This document shows positions 1 through 64,000 of a stretch of DNA of 64,000 nt, one piece after another (positions within the stretch are counted from its first letter, which is position 1; each line of letters starts with the position of its first letter). The notes under the pieces are model-generated. The model had not been told where the DNA came from, did not search any database, and saw only the letters and a list, made by a program, of their open reading frames with translations. The position numbers were made by a program, and so were the translations under genes. The stretch spans positions 395,870,001 to 395,934,000 of the forward strand of contig JBNRSN020000003.1 in NCBI GenBank assembly GCA_051313645.2, read 5' to 3'. This DNA comes from Centroscyllium fabricii (lineage: Eukaryota).

Positions 1-1526
1 TTACACCACAGGATATATTTACAGCAGTTAGGTTGTATTTCATCGGAACGACACAATATGATACACCAACAATTGTTTCCCAAACAGATATATATATATA
101 TGTACATACACAGGCAACTTATAGGATGGGGAACGCACGGCACATCGTAAATCGGGGCAATGACTCTACAAATACACCCCAAATAAACCACCCTTCCCTC
201 TATTGCCTAGCTATGTCCAGGTGTGTAGGATCGAGGCACATGCTCACCACTCGGTAATACTCGGGGTCTGCTACGAAGTTCCTCGTTTCCTCGGCTGCAG
301 CGTCGGTCGTCACGTGGCTGTGGAAGATTCGGGAGTCCACTTGTTGTCTTCTCCCTTTGGGCGGCGGTCGCTCCTGCTCGGGCTGGTCCCGGACGGGTTC
401 CTCGAGGCTGCTCTATCTCCTCGCACCAACCGCACCATCTCCCTGGCTGAACCGGACCCTGGGGTATGCCGATCCTGCCCTCTCAAGCCGAATTGTAACG
501 GGCTGCTAGCCTACTTGCTTTCCCACTCTTCGAACGCTAGCTTAATCGCCGTGTTCAACAAGATGCTACTAATGGGCCCCAACAACCAACTACCTCACCA
601 GCAATGGTTTTCCGATGCGATACTGCCCTGACCCAACTCTGCTGTCCTGCCAGAGCCTGCACCCTGCTTGCCCTGCACCCAGAAAGCTGAACTGGAGTCT
701 TCGAAACAGAGAGCCCACCCAAAGTTACTGCTAAAGCTCAAAAGTTCTGTTCAGGGACCTCACCGCTTCCAAAGGTCGCCTCCAAGAGCCTTCTCCAAGG
801 GCTCTTTCCCAAGAGAGATTTCCACGCTGCGAGATATTCGAGAGACCCCCTCTTCCAGAGAGTCAGAGATGTGAAGAGTTTCCAAGCGCTTTCCAAGAGA
901 GACCTCACCGCTTCAAGAGGTCGCCTCCACGAGTCCTAAATCATCAGAGCGATTTTACCAGAGAGCGAATTGTAGAAATGTCCTGCCAGTTATACTGTGA
1001 AGCTAATGTCTTTCCCATTAGGCAGGTATTGTGTTTTGAAAACGGTTACTGCATTCCTTTGTCCAGCCAAGCCTGCTGGTAATGGTTTGATGGCACCCTA
1101 ACCTCTCCGTTAGAGCCCCCATTGTTTTTGCAAGGGTGCTAATCGCTTTAATGCGGGCTTGCTGTGTAAATCTTGTGTCTGGCTAAACGGCCAGTAATTT
1201 CAATATTTGCAGCTTTATCGGGTGCTTATTTAACTGGGTGCATTTCTTTGTGGGGCTGAGCGGTTTCTAAGGGGCTGGCTACTTATTTACAGGTTTAACA
1301 GCGCCTTCATGTCTGGCTTCTTCGCGGGCTTTTCCGAATTGGGTTTTGGTTTCGTTTTACACTATGCCATGTGGTCCGGCGGCCATCTTGGAGGCCCCTT
1401 TTTCTCTGATCAGGCCGCAGCCTGTCCTGTCTGCCATTGTACAATAAAAGAAACATGTATACTCCATCCCTTCGTTTCTGGTCTTTGTAAATCCGTTTTG
1501 ACTTGGAATATTGCGACCTTACAACA
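1..1526 (-). mobile_element. Putative long LTR (ERV/Gypsy-like), running off the window start
   Basis: On the minus strand a purine-rich tract (aaaaacctaagtgggtac) is followed by TGTTGTAAGG at 1526. There is an internal ~33-bp direct repeat (756-788 vs 901-933) and no convincing ORF. The second terminus is not visible. Confidence 0.3.
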
Positions 1527-1695
1527 GTACCCACTTAGGTTTTTAAATTAAAAAATACTTCAACATTTCTTCAAAGAACTCTATTAAATTTATCTGACAC
1601 CACTTGCATTTAAACAATCCACACTGATGGTCCTTAATTTACCCAAGTCTGTCTACTTAATTTAGGCCTATTTGCCTAATTTTAAGCTGGCTTAT

Positions 1696-2161
1696 AGAAA
1701 CATAGAAGATAGGAGCAGGAGTAGGCCATTCGGCCCCTCGAGCCTGCTCTGCCATTCAACGCGATCATGGCTGATCATCCAAATTCAGTACCCTGTCCCT
1801 GCCCTCTCCCTATATCCCTTGATCCCTTTAGCCTTAAGAAATATATCTAAATCCTTCCTGAATATATTTAACTGCCTCCTGTGATAGAGAATTCCACAGG
1901 TTCACCACTCTCTGGGTGAAGAAATTCCTCCTCATCTCTGTCCTAAATGACTTACCCCTTATCCTTAGACTCTGACCCCTGGTTCTGGACTCCCCGGCCA
2001 TCGGGAACATCCTTCCTGCATCTAGTCTGTCCAATCCTGTTAGAATTTTATAAGTTTCAATGAGATCTCCTCTCATTCTTCTAACTCCAGCGAGTATAAG
2101 CCCAATCGACCCAATCTCTCCTCATACGTCATTCCTGCCGTCCCAGGTATCAGCCTGGTGA
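1696..2161 (-). mobile_element. CR1 LINE 3' fragment
   Basis: ORF 1834-2076 (RGDLIETYKILTGLDRLD..RNFFTQRVVNLWNSL) plus CR1 3'UTR ending in a ctatgtttcta tail. Confidence 0.92.
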
Positions 2162-2353
2162 ATGTGTTTCTCACTTCTTGAATAGAGATGTTACATTGGC
2201 AACCCTCGAGTCCTCTGGCGTAACTTTCATATCCATATTTTGTACCCACCTAAACCATATTTAAAAAAGCCCAATGACATTCTTATTTTAAGTTTCTCGG
2301 ATAGAAAACTGAACAAAAATGATGATGGAATTAATAATTGTCAATATGTAATT

Positions 2354-3190
2354 GGGCCAGAATTTCCGGTGCCTCAAAGCAGATGCCCACAGAGATGCCC
2401 ACGAAAAATGCCCACTGATCCGAGATGCTCACGGATCCGAGATTTCTGATGCTGAGGGAGAAGGGCCCTCAGCATCAAACGCACAAGTGAGTTGCACCCA
2501 GAATTTGGGCTCCAAAAGGGTGCTTTTTTTTCTGTGATTCTGTGGGCAACGGAGCCCTGAGATGCACATGAAAAAAGCTGCAGTAACTCGTGCATCAGGG
2601 AGAGAGAAACGTTCTTAAACAAGGTAAGTTACTTTTTTACCTTTAATTTTAAGTTTTAACAGTTTTGGGGAGTAATGTAGCCAGATCGGTAGCGTTAAAT
2701 TTTTAAGTTAAAGTTAAAAAAAAAATAATTACAAATCAGATTTATGTTAATTTACCTGTTTCAAATCGCTAATTTTTAAAGTTAAATTTCTGAAATTTTT
2801 AACTATCTAGCTATTAAAAAATCTAAGATAAAAAATGGCAGAGACTTAACTAGCGTTTCTTCCTCTGAGAAGCTGCTGTGCCCGCGCTGCTCCCCGCTGA
2901 GTCTGTGAGTGCAGCTCTGCACGTCCCTGCTCTCACAAAGGTCCGACTCGGGATCTGTGCGCATTTTTTAATTTAAATTAGGGATCTGGGGGCGTTTTTT
3001 ATTTAAATTTGGGATCTGTGGGCGGGGCATACACTGCGCACCTAGCGTGGCTGGACTGCCACGTTGCGCACGAAGGGGGCGGAGCCGATCGGAAATCCAG
3101 AGCGTAAAAAAAGTCCGATGCTGGTGGGCTTCTTAAGTGCTCCGCCTGGTCCTAGTTGCCCACCAACCGGCAAACCCGAATTTCTGGCCC
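2354..3190. mobile_element. Harbinger-type MITE family A, copy A1 (837 bp)
   Basis: TIRs GGGCCAGAATTT / AATTTCTGGCCC, 3-bp TSD ATT on both sides. Homologous to 3597-4433 and 61767-62627. Confidence 0.88.
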
Positions 3191-3596
3191 ATTATATCTA
3201 TTTCTTATTGGGTAAAAATGTTTGTACATTTCAGCCACCTTTTGTTGCTTGTAGGAGCCCACCCCAGTATTGTGACTGCCTACCAATTTTTCACTTTTTA
3301 TTTTGGTCATTTTCCCTTTATTGTCTCCCTTCTAAACATGTACACTGTCCTTGGCTCACTCTGAGAAAGTCTGCAACCTAATATCCTTCAATACCTCTTG
3401 TTGAGGAGCCCAACACGAGACATATTAAGCAATGCAGGAAGGTATTTATTTCATAGCACTTCTCCTGTCTACCCACAAATATCCTTGGCTTAGAGAATAA
3501 TTTCACCATCTGGAGGAAGCCTGAGTATCAATGTCACTTGAGAATGGCTTTTGAATCTGGTTCTCCTAGTCAGGAGTAAATTGCTGTGCATTCAAT

Positions 3597-4433
3597 GGGC
3601 CAGATTTTCCTCTGCTCCAGAGGAGCTGCACACGCACGGAGGGGGGTCCGAAATGCCCCGTGGGTGTGCAGCACGGGGGATGCCCACGAACGGGAATTTC
3701 CTCTGCTGAGGGAGAAGGGCCCTCAGCATCAAACGCAGGAGTGAGTTGCACCCAGAATTTGCAATCCAAAAGGGTGATTTTTGGAGAGTGATTCTGTGTG
3801 CAACTGGCCCACAAGCTGCACCCGGGAAAACCAGTAGTAAACTCGTGCGTGAGGGACAAGATTTAGTTATTAAAGCAGGTAAGTTAATTTTTTAACTTTA
3901 ATTTTAATTTTTTACAGTTTTTGGGAGTAATGTGGCCAGATCGGTAGCGTTAAATTTTTAAGTTAAAGTTTTAAAAAAAAATGTACAAATCCGATTTTAA
4001 GTTAATTTACCTGTTTCAAATCGTTAATTTTTAAAGTTAAATTTCTGAAATTTTTAACTATCTAGCTATTAAAAAATCTAAGAGGAAAAAATGGCAGACT
4101 TACCTTGCGCTTCTTCCTCTGAGAAGCTGCTCTGCCCGCGCTGCTCCCCGCTGAGTCTGTGAGTGCAGCTCCGCACTTCCCTGCTCTCACAAAGGTCCGA
4201 CTCGGGATCTGTGTGCATTTTTGTATTTAAATTAGGGATCTGGGGTCGTTTTTATTTAAATTTGGGATCTGTGGGCGGGGCATACACTGCGCACCCAGCG
4301 TGGCTGGACTGCCACGAAGCGCAGGAACGGGGAGGAAAGTCAGGGAGCAACTTCTGTGCAATGTTGGTGCATGCGATAGGTGTCCGCAGGTTCCTAGCGC
4401 ACGCACTAACCTGCACAGAGGAAAACCTGGCCC
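3597..4433. mobile_element. Harbinger-type MITE family A, copy A2 (837 bp)
   Basis: 18-bp TIR GGGCCAGATTTTCCTCTG / CAGAGGAAAACCTGGCCC, TSD AAT/AAT. Confidence 0.9.
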
Positions 4434-5345
4434 AATATAATTTTTCCTATGATTACTAACTAACTCTGGCTTAACAGACTCAAGTTGTTAAACTACTGAA
4501 ACTTCAGGCATATTCTCCCGTAAGTAAGACACTTATCATTAAAGGCTCTGTCCCTGTTATGCTTAGAGTGTTTTGAGAAATTCCAGAATAAATTTTGGAT
4601 TATTGCACCTTCATATGTGAAAATTCTGGAATTCATCCATTCTGGTCCCAGCAGTTTGCAGCAATCGCGAATATCTTTAATCCAAATCTTCAAGATTATT
4701 GTGATAATTGTTATTTGCAATTCCTCCCCCCTCCCCGCTCTAATATCTTTCCTCAAGGGCTTTTGTCTCCAACACATCTGGGATAGCCCATAGTAGCTTG
4801 AGCCAGGCTCGAGCCGTTCGTCTGGCTACAACCCAAGTCGATATTATTAAAACAAATATACGAGCCATGGATGAACCACAAGACCACAGAAGGCTGGAGA
4901 GAGGGAGCGCTATCATTAGCGAGTTTGCTGATCAGATCACAGGGCTAGACGTTGTCTGGCTCCCACCTGTCGAATGCTCTTGGCTCAAGTGAGCAGGATC
5001 TGCACCAGCATTCATCGTCGACACACTTGGAAGTTCAAAAAGTTAAATGTGATAGTTGCCTCAGTTTACACATGGTAACAATGTGTTGAGATGTCAGCAT
5101 GATTCTTTAATATTCAGTGGCAACAAGAACACTGGGTGAGTGTAAGATATTGATTTTCTTTAACACTGATTCCTGCCAGGGTGTTTTATTCTGATAGTAG
5201 TAAAACAGGGTAATACAGCCACATCCAAACTCTCGGAGCCAAACGTGTGCACTGGGAGCTTTGCTCCAGCCCCATACAAAATACAAAAAACTGCCCCGGC
5301 TGATCGCAGCCAACCACCAAGCTGGGGCAAGCTGTATGTGTTCAA

Positions 5346-6560
5346 TTATGCATGTGTGGATGAGGGTAGTGCAGTGGATGTGGTATACATCGATTTTAGT
5401 AAGGCTTTTGACAAAGTCCTGCATAGGAGGCTGGTCAAGATGGTAAGAGCCCATGCGATCCAGGGCACCTTGGAACATTGGATCCAAATCTGGCTTTGTG
5501 GCAGAAAGCCACTAAGGCGATGGTTGAAGGTTGTTTTTGTGACTGGAAACATGTGTCCAGTGGGGTACCGCAGTGATCGGAGCTGGGTCCCTTGCTGTTG
5601 GTAGTCCACATTAATGATTTGGATATGAATGTAAAACGTACGATCAGTAAGTTCGCAGATGACACGAAAATTGGTGGGGTGGTAAATACCGAGGAGGGAA
5701 GCCTCAGTCTGCAGGATGATATAGATGGATTGGTCAGATGGGCGGAACAGTGGCAAATGGAATTTAACCCTGAAAAGTGTGAGGTGATGCATCTTGGAAG
5801 GACCAACAAGGCAAGGGAATACACAATGAATGGTAAGACCCTAGGAAAGACAGAGGATCAGAGGGACCTTGGTGTGCATGTACATAGATCCCTGAAGGCA
5901 GCAGGACAGGTGGATCAGGTGGTTAAAAAGGCATATGGGATACTTGCCTTCATTAGCCGAGGCATAGAATGTAAGAGCAGGGAGGTTATGATGGAAATGT
6001 ACAAAATGCTGGTAAGGCCACAGCTGGAGGACTGTGCGCAGTTCTGGTTGCTACACTATAGGAAGGATGTGATTGCCCTGGAGAGGGTGCAGAGGAGATT
6101 CACCAGGATGCTACCTGGGCTGGAGCGCATCAGCTATGAAGAAAGACTGGACAGGCTGGGATTGTTTTCCTTGGAGCAGAGAAGGCTGAGGGGGGACCTG
6201 ATTGAGGTGTACAAAATTATGAAGGGCATAGATAGGGTAGATAGAACGGATTTGTCCCTTAGTAGAGTGGTCAATAACAAGGGGGCATAGTTTCAAGGTA
6301 AGGGGCAGGAGGTTTAGAGGGGATTTGAGGAAGAACTTTTTCACCCAGAGGGTGGTTGGAATCTGGAACTCACTGCCTGAAAGGTTGGTAGAGGCAGGAA
6401 CCCCCACAACATTCAAGAAGCATTTAGATGAGCACTTGAAATGCCATAGCATACAAGGCCACGGACCAAATGCTGGAAAATGGGATTAGAATGGACAGGG
6501 CTTGATGGACGGCGTGGACACGATGGGCCGAAGGGTCTCTTTCTGTGCTGTATAACCCGA
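5346..6560 (+). mobile_element. CR1 LINE, 5'-truncated, frameshifted RT
   Basis: VDVVYIDFSKAFDKV, SKFADDTK and RVQRRFTRM motifs in ORFs 5245-5604 and 5592-6290, followed by a CR1 3'UTR. Confidence 0.93.
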
Positions 6561-6561
6561 T

Positions 6562-6633
6562 GAAGGCTAAATTGGTCAGCGCACAAAAAGTGGCGCTGAC
6601 CTGGGCCAGCGCTAGAGTGACAATTTTGCGCCC
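6562..6633. mobile_element. ~72-bp minimal MITE (fused ends of the 45247-45970 family) inserted in the CR1 tail
   Basis: Reverse complement reads gggcgcaaaatt..ctctagc + ggtcagcgccac..tgtgcgctgaccaattt, matching the left and right ends of 45247-45970. The CR1 tail (tatgactc) resumes after it. Confidence 0.6.
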
Positions 6634-6644
6634 TATGACTCAAT

Positions 6645-7355
6645 GGGTGCGAAATTGGCGCCTTAACGCCAGCCCATTAGCATTGAAAATGGGCACTAAT
6701 GGGCCGGCGCCGAATTAGCGCCAAAAAATTGCGGCGGGTGCTAAATTCGCCTAGTGATTAGCGCCGGCGCTAACTGTTAGCACGCGCTAATTCCAGCGCC
6801 TGATTCCTAGCCGTGATCCTCGTGCAACGCCCGCCCTGCATCCTGTGCCCCATATTCGGCCGCGACCGCAGATTTAATCTTTGACAGCTAGCCAGCGGCT
6901 GTCACTGGAGCCGGGAAGGTAAGTTTTGTAAGGTTTTCCCCACAGCTGGTGTTGACATAAGGGAGTGACTTACTCCTTCAGGGTGCTGAAGGCCTGGGAA
7001 GCATTTTGCTGTAGGTCCTTCAACACCTTGAAGGAGAAAGTTAGCAACACCACTGTGGTCCCGCTGGGTTTCACCAGCGGGGTTGTAGGATGGTGGGGTT
7101 TGGGTGGGAAGGGGGTGAAAGTGGCTAAGGGCCCTTAAAATGGCATTAAACATGCCAATTTAGGGCCCTTAATGAGTTCACCAACCATCCCCGCCGGCCG
7201 CCAGCGAGAAGGATTCGGGACAGGGGGACAAGGTGGCGGAAAATGCTAAAGCGGCAAGGATCTGGCGGTGGGGGGGACGCGACCCATCGATTCCGCTATT
7301 TTGCCGTCTGACCCGCCGAAAACCCCGCCTCACAGGGAGGTGAAAATTTTGGCCA
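6645..7355. mobile_element. Harbinger-type MITE, family C right arm with a different left arm
   Basis: Starts aat|GGGTGCGAAATT and ends GAAAATTTTGGCC. 7060-7355 is homologous to 15190-15447 and 42395-42689. Confidence 0.7.
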
Positions 7356-7359
7356 TAGT

Positions 7360-7573
7360 TGCTGGAAGTGCGAGCTGATAACGGTGCAGTGAGTGCAACA
7401 GGGCTTCTGGGACCTTTGTCAACAATGGGACAAACAGGCCCAGCAAATTGTCCAGCAACTTGTGGCGATTTGCAGTGCACGGGGTATCTCTTCCTCGCCA
7501 TAAATTGCAGGCTGATTTGCATATTAATAACCATTAATTCACACACCATTATTTTTTCAGCAAATTCTGGCCC
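7360..7573. mobile_element. Right-end fragment of a GGGCCAGAATTT-TIR MITE
   Basis: Ends AAATTCTGGCCC and contains an octamer (ATTTGCAT) near 7515. The left terminus is not found. Confidence 0.5.
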
Positions 7574-7659
7574 ATCCATTTTTTTTCTGAATTCAACCCA
7601 TTGACCACTTCGGGAGCTTTTCTACATCGAAAACCCAACTTTTATTTTGTAGCATAGCT

Positions 7660-7892
7660 GCATCAACCCAAAGACATGCAGGTTAGTCGAATTGGAGATA
7701 ACATTTTTTTTTTTGCCTATGAGTATGTGTGTGAGATATAGTTCTTAGAGTTGGGGGTGTCGGGGGATATGGGGAGAGGGTAGGAGGGGAGTGCTGGGTT
7801 TGGATGATCAGCCATGATCTCATCAAAATGGCGGAGCAGGCTCGAAGGGCCGAATGGCCTACTCCTGCTCCTATCTTCTGTGTTTCTGTGTT
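7660..7892 (+). mobile_element. HE1-like V-SINE, 5'-truncated
   Basis: cccaaagacatgcaggttag body plus CR1-derived tail (gatcagccatgatctc..ctcctatcttctgtgtttctgtg). Confidence 0.8.
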
Positions 7893-8495
7893 TTTTTGTT
7901 CTGGTTGCCTTAAAATATACAAGAGTGTTATTTCTTTATTTTTCATTTAAAAAATGCTGCAGCGTACCTCAATGGCTCTGCTAATTTCTGATCAGTTCAG
8001 ACCTCCGATTCAACTTGGATTTAGCTTAGCATTGAACATTTCAAGCTTATCCTTCAAGTTAATTCATTTAGACAAATCTGATGGTACATTACAGTTAGAC
8101 TTGCTAAAATTGAGATGTCTTCATACAGCTGTAACCTGAAGAGTAGACCTGAGTTAGATGGAATATGAGCAATTGGTCCATGTCTATTGGTGCAGAAAGA
8201 AGAGATTGAAGAAGGATCAATCTATCAGCAAAACCAATTAGTTAGGGAAAGGTTCTCTGAAAGGCTTAAAGTTTCAGAGTCCAACTTAACTTAACTAATG
8301 TAAAAAGAATACATATAAACAGGAAGAAGACAAAGCAACAATAGAATATTGTAAATTGAGACTAAACATATAAATTATCACAAGGTTACAGAATAATTAT
8401 GGATGAGGAAGGTCATTGGACCCATCTTTCAACATCCATCCTGAAATAGCCTAAAGTCACCTAACTGCAGCGTTCTATTGGTGCTTAATAACCAC

Positions 8496-8882
8496 CGGCA
8501 TGGTGGCATAGTGGTCAGCACTGTTGCCTTACAGCACTAGAGACCCGGGTTCAAATCCAGCCTCGGGTACTATCTGTGTGGAGTTTGCACATTCTCCCCA
8601 TGTCTGCGTTTGTTTCCTCCGGGTGCTCCCACAGTCCAAAGATGTGCGAGTTAGGTTGATTGGCCATCATAAATTGACCCTTAGTGTCAGGGGGATTAAA
8701 TATGTGGGGTTACGGGGATAGGGCGGGATATGTGTCAGTGTAGGCTCAAGAGGGATCGAGGGATATGGGGACAAGGCAGGGACAGGGTGCTGGGTTGGGA
8801 TGATCAGCCATGATCTCATTGAATGGCGGAGCAGGCTCGAAGGGCTGAATGGCCTACTCCTGCTCGTATCTTCTATGTTTCT
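8496..8882 (+). mobile_element. HE1-like V-SINE (tRNA head, V domain, CR1 tail)
   Basis: A box tggcatagtgg, B box ggttcaaatcc, V domain gtggagtttgcacattctcccc..tttcctccgggtgctcc, CR1 3' tail. Confidence 0.88.
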
Positions 8883-8989
8883 TAAATGATTCCAGGGTTT
8901 TCAGCTCCACTACTTCAAGCGAGAGCTAGTTTTGTTTCTGGCTGGGGCAGAGTTCACCTCTTACAGAAGGTAGGTACTGCCGGGAATTC

Positions 8990-9215
8990 AGGGCCGGAGT
9001 GACCTCCTGGACTAGTTTCGATCACCTGGATGGGTTGGAGAGGAATTTCACAGATTTTTCTTTCGCAAACTCGCCTGGATTTTTAATCTGTTTTTTGCCT
9101 CTCCCGGGAGATCACACGGTTTTGGGGTGGGGTAGAGTGTCCATGTTGTGATTCACCAGGTATTGCGATTGTGTGGGACAGGCTCGATTTATCTGTCCAT
9201 CATTGTTCATATGTC
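8990..9215 (+). mobile_element. Isolated CR1 3'UTR module
   Basis: Homologous to 27080-27215 and to the reverse complement of 17400-17540 (ctcctggactagtttcgatc..gagaggaattt..gcctctcccgggagatcac). Confidence 0.65.
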
Positions 9216-9405
9216 CGTATGTATTTTATCCAGGAGTCCATTCCATGTATCGATCACTCTCTGTATGAAGAAGAACTTCCTGGCATCTGACCTAAATGTG
9301 CATTTTACAAGTTTGAACCTGTGTCTCATTGTTCTATTTTTGCAATTTAATTTAATGTAATCTTCCAGATTTACCTTTTCTAGCTAATATAACTCTATAA
9401 AATCA

Positions 9406-9545
9406 ATGACGTGGAGATGCCGGTGTTGGACTGGGTGGACAAACGTAAGAAGTCACACAACACCAGGTTGTAGTCCAACAGTTTTATTTGAAATCACAAG
9501 CTTTCGGAGCGCTGCTCCTTCGTCAGGTGAAGTGAGGAGATGAAT
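9406..9545 (-). mobile_element. Penelope-like element terminal fragment
   Basis: Same terminal sequence as 44430-44617 and 42338-42375; carries a hammerhead core. Confidence 0.75.
9494..9530 (-). ncRNA. Minimal hammerhead ribozyme motif (Penelope-associated)
   Basis: Minus strand tcac-CTGACGA-a-ggagc-agc-gctcc-GAAA-gc-TT-gtga: catalytic core, stem II and stem I are all present. Confidence 0.7.
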
Positions 9546-9900
9546 ATAGGCACAGTGTATATAATCGGAGAACACTGGCATTTTTCTTTCATTTTTCTTT
9601 CATTTGTGCAGTAGTTTGTATTTGTTTGTATTAAACTTCCACCCGCCATCATTCTGCCCCTTTGTAGATTTTGTCCAACACATTTTGTAATTTCAAAACT
9701 GTCTCTTCTGATTCCACTGACCCTCCTCGTTTGGCACCATCTGCAAATCTGACCAATTTGCATTGTGTTTCAGAGTCATTTATGTAAATTCGAAATAGTC
9801 GTGGTCCCAACAATAGTTGCTGGGGAACCATATGCTGTACCTTCCCCCCCAACATAAGTTAACTCTGTTAACAAGTACCAATGTTGTCTACCCTTCAGCT

Positions 9901-10650
9901 GGGCCAGAAATTAGGGGCCCATTGCGTGAGTACGCATTGGGTACTCACGCGTGGGCCCATCAGAATTGCCGGTTTCCAGCATGCACGCAAAACTGGCATT
10001 TCCGATCCCCTGAAAGAAGGGGTTGGGGTCGGAACGCGTTCGCGTGCGCGGGAGCGGGTGCGCAATGGAATTCCGATTTTTTTACAGCTTTTTATCAGGC
10101 TAAATATTGGAAAAATTTACGTCTCCTATTTTCAAGCGCAAAGACTGGTTTCTGCAGGTAAGTAGTGATTTAATTTAATTTAAGACATTTTTTCCACAGG
10201 TTTTACATTTTTAAATACTTTAAAGAAAGGTAAGTTGATTTTGAGCCCTGTTAAATACTTCAATTATTTTTTTCAAAATTTTTAATTTTTGTTTAAAATA
10301 GCTAATTTGTGTAATTGATAACTAATTTTAAAAATGTGATTTCAAAAAAATAATATTTTAAGATTTAGTGATGTTTTGGGGTTGCAGTATTCATAAGTTT
10401 GACAGGTCTTCCTGTCAAACTTACGAATGGAGCATTCTGTGCTCCGATTGGCTCTCCGCGGCCCACATGATCCCGCGCACTATCTCGCACTATCTTCGCC
10501 GCTCAACACCAGCATCACAGCGTGCCGGCACTTCAGGAGGTCCCAACATCAGAATACCATAAGGGTGCAATGATCAACGGCCGGCGCGGTCCATAAGCGT
10601 GGGTTGGAGGCTTGCACTCACGGGAAGCCTCCAACCTGAATTTTTGGGCC
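9901..10650. mobile_element. Harbinger-type MITE family B, copy B1
   Basis: TIRs GGGCCAGAAATT / AATTTTTGGGCC, 3' flank AAT (5' flank gct does not match). Homologous to 12801-13301 and 57163-57890. Confidence 0.85.
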
Positions 10651-10879
10651 AATATCTTATCCAAACCCAAGACTTACCCTGAATTCCCACAGCTTGACCT
10701 TAACTAATAGCATTTGATATGGAACTTTGTCAACTGCCTATTGGAATTCTCGGTTCAACATGTCACAGTCCATTTGGGATGTCACTCGTCAAAGAAGTCG
10801 AGGAGTTTGGTGAGGCAGCATCTTCAACTTCTCAATTCATGTTGACTATGTTTGACTTGGTTATTATTGCACAGGTAAT

Positions 10880-11640
10880 ACTCAAGTTTACACCTTATAC
10901 CGGGAGGGAGCCCGGTAAGGCGGGAAGATGCGGGGCGCCGATCAGCCGATGGGAGTGAGAGCGGGGAGCTCGGAGGACTTGAGGAGATTTGGGACGGCGC
11001 CGGGCCGAGAGCTAGGCCCCAGGTTTCGGGGGGGCCGGAGGGTGCTGGCTAGGCCCCAGGCCCGGAGCTCGGCAGAGCCGGAGGGTGCTGGTTAGGCCCC
11101 AGGCCCCAGGTTCGGAACTCGGGGGAGCCGGAGGGTGCTGGCTAGGCCCCAGGCCCCAGGCCTCAGGTTCAGAGCTCGGGGGAGCCGAAGGGTGCTGGCT
11201 AGGCCCCAGGCCTCAGGCCCGGAGTTCGGAGCTCGGGGGAGTCGGGATGGCGCCTGGACGAGAGATAGGCCCCAGGCCTTAGGATTCTACTCCTGGAGTT
11301 CGGAGCTCCGTCGATTCGGGGGAGCCGGCATGGTTTTGGGCCGATAGGAGTCCAGTCAAGAGAAACAACGGAAGGAACAGTGGCAGAGCAAGTTAACGGA
11401 GCAGTAGAGGACAATTAATATCGAAATGAGAGGCCGGAGCAGGAATGGGACCCACGATGATGGCGCCGGAGAATGGCTGACGTCTTGCGGGCTCGTGCGT
11501 GCCGGGCAGCTTAATGTCCTTGTTGCGCGGTTGTTGCTCTGTGCGTTCGGATAGGAGTAAGCATTTCACTGTCTAGATTGTATTTAGTACATGTGACAAT
11601 AAAGTTGAACTTGAAATTGAACTTGAACTTATAGTTGAAC
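10880..11640 (+). mobile_element. Non-coding retroposon with GC-rich VNTR and Rex1-like 3' tail
   Basis: About 5 copies of a ~55-60-bp unit (ggagccggagggtgctggctaggccccagg) at 11010-11340. Ends catttcactgt..tgacAATAAA(gttgaac/ttgaa)n, like the Rex1 tail at 41165-41200. Confidence 0.6.
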
Positions 11641-12352
11641 CCATTATTTTACATGGGGTTGAAGTAAGACTGATGGGTTTGTAATTGACTTTGTCTAATT
11701 TGTCATCCTTTTTGAATATGGGCTCCACTTTAGCCCTTTTTTGATCTACTGGTGTTTCCACATTGTCCAGTGACTCCTTCATAATGATTTCAAGGCTTCA
11801 GAAATCGCTTCTCCAGTCACTATTTGCACTCCTGAGATAAATACCATCTAACTGTGGGGATTGTTGATTTTGAACCCATTTATCTTGGCTAGGATTTCCA
11901 TCTCATTTATATCAAAGTCATTAACTTTGGCTTGTTTTTTCTGTGGTTGGCAGGCTGTTCATGCCTTCCCTTGTGAATACTTGGATGAAGTAATCATTCA
12001 GAATGTTTACTTTCTTGTGCTCATCCTTATTTTCAAGTCTATTTGCATCCTTTATGCATCTCACCTCTGACTGCCATCTTACTGTTGGAATACTGAACAA
12101 ATTTCTTACTCTTGAGATTTATATCTGCAGCTTGGATTTTTTCCAGGTCTCATTGCCCCTTCTGATCAAAACGTTAACATATTTCTGCATGTTTCTACAC
12201 TCATGTCACTGAACACCTTCCTTTTCCTCCCTGTAGCATTTGCACAGGTTATTTGTCCTCTTTGTTTCACTTCAGACTTATTTACTAATCCATTTAGGAT
12301 CATGTTTGATTTGTCTGAACTTGCTGGTTCTAGCAATGTATTTACCCCGAAT

Positions 12353-12731
12353 GCTCTGGAGAGAAGAAGGGCAAGGGGAGACCTGATAGAGGTATTCAAA
12401 ATGATGAAGGGCATTGACCAGGTGGACATACAGAGACTGTTTCCAAGGATGGGGGAGATAGGAACGAGAGGTCACAAGTATAAAATACAGGGAGGAAAGT
12501 TCAGAAGGGATGGAAGAGGGGGGTTCTTCACGCAGAGGGTTGTGGGAGATTGGAATAGGCTGCCGGCACGGATTGTAGAGGCAGGCAGCCTGGAGGCGTT
12601 CAAGAGGAAACTGGATATCCACATGGGGAGAGAAGGGTATTAGAAGGGAAGCTGGAGGGATCGGGCGGCACGACTTGTAGGCCGGCTGGCCTGTTCAAGT
12701 GCCGTAAATGTCTATTGTCTATTGTCTATTG
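12353..12731 (+). mobile_element. CR1 3' end, distinct subfamily with (ctattgt)n tail
   Basis: LERRRARGDLIEVFKMMKG..FFTQRVVGDWNRLP followed by a microsatellite tail. Confidence 0.88.
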
Positions 12732-12800
12732 ACACTTGTCCTCTACTGAAGTGTTGTTGAACAACTTCCCCCAATCGATTTGCTTCTGTATAGAAATATT

Positions 12801-13301
12801 AGCCCAGAAATTCCGATCGCCCCGGGTGAGTACGCGCTGGGTACTTACCCGTCGGCCCATCTGAAGTGCCGGTTTCATGCGTGCACAGCACATGCACGCG
12901 AAACCGGCACTTCCGATCCCCTGAAAGAAGGGGTCAGGTGTCGCATTGTGTGTGTGGCAGCGGGTGCGCAATGCACTTGCGATTTTTTCCACAGGTTTTT
13001 ATCCGGGTAAGTAGGTTACGTCTCCTATTTTCAAGCGCAAAGACCCCTTTTCAGCAGGTAAGTGTTGAAATAATTCAATTTTAAAAAAATATTTCCACAG
13101 GTTTTTCATTTTTAAATACTTTAAAGAAAGGTAAGTTGATTTTTAGCCCCGTTAAAAACTTCAATACTTTTTTTCAAAATTTTTAATTTTTATTTAAATT
13201 GGCTAATTTATGTAATTGATAGTTATTTAAAAAAATGTGATTAAAAAAAAATGTATTTGAAGGTTTACTGAGGTTTTGGGGCTTGTAGTATTCATAAGTT
13301 T
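12801..13301. mobile_element. MITE family B, copy B2, right-truncated
   Basis: att|AGCCCAGAAATT start; colinear with B1 until it stops inside the left arm of the internal palindrome (ttcataagttt). Confidence 0.8.
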
Positions 13302-13559
13302 AAGTTAAAACTGGTTAATAATTTTTATGTGTGGGAGGTAATGTTCATCTCCAACTTTGTTTCATTTGTGAAGCACCAGTACTTGAATCTAAAATGGCTC
13401 ATCTTTTGGATGCAGAAAAAGGCTTCTTCAGAGTGGACTGGGCATCTCTACTTGTGCTATTCTCATCAAATAGGTTTCTCTTTTGCAGTTCAATCCAGGC
13501 AATTGTTAATTACAAATGGGATGGTCCAGTTTATTTTAACCTCTTTACCCAGAGATTTG

Positions 13560-13785
13560 TTAGAATGTTGAAACTTGCTACCACATGTACTAGTTGAGGT
13601 GAATAGCACAGATGCATGTAAGGGACAACTAGATAAGTGCATGAGGGAGAAAGGAAAGGAAGGGTATGCTGATAGGGTTAGAGGAAGTAAAATGGGGGGA
13701 GGCTCGTGTGGAGCATAAATACTGGCATAGACCAGTTGGGCTGAATGGCCTGTTTCTGTGCTGTAAATGCTATGTCATTCTATGT
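13560..13785 (+). mobile_element. Degraded CR1 3' end
   Basis: ggaggctcgtgtggagcataa..gggctgaatggcctgtttctgtgctgtaaa-type tail. Confidence 0.65.
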
Positions 13786-13866
13786 AACCTGCATGTGCAG
13801 CAAGGGTGTATTTTTATCCTCACCACTATTTGCTTTAGTAAGAGAAACTCTGACAATACACATAAA

Positions 13867-15447
13867 GGGGGATTTTCACAAAGATGTGGGAAGCTGGCGG
13901 ATTTTGGGCGGGTCAGCTTTCTGGCCCGCCCGCCCAAGGACCTGGGAGGGCCGTATGATTTGGCCTTAATTGGCCACTTAAATCCCTGTTGGTCAGCGCC
14001 GTTTTGAATACACACTTCTCAGTCAGGAAGCATGGGGCGTCCTTGCAGATTCTGAATGGGGGCGGGCTTTTGATTGACAGGCCTCAACAGTTATAGAGTC
14101 ATAAAGTCATAGAGACATACAGCACAGAAAGAGGCCCTTCGGCCCATCACGTCCGTGCCGCCCATCCAAACCTAGTCTATTCTAATCCCACTTTCCTGCA
14201 TTTGGACCGTAGCCTTGTATGTTGTAACCTTTCAAGTGTACATCCAAATGCTTCTTGAACGTTGTGACTGTTCCCGCCTCTACCACCCTTTCAGGCAGTG
14301 AGTTCCAGACTCCAACCACCCTCTGGGTGAAAAAGTTCTTCCTCACATCCCCCCAAAACCTCCTGCCTCTCACCCTGTATCTATGCCCCCTCGTTATTGA
14401 CCCTTCCACCAATGAAAAAAGTTCCCCGCCCTCTACCTTATCTGCCCCTCATGATTTTGTACACCTCAATCATGTCCCCTCTCAGCCTCCTCTGCTCCAA
14501 GGAAAACAACCCCAGCCTGTCCAGTCTCTCCTCATAGCTGAAACTCTCCATCCCAGGCAACATCCTGGTGAATCTCCTCTGCACCCTCTCCAAAGCTATC
14601 ACATCCTTCCTATAGTGTGGCAACCAGAACTGCACACAATACTCCAGCTGTGGCCTCACCAGTGTTTTGTACAGCTCCATCATCACCTCCCTACTTTTAT
14701 ATTCTATGCCCCTGCTAATGAAGGCAAGTATCCCATATGCCTTCTTGACCACCCTACCTACCTGCCCTGCTGCCTTCAAGGACTTTAGTAGTTGTAGTTG
14801 CTCAGAAACCACTAAGCCAGATTGACAGTTCTGAAGTGGTTGCTTTGTTTCAATGTTGACAGAGGTTTGTGCTCTCACAGGCGAAAGCAAACATTGTAAC
14901 CACAAAGCAAACAGTTCAAGTGGTTCACTGTTTGTTTGTGGCTTCAATGGAATGTAAACAGAAACTGATCCCCTGGGTGATTGACAGCTTGCTTCACAGA
15001 CCATGCTGGCAGTGCGATCTCTGTGAATGGCTGGGACGCAGATGAAGGTGAGTGATCTCTACTTTTTGGGGCACTGCATTTTCCACACTTGGGTGGGAGC
15101 TGCACCTCCAGCATGGTGGAGGCTAGTAAGCTGCTGTGTGGCTACTGTGCCCATGCCTTGAAGGTGGCAGTCACCCAGTCGATTGGGTGCCCACCACCTT
15201 TCAACGGCGGGGTTCCCACCAGGCGGGTTTTGGGTGGGAAGAGGGTGAAAATAGCTGAGGGCCCTTAAAATAGGATTACCCATCCAATTAAGGGCCCTCA
15301 ACGAGCTCATTGAGCAACCCCGCTGGTGGCTGGTGGGAAACATTCGGGGCGGGAAAACCCGCCCGAGGAAACTGGCAAATCGGTGGGGTGCAGCGGGGTG
15401 GGTTCCCGCTGGAAACCCGCACTCAGGGACCTCCGAAAATCCCCCCC
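13867..15447. mobile_element. Harbinger-type MITE family C with nested CR1
   Basis: TIRs GGGGGATTTTC / GAAAATCCCCC; arms homologous to 41853-42689. Confidence 0.7.
14093..14783 (-). mobile_element. CR1 3' fragment nested in a MITE
   Basis: KKAYGILAFISRGIEYKSREV..LEQRRLRGD; (ctatgact)n tail. Confidence 0.92.
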
Positions 15448-15559
15448 AAACCGACATTGTTGGGTTTGAAAACACAGATAGAGAACGGAAACTCTCGCAT
15501 TGTGCTGATGAGGCATTATGATATATCTTCAACCTGCTACTCTCGCTTTTGTGTGCTAC

Positions 15560-16775
15560 AGGAACATATAGGAACAGGAGTAGGCCATTTAGTCCTTCGA
15601 GCCTGTTCTGCCAGTCAATGAGATTGTGGCAGATCTGTAACCCAAATTCATATACCTGCCTTTGTCCCATATTCCTTAATACATTTGATTAACAGAAATC
15701 TATCAATCTCAGATTTAAAATGAACAATTGACTTAAAATCAACTGCTGTTGTGGAAATTCCAAACTTCTACCACTATTTGCATGTAAAAGTGTTTCCTAA
15801 CTTCTCTCTAAAAAGGCCCCGCTCTAAGTATTAGGCTATGCCACCAAGTCCTAGATTCCCAACCAGCGGAAGTCGTTTCTTTCTATCTACCCTATCAGCT
15901 CCCCTTAATATCTTGAAAACTCCAATTTCTCCTCATAATTTAACCCTCGGAGTCCAGGTATCATTCTGGTAAATATACGCTGCACTCCCTCCAAGGTCAC
16001 TACAGTACAGGTTGAGCACCGTTAATCCGGACACTGTTTGTCTGGCAACTTCAAACGCCCGGCACGAATCTGGCCGGCTGGCGCGCGAATGCGCAAAATG
16101 GCCGCTGCGCTTGGCTGCGCATGCCCAGGCCTCTCCCCGACTGCCCGACTGCTTTGCGCATGCGCAAAATGGCCACCGCGCATGACTGCGCATGCCCAGG
16201 CCTCTGCCCGACTGCCCTGCGCATGCGCAAAATGGCCGTCGCGCATGGCTGCGCATGCCCAGACCGCCCCGATTGGTCTGCGCATGCGCAGTAAGGCTGC
16301 CGCACTTGGCTGCGCATGCTCAGGCCTCACCGACTGATCTGCGCATGCGCAATACGGCCGCTGCGCTTGGCTGCGCATGCCCGGGCCTCGCCCCGAACGA
16401 TTGATGCTTTGGCGAGCACTTGCGCAGACCATTCAAAATTTAGCGGTGGCCATTTTGAATGGTCTGCGCATGCACTCGGCGAACTTCAATCATTCAGAGT
16501 TTTCAAAAATTCGGCACGGTCCTGGTCCCAGCCGTGCTGGATTAACGGTGCTCCACCTGTATATCCTTCCTGAGGTGTGGTGCACAGAACAGCTCCCAGT
16601 GCTCCAGGTGTGGTCTAACCAGGTCTTTCTTTAGCTGCAGCATAACTTCTACCCCCTTGTATTCTAGTTCTCTAGATATAAAGGCCAGCATTCCAGTAGC
16701 CTTTTTGATTATTTTCTGTACCTGTCCATGACATTTTATCATCTATGTACCTGGACCTCTAAGTTTCTTTGAACC
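15560..16775 (-). mobile_element. Degraded CR1 3' fragment interrupted by a TA-MITE
   Basis: CR1 tail at 15560-15640; KKATGMLAFISRELEYK..LVRPHLE at 16542-16742. Confidence 0.8.
16008..16559. mobile_element. Tc1/mariner (pogo/Tigger-like) MITE with GCGCATGCGC tandem array
   Basis: TIR CAGGT(T/G)GAGCACCGTTAATCC, TA on both sides; ~60-bp internal repeats. Confidence 0.85.
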
Positions 16776-16994
16776 TATTGTCTGTCAAAATGGAGGCAAT
16801 GACGCTGGACCGCATATCCTCTAGAGATAATTTTCTTTTTAAACAGGTTACAGTTTCAGATAGGAGAGCTGAAAATGTGTATTCAGTGATTCTCTATTTA
16901 AAAGGATTTATTTCTGAGTAGTCGAAACGTCTACTCTGGGTGAAACAATCTCTTTTCCCTTATTGTCTGAGAATATTCCAGTTTCATACTTATT

Positions 16995-17252
16995 TAGAAA
17001 CATAGAAACATAGAAGATAGGAGCAGGAGTAGGGCATTCGGCCCTTCGAGCCTGCTCCGCCATTCAATGAGATCATGGCTGATCATCCAAACTCAGTACC
17101 CTGTCCCTGCCTTGTCCCCATATCCCTCGATCCCTATCGAGCCTGCACCGACACATATCCCACCCTATCCCCGCAACCCCACACATTCAATCTCCCTAAC
17201 ACTAAGGGTCAATTTATCATGGCCAATCAACCTAACCCGCACATCTTTGGAC
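16995..17252 (-). mobile_element. HE1-like SINE 3' portion
   Basis: Reverse complement of 8635-8880-type sequence. Confidence 0.8.
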
Positions 17253-17262
17253 TTTTGTGCTT

Positions 17263-18375
17263 ATAAGAACATAAGAACATAAGAAATAGGAGCAGGAGTA
17301 GGCCAATCGGCCCCTCGAGCCTGCTCCGCCATTCAACAAGATCATGGCTGATCTGATCCTAACCTCAATTTTATTTTTACTCTCCACCCCGCCCAGACCA
17401 ATGTGATCACCTGGGAGAGGTGAAAAACCAGATTTAAAAAAAAAAAAACAGTAGCCAATTTGGGAGAAAAAAAATCAGGAAAATTCCTCTCCGACCCATC
17501 TAGGCGATTGAAAACTGGTCCAGGAGATCACATGGCCGATCTGAACCTAGCCTCACGTCCACTTACCAGCCCGTTCACCATAACCCCTAATTCCCTTTAA
17601 TTCCAGGAAACTGTCTATCTCAGTTTTAAATTTATTCAACGTAGTAGCTTCTACAGCTCTCTGGGGCAGCAAATTCCACAGCCGCACCACCCTCTGAGTA
17701 AAGAAGTTCCCCCTCATCTCAGTTTTGAAATGGGAGCCCCTTATTTTAAGATTATGCCCCCTAGTCCTAGTGTCACCCACCATTGGGAACATCCTCACCG
17801 CATCCACCCGATCAAGCCCTCTCACAATCTTATATATTTCAATAAGATCGCCTCTCATTCTTCTGAACTCCAATGAGTAGAGGCTCAATCCACTCAGCCT
17901 CTCGTCATATGTTAGCCCCCTCATCCCCGGAATTAACCTAGTGAACCTTCTCTGCACTGCCTCGAGAGCAAGTATGTCCTTTCTTAAATAGGGTCACCAG
18001 AACTGCACGCAGTATTCCAGGTGTGGTCTCACCAATACCCTGTACAACTGCAGCAAGACCTCCCTGCTTTTATACTCAATCCCCTTAGCAATAAAAGCCA
18101 ACATTCCGTTGGCCTTCCTTACCACCTGCTGCACCTGCATATTAACTTTCTGTGTCCCCTGCACCAGGACCCCCAGATCCCTTTGCACTGAAGTACTTTC
18201 CAGTTCCTTTCCATTTAGATAATAACTCGCTCTATTATTTTTCCTGCCAAAGTGCATAACTTCACATTTTCCAGTATTATACTCCATCTGCCAAATCTCT
18301 GCCCACTCACTTAGCCTATCTATGTCCTTTTGCAGGTTTTTAATGTCCTCCTCATTCATCACCCTCCCTCCCAGT
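17263..18375 (-). mobile_element. CR1 3' fragment with long 3'UTR and (ttcttatg)n tail
   Basis: ORFs 17994-18362 and 17553-17957 encode the CR1 ORF2 C-terminus, ending GYGERAGKWT. Confidence 0.93.
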
Positions 18376-19110
18376 TATCAAAGTGAGAGTTATGAATTGG
18401 TGAATGGAAGACATTTTATTTCAACACCTACTGCCAGAATCAAGCATTTCCTGATCAGCTATAGCATGGGTTAGACACATTGTAGATCTGCTTGACTCTG
18501 CCCTAACAACTTGCTTTAGCCCCAATCTGAGAAGAACAGTCCTCACTGCAACAGTGTGACATTTTTCCGTTCTTCACACCAGTCTCTCTTGAGTACGATT
18601 AGCAATTTGTGTTCAAATTACGGGCAATTTTATGCTGTGGCCCATACCCACAAGGAACTAGACTGAGACGGCCCAAACTCAATTCACCTGGAACCTTTAC
18701 AGGCCCTTGGGCCGTGATTTTGCCAGTGCTCAGAGGGCGGGTTTGGAGGTGGGTCAGAAGTTTAAACCCAAATGATTGATGGCGGGTTGCGAACCCGTCG
18801 CCATCCCGCCTCCACACAACTTCGCAAAGTGTCGGGTCCACGAGTCCCGATCAGACTTGACACCAAGCGTTGGGAGAAGCACTTACGGCAGTTAACAGCT
18901 CGTTAACTGCCTAGATAATCCCTTTTTTACTGTCTCTTCCCATTTTATTACATTTTCAGCGTGTTGCCTGTCGTGCAACAAACAGAACTTTGTGCTTTGA
19001 GGCTTTGAAACACATTTTGCAGGTCTATTGAGCTTGTGAGTGTTTAAGCTGAGATCAATATGCACTGTGACCTCCTTGGAAGACCCTTTGGCCACATTAA
19101 CTGAGATCTT

Positions 19111-20490
19111 ATAACATCTGTAGTAGGGAAAGTAATGGAAAAAATTCTGAGGGACAAAATCAGCTCGCATTTGGACAAACAAGGTCTCATAAGGGACAGT
19201 CAGCATGGCTTCGTCAAAGGTAAGTCGTGCCTGACTAACCTGTTGGAATTCTTTGAGGAGGTAACAAAGAGGGTGGATGAAGGGAGTACTGTGGACGTAG
19301 TGTATATGGACTTTAGCAAAGCTTTTGATAAAGTCCCACATAGGAGACTAATAACAAAGGTTAGAGCGCACGGGATTCAGGGCAACTTGGCACAGTGGAT
19401 CGAAAATTGGCTAGGGGATAGGAGACAGAGGGTAATGGTAGAGGGCTGCTTCTGTGACTGGAAACCAGTAACCAGTGGTGTCCCCCAGGGATCGGTTTTG
19501 GGACCCTTACTGTTTCTAGTATACATCAACGATTTGGATATGGGAGTAGGGGGTATGATCAGCAAATTCGCTGATGATACAAAAATCGGAAGGGTGGTAA
19601 ACAACGATGAGGATAGTAAGGGGCTTCAGGAGGATATAGATCTAATGGTTAATTGGGCAGAAAAATGGCAAATGGAGTTCAACCCAGAGAAATGCGAGGT
19701 CATTCAATTCGGTAGACCAAATGGGGTAAGGGAATATACCATGAACAACAAAACGTTAAATAGGACCGAGGAACAGAGGGACCTAGGGGTACAGGTGCAC
19801 AGCTCCCTGAAGGTTGCTGGACACGTTAACAAGGTGGTTAAGAAGGCATACGGAATTCTGGCCTTTATTAACCAGGGCATAGTATACAAAAGTAGGGAGG
19901 TAATGTTAAACTTGTATAATACACTGGTGAGACCCCAGCTGGAGTACTGTGTGCAGTTCTGGTCACCGCACTTCAGGAAGGACGTGGTTGCCCTGGAAAG
20001 GGTGCAGAGAAGGTTTACCAGGATGATACCTGGTCTGGGGGACTTATGCTACGAAGAGAGGCTGGACAGGCTGGGGTTGTTTGCCCTGGAGAAGAGAAGG
20101 TGGAGGGGTGACATGATTGAGGTCTACAAGATCATGAGAGGACACGATAGGGTAGACAAAGGGGCATTGTTTCCATTGGTGGGAGAGTCAAGTACTAGGG
20201 GACATAGATTCAAGATTAGGGGAGGGAGGTTTAGGGGGGAGGTAAGGAGAAATTTCTTTACCCAGAGGGTGGTGGAAGTCTGGAACTCCCTGCCTGTAAG
20301 GGTGGTGGAAACAGAAACCATCGCAACATTTAAAAAATATTTGGACCAGCACATGAAGGACCATAACATACAGGGTTATGGGCCAGGTGCGGGCAAATGG
20401 GGTTAGTATAGCGAGGAGTTTCCTGGGCCAGTGCGGACTGGATGGGCCGAATGGCCCTTATCCGCACTGTAAAATTTCTATGATTCTATG
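19111..20490 (+). mobile_element. CR1 LINE, 5'-truncated
   Basis: Contains the open RT frame below; (attctatg)n tail. Confidence 0.95.
19135..20406 (+). CDS. CR1 ORF2 reverse transcriptase, C-terminal 423 aa (uninterrupted)
   Basis: QHGF..SCLTNL, YMDFSKAFDKV, SGVPQGSVLGP, FADD. Confidence 0.9.
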   Translation: MEKILRDKISSHLDKQGLIRDSQHGFVKGKSCLTNLLEFFEEVTKRVDEGSTVDVVYMDFSKAFDKVPHRRLITKVRAHGIQGNLAQWIENWLGDRRQRVMVEGCFCDWKPVTSGVPQGSVLGPLLFLVYINDLDMGVGGMISKFADDTKIGRVVNNDEDSKGLQEDIDLMVNWAEKWQMEFNPEKCEVIQFGRPNGVREYTMNNKTLNRTEEQRDLGVQVHSSLKVAGHVNKVVKKAYGILAFINQGIVYKSREVMLNLYNTLVRPQLEYCVQFWSPHFRKDVVALERVQRRFTRMIPGLGDLCYEERLDRLGLFALEKRRWRGDMIEVYKIMRGHDRVDKGALFPLVGESSTRGHRFKIRGGRFRGEVRRNFFTQRVVEVWNSLPVRVVETETIATFKKYLDQHMKDHNIQGYGPGAGKWG

Positions 20491-20523
20491 ATCTCTTCCT
20501 CAACTGAGATATATGCCAGTGGG

Positions 20524-21550
20524 ATGGGAACCATTTATATCCTCTCATCCTGGTCCACAGAATCGGATGAAGAGCAGCCGTGGCAGCATCAGAACCAGGC
20601 ACAACAGCAACAGCAACAACAGGAGCAACAACTTTCTCCTCAGCCAGCTGATGATGCACAGGGCAGAGGCCATCAGTGCAGGGCTGCAACACCCCTCAGG
20701 AGATACCTCCAACACCGTATTTACAGGCAGAGGATGAGCTCCCTCAACATGATTGAGCAGCAGTACCAAAGCCTAGGCTGAGACTTCTGTGAGAGGTAGT
20801 CGCTGACATCTGCGCGATGCTGCACCAACACCTGGAGCCCAGAGAAGCGGGTGGCTACTCCATACCAGTGGCTGTCAAAGTCACCACCGCACTCAACTTC
20901 TTTGCTTTGGGCTCCTTCCAAGCATCATCAACAGACATTAGCGGCATCTCCCAGTTGGCCGCACACACTTGCATCACACAGGTTACCGCTGCCCTCTTTG
21001 CAAAGTCACACAATGACATCCACTTCTCCATGGTTGAAGCAAGTGTAACGGCGCGTGCAGTTGGCTTTGCAAATATGGTAGGCTTCCCAAGGGTGCAGGG
21101 CGTTGTAGACTGCACACATGTGGCCATTAGAGCACCCCATCACAATCCAGCTGTATTTGTCAACCATAGGGGATTCCACTCCCATAATGTCCAGCTGGTG
21201 TGTAACCACAGAAAGAACCTTTGCATGTGTGCGTCAAATTCCCTGGCAATTGCCATGACTCGTTCATCCTGCGGCAGTCTACTGTGCCTCAGCTCTTCAA
21301 TCCACCAACCCAACTTTCCAGATGGCTACTTGGAGACAAGGGCTATTCCCTGAAGACGTGGCTATTGACACCGATGAGGAGGCCATCAAACGAAGCTGAG
21401 GAGTGGTACAATGTGAGCCATGTTTCCACCAGGAACATCATTGAGCAAACCATCAGCTTGCTCAAAATGCGATTCAGATGCCTCGACAGATCTGGTGGAC
21501 CCCTACAGTATGCACCAGCCAGGGTCTCCAGAATCATTGTGGTCTGTTGT
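20524..21550 (+). pseudogene. Harbinger DDE transposase (HARBI1-like family), frameshifted and 3'-truncated
   Basis: [80 protein letters not shown]; poly-Q N-terminus. Confidence 0.92.
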
Positions 21551-22124
21551 CAAATGGGGCGCAACCCAATTTTTCCCCCTTTACCTTTTTGAGCATCATT
21601 GGTCCAATGTTGAACTCAAACTAGTTTTATTACATGTTAGATCTTCTGATGAAGGTCTCTTCACATCCAAGTGTGGATGGCCTGTTAACATATGTGGTTC
21701 AATGGATGCATTTATTAATGTATCCCTATGCACTGACCCTATGACATGGAAATGAATTAACTTCACATTTAATTTGGCTGCAGATTTTCTGGAAAATTGT
21801 TCAAGCAGACCAAAGCAGGAAACACTCCTGCCTCAAATATTGAAAACTTGATCAATCTTTGAACCCAGCGTTCTCTACTTTCTCCTTCCCCATCCTTTAC
21901 TCCTTGTTGGATTGTGCATTCTCTTACCAAACAGATTTACCAAATGTTCTTTCCAGGGGCAGCCTCTTCTCTTACCCATCTCTTACTAATTGATGTACGT
22001 ACTTGACTGTCAGGCAAGCTAGGGTTAGCTTTGTGTTGTATAAGTGGCTTAATTCCTGCTTGTTATGCCTATTTTCTATACTATGTTCACTTTGTACATG
22101 TATATATTTTTCTTTATTGTTATT

Positions 22125-22975
22125 AGAATTACATAGAATATGCAGCACAGAAACCGACCGTTCAGCCCAACCTGTCCTTGCCGGCGTTTATACGCCACGC
22201 AAGCCTCCTCCTATCCTTCCTCATCTAACTCATCAGCATAACCCTCTATTCCATTATTTGTTTATCTGGCTTCTCCTTAAATGCATCTATATTATTCACC
22301 TTAACCACTCCCTGTGGTAACGAGTTCCACATTCTCACCACTCTCTGGGTAAAGAAGTTTCTTCTGAATTCCCTATTTGATTTCTTGGTGACTGTCTTAT
22401 AATGCTGGCCTCTAGTTTTGCTCTTCCCACAAGTGGAAACACTCTCTCTTATTTACTCTATCAAAACCTTTCATAATTTTAAAGACCTCTATTAGGTCAC
22501 CCCTCAACTTTCTCTTTTTAAGAGAAAAGCGACCCAGCCTGTTCATCCTTTCCTGATAGATATAACCTCGTGGTTCTGGTATCATCCTTGTAAATCTTTT
22601 TTACACCCTCTTCAGTGCCTCTATACCCTTTTTATAATATGGCGACCAGAACTGCACATCGCAGTCCAAGTGTGGTCGAACCAAGGTTCGATACAAGTTC
22701 AGCATAACTTCCCTACTTTTCAATTCTTTCCCTCTAGAAATAAACACTAGTGCTTGGTTTGCTTTTATTGATCTATGTCGCAAATTTTAGTGATTTGTGA
22801 ATTTGTACTCCCAGATCCGTTTGCTCCTTTACCCCATTTAGATTCTTATTTTCTAAGTAATATGTGACCTCCTTATTTTTCTTACCAAAATGTAATACCT
22901 CACACTTCTCTATGTTGAAATTCATTTGTCAATTATATGCCCATTCTGCATGTTTATTAATGTCTTTTTGTAAGA
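22125..22975 (-). mobile_element. Degraded CR1 3' fragment
   Basis: KSREVMLNLYRTLVRPHLD (22601-22783) and a CR1 tail at 22125-22200. Confidence 0.85.
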
Positions 22976-23278
22976 CTGGCAATGTTACAAGCAACGTGTT
23001 CATATTACAGAGTCCTTTTAAATTTAAAGTGTTATTTGTCATGTGGTGATGGATGTCATGCGATCGGCTTTTGCTGTCACTAATATTGGCTGCCCTTTAT
23101 CCCTCTCCTCCTAAAAGGGAGTCCAGAGAAACTCATTATGAAGGAATCGTCAGGCTCGGTTGAGAAGAACTGGCACTGTCAAAAGTTTTCTGAAATCAAT
23201 GTTTCTTTCTCTGTAATCTGTTGATAAGCAAGCTTATCAACATGTGTCCAGCTGCAGCTTCTAACTGACCGCATTGAG

Positions 23279-24097
23279 GTGTTGGAGCGGCGTTTGGAGA
23301 CATACCTGAAAATTTGCGAACAAGAGGACATTGCAAATAGCACATACAGGGAGTTGGTCACACCGCAGGGAAGTGATACACAGGCAAAATGGAAAAAGGT
23401 GACCAAGAAGCCAAGAAAAAGACAAAGGAAGGTAGTGCAGGGAACACTTGCGGCCATCTCCCTCTCCAACAGATACAGCCTTTTGAGTGCTGTGGGGGGA
23501 GATGACCTATCAGGGGAAGGCAGCAGCAGCCAACTTCCTGACACCTGGAATGGCTCTACTGCACAGTCTGGGGGGAAAAAGAGTGGAAGGGCTATTGTCA
23601 TAGGGGACTCAATGGTACGGGGAGTAGATAGGCATTTCTGTGGCCGTAAGCAAGACTCCAGGATGGTGTGTTGCCTCCCTGGTGCAAGGGTCAAGGATGT
23701 CTCGGAGCTGGTGCAGAACATCCTGGAAGGGGAGGGTGAACAGCCTGTTGTCGTGGTGCACATAGGCACAAACGATATAGGTAAGAAAAAGGATGAGGTC
23801 CTTAAATCAGAATATAGGGAGTTAGGAAATAAATTAAAAAACAGGACATCAAAGATAGTAATCTCAGGATTGCTGCCGGTGCCACGTGCTACTCAGAGTA
23901 AAAATAGAAGGATAATACAGATGAATACGTGGCTGGAGGATTGGTGCAAAGGGGAGGGATTCAAGTTTTTGAAACATTGGAACTCGTTCTGGGGGAGGTG
24001 GGACCTGTACAATCTGGACGGTCTGCACCTAGGCAGGGCTGGAACCAATACCCTAGGGAAAATGTTTGCTAGTGCTGTGGGGGAGAATTCAAACTAA
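23279..24097 (+). CDS. CR1 ORF1, SGNH/GDSL esterase domain
   Basis: VIGDSMVR, CLPGA, VVVHIGTND and DGLHL motifs; LSNRY motif upstream. Confidence 0.9.
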   Translation: MLERRLETYLKICEQEDIANSTYRELVTPQGSDTQAKWKKVTKKPRKRQRKVVQGTLAAISLSNRYSLLSAVGGDDLSGEGSSSQLPDTWNGSTAQSGGKKSGRAIVIGDSMVRGVDRHFCGRKQDSRMVCCLPGARVKDVSELVQNILEGEGEQPVVVVHIGTNDIGKKKDEVLKSEYRELGNKLKNRTSKIVISGLLPVPRATQSKNRRIIQMNTWLEDWCKGEGFKFLKHWNSFWGRWDLYNLDGLHLGRAGTNTLGKMFASAVGENSN

Positions 24098-24207
24098 AAC
24101 GGGAGGGGATTGGGAACAGGGGGATAGGGGAAAGGGGATCATCAATAAAAGTAAAAGGAAAAAAGGAGATAAGTATAAGGCAAAGAACACAGCAGTTAAA
24201 ATCAAAC

Positions 24208-27069
24208 ATGGCCATAGAGATTAGTAATAAATACAGAGTTGAGAGCATTAAAAAGACAAGCCTGAAGGCCTTGTGTCTTAATGCAAGGAGCATTCGGAAG
24301 AAGGTAGATGAATTAGCGGCAGAAATAGAGGTAAATGATTATGATTTGATTGGAATTACAGAAACTTGGCTCCAGGATGGGCATGACTGGGAACTCAACA
24401 TCCAGGGGTACTCAATATTTAGGAAAGATAGACAAAAAAGAAAGGGTGGCGGAGTAGCACTGCTGGTTAAGCAGGAGATCAACACAATTGAAAGAAAGGA
24501 TATTAACTCTGATGATGCGGAGTCTGTATGGATAGAATTGAGAAATAACAAGGGTCAAAAAACATTAGTGGGAGTGGTATACAGACCTCCAAACAGTAAT
24601 ATGGAGGTTGGGAATGGCATTAAAAAGGAAATTAGAGAAGGTTGCAGTACGGGTACAGCAGTGATTATGGGGGATTTTAATTTGCATATCGACTGGGCTA
24701 ACCAAATTAGTACAAATACTGTTGAGGAGGAATTCATAGAATGTCTACGGGATGGTTTTTTGGAACAATATGTCGAGGAACCAACCAGAGACCAGGCCAT
24801 CCTTGACTGGGTATTATGTAATGAGAAAGGAGTAATTACCAATCTTGTGGTAAAGGGGCCCTTGGGTCTGAGTGATCATAACATGATAGAATTCTTCATT
24901 AGGATGGAGAGTGAGGTAGTAGAATCTGAGACTAGGGTCCTGAATCTAAACAAGGGAAACTATGATGGTATGAGGTGCGAACTAGGTAGGATTGATTGGG
25001 GAATGTCACTCAAAGGGTTGCAGGTGGATCGGCAATGGCAAATATTCAAAGGCCACATGGATGAGCTACAGAAGTTGTTCATCCTAGTGTGGCACAAGAA
25101 TAAAACAAAAAGGGTAACGCAACCGTGGCTGACGAAAGATATTAGGGATAGCATAAGATTAAAGGAAAGGGCATATAAACTGGCCAAAAAAAACGGTAAC
25201 CCTGATGATTGGGAACAGTTTAGGATTCAACAAAGGAGGACAAAAGGATTAATTAAGAAAGGGAAAATAGAATATGAAAGTAAGCTTGCAAAGAATATAA
25301 AAACAGACTGTAAGAGCTTTTATAGATATGTAAAGAGGAAAAGATTGGTGAAATCAAGTGTAGGTCCCTTACAGTCAGAAGCAGGAGAAGTGATAATGGG
25401 GAACAAAGAAATGGCTGAACAATTAAATTCATATTTTGGCTCTGTGTTTACAAAGGAGGACACAAGTAACCTCCCAGAGATATTGAGAAAAATAAGGTTT
25501 GATGATGGGGAGGAATTAAAGGATATCCGTATTTGCAGGGAAATGGTTTTAGGGAAATTGAAGGGATTGAAGGCCGATAAATCCCCGGGGCCTGATGGTC
25601 TACATCCTAGGGTACTTAGGGAGGTAACCATGGAAATAGTAGATGCATTGCTGATTATCTTCCAGCAATCGATGGAATCTGGAACTGTACCCATGGATTG
25701 GAGGGTGGCAAATGTTACCCCACTATTCAAGAAGGGTGGTAGGGAGAAAGCAGGAAATTACAGACCAGTAAGCCTGACATTGGTAGTGGGAAAGATGCTG
25801 GAGTCCATAATAAAGGATGAAATCACTGAGCACTTTAAAAGCAGCAGCAGGATTAGACAAAGTCAACATGGATTTACAAAAGGTAAATCATGCTTGACTA
25901 ATCTGCTGGAATTTTTTGAGGATTTAACTGGGAAAATTGATCAGGGAGAACCAGTAGATGTGATATACTTGGACTTTCAGAAGGCATTCGACAAGGTCCC
26001 GCACAAGAGACTAGCATTTAAAGTTAAGGCACATGGGATTGGGGGCAAGGTATTGACTTGGATTGAAAATTGGTTGGCAGACAGAAAGCAGAGAGTGGGA
26101 GTAAATGGGTCTTTTTCTGGGTGGCGGGCAGTGACTAGTGGGGTACCACAGGGCTCAGTCCTGGGACCCCAGCTATTCACAATATACATTAATGATTTAG
26201 AAAAGGGAACTAAATCTAATGTCTCCAAGTTTGCAGATGACACAAAGCTGGGAGGGCGTGTGTGCTGCGAGAAGGATAGCAGGATGCTCCAGGATGATTT
26301 GGACATGTTGGGCGAGTGGGCTGATACATGGCAGATGCAGTATAATGTGGATAAATGCGAGGTTATCCACTTTGGGGGAAAAAATAGAAATGCCGACTAT
26401 TATCGAAATGGCAATAGATTAGGAGAAAGGGAAGTACAACGAGACCTGGGTGTCCTGGTGCACCGGTCACTAAAGGTGAGCTTGCAGGTGCAGCAGGCGG
26501 TTAAGAAGGCAAATGGTATGTTGGCCTTCATAGCGAGAGGTTTTGAGTACAGGAATAGGGAGGTCTTGCTGCAGTTGTACAAGGCTTTGGTGAGACCAAG
26601 CCTTGAGTACTGTGTGCAGTTTTGGTCTCCTTATCTAAGGAAGGACGTTCTTGCCATGGAGGGAGTGCAGAGGAGATTCACCAGGCTGATACCTGGGATG
26701 GCAGGATTGACGTATGGGGAGAGACTGGGTAGACTGGGTTTGTACTCTCTGGAGTTTAGAAGATTGAGAGGGGATCTCATCGAAACGTATAAAATTCTAA
26801 CTGGTCTGGACAGACTTGATGCAGGAAGAATGTTCCCGATGGTAGGAGAGTCCAGAACCAGGGGTCATAGTCTAAGGATAAGGGGTGACTCATTTAGGAC
26901 GGAGATGAGGAGGAATTTCTTCAGCCAGAGGTTGGTGGGGCTGTGGAATTTGCTGCCCCAGAGAGCTGTGGAAGCTACTACTTTGAATAAATTTAAAACA
27001 GAGATAGACAGTTTCCTGGAAGAAAAGGGAATTAAGGGTTATGGTGAGCGGGCAGGCAAGTGGACATGA
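24208..27069 (+). CDS. CR1 ORF2, APE endonuclease + reverse transcriptase, 953 aa, intact
   Basis: LNARS, ITETW, YRPP, MGDFN, SDH (endonuclease); PGPDG, NYRPVSL, GVPQGSVLGP, FADD (RT). Confidence 0.97.
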   Translation: MAIEISNKYRVESIKKTSLKALCLNARSIRKKVDELAAEIEVNDYDLIGITETWLQDGHDWELNIQGYSIFRKDRQKRKGGGVALLVKQEINTIERKDINSDDAESVWIELRNNKGQKTLVGVVYRPPNSNMEVGNGIKKEIREGCSTGTAVIMGDFNLHIDWANQISTNTVEEEFIECLRDGFLEQYVEEPTRDQAILDWVLCNEKGVITNLVVKGPLGLSDHNMIEFFIRMESEVVESETRVLNLNKGNYDGMRCELGRIDWGMSLKGLQVDRQWQIFKGHMDELQKLFILVWHKNKTKRVTQPWLTKDIRDSIRLKERAYKLAKKNGNPDDWEQFRIQQRRTKGLIKKGKIEYESKLAKNIKTDCKSFYRYVKRKRLVKSSVGPLQSEAGEVIMGNKEMAEQLNSYFGSVFTKEDTSNLPEILRKIRFDDGEELKDIRICREMVLGKLKGLKADKSPGPDGLHPRVLREVTMEIVDALLIIFQQSMESGTVPMDWRVANVTPLFKKGGREKAGNYRPVSLTLVVGKMLESIIKDEITEHFKSSSRIRQSQHGFTKGKSCLTNLLEFFEDLTGKIDQGEPVDVIYLDFQKAFDKVPHKRLAFKVKAHGIGGKVLTWIENWLADRKQRVGVNGSFSGWRAVTSGVPQGSVLGPQLFTIYINDLEKGTKSNVSKFADDTKLGGRVCCEKDSRMLQDDLDMLGEWADTWQMQYNVDKCEVIHFGGKNRNADYYRNGNRLGEREVQRDLGVLVHRSLKVSLQVQQAVKKANGMLAFIARGFEYRNREVLLQLYKALVRPSLEYCVQFWSPYLRKDVLAMEGVQRRFTRLIPGMAGLTYGERLGRLGLYSLEFRRLRGDLIETYKILTGLDRLDAGRMFPMVGESRTRGHSLRIRGDSFRTEMRRNFFSQRLVGLWNLLPQRAVEATTLNKFKTEIDSFLEEKGIKGYGERAGKWT

Positions 27070-28149
27070 GGATAATTTCAGATCGGCCATGTGATCTCCT
27101 GGACTAGTTTTCGATCGCTTAGATGGGTCGGAGAGGAATTTCCCAGATTTTTTCTCCCAAATTGGCTACTGGGTTTTTAATCTGGTTTTTCGCCTCTCCC
27201 GGGTGATCACATGTGTTTGGGTGGGATGGAAAGTTAAAATAAAATTGAGGTTGGGATCAGATCAGCCATGATCTTGTTGAATGGCGGAGCAGGCTCGAGG
27301 GGCCGATTGGCCTACTCCTGCTCCTATTTCTTATGTTATGTTCTTATGTTCTTATTTGGACCTTTGTTATTATTTGAGTCATTTTGCTAAGATCACAGAG
27401 GATATGCTCAATATCAAATGCTCAACATCAAGTAGCTACATTGGGACACTCATTCAAGCACTGAATGAGTTAAGGTTACATACTGCATCAATGCGCAGTG
27501 CTCTGCAGATCTAGTCTTTTGTTTCTACCATGTCTAAATTAATCCAAAGTCACCCGAAAGCGAAAGGTGTCAGATGACTGATGTTGACAGAGCTGTCTAT
27601 GGAGCTTGCAGTTGAGAGATACAAGGTCATCTGGAATTGATTGAGGATTTCCAGTGCCTCTTAAAAAAAATATTCCTGAAATGATACAGCAAGGTAGCCA
27701 TCACCTCTTTCGTGCGAGCTGTTGGAAGACTAACTGGGGTATGTGTTTTCCTGTTGCTTTGTAGTCAGACATCAGAGCGTAGGTATGATTTTGGTGTAAT
27801 ATTTTATGAAGAAAGATACTGGGGAGAGGGCCATATGAATAGTTTGGAGATGAATCACAGGTCAAAATGCAGCTGCTTTGAGTTTTTTTCTGGTATCTCA
27901 CGCATGTACACATCAGAGCACATTTTATTCAAATATACTGGATGCACCTTAACGTGTGTATAACTGATGAACATTAGGAATGCATGTGCTATGTGTCAAA
28001 TATGCTTTAACATCAAGGATAATCAAATCAACAAATACTGCATAATAATTGTGTGAGAATAGAGCAGATTTTCTACTTGACAGCGTTCCCTACCTTTTGT
28101 ATTTCTTCAATTGAAAGAACTTTATAATGAAACAGGGTGGGACCAGCTG

Positions 28150-28490
28150 AACCTGGGTTCGAATCCTGCTTGGCCCGGGACCTCTCTGCGTGGAGTTTGC
28201 ATGTTCTCCCTGTGTTCATGTGGGTTTCCTCCGGGTACTCCGGTTTCCTCCCACCACCCAAAGACATGCAGGTTAGGTGGATTGGAGATACTAAAAAAAA
28301 AAAATTGCCCATGAGTATGTGTGTGAGATATAGTTCTTAGAGTTGGGGGTGTCGGGAGATATGGGGAGAGGGTAGGAGGGGGGTGCTGGGTTTGGATGAT
28401 CAGCCATGATCTCATCAAAATGGCGGAGCAGGCTCGAAGGGCCGAATGGCCTACTCCTGCTCCTATCTTCTGTGTTTCTGTGTTTCTATG
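28150..28490 (+). mobile_element. HE1-like V-SINE (head truncated at B box)
   Basis: ggttcgaatcc, V domain and CR1 tail. Confidence 0.85.
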
Positions 28491-28654
28491 AACCAATGGC
28501 ACTAGATTTGAATGCAAAAACTATAAAGCATGTCAGAACCAGCTCAATCACTTTATGGAAAAGAATGGTAGGAAGTGCTCACAAATATGGAGAGTGTCAA
28601 ACTGGTTCCAAACACTAAGCCTACTCAGTTGAAATGAAGTAATTGAAATGAGAA

Positions 28655-29080
28655 ATAACAACAGAAAACGCTGGAGAAACTCGGCAGGCCAGGCAGCATC
28701 GGTGGAGAGAGAAACAAAGTTAACGTTTCAGGTCGATGACCTTTCTTCAGAAGTGGAGAAGCCGGGAGGGGGGATAGATTTTAAAGCTTGTAGGGGCTGG
28801 GGAAAGGGGAGGGGGGGGGGGGGGGCTGAAAGAACAAAGGAAAGATCAGCAACAGGCTAGAAGGCGGGGAAGATAAGAGATATTAGGAGAAATTGAAGGA
28901 ACACAGGATGGCTCTGGATAGGTGTGAACGGCTCTGACAGAGTAAAGAAAAAAAGAAAAAAAAGAGAAAAGCCCAGACAAAAGTGTGGATTGAAAAAAGA
29001 GAGAAAATATATATGTATAAAAAAGTGTGGTAGGGGCCGAGGTTATGAAATGAGAAATTTTTTTGATTGAGCAATGGTTT
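28655..29080 (-). mobile_element. Penelope-like element 3' fragment
   Basis: gctggagaaactcggcaggccaggcagcatc..gttaacgtttcaggtcgatgacc terminus followed by a purine-rich tract. Confidence 0.65.
28718..28754 (-). ncRNA. Minimal hammerhead ribozyme motif
   Basis: Minus strand CTGAAGA-a-aggtc-atc-gacct-GAAA-cg-TT-aact. Confidence 0.65.
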
Positions 29081-29441
29081 TTCTTTGTATTTCCAGCAGG
29101 AGAATCATTGAGCAGGAGCGATGTGCTGATTCAGTCAGAAGTGACATTTAACAGTTGTGAGATGGCAACATAAAATACGCAGTTGTATAAGAGATTGCGG
29201 GCTCAAGACTAGAACGATTCCGTGTACCAGTTCCATCACAGACGCAGCGCAGTAATGGTGGTGGCAATATGTTGAGATAAATATTGAAGTGATCATTTTA
29301 TAGTAAGTCATAGGCCATCTGGGTCACCAACATGGCCTGTGGAATACAAGGTCTTTGGTGAGATATGGTTGGTGGGATGTGTGTTATTCTTAGTGTAAGC
29401 TCTCTCATTTTTGCCAACCACAATAAAATTGCTTGGCCAAT

Positions 29442-29731
29442 TGACGTATCGTCAATATCTCCGATTAAATGAGTCGACGAGTAGTTACCGTAACTAAAGG
29501 CTTTTAATCGCTAAGTTTGGAGCTACCCTCCGGAACGAACTTCTGTACAGGAATGAGGAGCCTCGGTCAGTTTCCACCTATAAAGGGCCTCACCTGGGGG
29601 AGGAGTTAGAGTTGTGGCTGACCTGGCTCCCAACAGTATTACACAGGTTACAGGGCTGTGCCTTACATCTGCACAGCCCATTATTGTTACAATAATACAG
29701 TGGTAATCAATTACATAATACGGTTACCACA
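29442..29731 (-). repeat. 3' LTR of Gypsy element 1
   Basis: Direct repeat of 34000-34289; PPT adjacent. Confidence 0.95.
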
Positions 29732-29792
29732 TTCACCCCTTCTTGAAAATTTTAAGTCCGGGGGGTGGGTGAATGGGCCGAACAATTAACGA

Positions 29793-32670
29793 TCAGTCTG
29801 TCCGGCGGTCGTGTCTGCCTGGAGGACCGCCGGCGTTCCGGTGGTGGTGGTGGTGCCTCCTGGTCTGTACCACTCGCATCTGCCGGTGGTGACCGCTGAT
29901 CAGGTGCCGTGGCTTCAGATGGCGATGGGTCCAGCTGGTCCATGCCGTCCGGGTGGTGGTTTTGTACTGGCCACTGCTGGGGCTCTGGGAAGCTCGGGGG
30001 CCATCGTGTGCCTGGTGGGTTCTCTGGATACAGTGGCTGAGCGGCCTGCTGGCCGACCAGGGGCTCTGCGGTGGTGCTTCCTGCGGGAGCCAGACCCTGA
30101 TGGACACGGTGTCCTCACGCCCGTCCGGGAACTGCACGAATGCATAGTGTGGGTTTGCGTGTAGGAGCTGCACCTTGTCCACCAGGGGGTCTGTCTTGTG
30201 GCTCCGGACATGTCTCCTAAGGAAGACCGGCCCCGGAGTCGTCAGCCATGGAGGAAGAGCTGTCCCCGAAGTCGATTTCCTGGGGAAGGAGAAAATCAGA
30301 TCATGCGGGGTGGCGTTAGTAGCAGTTCATAATAGAGAGCGTATAGAGTGCAGCGCGTCTGGGAGGACTGCCTGCCAATGGGACACTGGAAGGCCTCTGG
30401 ACTTCAGAGCCAGGGTGACCGCCTTCCAAATGATCCCATTCTCCCTTTCTACCTGGCCGTTCCCCCGGGGGTTATAACTGGTCGTTCTGCTCGTGGCAAC
30501 CCCTTTCTGGAGCAGAAACTGGCGCAGTTCATCGCTCATGAACGATGACCCCCGGTCGCTATGGATGTAGCTGGGGAGACCGAAGATGGCGAACAGCGTG
30601 GTGAAGTATTTTATCACCGTTGCGCTCGTCATATCTGCGCAGGGGAAGGCGAAGGGGAAGCGGGAGAACTCATCAACTACCGTGAGGAAGTATGAGTTGC
30701 GGTCGGTGGAAGGGAGGGGGCCTTTGAAGTCCACGCTGAGACGTTCAAAGGGGCGGGTGGCCTTAATGAGGTGCGCCGTGTCTGGCCGGAAAAAGTGGGG
30801 TTTGCACTCGGTGCAGACAGGGCACTCTTGGGTCATAGCCTTGATCTCCGTGATGGAGTAGGGGAGGCTACGAGATTTAATGAAATGGGCGAGTCTGGTG
30901 ACACCCGGGTGGCAAAGGCGGTCGTGGAGGGCCTTCAGCCGGTCTAGCTGGGCACTGGCGCACGTTCCCCTGGACAGTGCGTCCGGGGGTTCATTGAGTT
31001 TGCCTGGTCGGTAAAGAATGTCGTACTCGTAAGTCGAGAGTTTGATCCGCCACCGCAGGATCTTATCATTCTTGATTTTACCCCGTTGTTTATTATTAAA
31101 CATAAACGCTACCGACCGTTGGTCGGTGAGCAGGGTAAAACGCTTACCGGCCAGGTAATGACGCCAGTAGCGCACGGCCTCCACGATGGCCTGGGCCTCC
31201 TTTTCCACTGCTGAGTGGCGAGTTTCGGGTCCCTGTAAGGTGCGGGAGAAAAACGCTACGGGCCTGCCTGCCTGATTCAGGGTGGCAGCAAGGGCAAAGT
31301 CCGAAGCGTCGCTCTCCACCTGGAAAGGGATGGATTCATCAACAGCGAGCATGGTCGCCTTGATGATGTCTTCCTTTATCCGTGCGAATGCCGTTTGGGC
31401 TTCTACAGAAAGGGGGAAGACGGCAGCCTTGAGGAGTGGTCTAGCCTTATCTGCGAACTGTGGGACCCATTGTGCATAATAGGAGAAAAATCCTAGGCAT
31501 CTCCTCAAGGCTTTGGGGTTGTGAGGTAGGGGCAGTTCTTGCAGGGGTCGCATATGCTGTGGGTCGGGGCCGAGGACCCCGTTCTCCACCACGTATCCGA
31601 GGATGGCAAGCCGATCTGTATTAAAGACACATTTGTCTTTGTTATACGTAAGGTCCAGCTTATCCGCCGTGTCGAGGAATTTGGCCAGATTGGCATCATG
31701 GTCCTGCTGGTCGTGGCCGCAGATGGTCACGTTGTCCAGGTAGGGGAAGGTGGCCTGCAACTCATTTTGGTCAACCATGCGGTCCATCTCCCGTTGGAAC
31801 ACTGACACTCCGTTGGTCACGCCAAAGGGGACCCGGAGGAAGTGATAGAGCCGACCGTTCGCCTCGAAGGTGGTGTAGGGGCGGTCGGCTTTCCGGATCG
31901 GGAGCTGATGATACGCTGATTTAAGGTCGATCGTAGAGAACACCTTTTACTGGGCGATCTGATTGACCATATCTGAGATGCGGGGAAGGGGGTAGGCGTC
32001 GAGCCCGGTGTAGCGGTTGATAGTCTGGCTGTAATCGATCACCAGCCGTTGTTTCTCGCCAGACTTCACCACTACAACTTGGGCACGCCAGGGGCTGGTG
32101 CTGGCTTCAATTATCCCCTCCTTCAGCATCCGCCCGACCTCCGACCTGATAAACGTGCGATCCCCCTCACTGTACCGCCGACTCTTAGTGGCAATGGGTT
32201 TGCACTTCGGATCGAGGTTGGCGAACAGCGAGGGGGGGTCGATTTTCAGGGTAGACTGGCCGCAGGCCGGGCTCCGCTTTGGGAAGGGATTGTCCCGTCT
32301 ACTGACGGTGAGGGGGGGGCAAGGTCCCGCCGAACTCCATTGTCACGCTCTTGAGGTGGCACTGGAAATCCAAACCTAGTAAGGCTGGGGCACACAACTG
32401 CTGGAGGGTATAAAATTTAAAATTATGGTACACGCGCCCCTTGACTGTGAGCGTGACGGAGCAGTAGCCGGTGACGTCCGTGGTGTGGGACTGTGAAGCA
32501 AGGGAGACTTGGTAGTTAGTGGGCCGGACCTGCAGTCCGCAGCGCTGCACTGTATCGGGGTGTACGACGCTCTCAGTGCTTCCTGTGTCAAACAGGCAGT
32601 TAACAGTGTAGTCGTTAATCTTAATAGGCATGATAGAGTTAGACAGGGTATGTGGCCTGTCCTGGTTCAC
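29793..32670 (-). pseudogene. pol: Gypsy pol (protease, RT, RNase H, integrase) in several frames
   Basis: LFDTGS protease (32299-32670); SPWRAQVVVV, DLKSAYHQ, YLDN RT; SDASD RNase H; HPG..C..C, VDFKGP, HSDRG, NGQVER integrase. Frame breaks near 32300, 31945 and 30327. Confidence 0.93.
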
Positions 32671-32700
32671 TCTGAGTCTGGCCGCTGCAGCCGTGCGTTT

Positions 32701-33975
32701 TCATGTGTGTGGGGCCCTTGCTGGTCGAGGCTGTACACAAGATGGCGGCGCCCCTGGCTCGCACATGGTGGGGCCCTGGATACAAAATGGCGGCGCCCCT
32801 GGCTTGCACATGGTGGGGCCCTGGATACAAAATGGCGGCGCCCCTGGCTCACACATGGAGGGGCCCTGGATACAAAATGGCGTCGCCGAGGGGTCGCACA
32901 TGGTGGGCCGCTGTGAGCGCGCTGGCGGCGCCCGTGATACACAAGCAGCGGACCGCAGTGACTGGGTTGGCGGTGCCCGTGATTCGCACGCAGCGAGCCG
33001 TGGTGGTCGGTTTGGCGGTGCCCGTGATTCGCACGCAGCCGGCCGCGTTGGGGGGTCGCGCTTGGCCGGCCTTTGCCGCATCGGGGTGGGAGATGGGGGC
33101 GCTTGTTTTCTACCCCCGGACCGTCGCTGGATCGCGCTGCTATTGCAGCTTACCTGGTGTCTGTCGGTGCTCTCACAGGCTGCACTGTTGTACCTTGTGT
33201 TAGGTGCTGCTGGAGCTGATCTGCAGGCTTTAGCATAGTGTCCTTTCTTGGCGCACCTCTCGCAGGTCGCTGTCCTGGCTGGGCATCTCGCTCTTGGGTG
33301 CAATCCCTGGCTGCAGAAGTAACAGCGCTTATCTTTTGTAGCTGTCGCAGCCATCGTGGGGGTCTCAACCCGTTGTGGTGCTGCCCAGGCCAGGGCCCGT
33401 TGTGGCGCGGCCCATATGTCGTAGGCGTGCGGGTTAGTGCCGCCGTATGCCTGTAATTTGTTTCGGGCTCCCTCTACTGAGTTGGATATCGTAATCGCCT
33501 CCTCGAGGGACAGAGTGTCTTTCTCCAGTAGCCGCTGGCGGGCTTCAACACACCTTAGTCCAGTAACGTAAGCGTCCCGAACGAGGAGATTCGCCTCCTC
33601 TTCAGCTGTTCTGGCTTGGCAGCCACAGACCCGTACCAGGGCCTGGAGCGCTTGCTCGAACTGCTCGTTGGTCTCACCCGGTAGCTGAGATCTGGTTGCA
33701 AGCACATGTCTGGCGTATACCGAATGTACCGGGCGCTCGTAGCACTTCCTTAGCTTCTCCACGGCCACTGGGTAGGTTGAGGCGTTTCTGATGACGGAGA
33801 ATACCCTGCTGGAGATTCTCGACCGGAGGACCTGCAATTTGTTCCTGTCCGTTGTAGCCTTGGCGGCGTCCATGTAGGCCTCCAGGAGGCCGAACCAGTG
33901 TTCGAACGTGGTAGCAGCGGCCAGGTCCTGGGGACTGATGTCCAGCTTCTCTGGTTTAACTGCGCTGCTCTCCAT
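32701..33975 (-). CDS. gag: Gypsy gag (424 aa) with two zinc knuckles and C-terminal 15-aa repeats
   Basis: KPEKLDI..FEHW N-terminus; CYFC..H.R..CPA and CERCAKKGHYAKAC. Confidence 0.9.
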   Translation of the reverse strand: MESSAVKPEKLDISPQDLAAATTFEHWFGLLEAYMDAAKATTDRNKLQVLRSRISSRVFSVIRNASTYPVAVEKLRKCYERPVHSVYARHVLATRSQLPGETNEQFEQALQALVRVCGCQARTAEEEANLLVRDAYVTGLRCVEARQRLLEKDTLSLEEAITISNSVEGARNKLQAYGGTNPHAYDIWAAPQRALAWAAPQRVETPTMAATATKDKRCYFCSQGLHPRARCPARTATCERCAKKGHYAKACRSAPAAPNTRYNSAACESTDRHQVSCNSSAIQRRSGGRKQAPPSPTPMRQRPAKRDPPTRPAACESRAPPNRPPRLAACESRAPPTQSLRSAACVSRAPPARSQRPTMCDPSATPFCIQGPSMCEPGAPPFCIQGPTMCKPGAPPFCIQGPTMCEPGAPPSCVQPRPARAPHT

Positions 33976-33999
33976 TTTAAAATATTTAGCGATTAAAAT

Positions 34000-34289
34000 T
34001 GACGTATCGTCAATATCTCCGATTAAATGAGTCGACGAGTAGTTACCGTAACTAAAGGCTTTTAATCGCTAAGTTTGGAGCTACCCTCCGGAACGAACTT
34101 CTGTACAGGAATGAGGAGCCTCGGTCAGTTTCCACCTATAAAGGGCCTCACCTGGGGGAGGAGTTAGAGGTGTGGCTGACCTGGCTCCCAACAGTATTAC
34201 ACAGGTTACAGGGCTGTGCCTTACATCTGCACAGCCCATTATTGTTACAATAATACAGTGGTAATCAATTACATAATACGGTTACCACA
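34000..34289 (-). repeat. 5' LTR of Gypsy element 1
   Basis: Direct repeat; TATA-like tttata, ATTAAA signal, gag ATG 25 nt downstream. Confidence 0.95.
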
Positions 34290-34712
34290 CCAATGTCTTA
34301 CAGTCCCATAACATGGTGGGGGAGGGGGATCTGAAGAAGACGTCATTAAAGAGGGGGCAGGAATCTCTCTGACTTAATTTATGGATGTATAGTAAAACTT
34401 CTCTGTGATATCAGCCTTTGTGGAGAAAACAGCTCCTTTGGCTATCTGCTAAAAAAAAATTAATGACGTGTAAAAAATGTAACAACGTGTTTGTGGTGGA
34501 ATAGCAACTTTAGCAACACTGTTTGTTTTAAACAGCTGTTTGCTGTCAGGACTGTTAGATATTGCGGGCTGTTGTGGAGGGGGATTTATTTTATGGGGGA
34601 CAAATTGTGTCTTTTTTCATTGGGTGCTGGAACCGGGGGTGAGATCTGTTCTCTGTTTGTTCCAAGAACAGCATTGACTGGCTGTCATGGAGTAACCAAA
34701 TCAGGCTTCATC

Positions 34713-35075
34713 ATACAGAAACACAGAAGATAGGAGCAGGAGTAGGCCATTCGGCCCTTTGAGCCTGCTCCGCCATTTTGATGAGATCATGGCTGATCAT
34801 CGAAACCCAGCACCCCCCTCCTCATATCCCCCAACACCCCCAACTCTAAGAGTTATATCTCACACACATGTTTATGGGCAATTTTTAGTGTCTCCAATTC
34901 ACCTAACCTTCATGTCTTTGGGTGGTGGGAGGAAACCGGAGTACCCGGAGGAGACCGACATGAACACGGGTAGAACATGCAAACTCCACGCAGAGAGGTC
35001 CCAGGCCAAGCAGGATTCGAACCCAGGAACTCCTTATTGCGAGGCAGCAATGCTAACCACTGTGCCACCATGTCG
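34713..35075 (-). mobile_element. HE1-like V-SINE, full length
   Basis: Minus strand tggcacagtggttagc A box, ggttcgaatcc B box, V domain, CR1 tail. Confidence 0.9.
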
Positions 35076-35184
35076 TCATCATCAAACATTTCATTGATTT
35101 TAGTCATTTTAGATAAATATATTTGTGAAGTCAGACTACAGGTACGGTCCCCACCTATAAGCTTAGCACAAAGATAAATATGCT

Positions 35185-36970
35185 GGGATAGCGTTTTCGT
35201 TCGGTTGCGCTGTTTCTTTTCAGTAAACTTCGCCTGAAATCGGCGTAACTGGTGTAAAAGATCACAGAATTTCAAGCGCAAATTACATCTAGTGCAAATC
35301 GCGATCTTTTGCGCTAGTTTAAAAACCATCGTGCTAGAAGCTGGCCCTGCCCACAATACTGGCCACGCCCCTAGGGTGACAATCACCATTGGGAGTGTCC
35401 GATAATCGCGCTCAATTGCAGGCCTACGAGGAGGCTTTAAAAATTAAGCTAGGATCGGCAGACCTTCGCAAAGTGGCCCTTCTTGCCACACCTGGAGCAG
35501 GATGCCAACTTCACTGGGCAGGAGCTTCATGGGTGGCGTTTTTGGCCACAAAAATGGCATTTCAGGGGCGCTGGCTGTCCGGATGGCGCCATGGCCGCCA
35601 CGGTTGCCGTCGAGGGTGTTAAACGCGAGTCCCAAGGCCCTGGGGAAACCGTGTGGGAGCCGTGCCCCGTGTACGAATCCAGGCTGCAGAGGGCCCCATC
35701 CACCGCATTGGAGAGCTTCACCGCCTGGTTCTGGGACAAATTATCCTGCTCGAGCAGGCGGGTGCGCGCTGGGGCCGATTGGATTCCTGCCACGTAGGCA
35801 TCGCGGACGAGGAGGTCCATGTGCTCCTGGGCGTTAACGGGTGCACATTCGCAGCGCAGAGCGAGAGCCTGAAGAGCCTCCAGGTACTCCTCGTTCGACT
35901 CACCAGGCTGTTACCTCCGTGTGGCGAGTAGATGGTGAGCGTAGACAGTGTTGACAGGCTGGAGGTACCGAGCCCTCAGCAGCTCCAACGCTGCATCATA
36001 GTCAGTGGCGTTCTTGATGATTGCATAGACCCTGCCACTGACGCAGGAGACCAGGTCCCGTCTCCTATGCGTATCGCTGACTCCGGCCACCACCAGAAAC
36101 GACTCGAAGCAGCTCAGCCAGTGCTCGAAATCGTTCGAAGCGTTCGGTGCCTGGGGGTTGAGGTCGAGAGTCTTCGGCTTGAGGATCGCTTTCCAGTTGT
36201 CTGGTGCAGCTGGCTGTTGGCTCTGTCCTTGCTCATCACCCATTGTAAATCTTAGCGAATAAAATTGATGCACTAATCAATTACGCCAGTCTTTGGTGAA
36301 TCGTAATCAAAAGCTTTTATTCGCTAAGAACAAGACCTGGTCCGCGATGAGTCCCGCCCGGAATGAGAGTCAGGTGGGTGGAGCATCCTCCTTTATACTC
36401 ATACCCGGAGGCGGGGTCAGCTGGTCCAGGTCCTTACAGAAAGGAACAACTTTATAAGCACAAACTATATACAATAATAACACAGTGTGAACTACACTAA
36501 ATGGTTCACCACAGGCTGCAAGGATGCTAATAGGTACATTTTAAAAGCTTTTGCATGTAATCTTATTTTTTAATTTATTAAGAAACTGACTCCTGTATTC
36601 CAATATAACTAGCGCAAATGGTTCAGTATATTTAAAAAAAGTCATTTCCAGTAATTTAAGATCGGGTGACACTGCGATTTAAAACGTTTATTTTTTTATG
36701 ATAAACACATTTTCAGCTGCATTAATCAAACTGCACTAGGTTACCACTATTAAATATATCAAGGAATATTTATTAAAGCAACTTTTAAAAAATAATCCTT
36801 TTTAAAACGCTGCCCGATTTCACTTCTTCATGGCAGATTTTGCCTCTGGCGATATGCAAATGAGTTTGAATGGAAAGTTGAGGGGGAACAAACACTTCTC
36901 AAACTAATTTAATTTTGGGTGCAATTTGTGCCCAGATCGCCAATGGCGCCCAAAGTGTAAACTCTATCCC
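35185..36970. mobile_element. GGG-terminated MITE (TIR GGGATAG(C/A)GTTT) hosting a truncated Gypsy
   Basis: GGGATAGCGTTTT / AAACTCTATCCC|att; CpG-rich left arm, AT-rich core, octamer ATGCAAAT near 36854. Confidence 0.65.
35527..36513 (-). mobile_element. gag: Truncated Gypsy (5' LTR 36266-36513 + frameshifted gag), relative of element 1
   Basis: LKPKTLDLNPQ..FEHWL, LLVRDAYVAG, CHFCGQKRHP; LTR TG..CA. Confidence 0.9.
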
Positions 36971-37080
36971 ATTATTTTAATGTTTCATTAACAAAAAATT
37001 GCTTAAAAAGATAAATGGAACCATAACTTGAAGTTTGGACATTTCAGTTTATTTGTGGTAGTGCACAGCCATTCCATAAT

Positions 37081-37449
37081 ACACAGAAACACAGAAGATA
37101 GGAGCAAGAGTAGGCCATTTGGCCCTTCGAGCCTGCTCCGCCATTTTTGATGCGATCATGGCTGATCATCCAAACCCAGCACCCCCCTCCAACCCTCTCC
37201 CCATATCCCCCTGACACCCCCAACTCTTCGAACTATATCTCACAAACATACTCATGGGCAAGTGTCTCCAATTCACCTAACCTGCATGTCTTTGGGTGGT
37301 GGGAGGAAACCGGAGTACCCGGAGGAAACCCACACGGACACGGGGAGAACATGCAAACTCCACGCAGAGAGGTCCCGGGCCAAGCAGGATTCGAACCAAG
37401 GAGCTCCTTATTGCGAGGCAGCAGTGCTAACCACTGCGCCACCGTGTCG
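37081..37449 (-). mobile_element. HE1-like V-SINE, full length
   Basis: Same structure as 34713-35075. Confidence 0.9.
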
Positions 37450-38089
37450 TCCTTAATTGTAGGCTTCCTGTATAAACACTCTGTCTGTTTTTTTTTAGCC
37501 TACTGGTATGGTGTATAAAATGATAGAAATTATTGTTTTAATTTAGAAGATAAGTCTGGCATGTATATGATTCTATCGGGTACTCAACTGACATAAGTTA
37601 TAACGACTATTACTGGCATGAAGCTATGCAGTTTGCCTGCAGTAAGGATAAGTATTGCATAAATATCAAGAAGCCTCACTAAGACTTTGAATAAATATAA
37701 GAGATCAAGAGGGAGAATTTGCACGGAGTGAGATGTGTCGTTGTTAAAGAAAAAGGAAGGCTCGCATTTACATAGCGCCTTGCACAACCACCCTCAAGCG
37801 CTTTACAGCCAATGAAGTACTTTTTGAAGTGTAGTCGCTGTTGTAATGTGGCAAACACAGCAGCCAATTTGCGCACAGCAAGCTCCCACAAACGAAATGT
37901 GATAATGACCAGATAATCTGTTTTTGTTATGTTGGTTGAGGGATAAATATTGGCCTACTCCTAGATAATTTCCCTACTCTTCTTTGAAATAGTGCCATAG
38001 GATCATTTACGTCCATCTGAGAGAGCAGACGCTCAGTTTAATACTTCATCCGAAAGTTGGCACCTCCAACAATACAGCATTCCCCTGGT

Positions 38090-41000
38090 GTAGAAAATGG
38101 CGGCGCGCACGATCGCAGCGGCTTTGTCTCTCCCGAGACAATTTCTTCACATCTTCATCTACATCGTAATCATCCTAGGTCTGCTCTCGAGGAAAACGAG
38201 AGCAGACCTCCATTACAGCAGGCAAGCCCTTCTCGATATCGGGGCTGGCTGTGGAGCACTTTCACTGGGAGATCGCGTTATCGATCTCCCAGCTGAAATT
38301 AACAAGAAAGCTGCAGCAGCGTGGAGTCCAGCGGGGGGCCGTCGGAGGCACAGAAGGGAACGCAGGCAGAAGAGAGGTAAGAGAGCAGGGACCCTCAGCA
38401 GGCTGAAGAGGGCCCCTCTCAAACCCTCTCTGCCCAGCATCTACCTGGCCAATGTCAGGTCCCTAGGGAGCAAAATTGAAGAAATCAAACTTGGCCTCTC
38501 CACACAGACCAGGATCAAGGAATGCTGCGCCATGATCTTCACAGAGACCTGGCTGAACGACAGAATTCCTGACTCCGCCATCCAGCTGGCGGGTCACACG
38601 GTCTTCCGCGCCGACAGAACCGCTGACTCCGGTAAGAGCAAGGGAGGCGGCCTGTGCATCTACACGAACAACGCCTGGGGCACGAACGCGGAACTGATCG
38701 AAAGTTCCTGCTCCGCCGATCTGGAATTCCTCACTGTAAAGTGCAGACCCTTCTACCTGCCTCGGGAATTTACGGCCGTCATCCTCACTGCGGTCTACAT
38801 CCCTCCACACGCAAATGCCAAACTGGCACTCAAAGATCTCCACAGGGCCATCAGCGAGCAGCAGACCGCGCATCCAGAGAGAGCCTTTATTGTGGCGGGG
38901 GACTTCAACCACGCTAACCTCAAATCGGTGCTACCAAAATTTCACAAGAATGTCTCCTGCCCCACGAGGGGCGAGAACACGCTGGACCAGGTCTACACCA
39001 ACATTGCAGAGGCTTACAAAGCCATCCCGTGCCCCCACCTCGGGAATTACGACCACCTTTCACTGTTCCTCGCCCCAGCATACAAACCACTCATCAAAAG
39101 GGTGAAAGCTTCAACCAAAACAGTCAGGGTATGGCCAGAAGGGGCAGTCTCAGAGCTACAAGACTGCTTCGAACGCACTGAATGGAGCATGTTCGCTCAC
39201 ACGGACATTGAGGAATACGCATCCACAGTGCTTTTTTACATCAACAGCTGTGTCGAGGTGGTCACTACCCAAAAAACCATCAAGTCATTCCCCAACCAGA
39301 AACCCTGGATGAACGGGGAGGTCCACTCGCTGCTGAAGGCGCGTGACACAGCTTTCAAATCTGGGGATGTGGCAGCTTACAGCACAGCCAGGGCCAACCT
39401 AAAGAGGGGTATCAGGTATGCCAAACAAAACCAGACACTGAAGATAGAGGAACACTTTCACAACAACTCGGATCCTCGACGTATGTGGCAAGGCATACAG
39501 TCCATCACGGACTACAAGTGCAGAAACACCAGCCCCCCGACCGGCGATGCCTCCCTACCAGAGGAACTCAACAACTTCTAAGCTCGCTTCGACAGGGACA
39601 ACAAGGAGCCAGCAACCAAAGTCCTGCAATCCCCGGAAGACCAGCCATTAACACTGTCCTGCTCCGACGGTAGAGGTGCTCTACGTAGAGTGAACGCACG
39701 GAAGGCCGCGGGTCCTGATGGCATCCCCGGCCGGGCACTCAAAGAATGTGCCGACCAACTGGCTGAAGTCTTCACTGACATCTTCAACCTGTCACTAGCG
39801 AAGGCAGCTGTCCCTACCTGCTTCAAGACCGCCACCATCATCCCTGTGCCCAAGAAAATGGCCGTGACGTGCCTGAACGACTACCGCCCTGTTGCACTTA
39901 CACCCATTATCATGAAGTGTTTCGAGCGGCTGGTCCTGGCCCACATCAAAGCCAGCATCCCCGCCGCCCTAGACCAATACCAGTTCGCCTACCGTGGGAA
40001 CAGATCTACAGAGGATGCTATCACTACGGCTCTTCACTCTGCACTAAACCACCTGGACAGCAAAGATACATATATCAGAATGCTGTTTATTGACTACAGC
40101 TCAGCATTCAACACCATCGTCCCCAGCAATTTGTCTACCAAACTCCTCACCCTCGGCCTGAACACCTCCCTCTGCAACTGGACCCTGGACTTCCTAACCA
40201 ACAGACCACAGTCTGTGAAGTTAGGCAACCTCACCTCCCCCCCCCCCCTTACCCTGAACACGGGGGCCCCACAAGGTTGTGTGCTGAGCCCCCTCCTCTA
40301 CTCCCTCTTCACTCACGACTGTGCGGCTGTCCATGGCTCCAACACGATCATCAAGTTCGCGGATGACACCACGGTGGTTGGCCAGATCACCAACAACGAC
40401 GAGTCAGCCTACAGGGATGAGATCCAGCGCCTTGTGGGTTGGTGTGCCGACAACAACCTGGCACTGAACACCAAGAAAACCAAGGAGATCATAGTGGACT
40501 TCCGGAGGACTGGAAGCAGAAGACACACCCCCATCTTCATCCAAGGGGCTGAGGTGGAAAGGGTGTCCAGCTTCAAGTTCCTCGGGGTCCACATCTCGGA
40601 AGATCTCTCCTGGTCACTAAACACCTCCTCTCTGGTCAAGAAGGCCCAACAGCGCCTGTACTTCCTAAGGAAGCTGAAGAACGCCAGGCTGTCATCCGCC
40701 ATCCTCTCCAACTTCTACCGCTGCACAATAGAAAGCATACTGACAAGCTGCATCACTGTCTGGTATGGTAATTGCACTATCTCAGACCGGAAAACCCTGC
40801 AGTGGGTAGTCAAAACTGCCCAACGAATTACCGGTACACAGCTACCGTCAATGGAAAGCATCTACCTCAAACGCTACTTACGGAGGTCTCAGAACATTAT
40901 TAAAGACCCCACACACCCCAGCCACAGTCTGTTCGCCCCCCTGCCCTCCGGGAGACGCTACAGAGCAATTCGCAGCCGCACGACTAGATTTCAGAACAGC

Positions 41001-41200
41001 TTCTTCCCCAGGGCTGTCAGCCTCCTGAACTCTAAAAAGAAACTCCGGTACCTGCACGCCTGATAATGTACTTTACTGTATGCAATTTGCATGTAATTTA
41101 TTTATTTGCACTACTCTCGGGAGAGTCGAGTCTTCGTCTCGTTGTATTGTACTAGTACTCTGCAATGACAATAAAACTTGAATTGAATTGAATTGAATTG
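38090..41200 (+). mobile_element. Full-length Rex1/Babar non-LTR retrotransposon
   Basis: Starts AAAATGGCGGCG, single long ORF, AATAAA + (aattg)n tail. Confidence 0.92.
38097..41063 (+). pseudogene. Rex1/Babar APE-RT ORF with a single in-frame stop at 39579-39581
   Basis: ORFs 38097-39581 and 39690-41063 are in the same frame. LANVRSL, FTETWL, AVYIPP, AGDFN, DH; [43 protein letters not shown]. Confidence 0.93.
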
Positions 41201-41529
41201 TGTGTCAGTCCAGATTTTGTGTTCAAGTCCCTGGAGTGGGTGTATTAACCCACAACCTTCTGACTCAGAGGCAAATGTGCTATGCGCTGAGCCACAGCTG
41301 ACACATGAACAAGGTTTGTGCCTGCCAGTGGTTAGGATAGGTATTTTTATGAGGGTTTCCTGAGTCAATGTCTTTGCATATCCAAGTGAATGGCCTAAAT
41401 CCTGTGTAAAATGGGTGTAGCGGGCTGAGCGCATGGAAACTGGAATGCAATCTTTCAAAAGACAGCTTAGTCTGCACACGTTTGCATCAGATTAATGGAC
41501 AACCACGCAAGGAAAGAGCATTAGATGAT

Positions 41530-41700
41530 AAAATACTGCAGATGCTGGAAATCCAAAACAACAAGAGAAAATGCTGGAAAAACTCAGTAGTTCCGGTAAA
41601 ATCGGTGGAGAGAAACACAGAATCAACGTTTCGGGGAGTTCCCTTTATCGAGACTGATGAAACAGCCGATGTTGTTCTACCAGCATTTTCTGTTGTTGTT
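41530..41700. mobile_element. Short Penelope-derived element with inverted ends
   Basis: aaatactgcagatgctggaaatc..aacaagagaaaatgctgg / ccagcattttctgttgttgtt; degenerate hammerhead core. Confidence 0.6.
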
Positions 41701-41785
41701 AAGGAAGGAGCATTGTTTGGTTCACTCCCTTGACTCTCAGACTGCATGCCTCATCAATTATTTTATGACACTGTTCAAAAATGTT

Positions 41786-43948
41786 TGTAGCAGGATCCTC
41801 TGGAGCAAGCGATCAAAACACGGCCCCAGAGCATGGCACCCAGGCACTGTAGGGGGGTGGATTTTGCCGGAAGGGCGGGAACCTGGCGGGGATTGGTCTG
41901 GGCCGCCTCCGGCCGCGCCAGCCCAAACAGCTGGTAAGGCCACGCAATTTTATTTTAATTAGGTTGTTAAATCCCCGTCGGTGGCAGCGGGAGGTAATTA
42001 GATCAATCGAGTCAGGCTCCAGCGGGGCTGCGAGCAGTTTGATTGACAGTTCCAGCACTGGTTGTTGTCAGTTCCCATGGAAACACTCCACTGTGACATC
42101 ACAGTGGAGTGCAGCCAATGGGAAAGGTCAAGAGCTGGTGACTGACAGGTGGGCGGGTGGGTTCAGAATCCCTCACAACTCACAGCGGTTGTCAGGAACT
42201 GTGCAGAACTGAGATTTCTCAGTTTATGCTCACAGCTGCTGCTGCAGCCAGAACAGAGTTACTTACTCCTCTAAGGTGCTGGAGGCATGCCAAGCATTTG
42301 GTAGCATGTCCTTCACACCTTGAAGGAGAAAGTTATAAATGCAAGAAGTCACACAACATCAGGTTATAGTCCAAAAGTAATAACCAGCGCTGTGCTCCTG
42401 CTGGGTTTCACCCAGTGGGGTTTAGGGTGGCGGGGTTATGGCGGGAAACAGGGCAGAATGGCTGAGGGCCCTTAAAATGGCATTAAAGATGCCAATTAAG
42501 GGCCCTTAACGAGGTGACAACCCATTCCCACTGGTCGGCGGCGGGAAGGTTTTGGGGCGGGGAATCTGGGTGGGTGAAAATGAGAAAGTGGCGGGGATCC
42601 AGCTGGGCGGGGTGGGAACCGCCAGTTCCGCTATTTTACCGGCCGGGCCGCCGAAAATCCCGCCTCACGGGGACATGAAAATCACCCCCTAGGATTCTAA
42701 AAATTCCCACGCCTCCCGCAGTTATTATTAATAAAAGCCATACAGAGAAAAAGGGCTTCCAGTAAAAGGTTGCGAGTTTAAAACAGGCAACAGGCCCAGG
42801 CCAAGGTCAAAGGGCATGGAATGTGACATACCTGAAGCTAGAAAGCCAGTCTTGAATTCCAGACAGACAGCGAAGATTTGATACTCTCCAAAGACAATGG
42901 GGCTCAGGAGGTGACCTCATCTCGCAAACTGGGAGATGATTATACCTTGTGCATATATAAGCGCCTACAGTTAACTTGGCTAGCAAGGCAGAAAACAAGT
43001 AACTCGAACTTTGCATAAAACAAACATTCCAAACTTCAGAACAATTCAAAACCCGATGCTGGGCAGTTAACGCTTTCCAGGACAATGCACCCAAAAACAA
43101 TAGGGCCATTAAGGAAGGGGACCACCTCCCCAAAACTCATTAAAGTGGATGGCCATAATCGGTTCTATGAGCCTGCCAAAATTTTGACAAAAGCCCGGAT
43201 TTGATTTGGCGCGAGATAAGAGATACAAATTTTGTATAACTGTAAGGCCCCAAAGGCAAGCAGGCAGCCAGACACTCGACAGAAAAGAGAGGAGAATCGG
43301 AACGCCAGGCGACGGAAGGCACCAAGGAGGAAATGAAACATCTGGGCGGGAGGACAAGCAAAATCGGCAACGAACAAGACCAGGACAATGAAACCCGAAG
43401 TCCCTGCATGCAATTAAAAGGGCTCGGTAAGGATAGTATTCTCCCTAATTGCCTAGTGGAGAAATAGTGCGTACTCGCCCAACAGCATCTATCGTGCAGC
43501 TCCTGAGGGAGGCAGACCACGTGAGGGCAGCAGGCCCCTAAGGACAAGAAGAAGCAATCCCCAAAATCGCAACTGAAGTAACAAAGCCTTGCTGGGTGAG
43601 CATGAATCCCTGGGTCTTTATAGACAAATCTAGTTAGGTAGTAGGGGTGGGACCAGGTTAAAAGGGAGTAAATTTAACTGTGATCTTTCCCTCATTGTGC
43701 CATATGTTCCCCAATGCCAGTTATTGTATTTTTAGCACCTGGAGTTTAGTCCTGTAATTTAAGTTAAGGTAACTTCCCTCTGTTATAAATTTGTTGTGTG
43801 ACTCTCAAAAATAAAAGTAGTTTTCTTGCACCAAATCTGTTCCAGTTGGGTATCGCAAATCTGCACCTAAGTCCAGTGTCTAGAACCCCAGGGGCGCGGG
43901 AGCGATTCGAACCATTCAAGGTAGTCAGAGACGAAGCTGACCCCCACA
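41786..43948 (+). mobile_element. Possible long solo LTR interrupted by a MITE
   Basis: TGTAG...CCACA ends, TATATAA near 42954, AATAAA near 43810, non-coding. No matching TSD found. Confidence 0.35.
41853..42689. mobile_element. Harbinger-type MITE family C
   Basis: TIR GGGGGTG(G)ATTTT / AAAATCACCCCC, TSD TAG/TAG. Confidence 0.85.
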
Positions 43949-44429
43949 GGCCATCCCCTACAGCACAGAAGACAAACGCTGAATTTTCTGGCTCAGACCT
44001 CCGAGCATTCCAAGGAGGAAAAGATTCCAGGGAGTCCATGCCAGCAAGCCTGCCAGAAATGTCCTTCATGCCACTTGCAGGACGGTGGCACTCAGTGCCG
44101 ACCAATGCCTCAAGATGTTCAACGGCCACACCAGGGCAAGCAAGATTACACACTGGAAACTCTCCTTTTTCTTGCATGCCCATCCTGACCACCAGCACAC
44201 TCTTCAACTTCATGATGTAACACTTGTACAACCAACCCTTCACAGTGTACACTGGATAAGTAAGGCTCTAAATTGGCATTTTGTACTATGGCCACCCAGC
44301 TGCCCTAACATGAATTGTTGATGTGCACAATGCTAAAACTGCGTCCTTCACTTTAACAGGCTGATACTCCCACATCTTTGACTTTAGCTCTCCCATACCA
44401 CTTGGTACATACCCTTACCCTCATATATT

Positions 44430-44617
44430 CAAATGTAAGAAGTCACACACCAGGTTATAGTCCAACAGTTTTATTTGAAATCACAAGCTTTCAGAGCGTT
44501 GCTCCTTCAAGCGTTCAGAGCATTGCTCCTTCAAATAAAACTGTTGGACTATAACCTGGTGTTGTGTGACTTCTTATATTTGTCCACCCCAGTCCCACAC
44601 CGGCACCTCCACATCAT
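44430..44617. mobile_element. Head-to-head Penelope-like termini forming a ~50-bp-arm inverted repeat
   Basis: 44430-44479 is the reverse complement of 44530-44582; homologous to 9406-9545. Confidence 0.8.
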
Positions 44618-45246
44618 GATCATATATTCAATCTTGCAGGAGAAAATGATTCACTATGCCCACCAGAGGGGAAATCCTCATCTTTAAACCACTCAGATCC
44701 TACGAGGAGAGGTCATGGAGCTCGTGCGGAGGCACTCTGCGCTTGCTAACAGAGATGAAGAGTTCAATGGCATATTGCCAGCACCAGGTTAGTGACTGGA
44801 CACCTACACTGTCAGCCTGGTGTTCCTGTGAAGTACCACACAAGCAAAACCTTCTGCTCCCTTCACTCTCTCCACAATCCCAAGCTCACTCACTCTTAGC
44901 TTTTCACCTCTTTTCCTGCAGATGGTCCACAGCGTCGGGGAGGGGTGTGATGGGGGGGTCGGGGGTCGGGGGTGCTGGTTGGTGTTGGGGTGTGGGAGAG
45001 CACAGGAGGAAGAAGACAAAGATGACACCATCTCAGCTACTTTCACCCAGGGGCAATTAGATGGCGTAATTGAAGATGTGGCACTTTCGCAGTAGAGGCT
45101 GAGGCGAAGTTTTCCTATGGGTTTGTAATTGTGGGACCAAAAAATTCATAGATACTCACCTGAAGAGAAGGATGTTCAAAGCACAGCAAGCTCTGAGGTC
45201 AATCTCTATGAATCTGCAGCAATTGACAGGTGTGAGTCGCAAGTCA

Positions 45247-45970
45247 GGGCGCAAAATTCGCGCTCTAGCACCGCGGGCAGCTCCAAATTAGCGCTAAAAA
45301 TAGCGCCCAGCGCTAAATTCAGCTGGGCGCTAAGTTGGGGGCTAACTGGCAGTGCCCCAACGAATTTAGCGCACAGCTGGATGTCGAGAATGACGTCACC
45401 AGGCCGCGTAGCGCCTCGGAGGCGCCCACGGCCGAAATTGGGCAGCGTCCGCCATCTTGTCCCTGGGCGCTGCCTGAACAGCTTTCCCTGGCCGAAAAAG
45501 CAGCGCTCAAGCACTGCTTAAAGGGAAGTGCAGCGGTCGGCCATTTTTATTGCTGGCCGACCACCAGCACTTTCCCCCTCGGCCTCCCCCGCTGCTTCCC
45601 CCGGCGGGATGAGGCCTACGTCAGCTGAGCCCGGCACTTCCCTCCAGTGCCGGGCTGGTTCTCCGCCTCTTGCTCCCTCAGCAGCCCCGCAGGGCTCTGG
45701 CTGCAACCGCGCTAGGCCGCTCCCTTTTAATGGGGGAGGAAGGCCTGCCATTCTGCGGGCCGCCGCTGCAGCCTCACTCACGCAGCGCTGCCCCAACAAC
45801 CCTGTATTCGGCCGCCTCGCACTAAGAGCGAGGCGGCCTGCTCAATTCAGTGCCCGCCCACCCGTAATGGGCAATGGCGGCCAACTTCAGCATTTTTAGC
45901 GCCAGCTCATCACTGGTGCTAAAAATAGCCCGGGTCAGCACCACAAAGTGTGCGCTAACCAATTTCTCCC
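45247..45970. mobile_element. CpG-rich Harbinger-type MITE (family D-related)
   Basis: GGGCGCAAAATT / AATTTCTCCC; internal homology to 46685-47407 (gagcccggcacttccctc..cgcgctagg..tcccctttaa). Confidence 0.75.
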
Positions 45971-46684
45971 GGCTCTCCTTTGTGGCAACATCTTGGAAGC
46001 TTTCTTTTGATTGCAGGAAGCAATGGACTATGCGGCAGCTTCATTGGAATCTGCAGTAGATCCCCAATTAAAAAGTGGCCAAGAACCAGTCGGTGACTGC
46101 ACCTCCATCCAAACACAGGTTGCAGCTCTAGTGGCAATAGAGGAGAGAGAGCAAAAAGCAGCCTGCATGGCTTCCAGATCATAGGGGCCACTATATATGC
46201 TGCTGTCCTTCAGGTTTTTCAGGATCTAATACCTGCTATAAGATCAGCCATCCTTCTGATCAGTAGGGCCACAGATCCAGGGCCCGGTGTAATGGTGTTG
46301 CCTGAAGTCAACCTCTCTGATACCACCATTGCTCCGGACAGCAGTGCCCCGGCTTTCTCCCTCAATTCACAGGGGGAATGTGCAAGGTGTTCCCAAGCTG
46401 CCCAAGAGCAAGCTCCAGAGATGCAGCCAGCAGCACCTTTCTGCCAGGTGAGACAAGAGCCACCTCAGTACCATAACCTTGTTGTAGAGTGTAGTCAACC
46501 ATTCACCCCTTGTCATTCTGGCCCTCAGGATGCACTTAGGAGAAGCACTAGAACCGATGAAAGGAAGATCTGTGTAGGCACCGGGAGGAAGCACAGTTCT
46601 AAGAAAGAGCAGATTGTCTTACTTGAACTTTGGATAATTGTATTAAAGCGGAATTTCCACTGACGTGGCACTTTGCTATTCATG

Positions 46685-47407
46685 GGGGGAAAAATTGGGT
46701 GGCTTGCGCCAGCCGTTAACGCCCTAAGAAGGCACCTAGCGCCTGGGCTGGTGCCTCCCGCGATATTCAGTGGGGCGCTAGTGGTGGCAGCAGCCATTAG
46801 CACCCTGTGGCGCTGCACCGCTGGTGATGACGTCATCGCCGTGCGCCGTGCCCCGGCCGCGAACCTCAGTTGCGTCACCTGACCTAGCGCCGGACATTGT
46901 CTACGACAGGGTCAGGGGGGCGCAGTTGCAGCCGGGGCAGCGCTATTTAAAAGGGGGGGGGTGCCGGGCGGCCATTATTGTTGCTGGCTGCCTGCCAGCA
47001 CCTGCCCCCTCTGCCGTCCCCGGCCTTCCCCGGTGCTCCACCGCGGAATGCTGGCTGTGCTCCGTGAGCCCGGCACTTCCCTCGAGTGCTGGGCTCCTTT
47101 GGCGGCACTCAGATCCCCGGCGGTCCAGCGGGGCTCCAGGCCACGCCGCGCTAGGTCACTCCCCTTTAAGAAGGGGAGTGAGGCTTGCAGTACTGTGGCG
47201 CGGCGTGCTGCAGAGCATGGCGCAACGGTCAAAATTGAGTTGTTGCGCCCAAGGAACGAGGTGGGGCACTTGCAGTAGCGCCCCAGCTCCTACTTGGGGC
47301 ACTAAAACCCAATTTCAGGCGTAACGGTGCTAACTTTTTCGCGGCGCTAAAAGTAGCGCCTCCCCGAGGTTAGCGCCCCAAACAGGGCGCAACCCAATTT
47401 TTCCCCC
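46685..47407. mobile_element. CpG-rich Harbinger-type MITE family D
   Basis: 16-bp perfect TIR GGGGGAAAAATTGGGT; flanks atg/aag. Confidence 0.88.
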
Positions 47408-47794
47408 AAGGAGTTTAGTCCACAGAAAAAGGTACACTTATTTGGTGCGTACTTATTCACTCAGGTGAGGATTATTGGCAGACACATGTCGAGACAAAGA
47501 GGGCTGATGTGTTGTTAGAGTGTTGGATAGGTAGTGGATTGAGGTGATGTTCCTTAATTGGAAAGTGGAGGAGAAGGCGGCAAGGTAGTGGTTCCAAAGA
47601 TAGACTGTATTACACAGAAGAGAAGATTTGAGTGATGAAATGTGCTCTGATGCCCCTTGCAGCAGTCACTGAAGAGTCCCCTGTGTGCAGGTCATTGTGA
47701 TGCTCTCCTCCATGTTGTTCTGGATGCAATGGGGCTGGGGCCTCCTCCTCAGCAATGTCAAAGTCCGGCCCTTCTTGAATGGTGAAGATTTTGT

Positions 47795-47905
47795 AGATTC
47801 ACCAGAATGATACCGGGGCTAAAAGTGTTAAATTACGAAGACAGGTTGCATAGATTGTATTCCCTTTAGCATAGAAGATTAAGGGGTGATCTAATTGAGG
47901 TGTTT
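47795..47905 (+). mobile_element. Short CR1 ORF2 fragment
   Basis: RFTRMIPGL..RRLRGDLIEVF. Confidence 0.7.
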
Positions 47906-47928
47906 GCCATGTGTGCGACAACAGAAAG

Positions 47929-50900
47929 TGTAATGTTAATAAGAATCAGACAGGAGGCCAACACTAAGTTTCTACGGAGCTTCTTTATTCAGGTCTTATA
48001 CTCTGCCACTCCAAGCCTCAACTGAGGCATGGCTTAAGATGGCGCCGGCTCCCGTCACTCGGGCGTGACGTCAGACATAAGTCAAGCCTGTGCTGTCTTT
48101 ATGCCAGTCACAGCTATCCTTACATCTCCCCCTTTCAGGGAGTACATTGTACATAACACTTAATTGTAATAACTCACTGAACACAACATATTTACAATAA
48201 TAAACATAGTCATTGTGACTTCCCATCGGAGCCCTTTCCGGTACCCCTATAACTATTTGCAGTTCCTGTTTTTTATTACAAGTCCATTCTAATCACCGGC
48301 CTTCTGGCCATTTGTGACCTTCTCAGTGGGACCGGTGTCTGTGGGGCACTTCCCATTCTGTCTCTTGTCTCCGTCTCTGGACCACTCAGGTCCCTTGTTT
48401 CGTGATCTGCCTGTGAGGCTTCCCTCATCTCTTCCTCTTCTTCTCTCCCTTTTTGAGGGCAAAATGTCTCATTTGTTTTCAGAAGGTGCCTCCTTTTCCT
48501 TCGGTACACCTCTCCTGTCTCAGTTATGACACTGTAGGAGCTGGGAGCAACATTTTGCAAGACTGTGGCCTTCTTTGACCATGACTCTGGTCCTTGAATC
48601 TGAACCATATCCCTTTCCTGCAATGGTACTAGTCTTGTAGCAGTCCTGTCATGGTACGCCTTTAGGTTTACTTGCAGCCTTCTGCCTTGTCAGCCCGCCC
48701 ATCATTTCTCTGGTCAGGTGCAGCGTGGCAAGGTATTCTTGTACTTATTTTCCTGCCCATTAAAAGCTCAGCTGGCGACTTGCCACTTGCCAATGGTGCT
48801 GCCCTGTATGACATTATTGCCAGATACGGATCTGCATTACTACTTCCTGCTTTTTTCAGTAGTCTTTTGACTATTTGCACCCCCTTTTCCACCTTTACAT
48901 TCACCTGGGGATAGTGCGGGCTACACGTTATATGTTTGAATTCATATTCGGAGGTAAATGCCCTGAACTCCTGACTGGCATATGGGGGTCCATTATCTGA
49001 TACCAGAGTCAAGGGGATGCCCTGTCTGGAAAAATTTGATTTCAAATGTGTGATCACGCCTCTTGACGTGGTGCTAGTCAACAGGGATATCTCTGGGTAA
49101 TTTGAATAGTAATCAATTACTAACAAACAGTCCTTTCCCCCAAAATGGAACATATCTGTTCCCACTGTTTCCCAAGGGTGGTTTGGAATTTCTGTGGTGA
49201 TGAGGGGCTCCTTAGTCTGTTTATATTGATATTCCTGGCACGTGGCACACTCACTTATTAATTGATCAATGTCCGCATTCATATTCGGCCAGTACAGTGC
49301 TCTCGTGCCCGCCTTATGGATTTTTCTGCCCCCAGGTGCCCTTCGTGTATCCTCCCCAGTATCTCTGGTCTCATGGAGGTGGGCACCACTATTCTGTGAC
49401 CCTTGAGTAGGATTCCGTTTACTGTGGATAGTTCCCCTTGTATCTGATAGTATTGCTTGCAGGACCCTCTTTTCCAGCCCTCCTGCATGTTTTTCATTAC
49501 TTTTCTTCGCACTGGATCCTTTGCTGTTTCACTTGTTATCACTGCCAACTGTTGAGATGAAGCAGGCAGTGCTGCGTAGATCATGTCTACGTGAAGGTTT
49601 ACGTCCTCCTCTGTGTCACTGTTTTGCGTGGCACATGGTGCAGCTTTCGACAGTGTGTCTGCAATGTACCTTTGTGTCCCTGGCACATATGTCAGATCAA
49701 AATCATAACACTGAAGTCTCATCATCAAGCGTTGTATCCTTGGCGACATATCACATACATTTTTCTTCATGATTCCTAACAGTGGCTTATGATCTGTTTC
49801 CAGTATAAATTTCGGTAGTCCATAGACATATGTGTGGAAGTTTTCACACCCAAGTGCCAACCCCAGACATTCTTTTTCAATCCGTGCATACCTGCACTCT
49901 GTGGCTGTCATAAAACATGACGCATATGCCACCGGCCTCCATTCTCCATTGTCTTCTTGTACTAGGACCGCCCCTAGCATCTTGGATGCATCGGTCGACA
50001 CTTTGATCCTTTTCTTTGGACAAAATAATTTTAATAGGGGTTCACTTGCCAAGATCTGTAATAGCCCCTTCCATTCCTGCTCATGCTCGTGTCCCCATTG
50101 GAACTCTGTTTCATGATGCAGCAGCTTTCTCAGGTGCTCAGTTTTTGTGGCTAGATTTGGGATAAATTTCCCTAGATAGTTCACCCTGCCAAGGGCCCTC
50201 TGCACCCCTTTTTTGTCTTCAGGCTTTTCCATGTCCTGAATTGCTTTAATCTTAGTCTTGTCTGGCTGTACACCCTCTGTGGATATCTTGTCTCCCAGAA
50301 AAGTTATCTCCTTTACTCTAAATTGGCATTTCTCTTTATTTAATTTCAGTCCGTATTGCTGTATCCTTTGGATCGTTTTTTCCAGCCTGCTGTCGTGCTC
50401 CTTCTGTGAGAAGCCCCATACCACCAGGTCATCTACATAGACCCACACCCCTTCCAAGCCCTCTATAATTGTCTCCATTGCTCTGTGGAATATTTCTGGG
50501 GCTGAGCTTATGCCAAATGGCAGATGCTGGTATGAGTATCTACCAAACGGGGTGTTAAATGTACACAGCTTGGCACTTTCCTCGTCCAATTTCAATTGCC
50601 AAAATTTATGGGAGGCATCCATTTCTGAAAAGAATTTTGCCTCCGTCATCTCACTCACTATTTCTTCTCTTTTGGGAATTTGATAGTGTTCTCTCTTTAT
50701 GTTAGTGTTAAGGGCCTTGGGGTCCATGCATACCCTCAATTTATCATTGCTTTTTGAGTTGACGCAGACCATTGAATTCACCCAATCTGTTGGCTGCTCA
50801 ATTTTAATCACAGCCAGTCCCTCCATTCGATCCAGCTCATTTCTCAGCTTCTCGCAAGGGCCACTGGCACTCTCCGAGGTGCATGTATAACCAGTTGTGT

Positions 50901-52558
50901 ATCATCCTTCAATTTACTAGAGTACGTGAAGGGCAGCGCTCCAAACCCTTGAAATACATCCGCGTATCTCTGCACAATATTGACTGAATTCATGTCTGAA
51001 TTTTCTTGCAGGTCATTTTGTGTTTCATTATCTCCATTGACTGTGTAAATTCTTTTTACTAGACCTAACTCCACACAGGCCTTGTCTCCTAATAGTAATT
51101 TGTGCCCTTCTGGCACTATAACAAAAGTGAGGAAGTGCCAACGCTGTTTAACTATCAGCCTCAATCTGCACATTCCTCGTGTTTCAATGTTATGGCCATT
51201 GTAAGCCTTGAAGGTCACAGTCCTGTTTATCATCTTCGGTTTCACTTTGAGTTTTTTTACATCTGCACAGCTTATCAAGTTCGCTTTTGCCCCTGTACCC
51301 AACTTAAAGGGGATTATCGTTCCAGTTACTTTCAGGGGAGCTATCCATGCCTCCTTGTTTGGCCCTCTGGGCTGTGCTTCATGCTGCACCATTCCCACAT
51401 ACCATGATTGAGCTCCCGCTTCTGCAGTCTCTACCGCATGCACGGCCTTTTTGCTTTCACCTCTGTGCTCCCACAGGCACATTTTCGCAAAGTGATTTCT
51501 GCCTTTGCATTTCACGCACCTCTTCCCAAACGCCGGACACTGCCTGGCACATTGTTTGTTTCTGCACCATTTGCACTCAAATGCCGCCATTTTGTTGTAC
51601 TCACTGGGCCCTCGTGGCTCTCTGTAATCATACGCCACCATTTTCTTGTACTCACTGGCCCTCTAGGCTCTCTTGAGTCGAACCGCACCATTTTGTTATA
51701 TTCTGTGGGCCCTCGTGGCTCTCTGTAATCTCGTCGCGGTGTTACATCCACCAAAAGGCTCTGCAGCCCTGGGACGTTCCCCTCGAATGTTTTTGTTTGC
51801 ATCGCTGGAAGCTCACTCAAACGGCACAGCTTTACTGCAGAACCCAATTTCAACTCGCCGTCTCTCAGCATCCTTTCTCTTAATTTCTTATCCAATATTC
51901 CAAAGACTATTTGATTCCTTATCATGGATTCTTTTAAATCCTGAAAATTGCATGACTGTGCTTTGATTTTTAAATCAGTTAGGAAGACATCGAAGGACTC
52001 CCCTTGTTTCTGTGTTCTGGAGTGGAACACGAACCTTTCATAGGTTTCATTCTTTTTTGGTGCGCAAAAATCTTCAAATGTTTTTATAACTTTGTCAAAG
52101 TCACTTTTATCCTCCTCGGAATTAAAAGTAAAGATATTGAGCAGCTCGCTTGCCTGCAGGCCCGCAACAGTTAGTAATAATGCAACTTTATGTGATCCTG
52201 CGCTTGTGGTCGCCTCAATGGCTGCCAGGTATAGGAGAAATCTCTGCTTGAATACCCACCAATTCTCGTCAACGTTGCCTTCTAGGTCAAGATTGGATGG
52301 GGGTTTTATACCTTCCATCATTCCTCTTCAGTCCATACGCGAGTTTGTGAATCCTGGTACCATGTAATGTGATTAAGAATCAGACAGGAGGCCAACACTA
52401 AGTTTCTACGGAGCTTCTTTATTCAGGTCTTATACTCTGCCACTCCAAGCCTCAACTGAGGCATGGCTTAAGATGGTGCCGGCTCCCGCCACTCGGGTGT
52501 GACATCAGACGTCTGTCAAGCCTGTGCTGTCTTTACACCAGTCACAGCTATCCTTACA
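47929..52558 (-). mobile_element. Complete Ty3/Gypsy LTR retrotransposon 2 (older, tRNA-primed)
   Basis: 196-bp LTRs at 47929-48124 and 52363-52558 (about 11 differences by eye), TSD GAAAG, PPT gaaagggggaga, PBS TGGTACCAGGA (consistent with a tRNA-Leu 3' end). Confidence 0.96.
48276..52321 (-). pseudogene. pol: Gypsy gag-pol, multiply frameshifted
   Basis: gag 51512-52321; knuckle + protease KLGTGA 50844-51641; RT YVDD/RNase H 49279-50826; integrase SDNGP 48668-49282. Confidence 0.93.
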
Positions 52559-52744
52559 GAAAGCAAGTGTTGGATACAGAGCCATCACACTGCAAGAGGA
52601 AAGTTGTTTTTTCTCAAAACATCAATCAGTAACAGGTGACCTATATTGAGGAAAAAGGGTGGAGCAGCGATGAAAAACAACTGTTCCGTTAAACATATGA
52701 TCAATGAAAATGGTTGTACTTTTGCAGTTATTTAAAAAGTGATT

Positions 52745-52890
52745 GGGTGAAATTTTGACTGAGCGATAGTGTAAAATCAGTGATAAAAAATTAGCTGCCA
52801 GTTTTATATTTCTCCTGAATTTTGATTTCTACTGACTTCTGATTCACTATCGCCTGTATTACACTATTGCTGAAAGTCAAAATTACCCCC
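52745..52890. mobile_element. 146-bp GGG-terminated MITE
   Basis: GGGTGAAATTTTGACT / AGTCAAAATTACCCCC, TSD ATT/ATT, subterminal inverted gcgatagtgtaa / ttacactattgc. Confidence 0.75.
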
Positions 52891-53283
52891 ATTGATTCAT
52901 GAGCTACTTGAAAGAGACTTTCTTATTCCAGATCATCATCATCAGCAGATTAATCATCAAGCTAAAGATCTTGTCAAACTGTTCTCAATGGCCGCAATTT
53001 CGCCTACTGAGGCAGGCTCCGTGCGGCTGAGGTAGGTGGTGGGTTGTGACCCCGCTCCCGGCTCCATCCCGCTCTGTGAGAAGAATTTTCCATTAATTGG
53101 GCTTGTTAAGCCTGCCCTGTGAGGTTCCCAGCCAATTAAAAGGAGGCGGATCTGATGACATCATTTGATGACGCATCATCAGCCAGTTTCCTTAAAGAGG
53201 CCATGTCCACATTCATTTTGACAGTTGTGCTGTCAGTGTTCTACAGCATTGAGGTGCTGCAAACACTGACAAGCACGGCACAA

Positions 53284-53496
53284 ATGTACAAGGCTGGACC
53301 CAGGCTCTCCCTTGACTCCTTCCATGTACTTATGGAGGGAGTCACAGTACGCAGGGAGATTCTCTTCCAATTCAAACGGGCGGAAGACACCTCCCCAGGA
53401 GACCAATGCAGCCTGGTTGCAAATTGCACAGGAGGGCACAAGCAGGGATGTTGTTAGGGTCCCTGGCTGCAGTGGCGCAAACCTTTCAATAATCTC
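53284..53496 (+). pseudogene. Harbinger Myb/SANT-like DNA-binding domain exon, frameshifted
   Basis: PRLSLDSFHVLMEGVTVRREILF / SNGRKTPPQETNAAWLQIAQE..S / WLQWRKPFNNL. Confidence 0.8.
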
Positions 53497-54750
53497 AGGA
53501 GATCACAAAACATTACTGCAAAGCCACACTCAACCTCATCCTGCTGTGCCACACTCACATCTCCATCACTCTGCCTCCCCTACCCTACTCCTGCACATCC
53601 TTACACACACCACCTTACCTTGCACCTCCACCCATCCCTCTCTCTCTATCTACATCATCACATCCCCATCTCACTAGCCACCCCTCACACTCACCCTCAT
53701 CCTAGTCCAATCATAGCAACTAACAATGCACAAGGGTAGGCACTTGGGTGTTTTATCCAATGTTCATGTAAATTATCTGTTGATGTGCTGCCAAGCATTG
53801 AAATGTTTATTCTCAACACTTTCTGTTCTTGGACAGTTGTGTGTGCACCTTTGGAAGTGGCTTAGTGAGTTGCAGTGAATGGTGGGACATAACGGTACCC
53901 CCCACAATGGTGGAGTGTGAAAGGAATGGCTTGGGCATTGTAGGGATACTGTATGGTGCTGGTGTGGGGTGGTGCCAACCTGTCGCACCATGTGGCAGCC
54001 AGGATGTACAGTGTCAAGTGAAGTAAATCTGGCCATGCTGAGACCATCCCTGGCCTCCCAGGCAGCAATGTGGTCGGGTGCTGATGCCCTGTGTCCTGTG
54101 CAGCATCAGGTGATTGTGGAGCAGGTTGGTGTGGATGTTGGTGCTGCTGGTGTGCCCAGTGATGTTGCTGATGATCGTGGTGGGATTCTGAGGACGAAGG
54201 TGTGATTTTTTCAAGGGCACTGATGCTAACGGAATAGATGGCAGCTGAAGTTGAGATAACAGAAGCGATCTGTCAATGGTGAGAGAGGTTGCTCCAAAGA
54301 GGTGACAGTGGATAGAAAGTTTACTCCAAACACTTCCAAACTGCATAAAGCTGAAAAGAGTATGAAGGTTTCAGCTTTTCAGATTGGAAAGTGAACAGCT
54401 GTGAAAGTGTAGCTTTTATATGACTTTTGCAGCTGTCAACTATTCAGAGGGTTGGAGAGTCACTGACAACCTGACCTACCGACCTACTGACCTACTGACC
54501 TGACGTGATCCCCAAGTGGTGGGAACCTTGTGAAAAAGCTGGTAAAATGGTCAGTACATGGTAAAATGGTGTTTAAGTACCTTTTAACAAGCTCTTAAGT
54601 GTTTGAACTGGCTCACTTGCCACTTGCTGTCGGCTCTGTAGAGTGCAGACAGACCCGACACTTGGGAAACTGTCATGGAGACGGGTTGAGAGTGGGATCC
54701 CGACCCGCTGTCAATCATTTCGATTTTGATAGCGGACCTGCCTCTGTGAG

Positions 54751-56841
54751 CATACCGGTTTGGCATAAAAATAAACCTAAAAAGGTGACTCAGCCGTGGA
54801 TAACAAGGGAAATTAGGGACAACATAAAATCCAAAAAAAGGACATATCAATTGGCCAAAAAAAGCACCAGACCTGAAGATTGGGAGCAGTTCAGGATACA
54901 GCAAAGGAGGACAAAGGGATTAATCAAGAGGGGGAAAATAGATTACGAAAGTAAGCTTGCGGCAAACATAAAAACCGACTGCAAAATCTTTTATAGGTAT
55001 ATCAGGAGGAAAAGATTGGTAAAATCCCAAGTCGGATTCAGGGGAATATATAATGGGAAATAAGGAAATGGCAGACCAATTAAATTCATATTTTGGTTCT
55101 GTCTTCACAAAGGAGGACACAAATAACCTCCCTGGGATATCGGGAAACATGGGGACTAATGCAAGGGAGGAGCTGACAAAAATCAGTATTTCTAAGGATA
55201 TGGTGTTGAGGAAGTTGAAGGGATTGAAGGCCGACAAATCCCCAGGGCCTGATAAGCTACATCCTAGGCTACTTAAGGAGGTGGCCCTAGAGATAGTAGA
55301 TGCCTTAATGATCATTTTCAGGAACTCGATAGACTCAGGAACAGTACCCATGGATTGGAGGGTAGCAAATGTTACCCCACTATTTAAAAAAGGGGGTAGA
55401 GAAAAAGCAGGGAATTATAGACCAGTAAGCCTTACATCAGTAGTGGGCAAAATGTTAGAGTCCATTATTAAGGATGTAATAGCGGAGCACTTGACAAATA
55501 GGGACGGGATCGGACAGAGTCAACATGGATTTACAAAAGGTAAATCGTGCTTGACTAATCTATTGGAATTCTTTGAGGAAGTAACAGGTAAAATAGATGC
55601 GGGAGAGCCAGTAGATGTGGTGTACCTTGACTTCCAGAAAGCCTTTGATAAGATCCCACATAAAAGATTAGCATGCAAAATCGAGGCTCATGGGATTGGG
55701 GGCAATGTATTGACATGGATAGAGAACTGGCTGGCAGATAGAAAACAGAGAGTTGGAATAAACGGCTCATTTTCTGAGTGGCAGGCGGTGACTAGTGGGT
55801 TGCCGCAGGGATCTGTCCTGGGACCCCAGCTGTTCACAATATATATTAATGATCTGGACCAGGGAATTGGATGCAACATCTCCAAATTTGCAGATGACAC
55901 TAAACTAGGAGGGGGGGTGGGCTCTGAAGAGGATGTCAGGAAGCTCCAGTGCGATTTGGACAAGTTGGGGGAATGGGCGGACACATGGCAAATGCACTAT
56001 AATGTGGATAAATGTGAGGTTATCCACTTTGGGGGCAAAAACTGGAGGGCAGATTATTATTTAAATGGCAATAGATTGGGAGATGGGGAAGTGCAGAGAA
56101 ACCTGAGTGTTCTTGTGCACCAGTCACTGAGGGTGAGCATGCAGGTGCAACAGGCGGTTAAGAAGGCAAATGGTATGTTGGCCTTCATATCAAGAGAGTT
56201 CGAGTATAGGAATAAGGATACCTTACTACAGTTGTACAAGGCACTGGTGAGACCACACACCTTGAGTATTGTGTACAGTTTTGGTCGCCTCATCTGAGGA
56301 ACGATGTTCTTGCCATGGAAGGAGTGCAGCGGCGATTCACCAGGATGATACCTGGAATGGCAGGAATGACCTACGAGGAGAGATTGTGTAGTTTGGGCTT
56401 GTACTCGCTGGAGTTTAGAAGATTGAGAGGAGATCTCATCGAAACATATAAAATTCTGACAGGCCTGGACAGGTTAAATTCAGAAAGAATGTTTCCAATG
56501 GTGGGGGAGTCCAGAACCAGGGGCCACAGTCTAAGGATAAGGGGTAAACCATTTAGGACAGATATGAGGAAGAATTTCTTCACCCAGAGAGTGGTGAACC
56601 TTTGGAATTCCTTGCCACAGAGGGCAGTGGAGGCCAGTTCATTAAATATATTTAAGAGGGAATTGGATATAATTCTTCAGGCTAAAGGGATTAAGGGTTA
56701 CGGAGAGAAGGCGGGGATGGGGTACTGAACTTGAAAGATCAGCCATGATCTCAGCCAAAGATCAGCCATGATCTCATTGAATGGCGGAGCAGGCTCGAAG
56801 GGCCGAATGGCCTACTCCTGCTCCTATCTTCTATGTTTCTA
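54751..56841 (+). mobile_element. CR1 LINE, 5'-truncated, frameshifted ORF2
   Basis: ORFs 54599-55063 (3' part), 55053-56297 and 56315-56728; probable TSD TGTGAG (54745-54750 / 56842-56847). Confidence 0.95.
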
Positions 56842-57162
56842 TGTGAGGGCCGGCAAGATTCCGGCCAATATGTTTACATTAAGGCAGTTATGTCATTGCA
56901 CTTCTAATGGAAATCTCCTTTTGCAGCATCAAGAAAGTTCTCAGCACTATCAGACCATGGACCTGTAGGTTGCTCTTTACTCCAGGTATTGAGCAACAAT
57001 ATTGAAGGGACAACTCTCGAAAACTGCAACTAATATGTCCTTTCATGTAATGCAGGTTGTGAGATTAATAATGAGACCTGTCCAAAGGTAGTCCTGTAGA
57101 GGATTCTGGTCTCCAAGTTTTCCTTTGTCTTTGTATAGGAGCTCTGTGAGTTCTATAGTAAT

Positions 57163-57890
57163 GGACCAGATATTAGGCCCGCACGCGCGAGTACGAACGG
57201 GGTACTCACGTGTGCGGCCATCCGAAGTGCAGGTTGCCGGCATACACCGCGCATGCGCGCAGAACTGGCACTTCCGATCCGGGGCCTGAAGCGGTCAGGA
57301 GCCGGAGCGCGTTGGCCTGCACAGCAGGAGGTGCGCAGTGAACTTGCGATTATTTTCCAAGTTTTTTAAGGGTAAGTATTTAAATATTTACGGCTCCTAT
57401 TTTCAAGCGCAAAGAGTGGATTTCATCAGGTAAGTCTTTATTTTATTCAATTTAAGTATTTTTATTCACAGGTTTTTCATTTTTAGGCCCGTTAAAAACT
57501 TAAAATATTTTTTCAAAATGTTTAATTTTTGTTTAAAAAACTAATTTATGTGATTGATAGTACTTTTAAAAAATGTGATGGTTTTCAAAAATTTATTTTA
57601 AGGTTTAGTGTGTTTTTGGGCTCTAGTATTTCATAAGTTTGACAAATCTTTCTGTCAAACTTATGAATGGAGAATTCTTTGCTCTGATTGGTTCTCTGCG
57701 GATCTTGTGATCCCACGGGAAGCCTCGCACTATCTTCGCCCTTCAGTTGCACCAACGCGGTGCGGGGCCCTGTCAGTAAGCTAGAGGATCGGGATTTCAG
57801 CTGAGTGAAATCCAGAACGGCAGGTGAGCTCCGTGAGTGCACTTTGGAGGCTTGCACTCGCGGCAAGACTCCAACCCTAATTTCTGGCCC
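57163..57890. mobile_element. MITE family B, copy B3
   Basis: GGACCAGATATTAGG / CCTAATTTCTGGCCC, TSD AAT/AAT. Confidence 0.88.
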
Positions 57891-58599
57891 AATATAAATT
57901 CCAATAATGTCTTATTGAGTAAAAGAAGAAAGGATACTCTTTTCTAATTGTTGTTTCATTGGATTGTTATCATCATAGTCATGTGAGTTAGATATATAGC
58001 CCTTTAGATATATACTCTTGGTTTTGCCTTTGACAGTGGATGGGACAGACCATTGTAACTGGAATTTTCTTGCCACAGGTAATCACCGAACACATTGTAA
58101 TGTAACCGATCAATGACCCTTGGCACCTTCAAAGCTCCATCCTCTTTGTCATCTAACACCTGTTGTGAAAACAATTTGGTTTTCTGGCAAAGATTTTTTT
58201 GAAGAGTGGAATGAATAGGAATTATCTGTGGGTATAAAGCCTGGATTTATGAGCAAATATGTTTTTACTTTGTGTGACTCGAAGTTTTTTTTTATGCTCA
58301 GTAATGTATCGTAAAGCATCGATCTGGTTATCCCTTACAACTTACAAACTATCACTGGACCATAAAGCATTATATAGCCATTTTTACTTTTGTATGTATC
58401 CATGTTGCCATGTATGCCCTAGGATACATTGGCTCTAAAGTTCCTTGAGGGTTCAGTTGGACTTCTGCCATAACTCTAGTGAGAGCCCAGTGGAACCTAC
58501 CAGAAAAAGGTAGAGCTCTGGTAACACTTGGTCTGGGAGTTCCTTGCAACGTCCACCCACCTCTTATAAGGTCAATGATGCCAAGGGGACAGAGAAAAA

Positions 58600-58842
58600 T
58601 AGAAAGACGAAAGACTTGCATTTATATAGCGTCTTTCATGACCACTGGACGTCTCAAAGCGCTTTACAGCCAATGAAGTACTTTTGAAATGGAGTCACTT
58701 TTGGAATGTAGGAAATGTGGCAGCCAATTTGCGCACTGCAAGGCCCCACAAACAGTAACGTGATAATGACCAGATAATCTGTTTTTGTTATGTTGGTTGA
58801 GGGATAAATACCGGCCAGGACACCCAGGGAGAACTCCCCCTG
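58600..58842 (-). mobile_element. Deu-type SINE fragment
   Basis: Homologous to 37750-37980. Confidence 0.7.
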
Positions 58843-59625
58843 CAGGGACTCCCGATGTGGGAGGCTCTATTTTCCCAGCTCAGGAGGGACCCTGAAGGCT
58901 TTTACTGAAGGTAGAGATGAGGTGTTATGGCCTCCTGTAGGGCTTACGAGGCTCCAACTTGGGGTGGAAGACAGAGAATTTAAAAAAAACATTCGATTGG
59001 CCCCTTTAAATGGGGAAGCAAAGTGAAGGAGTCTGTGGGGTCTCGCTGAGCAAGGCCAGATTTTCTGGCTGAATGGGGTAAGCTGGCGCCAAAGGTGCCT
59101 CCACAGTGGTTTGGGCGCCATGCAAATGAGGTGCTCTCTCGCCGGCCCCACAAATAATGAGACCTGCACATTTATTGGTTTTATTTATTAATGATATGAA
59201 ATACTGAATAACGTAAACCTCAAACTTCCGTCTTCCTCACTTAAGAGCTAGAATAATTACTTGACAACCTTCTTAGACAGCAGAGTTCTCCTTGTGAGCC
59301 ACCTTCATTTTGACCACTTTCTGAGGAACATTTACCCTTGAGTATTTTTTTGCGCCTTATCTATTTTTTGGGGGTATTTTTGATAGCCAATTGTTGTGCA
59401 CTCCAATCCTGTACTCCTGCACACCTCACGCAGGAGCTGAAACCATTTCCCCTCTCCTCTGACAACCCAAGTGCACTGAAGTCATTTGTCACAGCCTGAT
59501 CAGCTAGCTCACCATTGACTGGGGATCAAACCTGGGACCTTGTTTGCTCATGTTGCTCAAGTATTCACTATCTTAATCAACTGAACCATTGGGGATTTGT
59601 CTCCTTTCTAGTTGTCATGTAACGA

Positions 59626-60020
59626 CAGTAAACTCTTTCATATCCGGCACCTACGGGACCGGGATGGTTCTGGTTGATTAAAAATTCCGGACAACGGAGA
59701 GGTATGCCTACCAAGGTACAAGAGCCCCATTACACGACCACTTGTGCAGGAGCCTTGGTTACACGGCCACTTGTGCAGGAGTCCCAGTTACATGGCCACA
59801 GGTACAGGGGACCCGTTTACACGGGCACAGTACAGGGGACCCGGTTACACAACCAGAGGTGCAGGAGCCATGGTAACATGGCAAAAGGTACGAGAACACC
59901 GGTTACACAGCCACACATATGCAGTAAAACTTACCTTTGGGTTCCTGAACCTACTCCTGAATTTTGCCGGTTATTCGAGGATTCCAGATAATTAGGTGCC
60001 GTTTAAATGAGAGTTTACTA
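59626..60020. mobile_element. Tigger/pogo-like MITE with ~28-bp internal repeats
   Basis: CAGTAAACTCT / AGAGTTTACT(A) ends, TA at the right flank, repeated ggttacacggccac..gtgcaggagcc. Confidence 0.65.
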
Positions 60021-60315
60021 TACATCTCGATACCATTATCAACATTAATTTTAGCAGGCTCTTTTTACCTTGGGTTTTGTCCTTCCTGCCCAAAGCAGTA
60101 CCATCTGTGAGTCTAGTTATTGAGTGTTGTCAAGATTTTTGACTATGGAGCGCAGCACTACCGAGCCTCATCTTGTCCTCACCTGATGTGCACACGATCA
60201 TTTGTAGCACCACAACTAGCTGCTCCAGCAGAGGACCGTTAACTGATCATAGACCAGGGGTCAAGCTTGGAGCTTCTGAATGGTACGGCTGAATGTTGCA
60301 CAATGTGGTGCATTT

Positions 60316-61515
60316 AGGAACAGGAGTAGGCCCTTCAGCCCCACAAACTTGTTCTGCCATTCAGTTAGATCATGGCTGATCGGTATCTTCATTCCATCCT
60401 TGGTTCCGTAACCCTTAATACAAGTCCGGCACCGTTAATCCGGAAACCATTAATCCGGAAACTTCAGTGGTCCGGCACAAATCCGTCTGGCCGGCCCACG
60501 TGATCCCAGGGACGCTCGCGATGCACGGACCTCTGGCCGACTGGTCTGCGCATGTGCAGCGGCCATTTTGGCTTGTCTACGCATGCGTGGTGGCCATTTT
60601 GAACACCGCAGTGTTGCTGCCATCATAGTGACTATTGACAACGCAGTCGCCCCGCAGTGTTGCTACCATCATAGTGACTTTTGACAACGCAGTCGCCCCG
60701 TAGTGTCGCTGCCATCACAGTGACTATTGACAACGCAGTCACCTTGCAGTGTCACTGCCGTCACATTGACTATTGACAACGCAGTCGCCCCCACAGTGTC
60801 GCTGCCATCCTAGTGACTATTGACAACGCAGTCACCCCCATTGTGTCGCTGCCATCACAGTGACCATTGACAACGCAGTCACCCTGCAGTGCCGCTGCCA
60901 TCACATTGACTTTTGACAACGCAGTCGCACCGTAGTGTCGCTGCAATCACACTGACTATTGACAATGCAGTCACACCACAGTGTCGCTGCCACCACAGTG
61001 ACTATTGACAACGCAGTCGCCCAGCATTTTGAGTGGTCTGCGCGTGCTGTGGCCACTTGCACTGGTCTGCGCGTGCGCTGTGGCCGCTTGCACTGGTCTG
61101 CACGTGCGCTGTGGCCATTTTGAATGGTTTGCACTGCGCTCGCCGAAACTTCAGTCTTTCGGATTTTTCACTAGTCTGGCCTGGTCCCGACGGTGCCGGA
61201 TTAACGGTGTTGGACCTGTACCATTAACTAACAAAAATCTAGCAATCTCAGTTTTGAAATTTTGAATTGACTTAGTCTCAACAGCTTTTTGGGAGAGAAT
61301 GTTCCAGATTTCAACTACCCTTTGTGTGAAGAAGTGGTTTCTGACATCACCCCTGAACAGCCTAGCTCTAATTTTAAGGTTATCCCCCTTGTTCTCGACT
61401 ATCCCACCAGAGGAAATAATTTGTCTCGATCAACCCTATCAATTCCTTTAATCATCTTAAACACCTCAATTAGATCATCCCTTAATATTTTATATTCAAG
61501 GGAATACAAGCCTTC
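60316..61515 (-). mobile_element. Degraded CR1 3' fragment interrupted by a TA-MITE
   Basis: CR1 tail at 60316-60420, resuming at 61221-61515. Confidence 0.8.
60421..61218. mobile_element. Tc1/mariner (pogo-like) MITE carrying a ~46-bp minisatellite
   Basis: TIR CA(A/G)GTCC..CACCGTTAATCCGG, TA on both sides; ~9 units of cagtgtcgctgccatcacagtgactattgacaacgcagtcgccc at 60609-61022. Confidence 0.88.
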
Positions 61516-61766
61516 GATTTAGACATCCAGCCGTAAGGTGAGCTAAATAAGATTGATTTTCAAGGATCCTAAATAGTTTCTGTCTGTTATTGGGCTAAAT
61601 CTGTATAATATTATCGAATGTTCCATTGGAAGGATTATGTTACCATTGGCAGTAAATTTGAATGTGGTTGATTGGAAAATTACATTCTTTTACCTTGATA
61701 TCAAATGCTCATTTATTTACCTCCAAAATGCCCAAAAGATCCTCCATAGCTTAGTTTCACATTAAT

Positions 61767-62627
61767 GGGCCAGAAATTCGGGTGCCTAGTACCACTTGCA
61801 CCCGCACGGAGGGGGGCCAATATGCCCCGTGCGATGATCGCACGGGGCATGCCCATGGATCGGAGCTTTCCGATGCTGAGGGAGAAGAGGCCTCAGCATG
61901 GAACGCACAAAATAATTGCACCCAAAAATCCCGATGTTTTTGGGTGTGATTCTGTGCGTTCATCTGTGGGCAAATGGGCTTGGAGCTGCACGGGAAAAAA
62001 GGAGTCGTAACCTGTGCGTTGGTGAGAGCAGTGCGTTCCTAAACAAGGTAATTGACTTTTTTACCTTTAATTTTAAGTTTTATCAATTTTTTGGAGTAAT
62101 GTGGCCAGATCGCTATCATTAAATTTAGCTTTTAAAGTTTTTTAAAAAAAATTAAAAATCCGAATTTCAATTGTTATACCTATTCCAAATCGCTTATTTT
62201 TAAATTTAAAGTTCTGAAATTTTTAACTATTTCCTTAATTTAAAAAACTAAGAGAAAATATCGCTAAGACTTACCGACATTGAAAAGCTGCTCTGGCCGC
62301 GGTGCTCACTGCCGAGTCTGTGGGTGCAGCAGTGGGCGTGGTCCTAATAACGGCCTCACGTCCCTGCTCTCTAAGAAGTCCGACTGTGAAGCAGGGGGCA
62401 TTTTTTATTTAATTTAGGGATCTGTGGGCGGGGCATCACTGCTACGCACGCAGGACGGCAGCGCATATACAGCGCTCCTAGCGTGGCTGGACAGCCACGC
62501 AGCCCAGGAACGGGGCGGAGCCAACAGGAAGTTCTGGCCATAAAAAATGTGCGATTCTGGTGCGGTGCTAAAGGTGTCCGCATGGTCCTTGCACCCGCAC
62601 AAACCAGCAGACTGGAATTTCTGGCCC
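61767..62627. mobile_element. MITE family A, copy A3
   Basis: TIR GGGCCAGAAATTC / GAATTTCTGGCCC; flanks aat/att. Confidence 0.88.
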
Positions 62628-62674
62628 ATTATGTGTGATTCAAAGTTTCTGCGTGTGTTAAGAATATGTAATAT

Positions 62675-63499
62675 AATATGCAATATAACGTGAATAAATG
62701 CGAGGTTATCCACTTCGGTGTCAAAAACAGAAAGGCAGACTATTATCTGAATGGCAATAGATTGGGAGAAGGGGAAGTGCAATGAGACCTGGGTGTACTT
62801 GTGCACCTGTCGCTGAAGGTAAGCATGCAGGTGCAGCAGGCGGTGAAGAAGGCAAATGGTATGTTGGCCTTCATAGCAAAATGGTTTGAGTACAGGAACA
62901 AGGATGTCCTTCTGCAGTTGTACAGGTACTTAGCGTGTCCACACCTTGAGTACTGTGTGCAGTTTTTGTCGCCTTATCTGAGGAAGGATGTTCTTGCCAT
63001 GGAAGGAGTTCAGCGAAGATTCACAAGGCTGATACCTGGGATGGCAGGAATGACCTATGAGGAGAGATTGATTCGATTGGGCTTATACTCGCTGGAGTTT
63101 AGAAGAATGAGAGGGGATCTCATCGAAACTTATAAAATTCTCACAGGTCTGGACAAACTGGATGGAGGAAAAATGTTTCCGATGACTGGGGAGTCCAAAA
63201 CCAGGGGTCACAGTCTAAGGATAAGAGGTAAGCCATTTAAGACAGAGATGAGGAAGAATTTCTTCACCCAGAGAGAGGTGAACCTGTGGAATTCTCTACC
63301 ACAGAATGTAGTTGAGGCCAATTAATTAAATATATTCAAGAAGGAGTTAGATATATTTCTTAAGGCTAAGGGTATCAAGGGATATGGGGAGAAAGCAGGG
63401 ACAGGGTACTGAGTTTAAATGATCAGCCATGATCTCATTGAATGGCGGAGCAGGCTCGAGGGGCTGAATGGCCTACTCCTGCTCCTATGTTTCTATGTT
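62675..63499 (+). mobile_element. CR1 3' fragment
   Basis: ORF 62801-63325 and a short 3'UTR with a ctatgttt tail. Confidence 0.93.
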
Positions 63500-64000
63500 A
63501 AATAAAATATTATTGCAAGAATGTGAATTTTTAGGAATGCTACTTTAAAACTAATGAAACACCTAAATAGATTTGGATCAATTTGTGTCATATTCAAAGA
63601 TAAATTATATGTGTCTCAGTTGATAAAGCAGCCCAAACTATGCCTGAATGCCAATCTAAGCATTCCAACACAAACACCATTTAATGGCCTGAGAACAAAA
63701 TTGATTTTTCACACAATCAGGTTGTCTGCCTTCTGTAGTTGTTTTATGGTGAGAATTTTGTGTTAAAACGTCTTTGGTAAGCACAACGGCTGACAATAGT
63801 TATTAACTGTAGACATTCTCTCAGTGTTCCAGTAACTCTTCAAAAGATGCCAGAGTTTGCCCAATTACTTCATGTCTGGCAATGTCTCTTACACAGGATC
63901 CACAATGTACAAGTACTGATCACGCTGAGTGCCTAAAATTCACACAGTGTGAGCTAAACCCAAGCTTTTGCCAGGTTTCTTTCTATTTGGATCCGAATTT

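Follow-up and report, generated by a model that had tools for sequence, protein, structure and literature searches.

Among the closest described counterparts of the element analysed here are the mPing/Tourist MITEs, and mPing is known to be a deletion derivative of Ping (PMC9921582). Related long elements were sorted into PHIS groups by Han et al. (2015; PMC4482050), among them PIF/Harbinger with a TWA target, Pangu with an ANT target, and NuwaI with a CWG target and a Myb/SANT protein. In vertebrates, Harbingers and their short derivatives have been reported (PMC8437027, PMC9179366), and a few insertions of the sea krait element Harbinger-Snek reach mRNAs (PMC8437027). Harbingers are listed among shark repeats, and DNA transposons account for 1.58% of the genome of the grey reef shark (PMC12498223); in the elephant shark, Harbingers were not detected (PMC9179366). 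The MITE family described below may already be included in the repeat tables of published shark genomes. Among titles and abstract openings, with few subscription journals covered, we found no vertebrate Harbinger MITE with both first-intron donors.

We analysed a stretch of 64,000 nucleotides from Centroscyllium fabricii (the window), which contains three related MITE copies, A1, A2 and A3. The features of A2 and the positions of its sister copies are as follows:

3597..4433, plus strand: MITE copy A2, 837 bp, a non-coding, non-autonomous derivative of a two-gene Harbinger-type element.
3594..3596 (left) and 4434-4436 (right), plus strand: A2 target duplication AAT, assigned from the sequence and from 3-bp overlaps at empty-site paralogues.
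3597..3614, plus strand: left terminal inverted repeat of A2, 18 bp, 17/18 complementary to 4416-4433.
4416..4433, minus strand: right terminal inverted repeat of A2, pairing with 3597..3614.
3597..3878, plus strand: left arm of A2, homologous to the transposase-upstream end, with a predicted promoter and non-coding exon 1.
3704..3729, plus strand: imperfect palindrome TGCTGAGGG...CCTCAGCA, conserved and common to the MITE and long elements (L121, L123, L127); a candidate subterminal cis site.
3876..3884, plus strand: left donor CAG|GTAAGT; its GT corresponds by homology to the one at the start of a predicted 5'-UTR intron in the transposase gene.
3879..4103, no strand: AT-rich core, 23% GC, probably a fusion of the first parts of the transposase and Myb introns.
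4005..4013, minus strand: middle donor-like site CAG|GTAAAT, near the putative deletion join, not conserved across subfamilies.
4098..4106, minus strand: right donor AAG|GTAAGT; its GT corresponds by homology to the one at the start of a predicted 5'-UTR intron in the Myb-like gene.
4104..4433, minus strand: right arm of A2, which shares homology with the end lying upstream of the Myb-like gene and has a GC box at 4273-4280.
2354..3190, plus strand: sister copy A1, flanked by ATT/ATT; left donor intact, right donor dead (2844-2852).
61767..62627, plus strand: sister copy A3, with non-matching flanks AAT (61764-61766) and ATT (62628-62630).

The family shares with the mPing/Tourist MITEs (PMC9921582, PMC4561436) the character of a short non-coding deletion derivative of a transposase-plus-Myb element, repeats starting with GG, a 3-bp duplication and a high copy number. 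Unlike them, it resides in a vertebrate, measures 0.84 kb, uses an AWT instead of a TWA target, keeps both predicted first exons and donors of convergent parents, and has non-matching duplications in about a third of cases. By description, it also resembles Harbinger-Snek of sea kraits, which has likewise expanded in a vertebrate and has many variants that lack proteins but retain the ends; the available part of that account does not mention retained first-intron donors (PMC8437027). A DDE transposase, a second ORF, a 3-bp duplication and long elements of ~4-5 kb are common to the PHIS groups and the system studied here (PMC4482050). The AWT target is a subset of the ANT target of Pangu; however, the second ORF of Pangu has no known motif, whereas the one found here encodes a Myb/SANT protein (PMC4482050). 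Compared by target and ORF features, no single PHIS group fits on both. In its mode of operation, the MITE resembles a Tourist-type element of the PIF/Harbinger (PHIS) superfamily in the broad sense; it is an ordinary mini-transposon, i.e., a real feature with an ordinary cause.

A search of the 7.2-Gb genome with a left-arm 26-mer from the palindrome region (3704..3729) returned 19,009 exact hits, compared with 0 for the reversed control. The copy number is at least 19,009; the copies have the ends GGGCCAGA and a 3-bp AWT target duplication. A 27-mer from the 5' end of A2 had 1,701 exact hits. Loci were fetched around most of the first 100 listed 26-mer hits, and 82 of the 96 hits inside them were complete MITE-sized elements with both ends (0.68-0.90 kb, 16 clusters). 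The remaining 14 were truncated or interrupted copies, or members of a second, independent deletion derivative of ~1.05 kb, in which ~580 nt remain from the left end and ~300 nt from the right (L157, L173, L184). A1, A2 and A3 represent three subfamilies, each with 40/40 scored genome matches at 95-100%; those of A2 were all full length at 96-100%. The copies have diverged by only ~1-3%. Terminal inverted repeats, a short uniform length, a high copy number and a target duplication evident from empty sites were thus all found, as befits a MITE.

Copies cluster and nest, A1 and A2 being separated by a gap of 406 nt (window 2354-4433), and further clustered or nested copies were seen at L173, L228 and L133. 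At locus L042, one MITE is inserted in the core of another family member. A2 itself is a mosaic, with its first 120 nt 87% like the L126/L128 family and its interior 93-100% like A1. The alignment of A2 3597-3740 with L126:326-468 and L128:267-410 assigns its outer end to another long family than its interior. The mosaic structure points to end swapping between families. The possibility that the two arms form a single long inverted repeat was ruled out, the match being limited to the terminal 13-18 bp.

At 36 of 55 informative loci, comparison with paralogous empty sites revealed overlaps of 3 bp, which ruled out a Spy-like insertion without duplication. The insertion target is AWT inside a loose palindrome. 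In a set of 217 copies with intact GGG...CCC ends (loci L001-L090, L141-L230 and L261-L350), the 3-nt flanks were identical in 140 and non-identical in 77. AWT was present on both sides in 148 of the 217 copies, which is not the TWA of strict PIF/Harbinger elements. The middle base differed in 36 of these 148 pairs, compared with ~1% predicted from the internal A-T exchange rate of 0.56%; 19 further copies had one canonical flank and another differing at two or three positions. Comparison with empty-site paralogues showed one duplicate replaced at a same-length junction in L229, L324, L027 and L294, and four extra bases beside the terminal repeat in L015 and L200. The mismatch rate was uneven, with 11/27 for the closest A2 copies, 2/24 for A1, 4/28 for A3 and 12/67 for the unbiased A2 set.

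Point mutation is far too rare to produce these mismatches (0.56% per site), mosaic ends showed no enrichment (7/57 mismatched versus 23/139), and longer inverted copying of the other flank did not exceed the null. A tentative and rather improbable explanation, drawn by analogy with piggyBac, is that the transposase carries donor-site bases on the ends. Donor bases kept as overhangs by the piggyBac end chemistry (PMC7351741) would yield non-matching duplications; piggyBac, however, belongs to a superfamily unrelated to the Harbinger-type MITE. The donor TSD of mPing had no influence on new insertions, 45/46 of which were in TTA/TAA (PMC4561436). Variable stagger, repair synthesis and an assembly artefact are other candidate causes. 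Non-matching duplications in genomic copies were the main subject of none of the titles and abstract openings covered, which included few subscription journals. Should the mismatched duplications prove to be true insertion products, they would bear on how Harbinger transposases cut their ends.

Genome searches with PF13359 and PF13873 returned 72,583 first-look transposase candidates and 50,744 first-look candidates, respectively. Among the 30 transposase loci listed, 9 match the MITE left arm. Twenty of the 30, picked from the arm-carrying cluster, were extended, and at 16 of these 20 a Myb-like gene is convergent with the transposase gene. The long relatives encode a DDE_Tnp_4 transposase (PF13359, E 6e-41) and a Myb/SANT protein (PF13873, E 1e-13), and complete long elements of 4.8-5.2 kb with the MITE terminal repeats were recovered at L124 (4,878 bp), L125, L127 and L129. 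The identity between the MITE left arm and the left ends of long elements is 70-86%. A direct parent was sought among the 20 transposase and 30 Myb loci and none was found there, the best long relatives being only ~70-90% like the MITE arms. An autonomous DDE_Tnp_4 partner that shares the ends, together with a Myb/SANT second gene, is what PIF/Harbinger (PHIS) elements in the broad sense possess. Thus, the link to a two-gene, convergent Harbinger drawn in the preliminary description was borne out by arms that match long elements and by the gene order at 16/20 loci.

That description had located the convergent gene pair in the remnant at 52990-56866, an element with GGCCG ends and relatives in L228, L344 and L290. 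There, we detected only a decayed Myb-like stretch at 53296-53517 (plus strand; best tblastn E 7e-7). Pfam on the six frames of 52990-54750 and a transposase search of the remnant gave no hit, so the convergent layout is not demonstrated at this place; it was seen at the other loci mentioned above. Positions ~54751-56850 inside the remnant are a 2.1-kb LINE-like repeat that recurs elsewhere in the window and that we take to be a CR1-type LINE. A broken Harbinger-type transposase remnant at 20775-21556 (plus strand; PF13359, E 4e-23) belongs to a family other than that of the long relatives of the MITE. The window further holds another MITE family, which shares the terminal repeat of A1, A2 and A3 (9901-10651, about 12826-13301 and 57163-57890) and has many copies in the fetched loci and co-oriented plus-strand donors at 10155 and 10227, at 13055 and 13128, and at 57427.

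Two CpG-rich arms, each ending in an inward-facing splice donor, had been described for the MITE. Both CAG|GTAAGT at 3876-3884 (plus strand) and AAG|GTAAGT at 4098-4106 (minus strand) are present, and the right-arm GC box lies at 4273-4280. The third proposed donor, CAG|GTAAAT at 4005-4013 (minus strand), exists in A2 but is found in only 41 of 82 copies; 29 of the 82 read TAG|GTATAG at this position instead. CpG richness applies to the right arm of A2 (obs/exp 0.70) and not to the left arm (0.53, with a window average of 0.54). The left donor of A1 at 2621-2629 reads AAG|GTAAGT, and the A3 sites read AAG|GTAATT at 62045-62053 and TCG|GTAAGT at 62269-62277. The A1 site at 2750-2758, listed there as an equivalent site, turned out to be the homologue of the middle site and not of the right donor; the true right-donor position at 2844-2852 is TAG|TTAAGT, its GT lost. 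MAG|GTRAGT on both strands occurred in 0.03% of 20,000 first-order Markov resamplings of the element, and the window contains 13 MAG|GTRAGT sites versus 2.2 expected. The left and right donors of A2 are, with a chance expectation of 0.03%, real signals.

To trace these signals, we turn to the long elements. The left 400 nt of the MITE are collinear with their left end. Of 10 long elements that bear the arm, 7 show a GT aligned exactly with the left donor GT of the MITE, and in the remaining 3 a GTAAGT occurs ~23 nt beyond that column. The left donors of the long elements (ACG|GTAAAA type) are weaker than that of the MITE. A polypyrimidine tract and an AG lie 7-21 nt before the transposase ATG, ~0.6-0.7 kb downstream of the left GT. 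On the right side, the MITE read inward aligns collinearly with the Myb end of the long elements, where the donor position holds GT in 8, TT in 4 and GG in 7 of 19 arm-bearing copies. AAG|TTAAGT occurs at the Myb-side donor in the group L125, L129, L136 and L140, and AAG|GGACGG in a close cluster on small contigs (L246-L254, L259), which comprises six of the seven GG copies. The TT and GG groups have either lost the intron donor or, in the case of the cluster only, contain sequence errors. Most copies have an AG 5 nt before the Myb ATG, 0.3-0.55 kb past the right donor site, and, among the long elements in which the spacing was measured, most have a GC box 80-83 nt ahead of the donor site. The AT-rich core is collinear with ~120 nt of the predicted left intron and ~60 nt of the predicted right intron.

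Judged from this anatomy, each donor GT would open a 5'-UTR intron that ends at the AG just before the ATG, with predicted lengths of ~0.6-0.7 kb on the transposase side and 0.3-0.55 kb on the Myb side. Contigs from three further sets, aligned with the MITE, showed no junction at either donor (one contig ends at 3883, where a repeat is skipped), and those of two of these sets, one with only 3 contigs, showed none at the predicted introns of L124; this outcome weighs neither for nor against splicing. Since the donors align with the GTs of these predicted introns, the MITE probably derives from a deletion with one breakpoint in each first intron. The inward orientation of the donors is explained if the arms, as is likely, represent the promoter and first-exon ends of convergent genes. 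We therefore consider, with a probability of roughly 0.85, that the MITE arose by internal deletion of a two-gene Harbinger with breakpoints in both predicted first introns, and that the donors drift as relics. In such a convergent element, a promoter followed by a non-coding first exon and its donor would have faced inward at each end. A deletion ending in both first introns would remove the two coding regions, keep the terminal and subterminal cis sequences and fuse two intron starts into the AT-rich core, which would explain why each arm ends in an inward donor. With the ends needed in cis preserved, the short element could be mobilised by the proteins of its parents and reach tens of thousands of copies, as in the case of mPing (PMC9921582). 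The donors would be carried along and, after insertion, mutate at the background rate.

The last point was examined in several sets of copies. An unbiased set of 78 A2 copies was selected by the first 30 nt alone, 12 of 90 hits being dropped as they did not have the right end. The donors were intact in 76/78 and 77/78 copies. Changes affected 3/311 positions of the donor GTs and 103/8946 at other GT/AC sites (p=0.52), and 21/1323 positions of the donor 9-mers versus 83/6043 of the flanks (p=0.77). In 158 partly overlapping copies from 10 groups, the 9-mers showed 42/2772 changes versus 41.7 expected, and the donor GTs 5 versus 9.5 expected (p=0.09). For the intronic hexamers, a set of 68 unbiased copies yielded 10 changes versus 18 expected from the whole element (p=0.03), with the 40-nt flanks equally low (87 versus 112). 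The expectation that the donors are better conserved than their neighbours was thus not confirmed. Strong family-wide selection on the donors is excluded; weak selection, or a few co-opted copies, lies below the reach of the tests. With ~250 of at least 19,009 copies examined, a few co-opted copies would be missed.

Among the alternatives, the one that fares best assumes that source copies keep the donor region for the benefit of the MITE itself, either as it overlaps sequences required in cis for transposition or as transcription and U1 binding keep the copies open. This reading is compatible with the deletion-derivative origin, and internal sequences of mPing are known to modulate transposition (PMC9921582). 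Across the majority sequences of nine subfamilies, the right GTAAGT was unchanged in 9/9 despite indels and the left one changed once; per column, the core had 0.43 changes between subfamilies, compared with 0.75-0.89 in the arms. The constancy of the donors reached, however, p values of 0.07 against whole-element window pairs and 0.14 against the core, the arms hold longer invariant runs elsewhere, and the swapping of outer ends between families also makes the arms seem faster than the core. We regard retention for the element's own benefit as unlikely.

A different role was envisaged in the preliminary description, namely that the MITEs may be portable two-way promoter, first-exon and donor cassettes that could start spliced transcripts or trap exons. 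In this reading, many copies would work in such a way on host transcripts, and their use would keep the donors intact. The arms are indeed likely promoter and first-exon ends, and the donors are near-perfect and intact in nearly all A2 copies. Harbinger genes are transcribed in fish, more so in testis (PMC9179366), a few sea krait mRNAs include Harbinger-Snek insertions (PMC8437027), and the retention signals mentioned above, although weak (p=0.03 for the hexamers, 0.07-0.14 for the subfamilies), point in the same direction. Against a working cassette stand the missing excess conservation of the donors after insertion and the decay of CpGs in both arms. Transitions at CpG (C>T, G>A) amounted to 271/5848 versus 169/22947 at other C/G in the 78 A2 copies, and to 565/12687 versus 325/48886 in the 158 copies, alike in both arms. 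This 6-7x faster decay suggests that the arms do not behave as unmethylated, CpG-island-like sequences. DNA methylated in the germ line is expected to lose CpGs by fast transitions, and protected CpG islands are not. Most copies are probably methylated in the germ line, the donors being passengers. Moreover, at a divergence of only ~1-3%, intact donors are expected without selection, and an inward donor could presumably reach a host acceptor only by splicing over the opposite arm. Widespread use as cassettes is therefore very unlikely. A coincidental origin of the donor 9-mers, at the border of AT-rich sequence, fits the middle site, lost in half of the copies, but is extremely improbable for the other two, given the value of 0.03% for both strands and their equal position in long elements upstream of an acceptor plus ATG.

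It is quite unlikely, though worth stating, that a sizeable minority of copies escapes methylation in gonad or embryo, fires both inherited promoters and splices into host exons either way. If true, a single deletion made a Harbinger a two-way first-exon seed across a vertebrate genome. The promoter-like arms and splice donors of these MITEs are likely traced to the 5'-UTR introns of the parent genes, and a large Harbinger-type expansion is documented by the 72,583 first-look transposase candidates. The ~40,000 intact donors represent raw material for occasional co-option.
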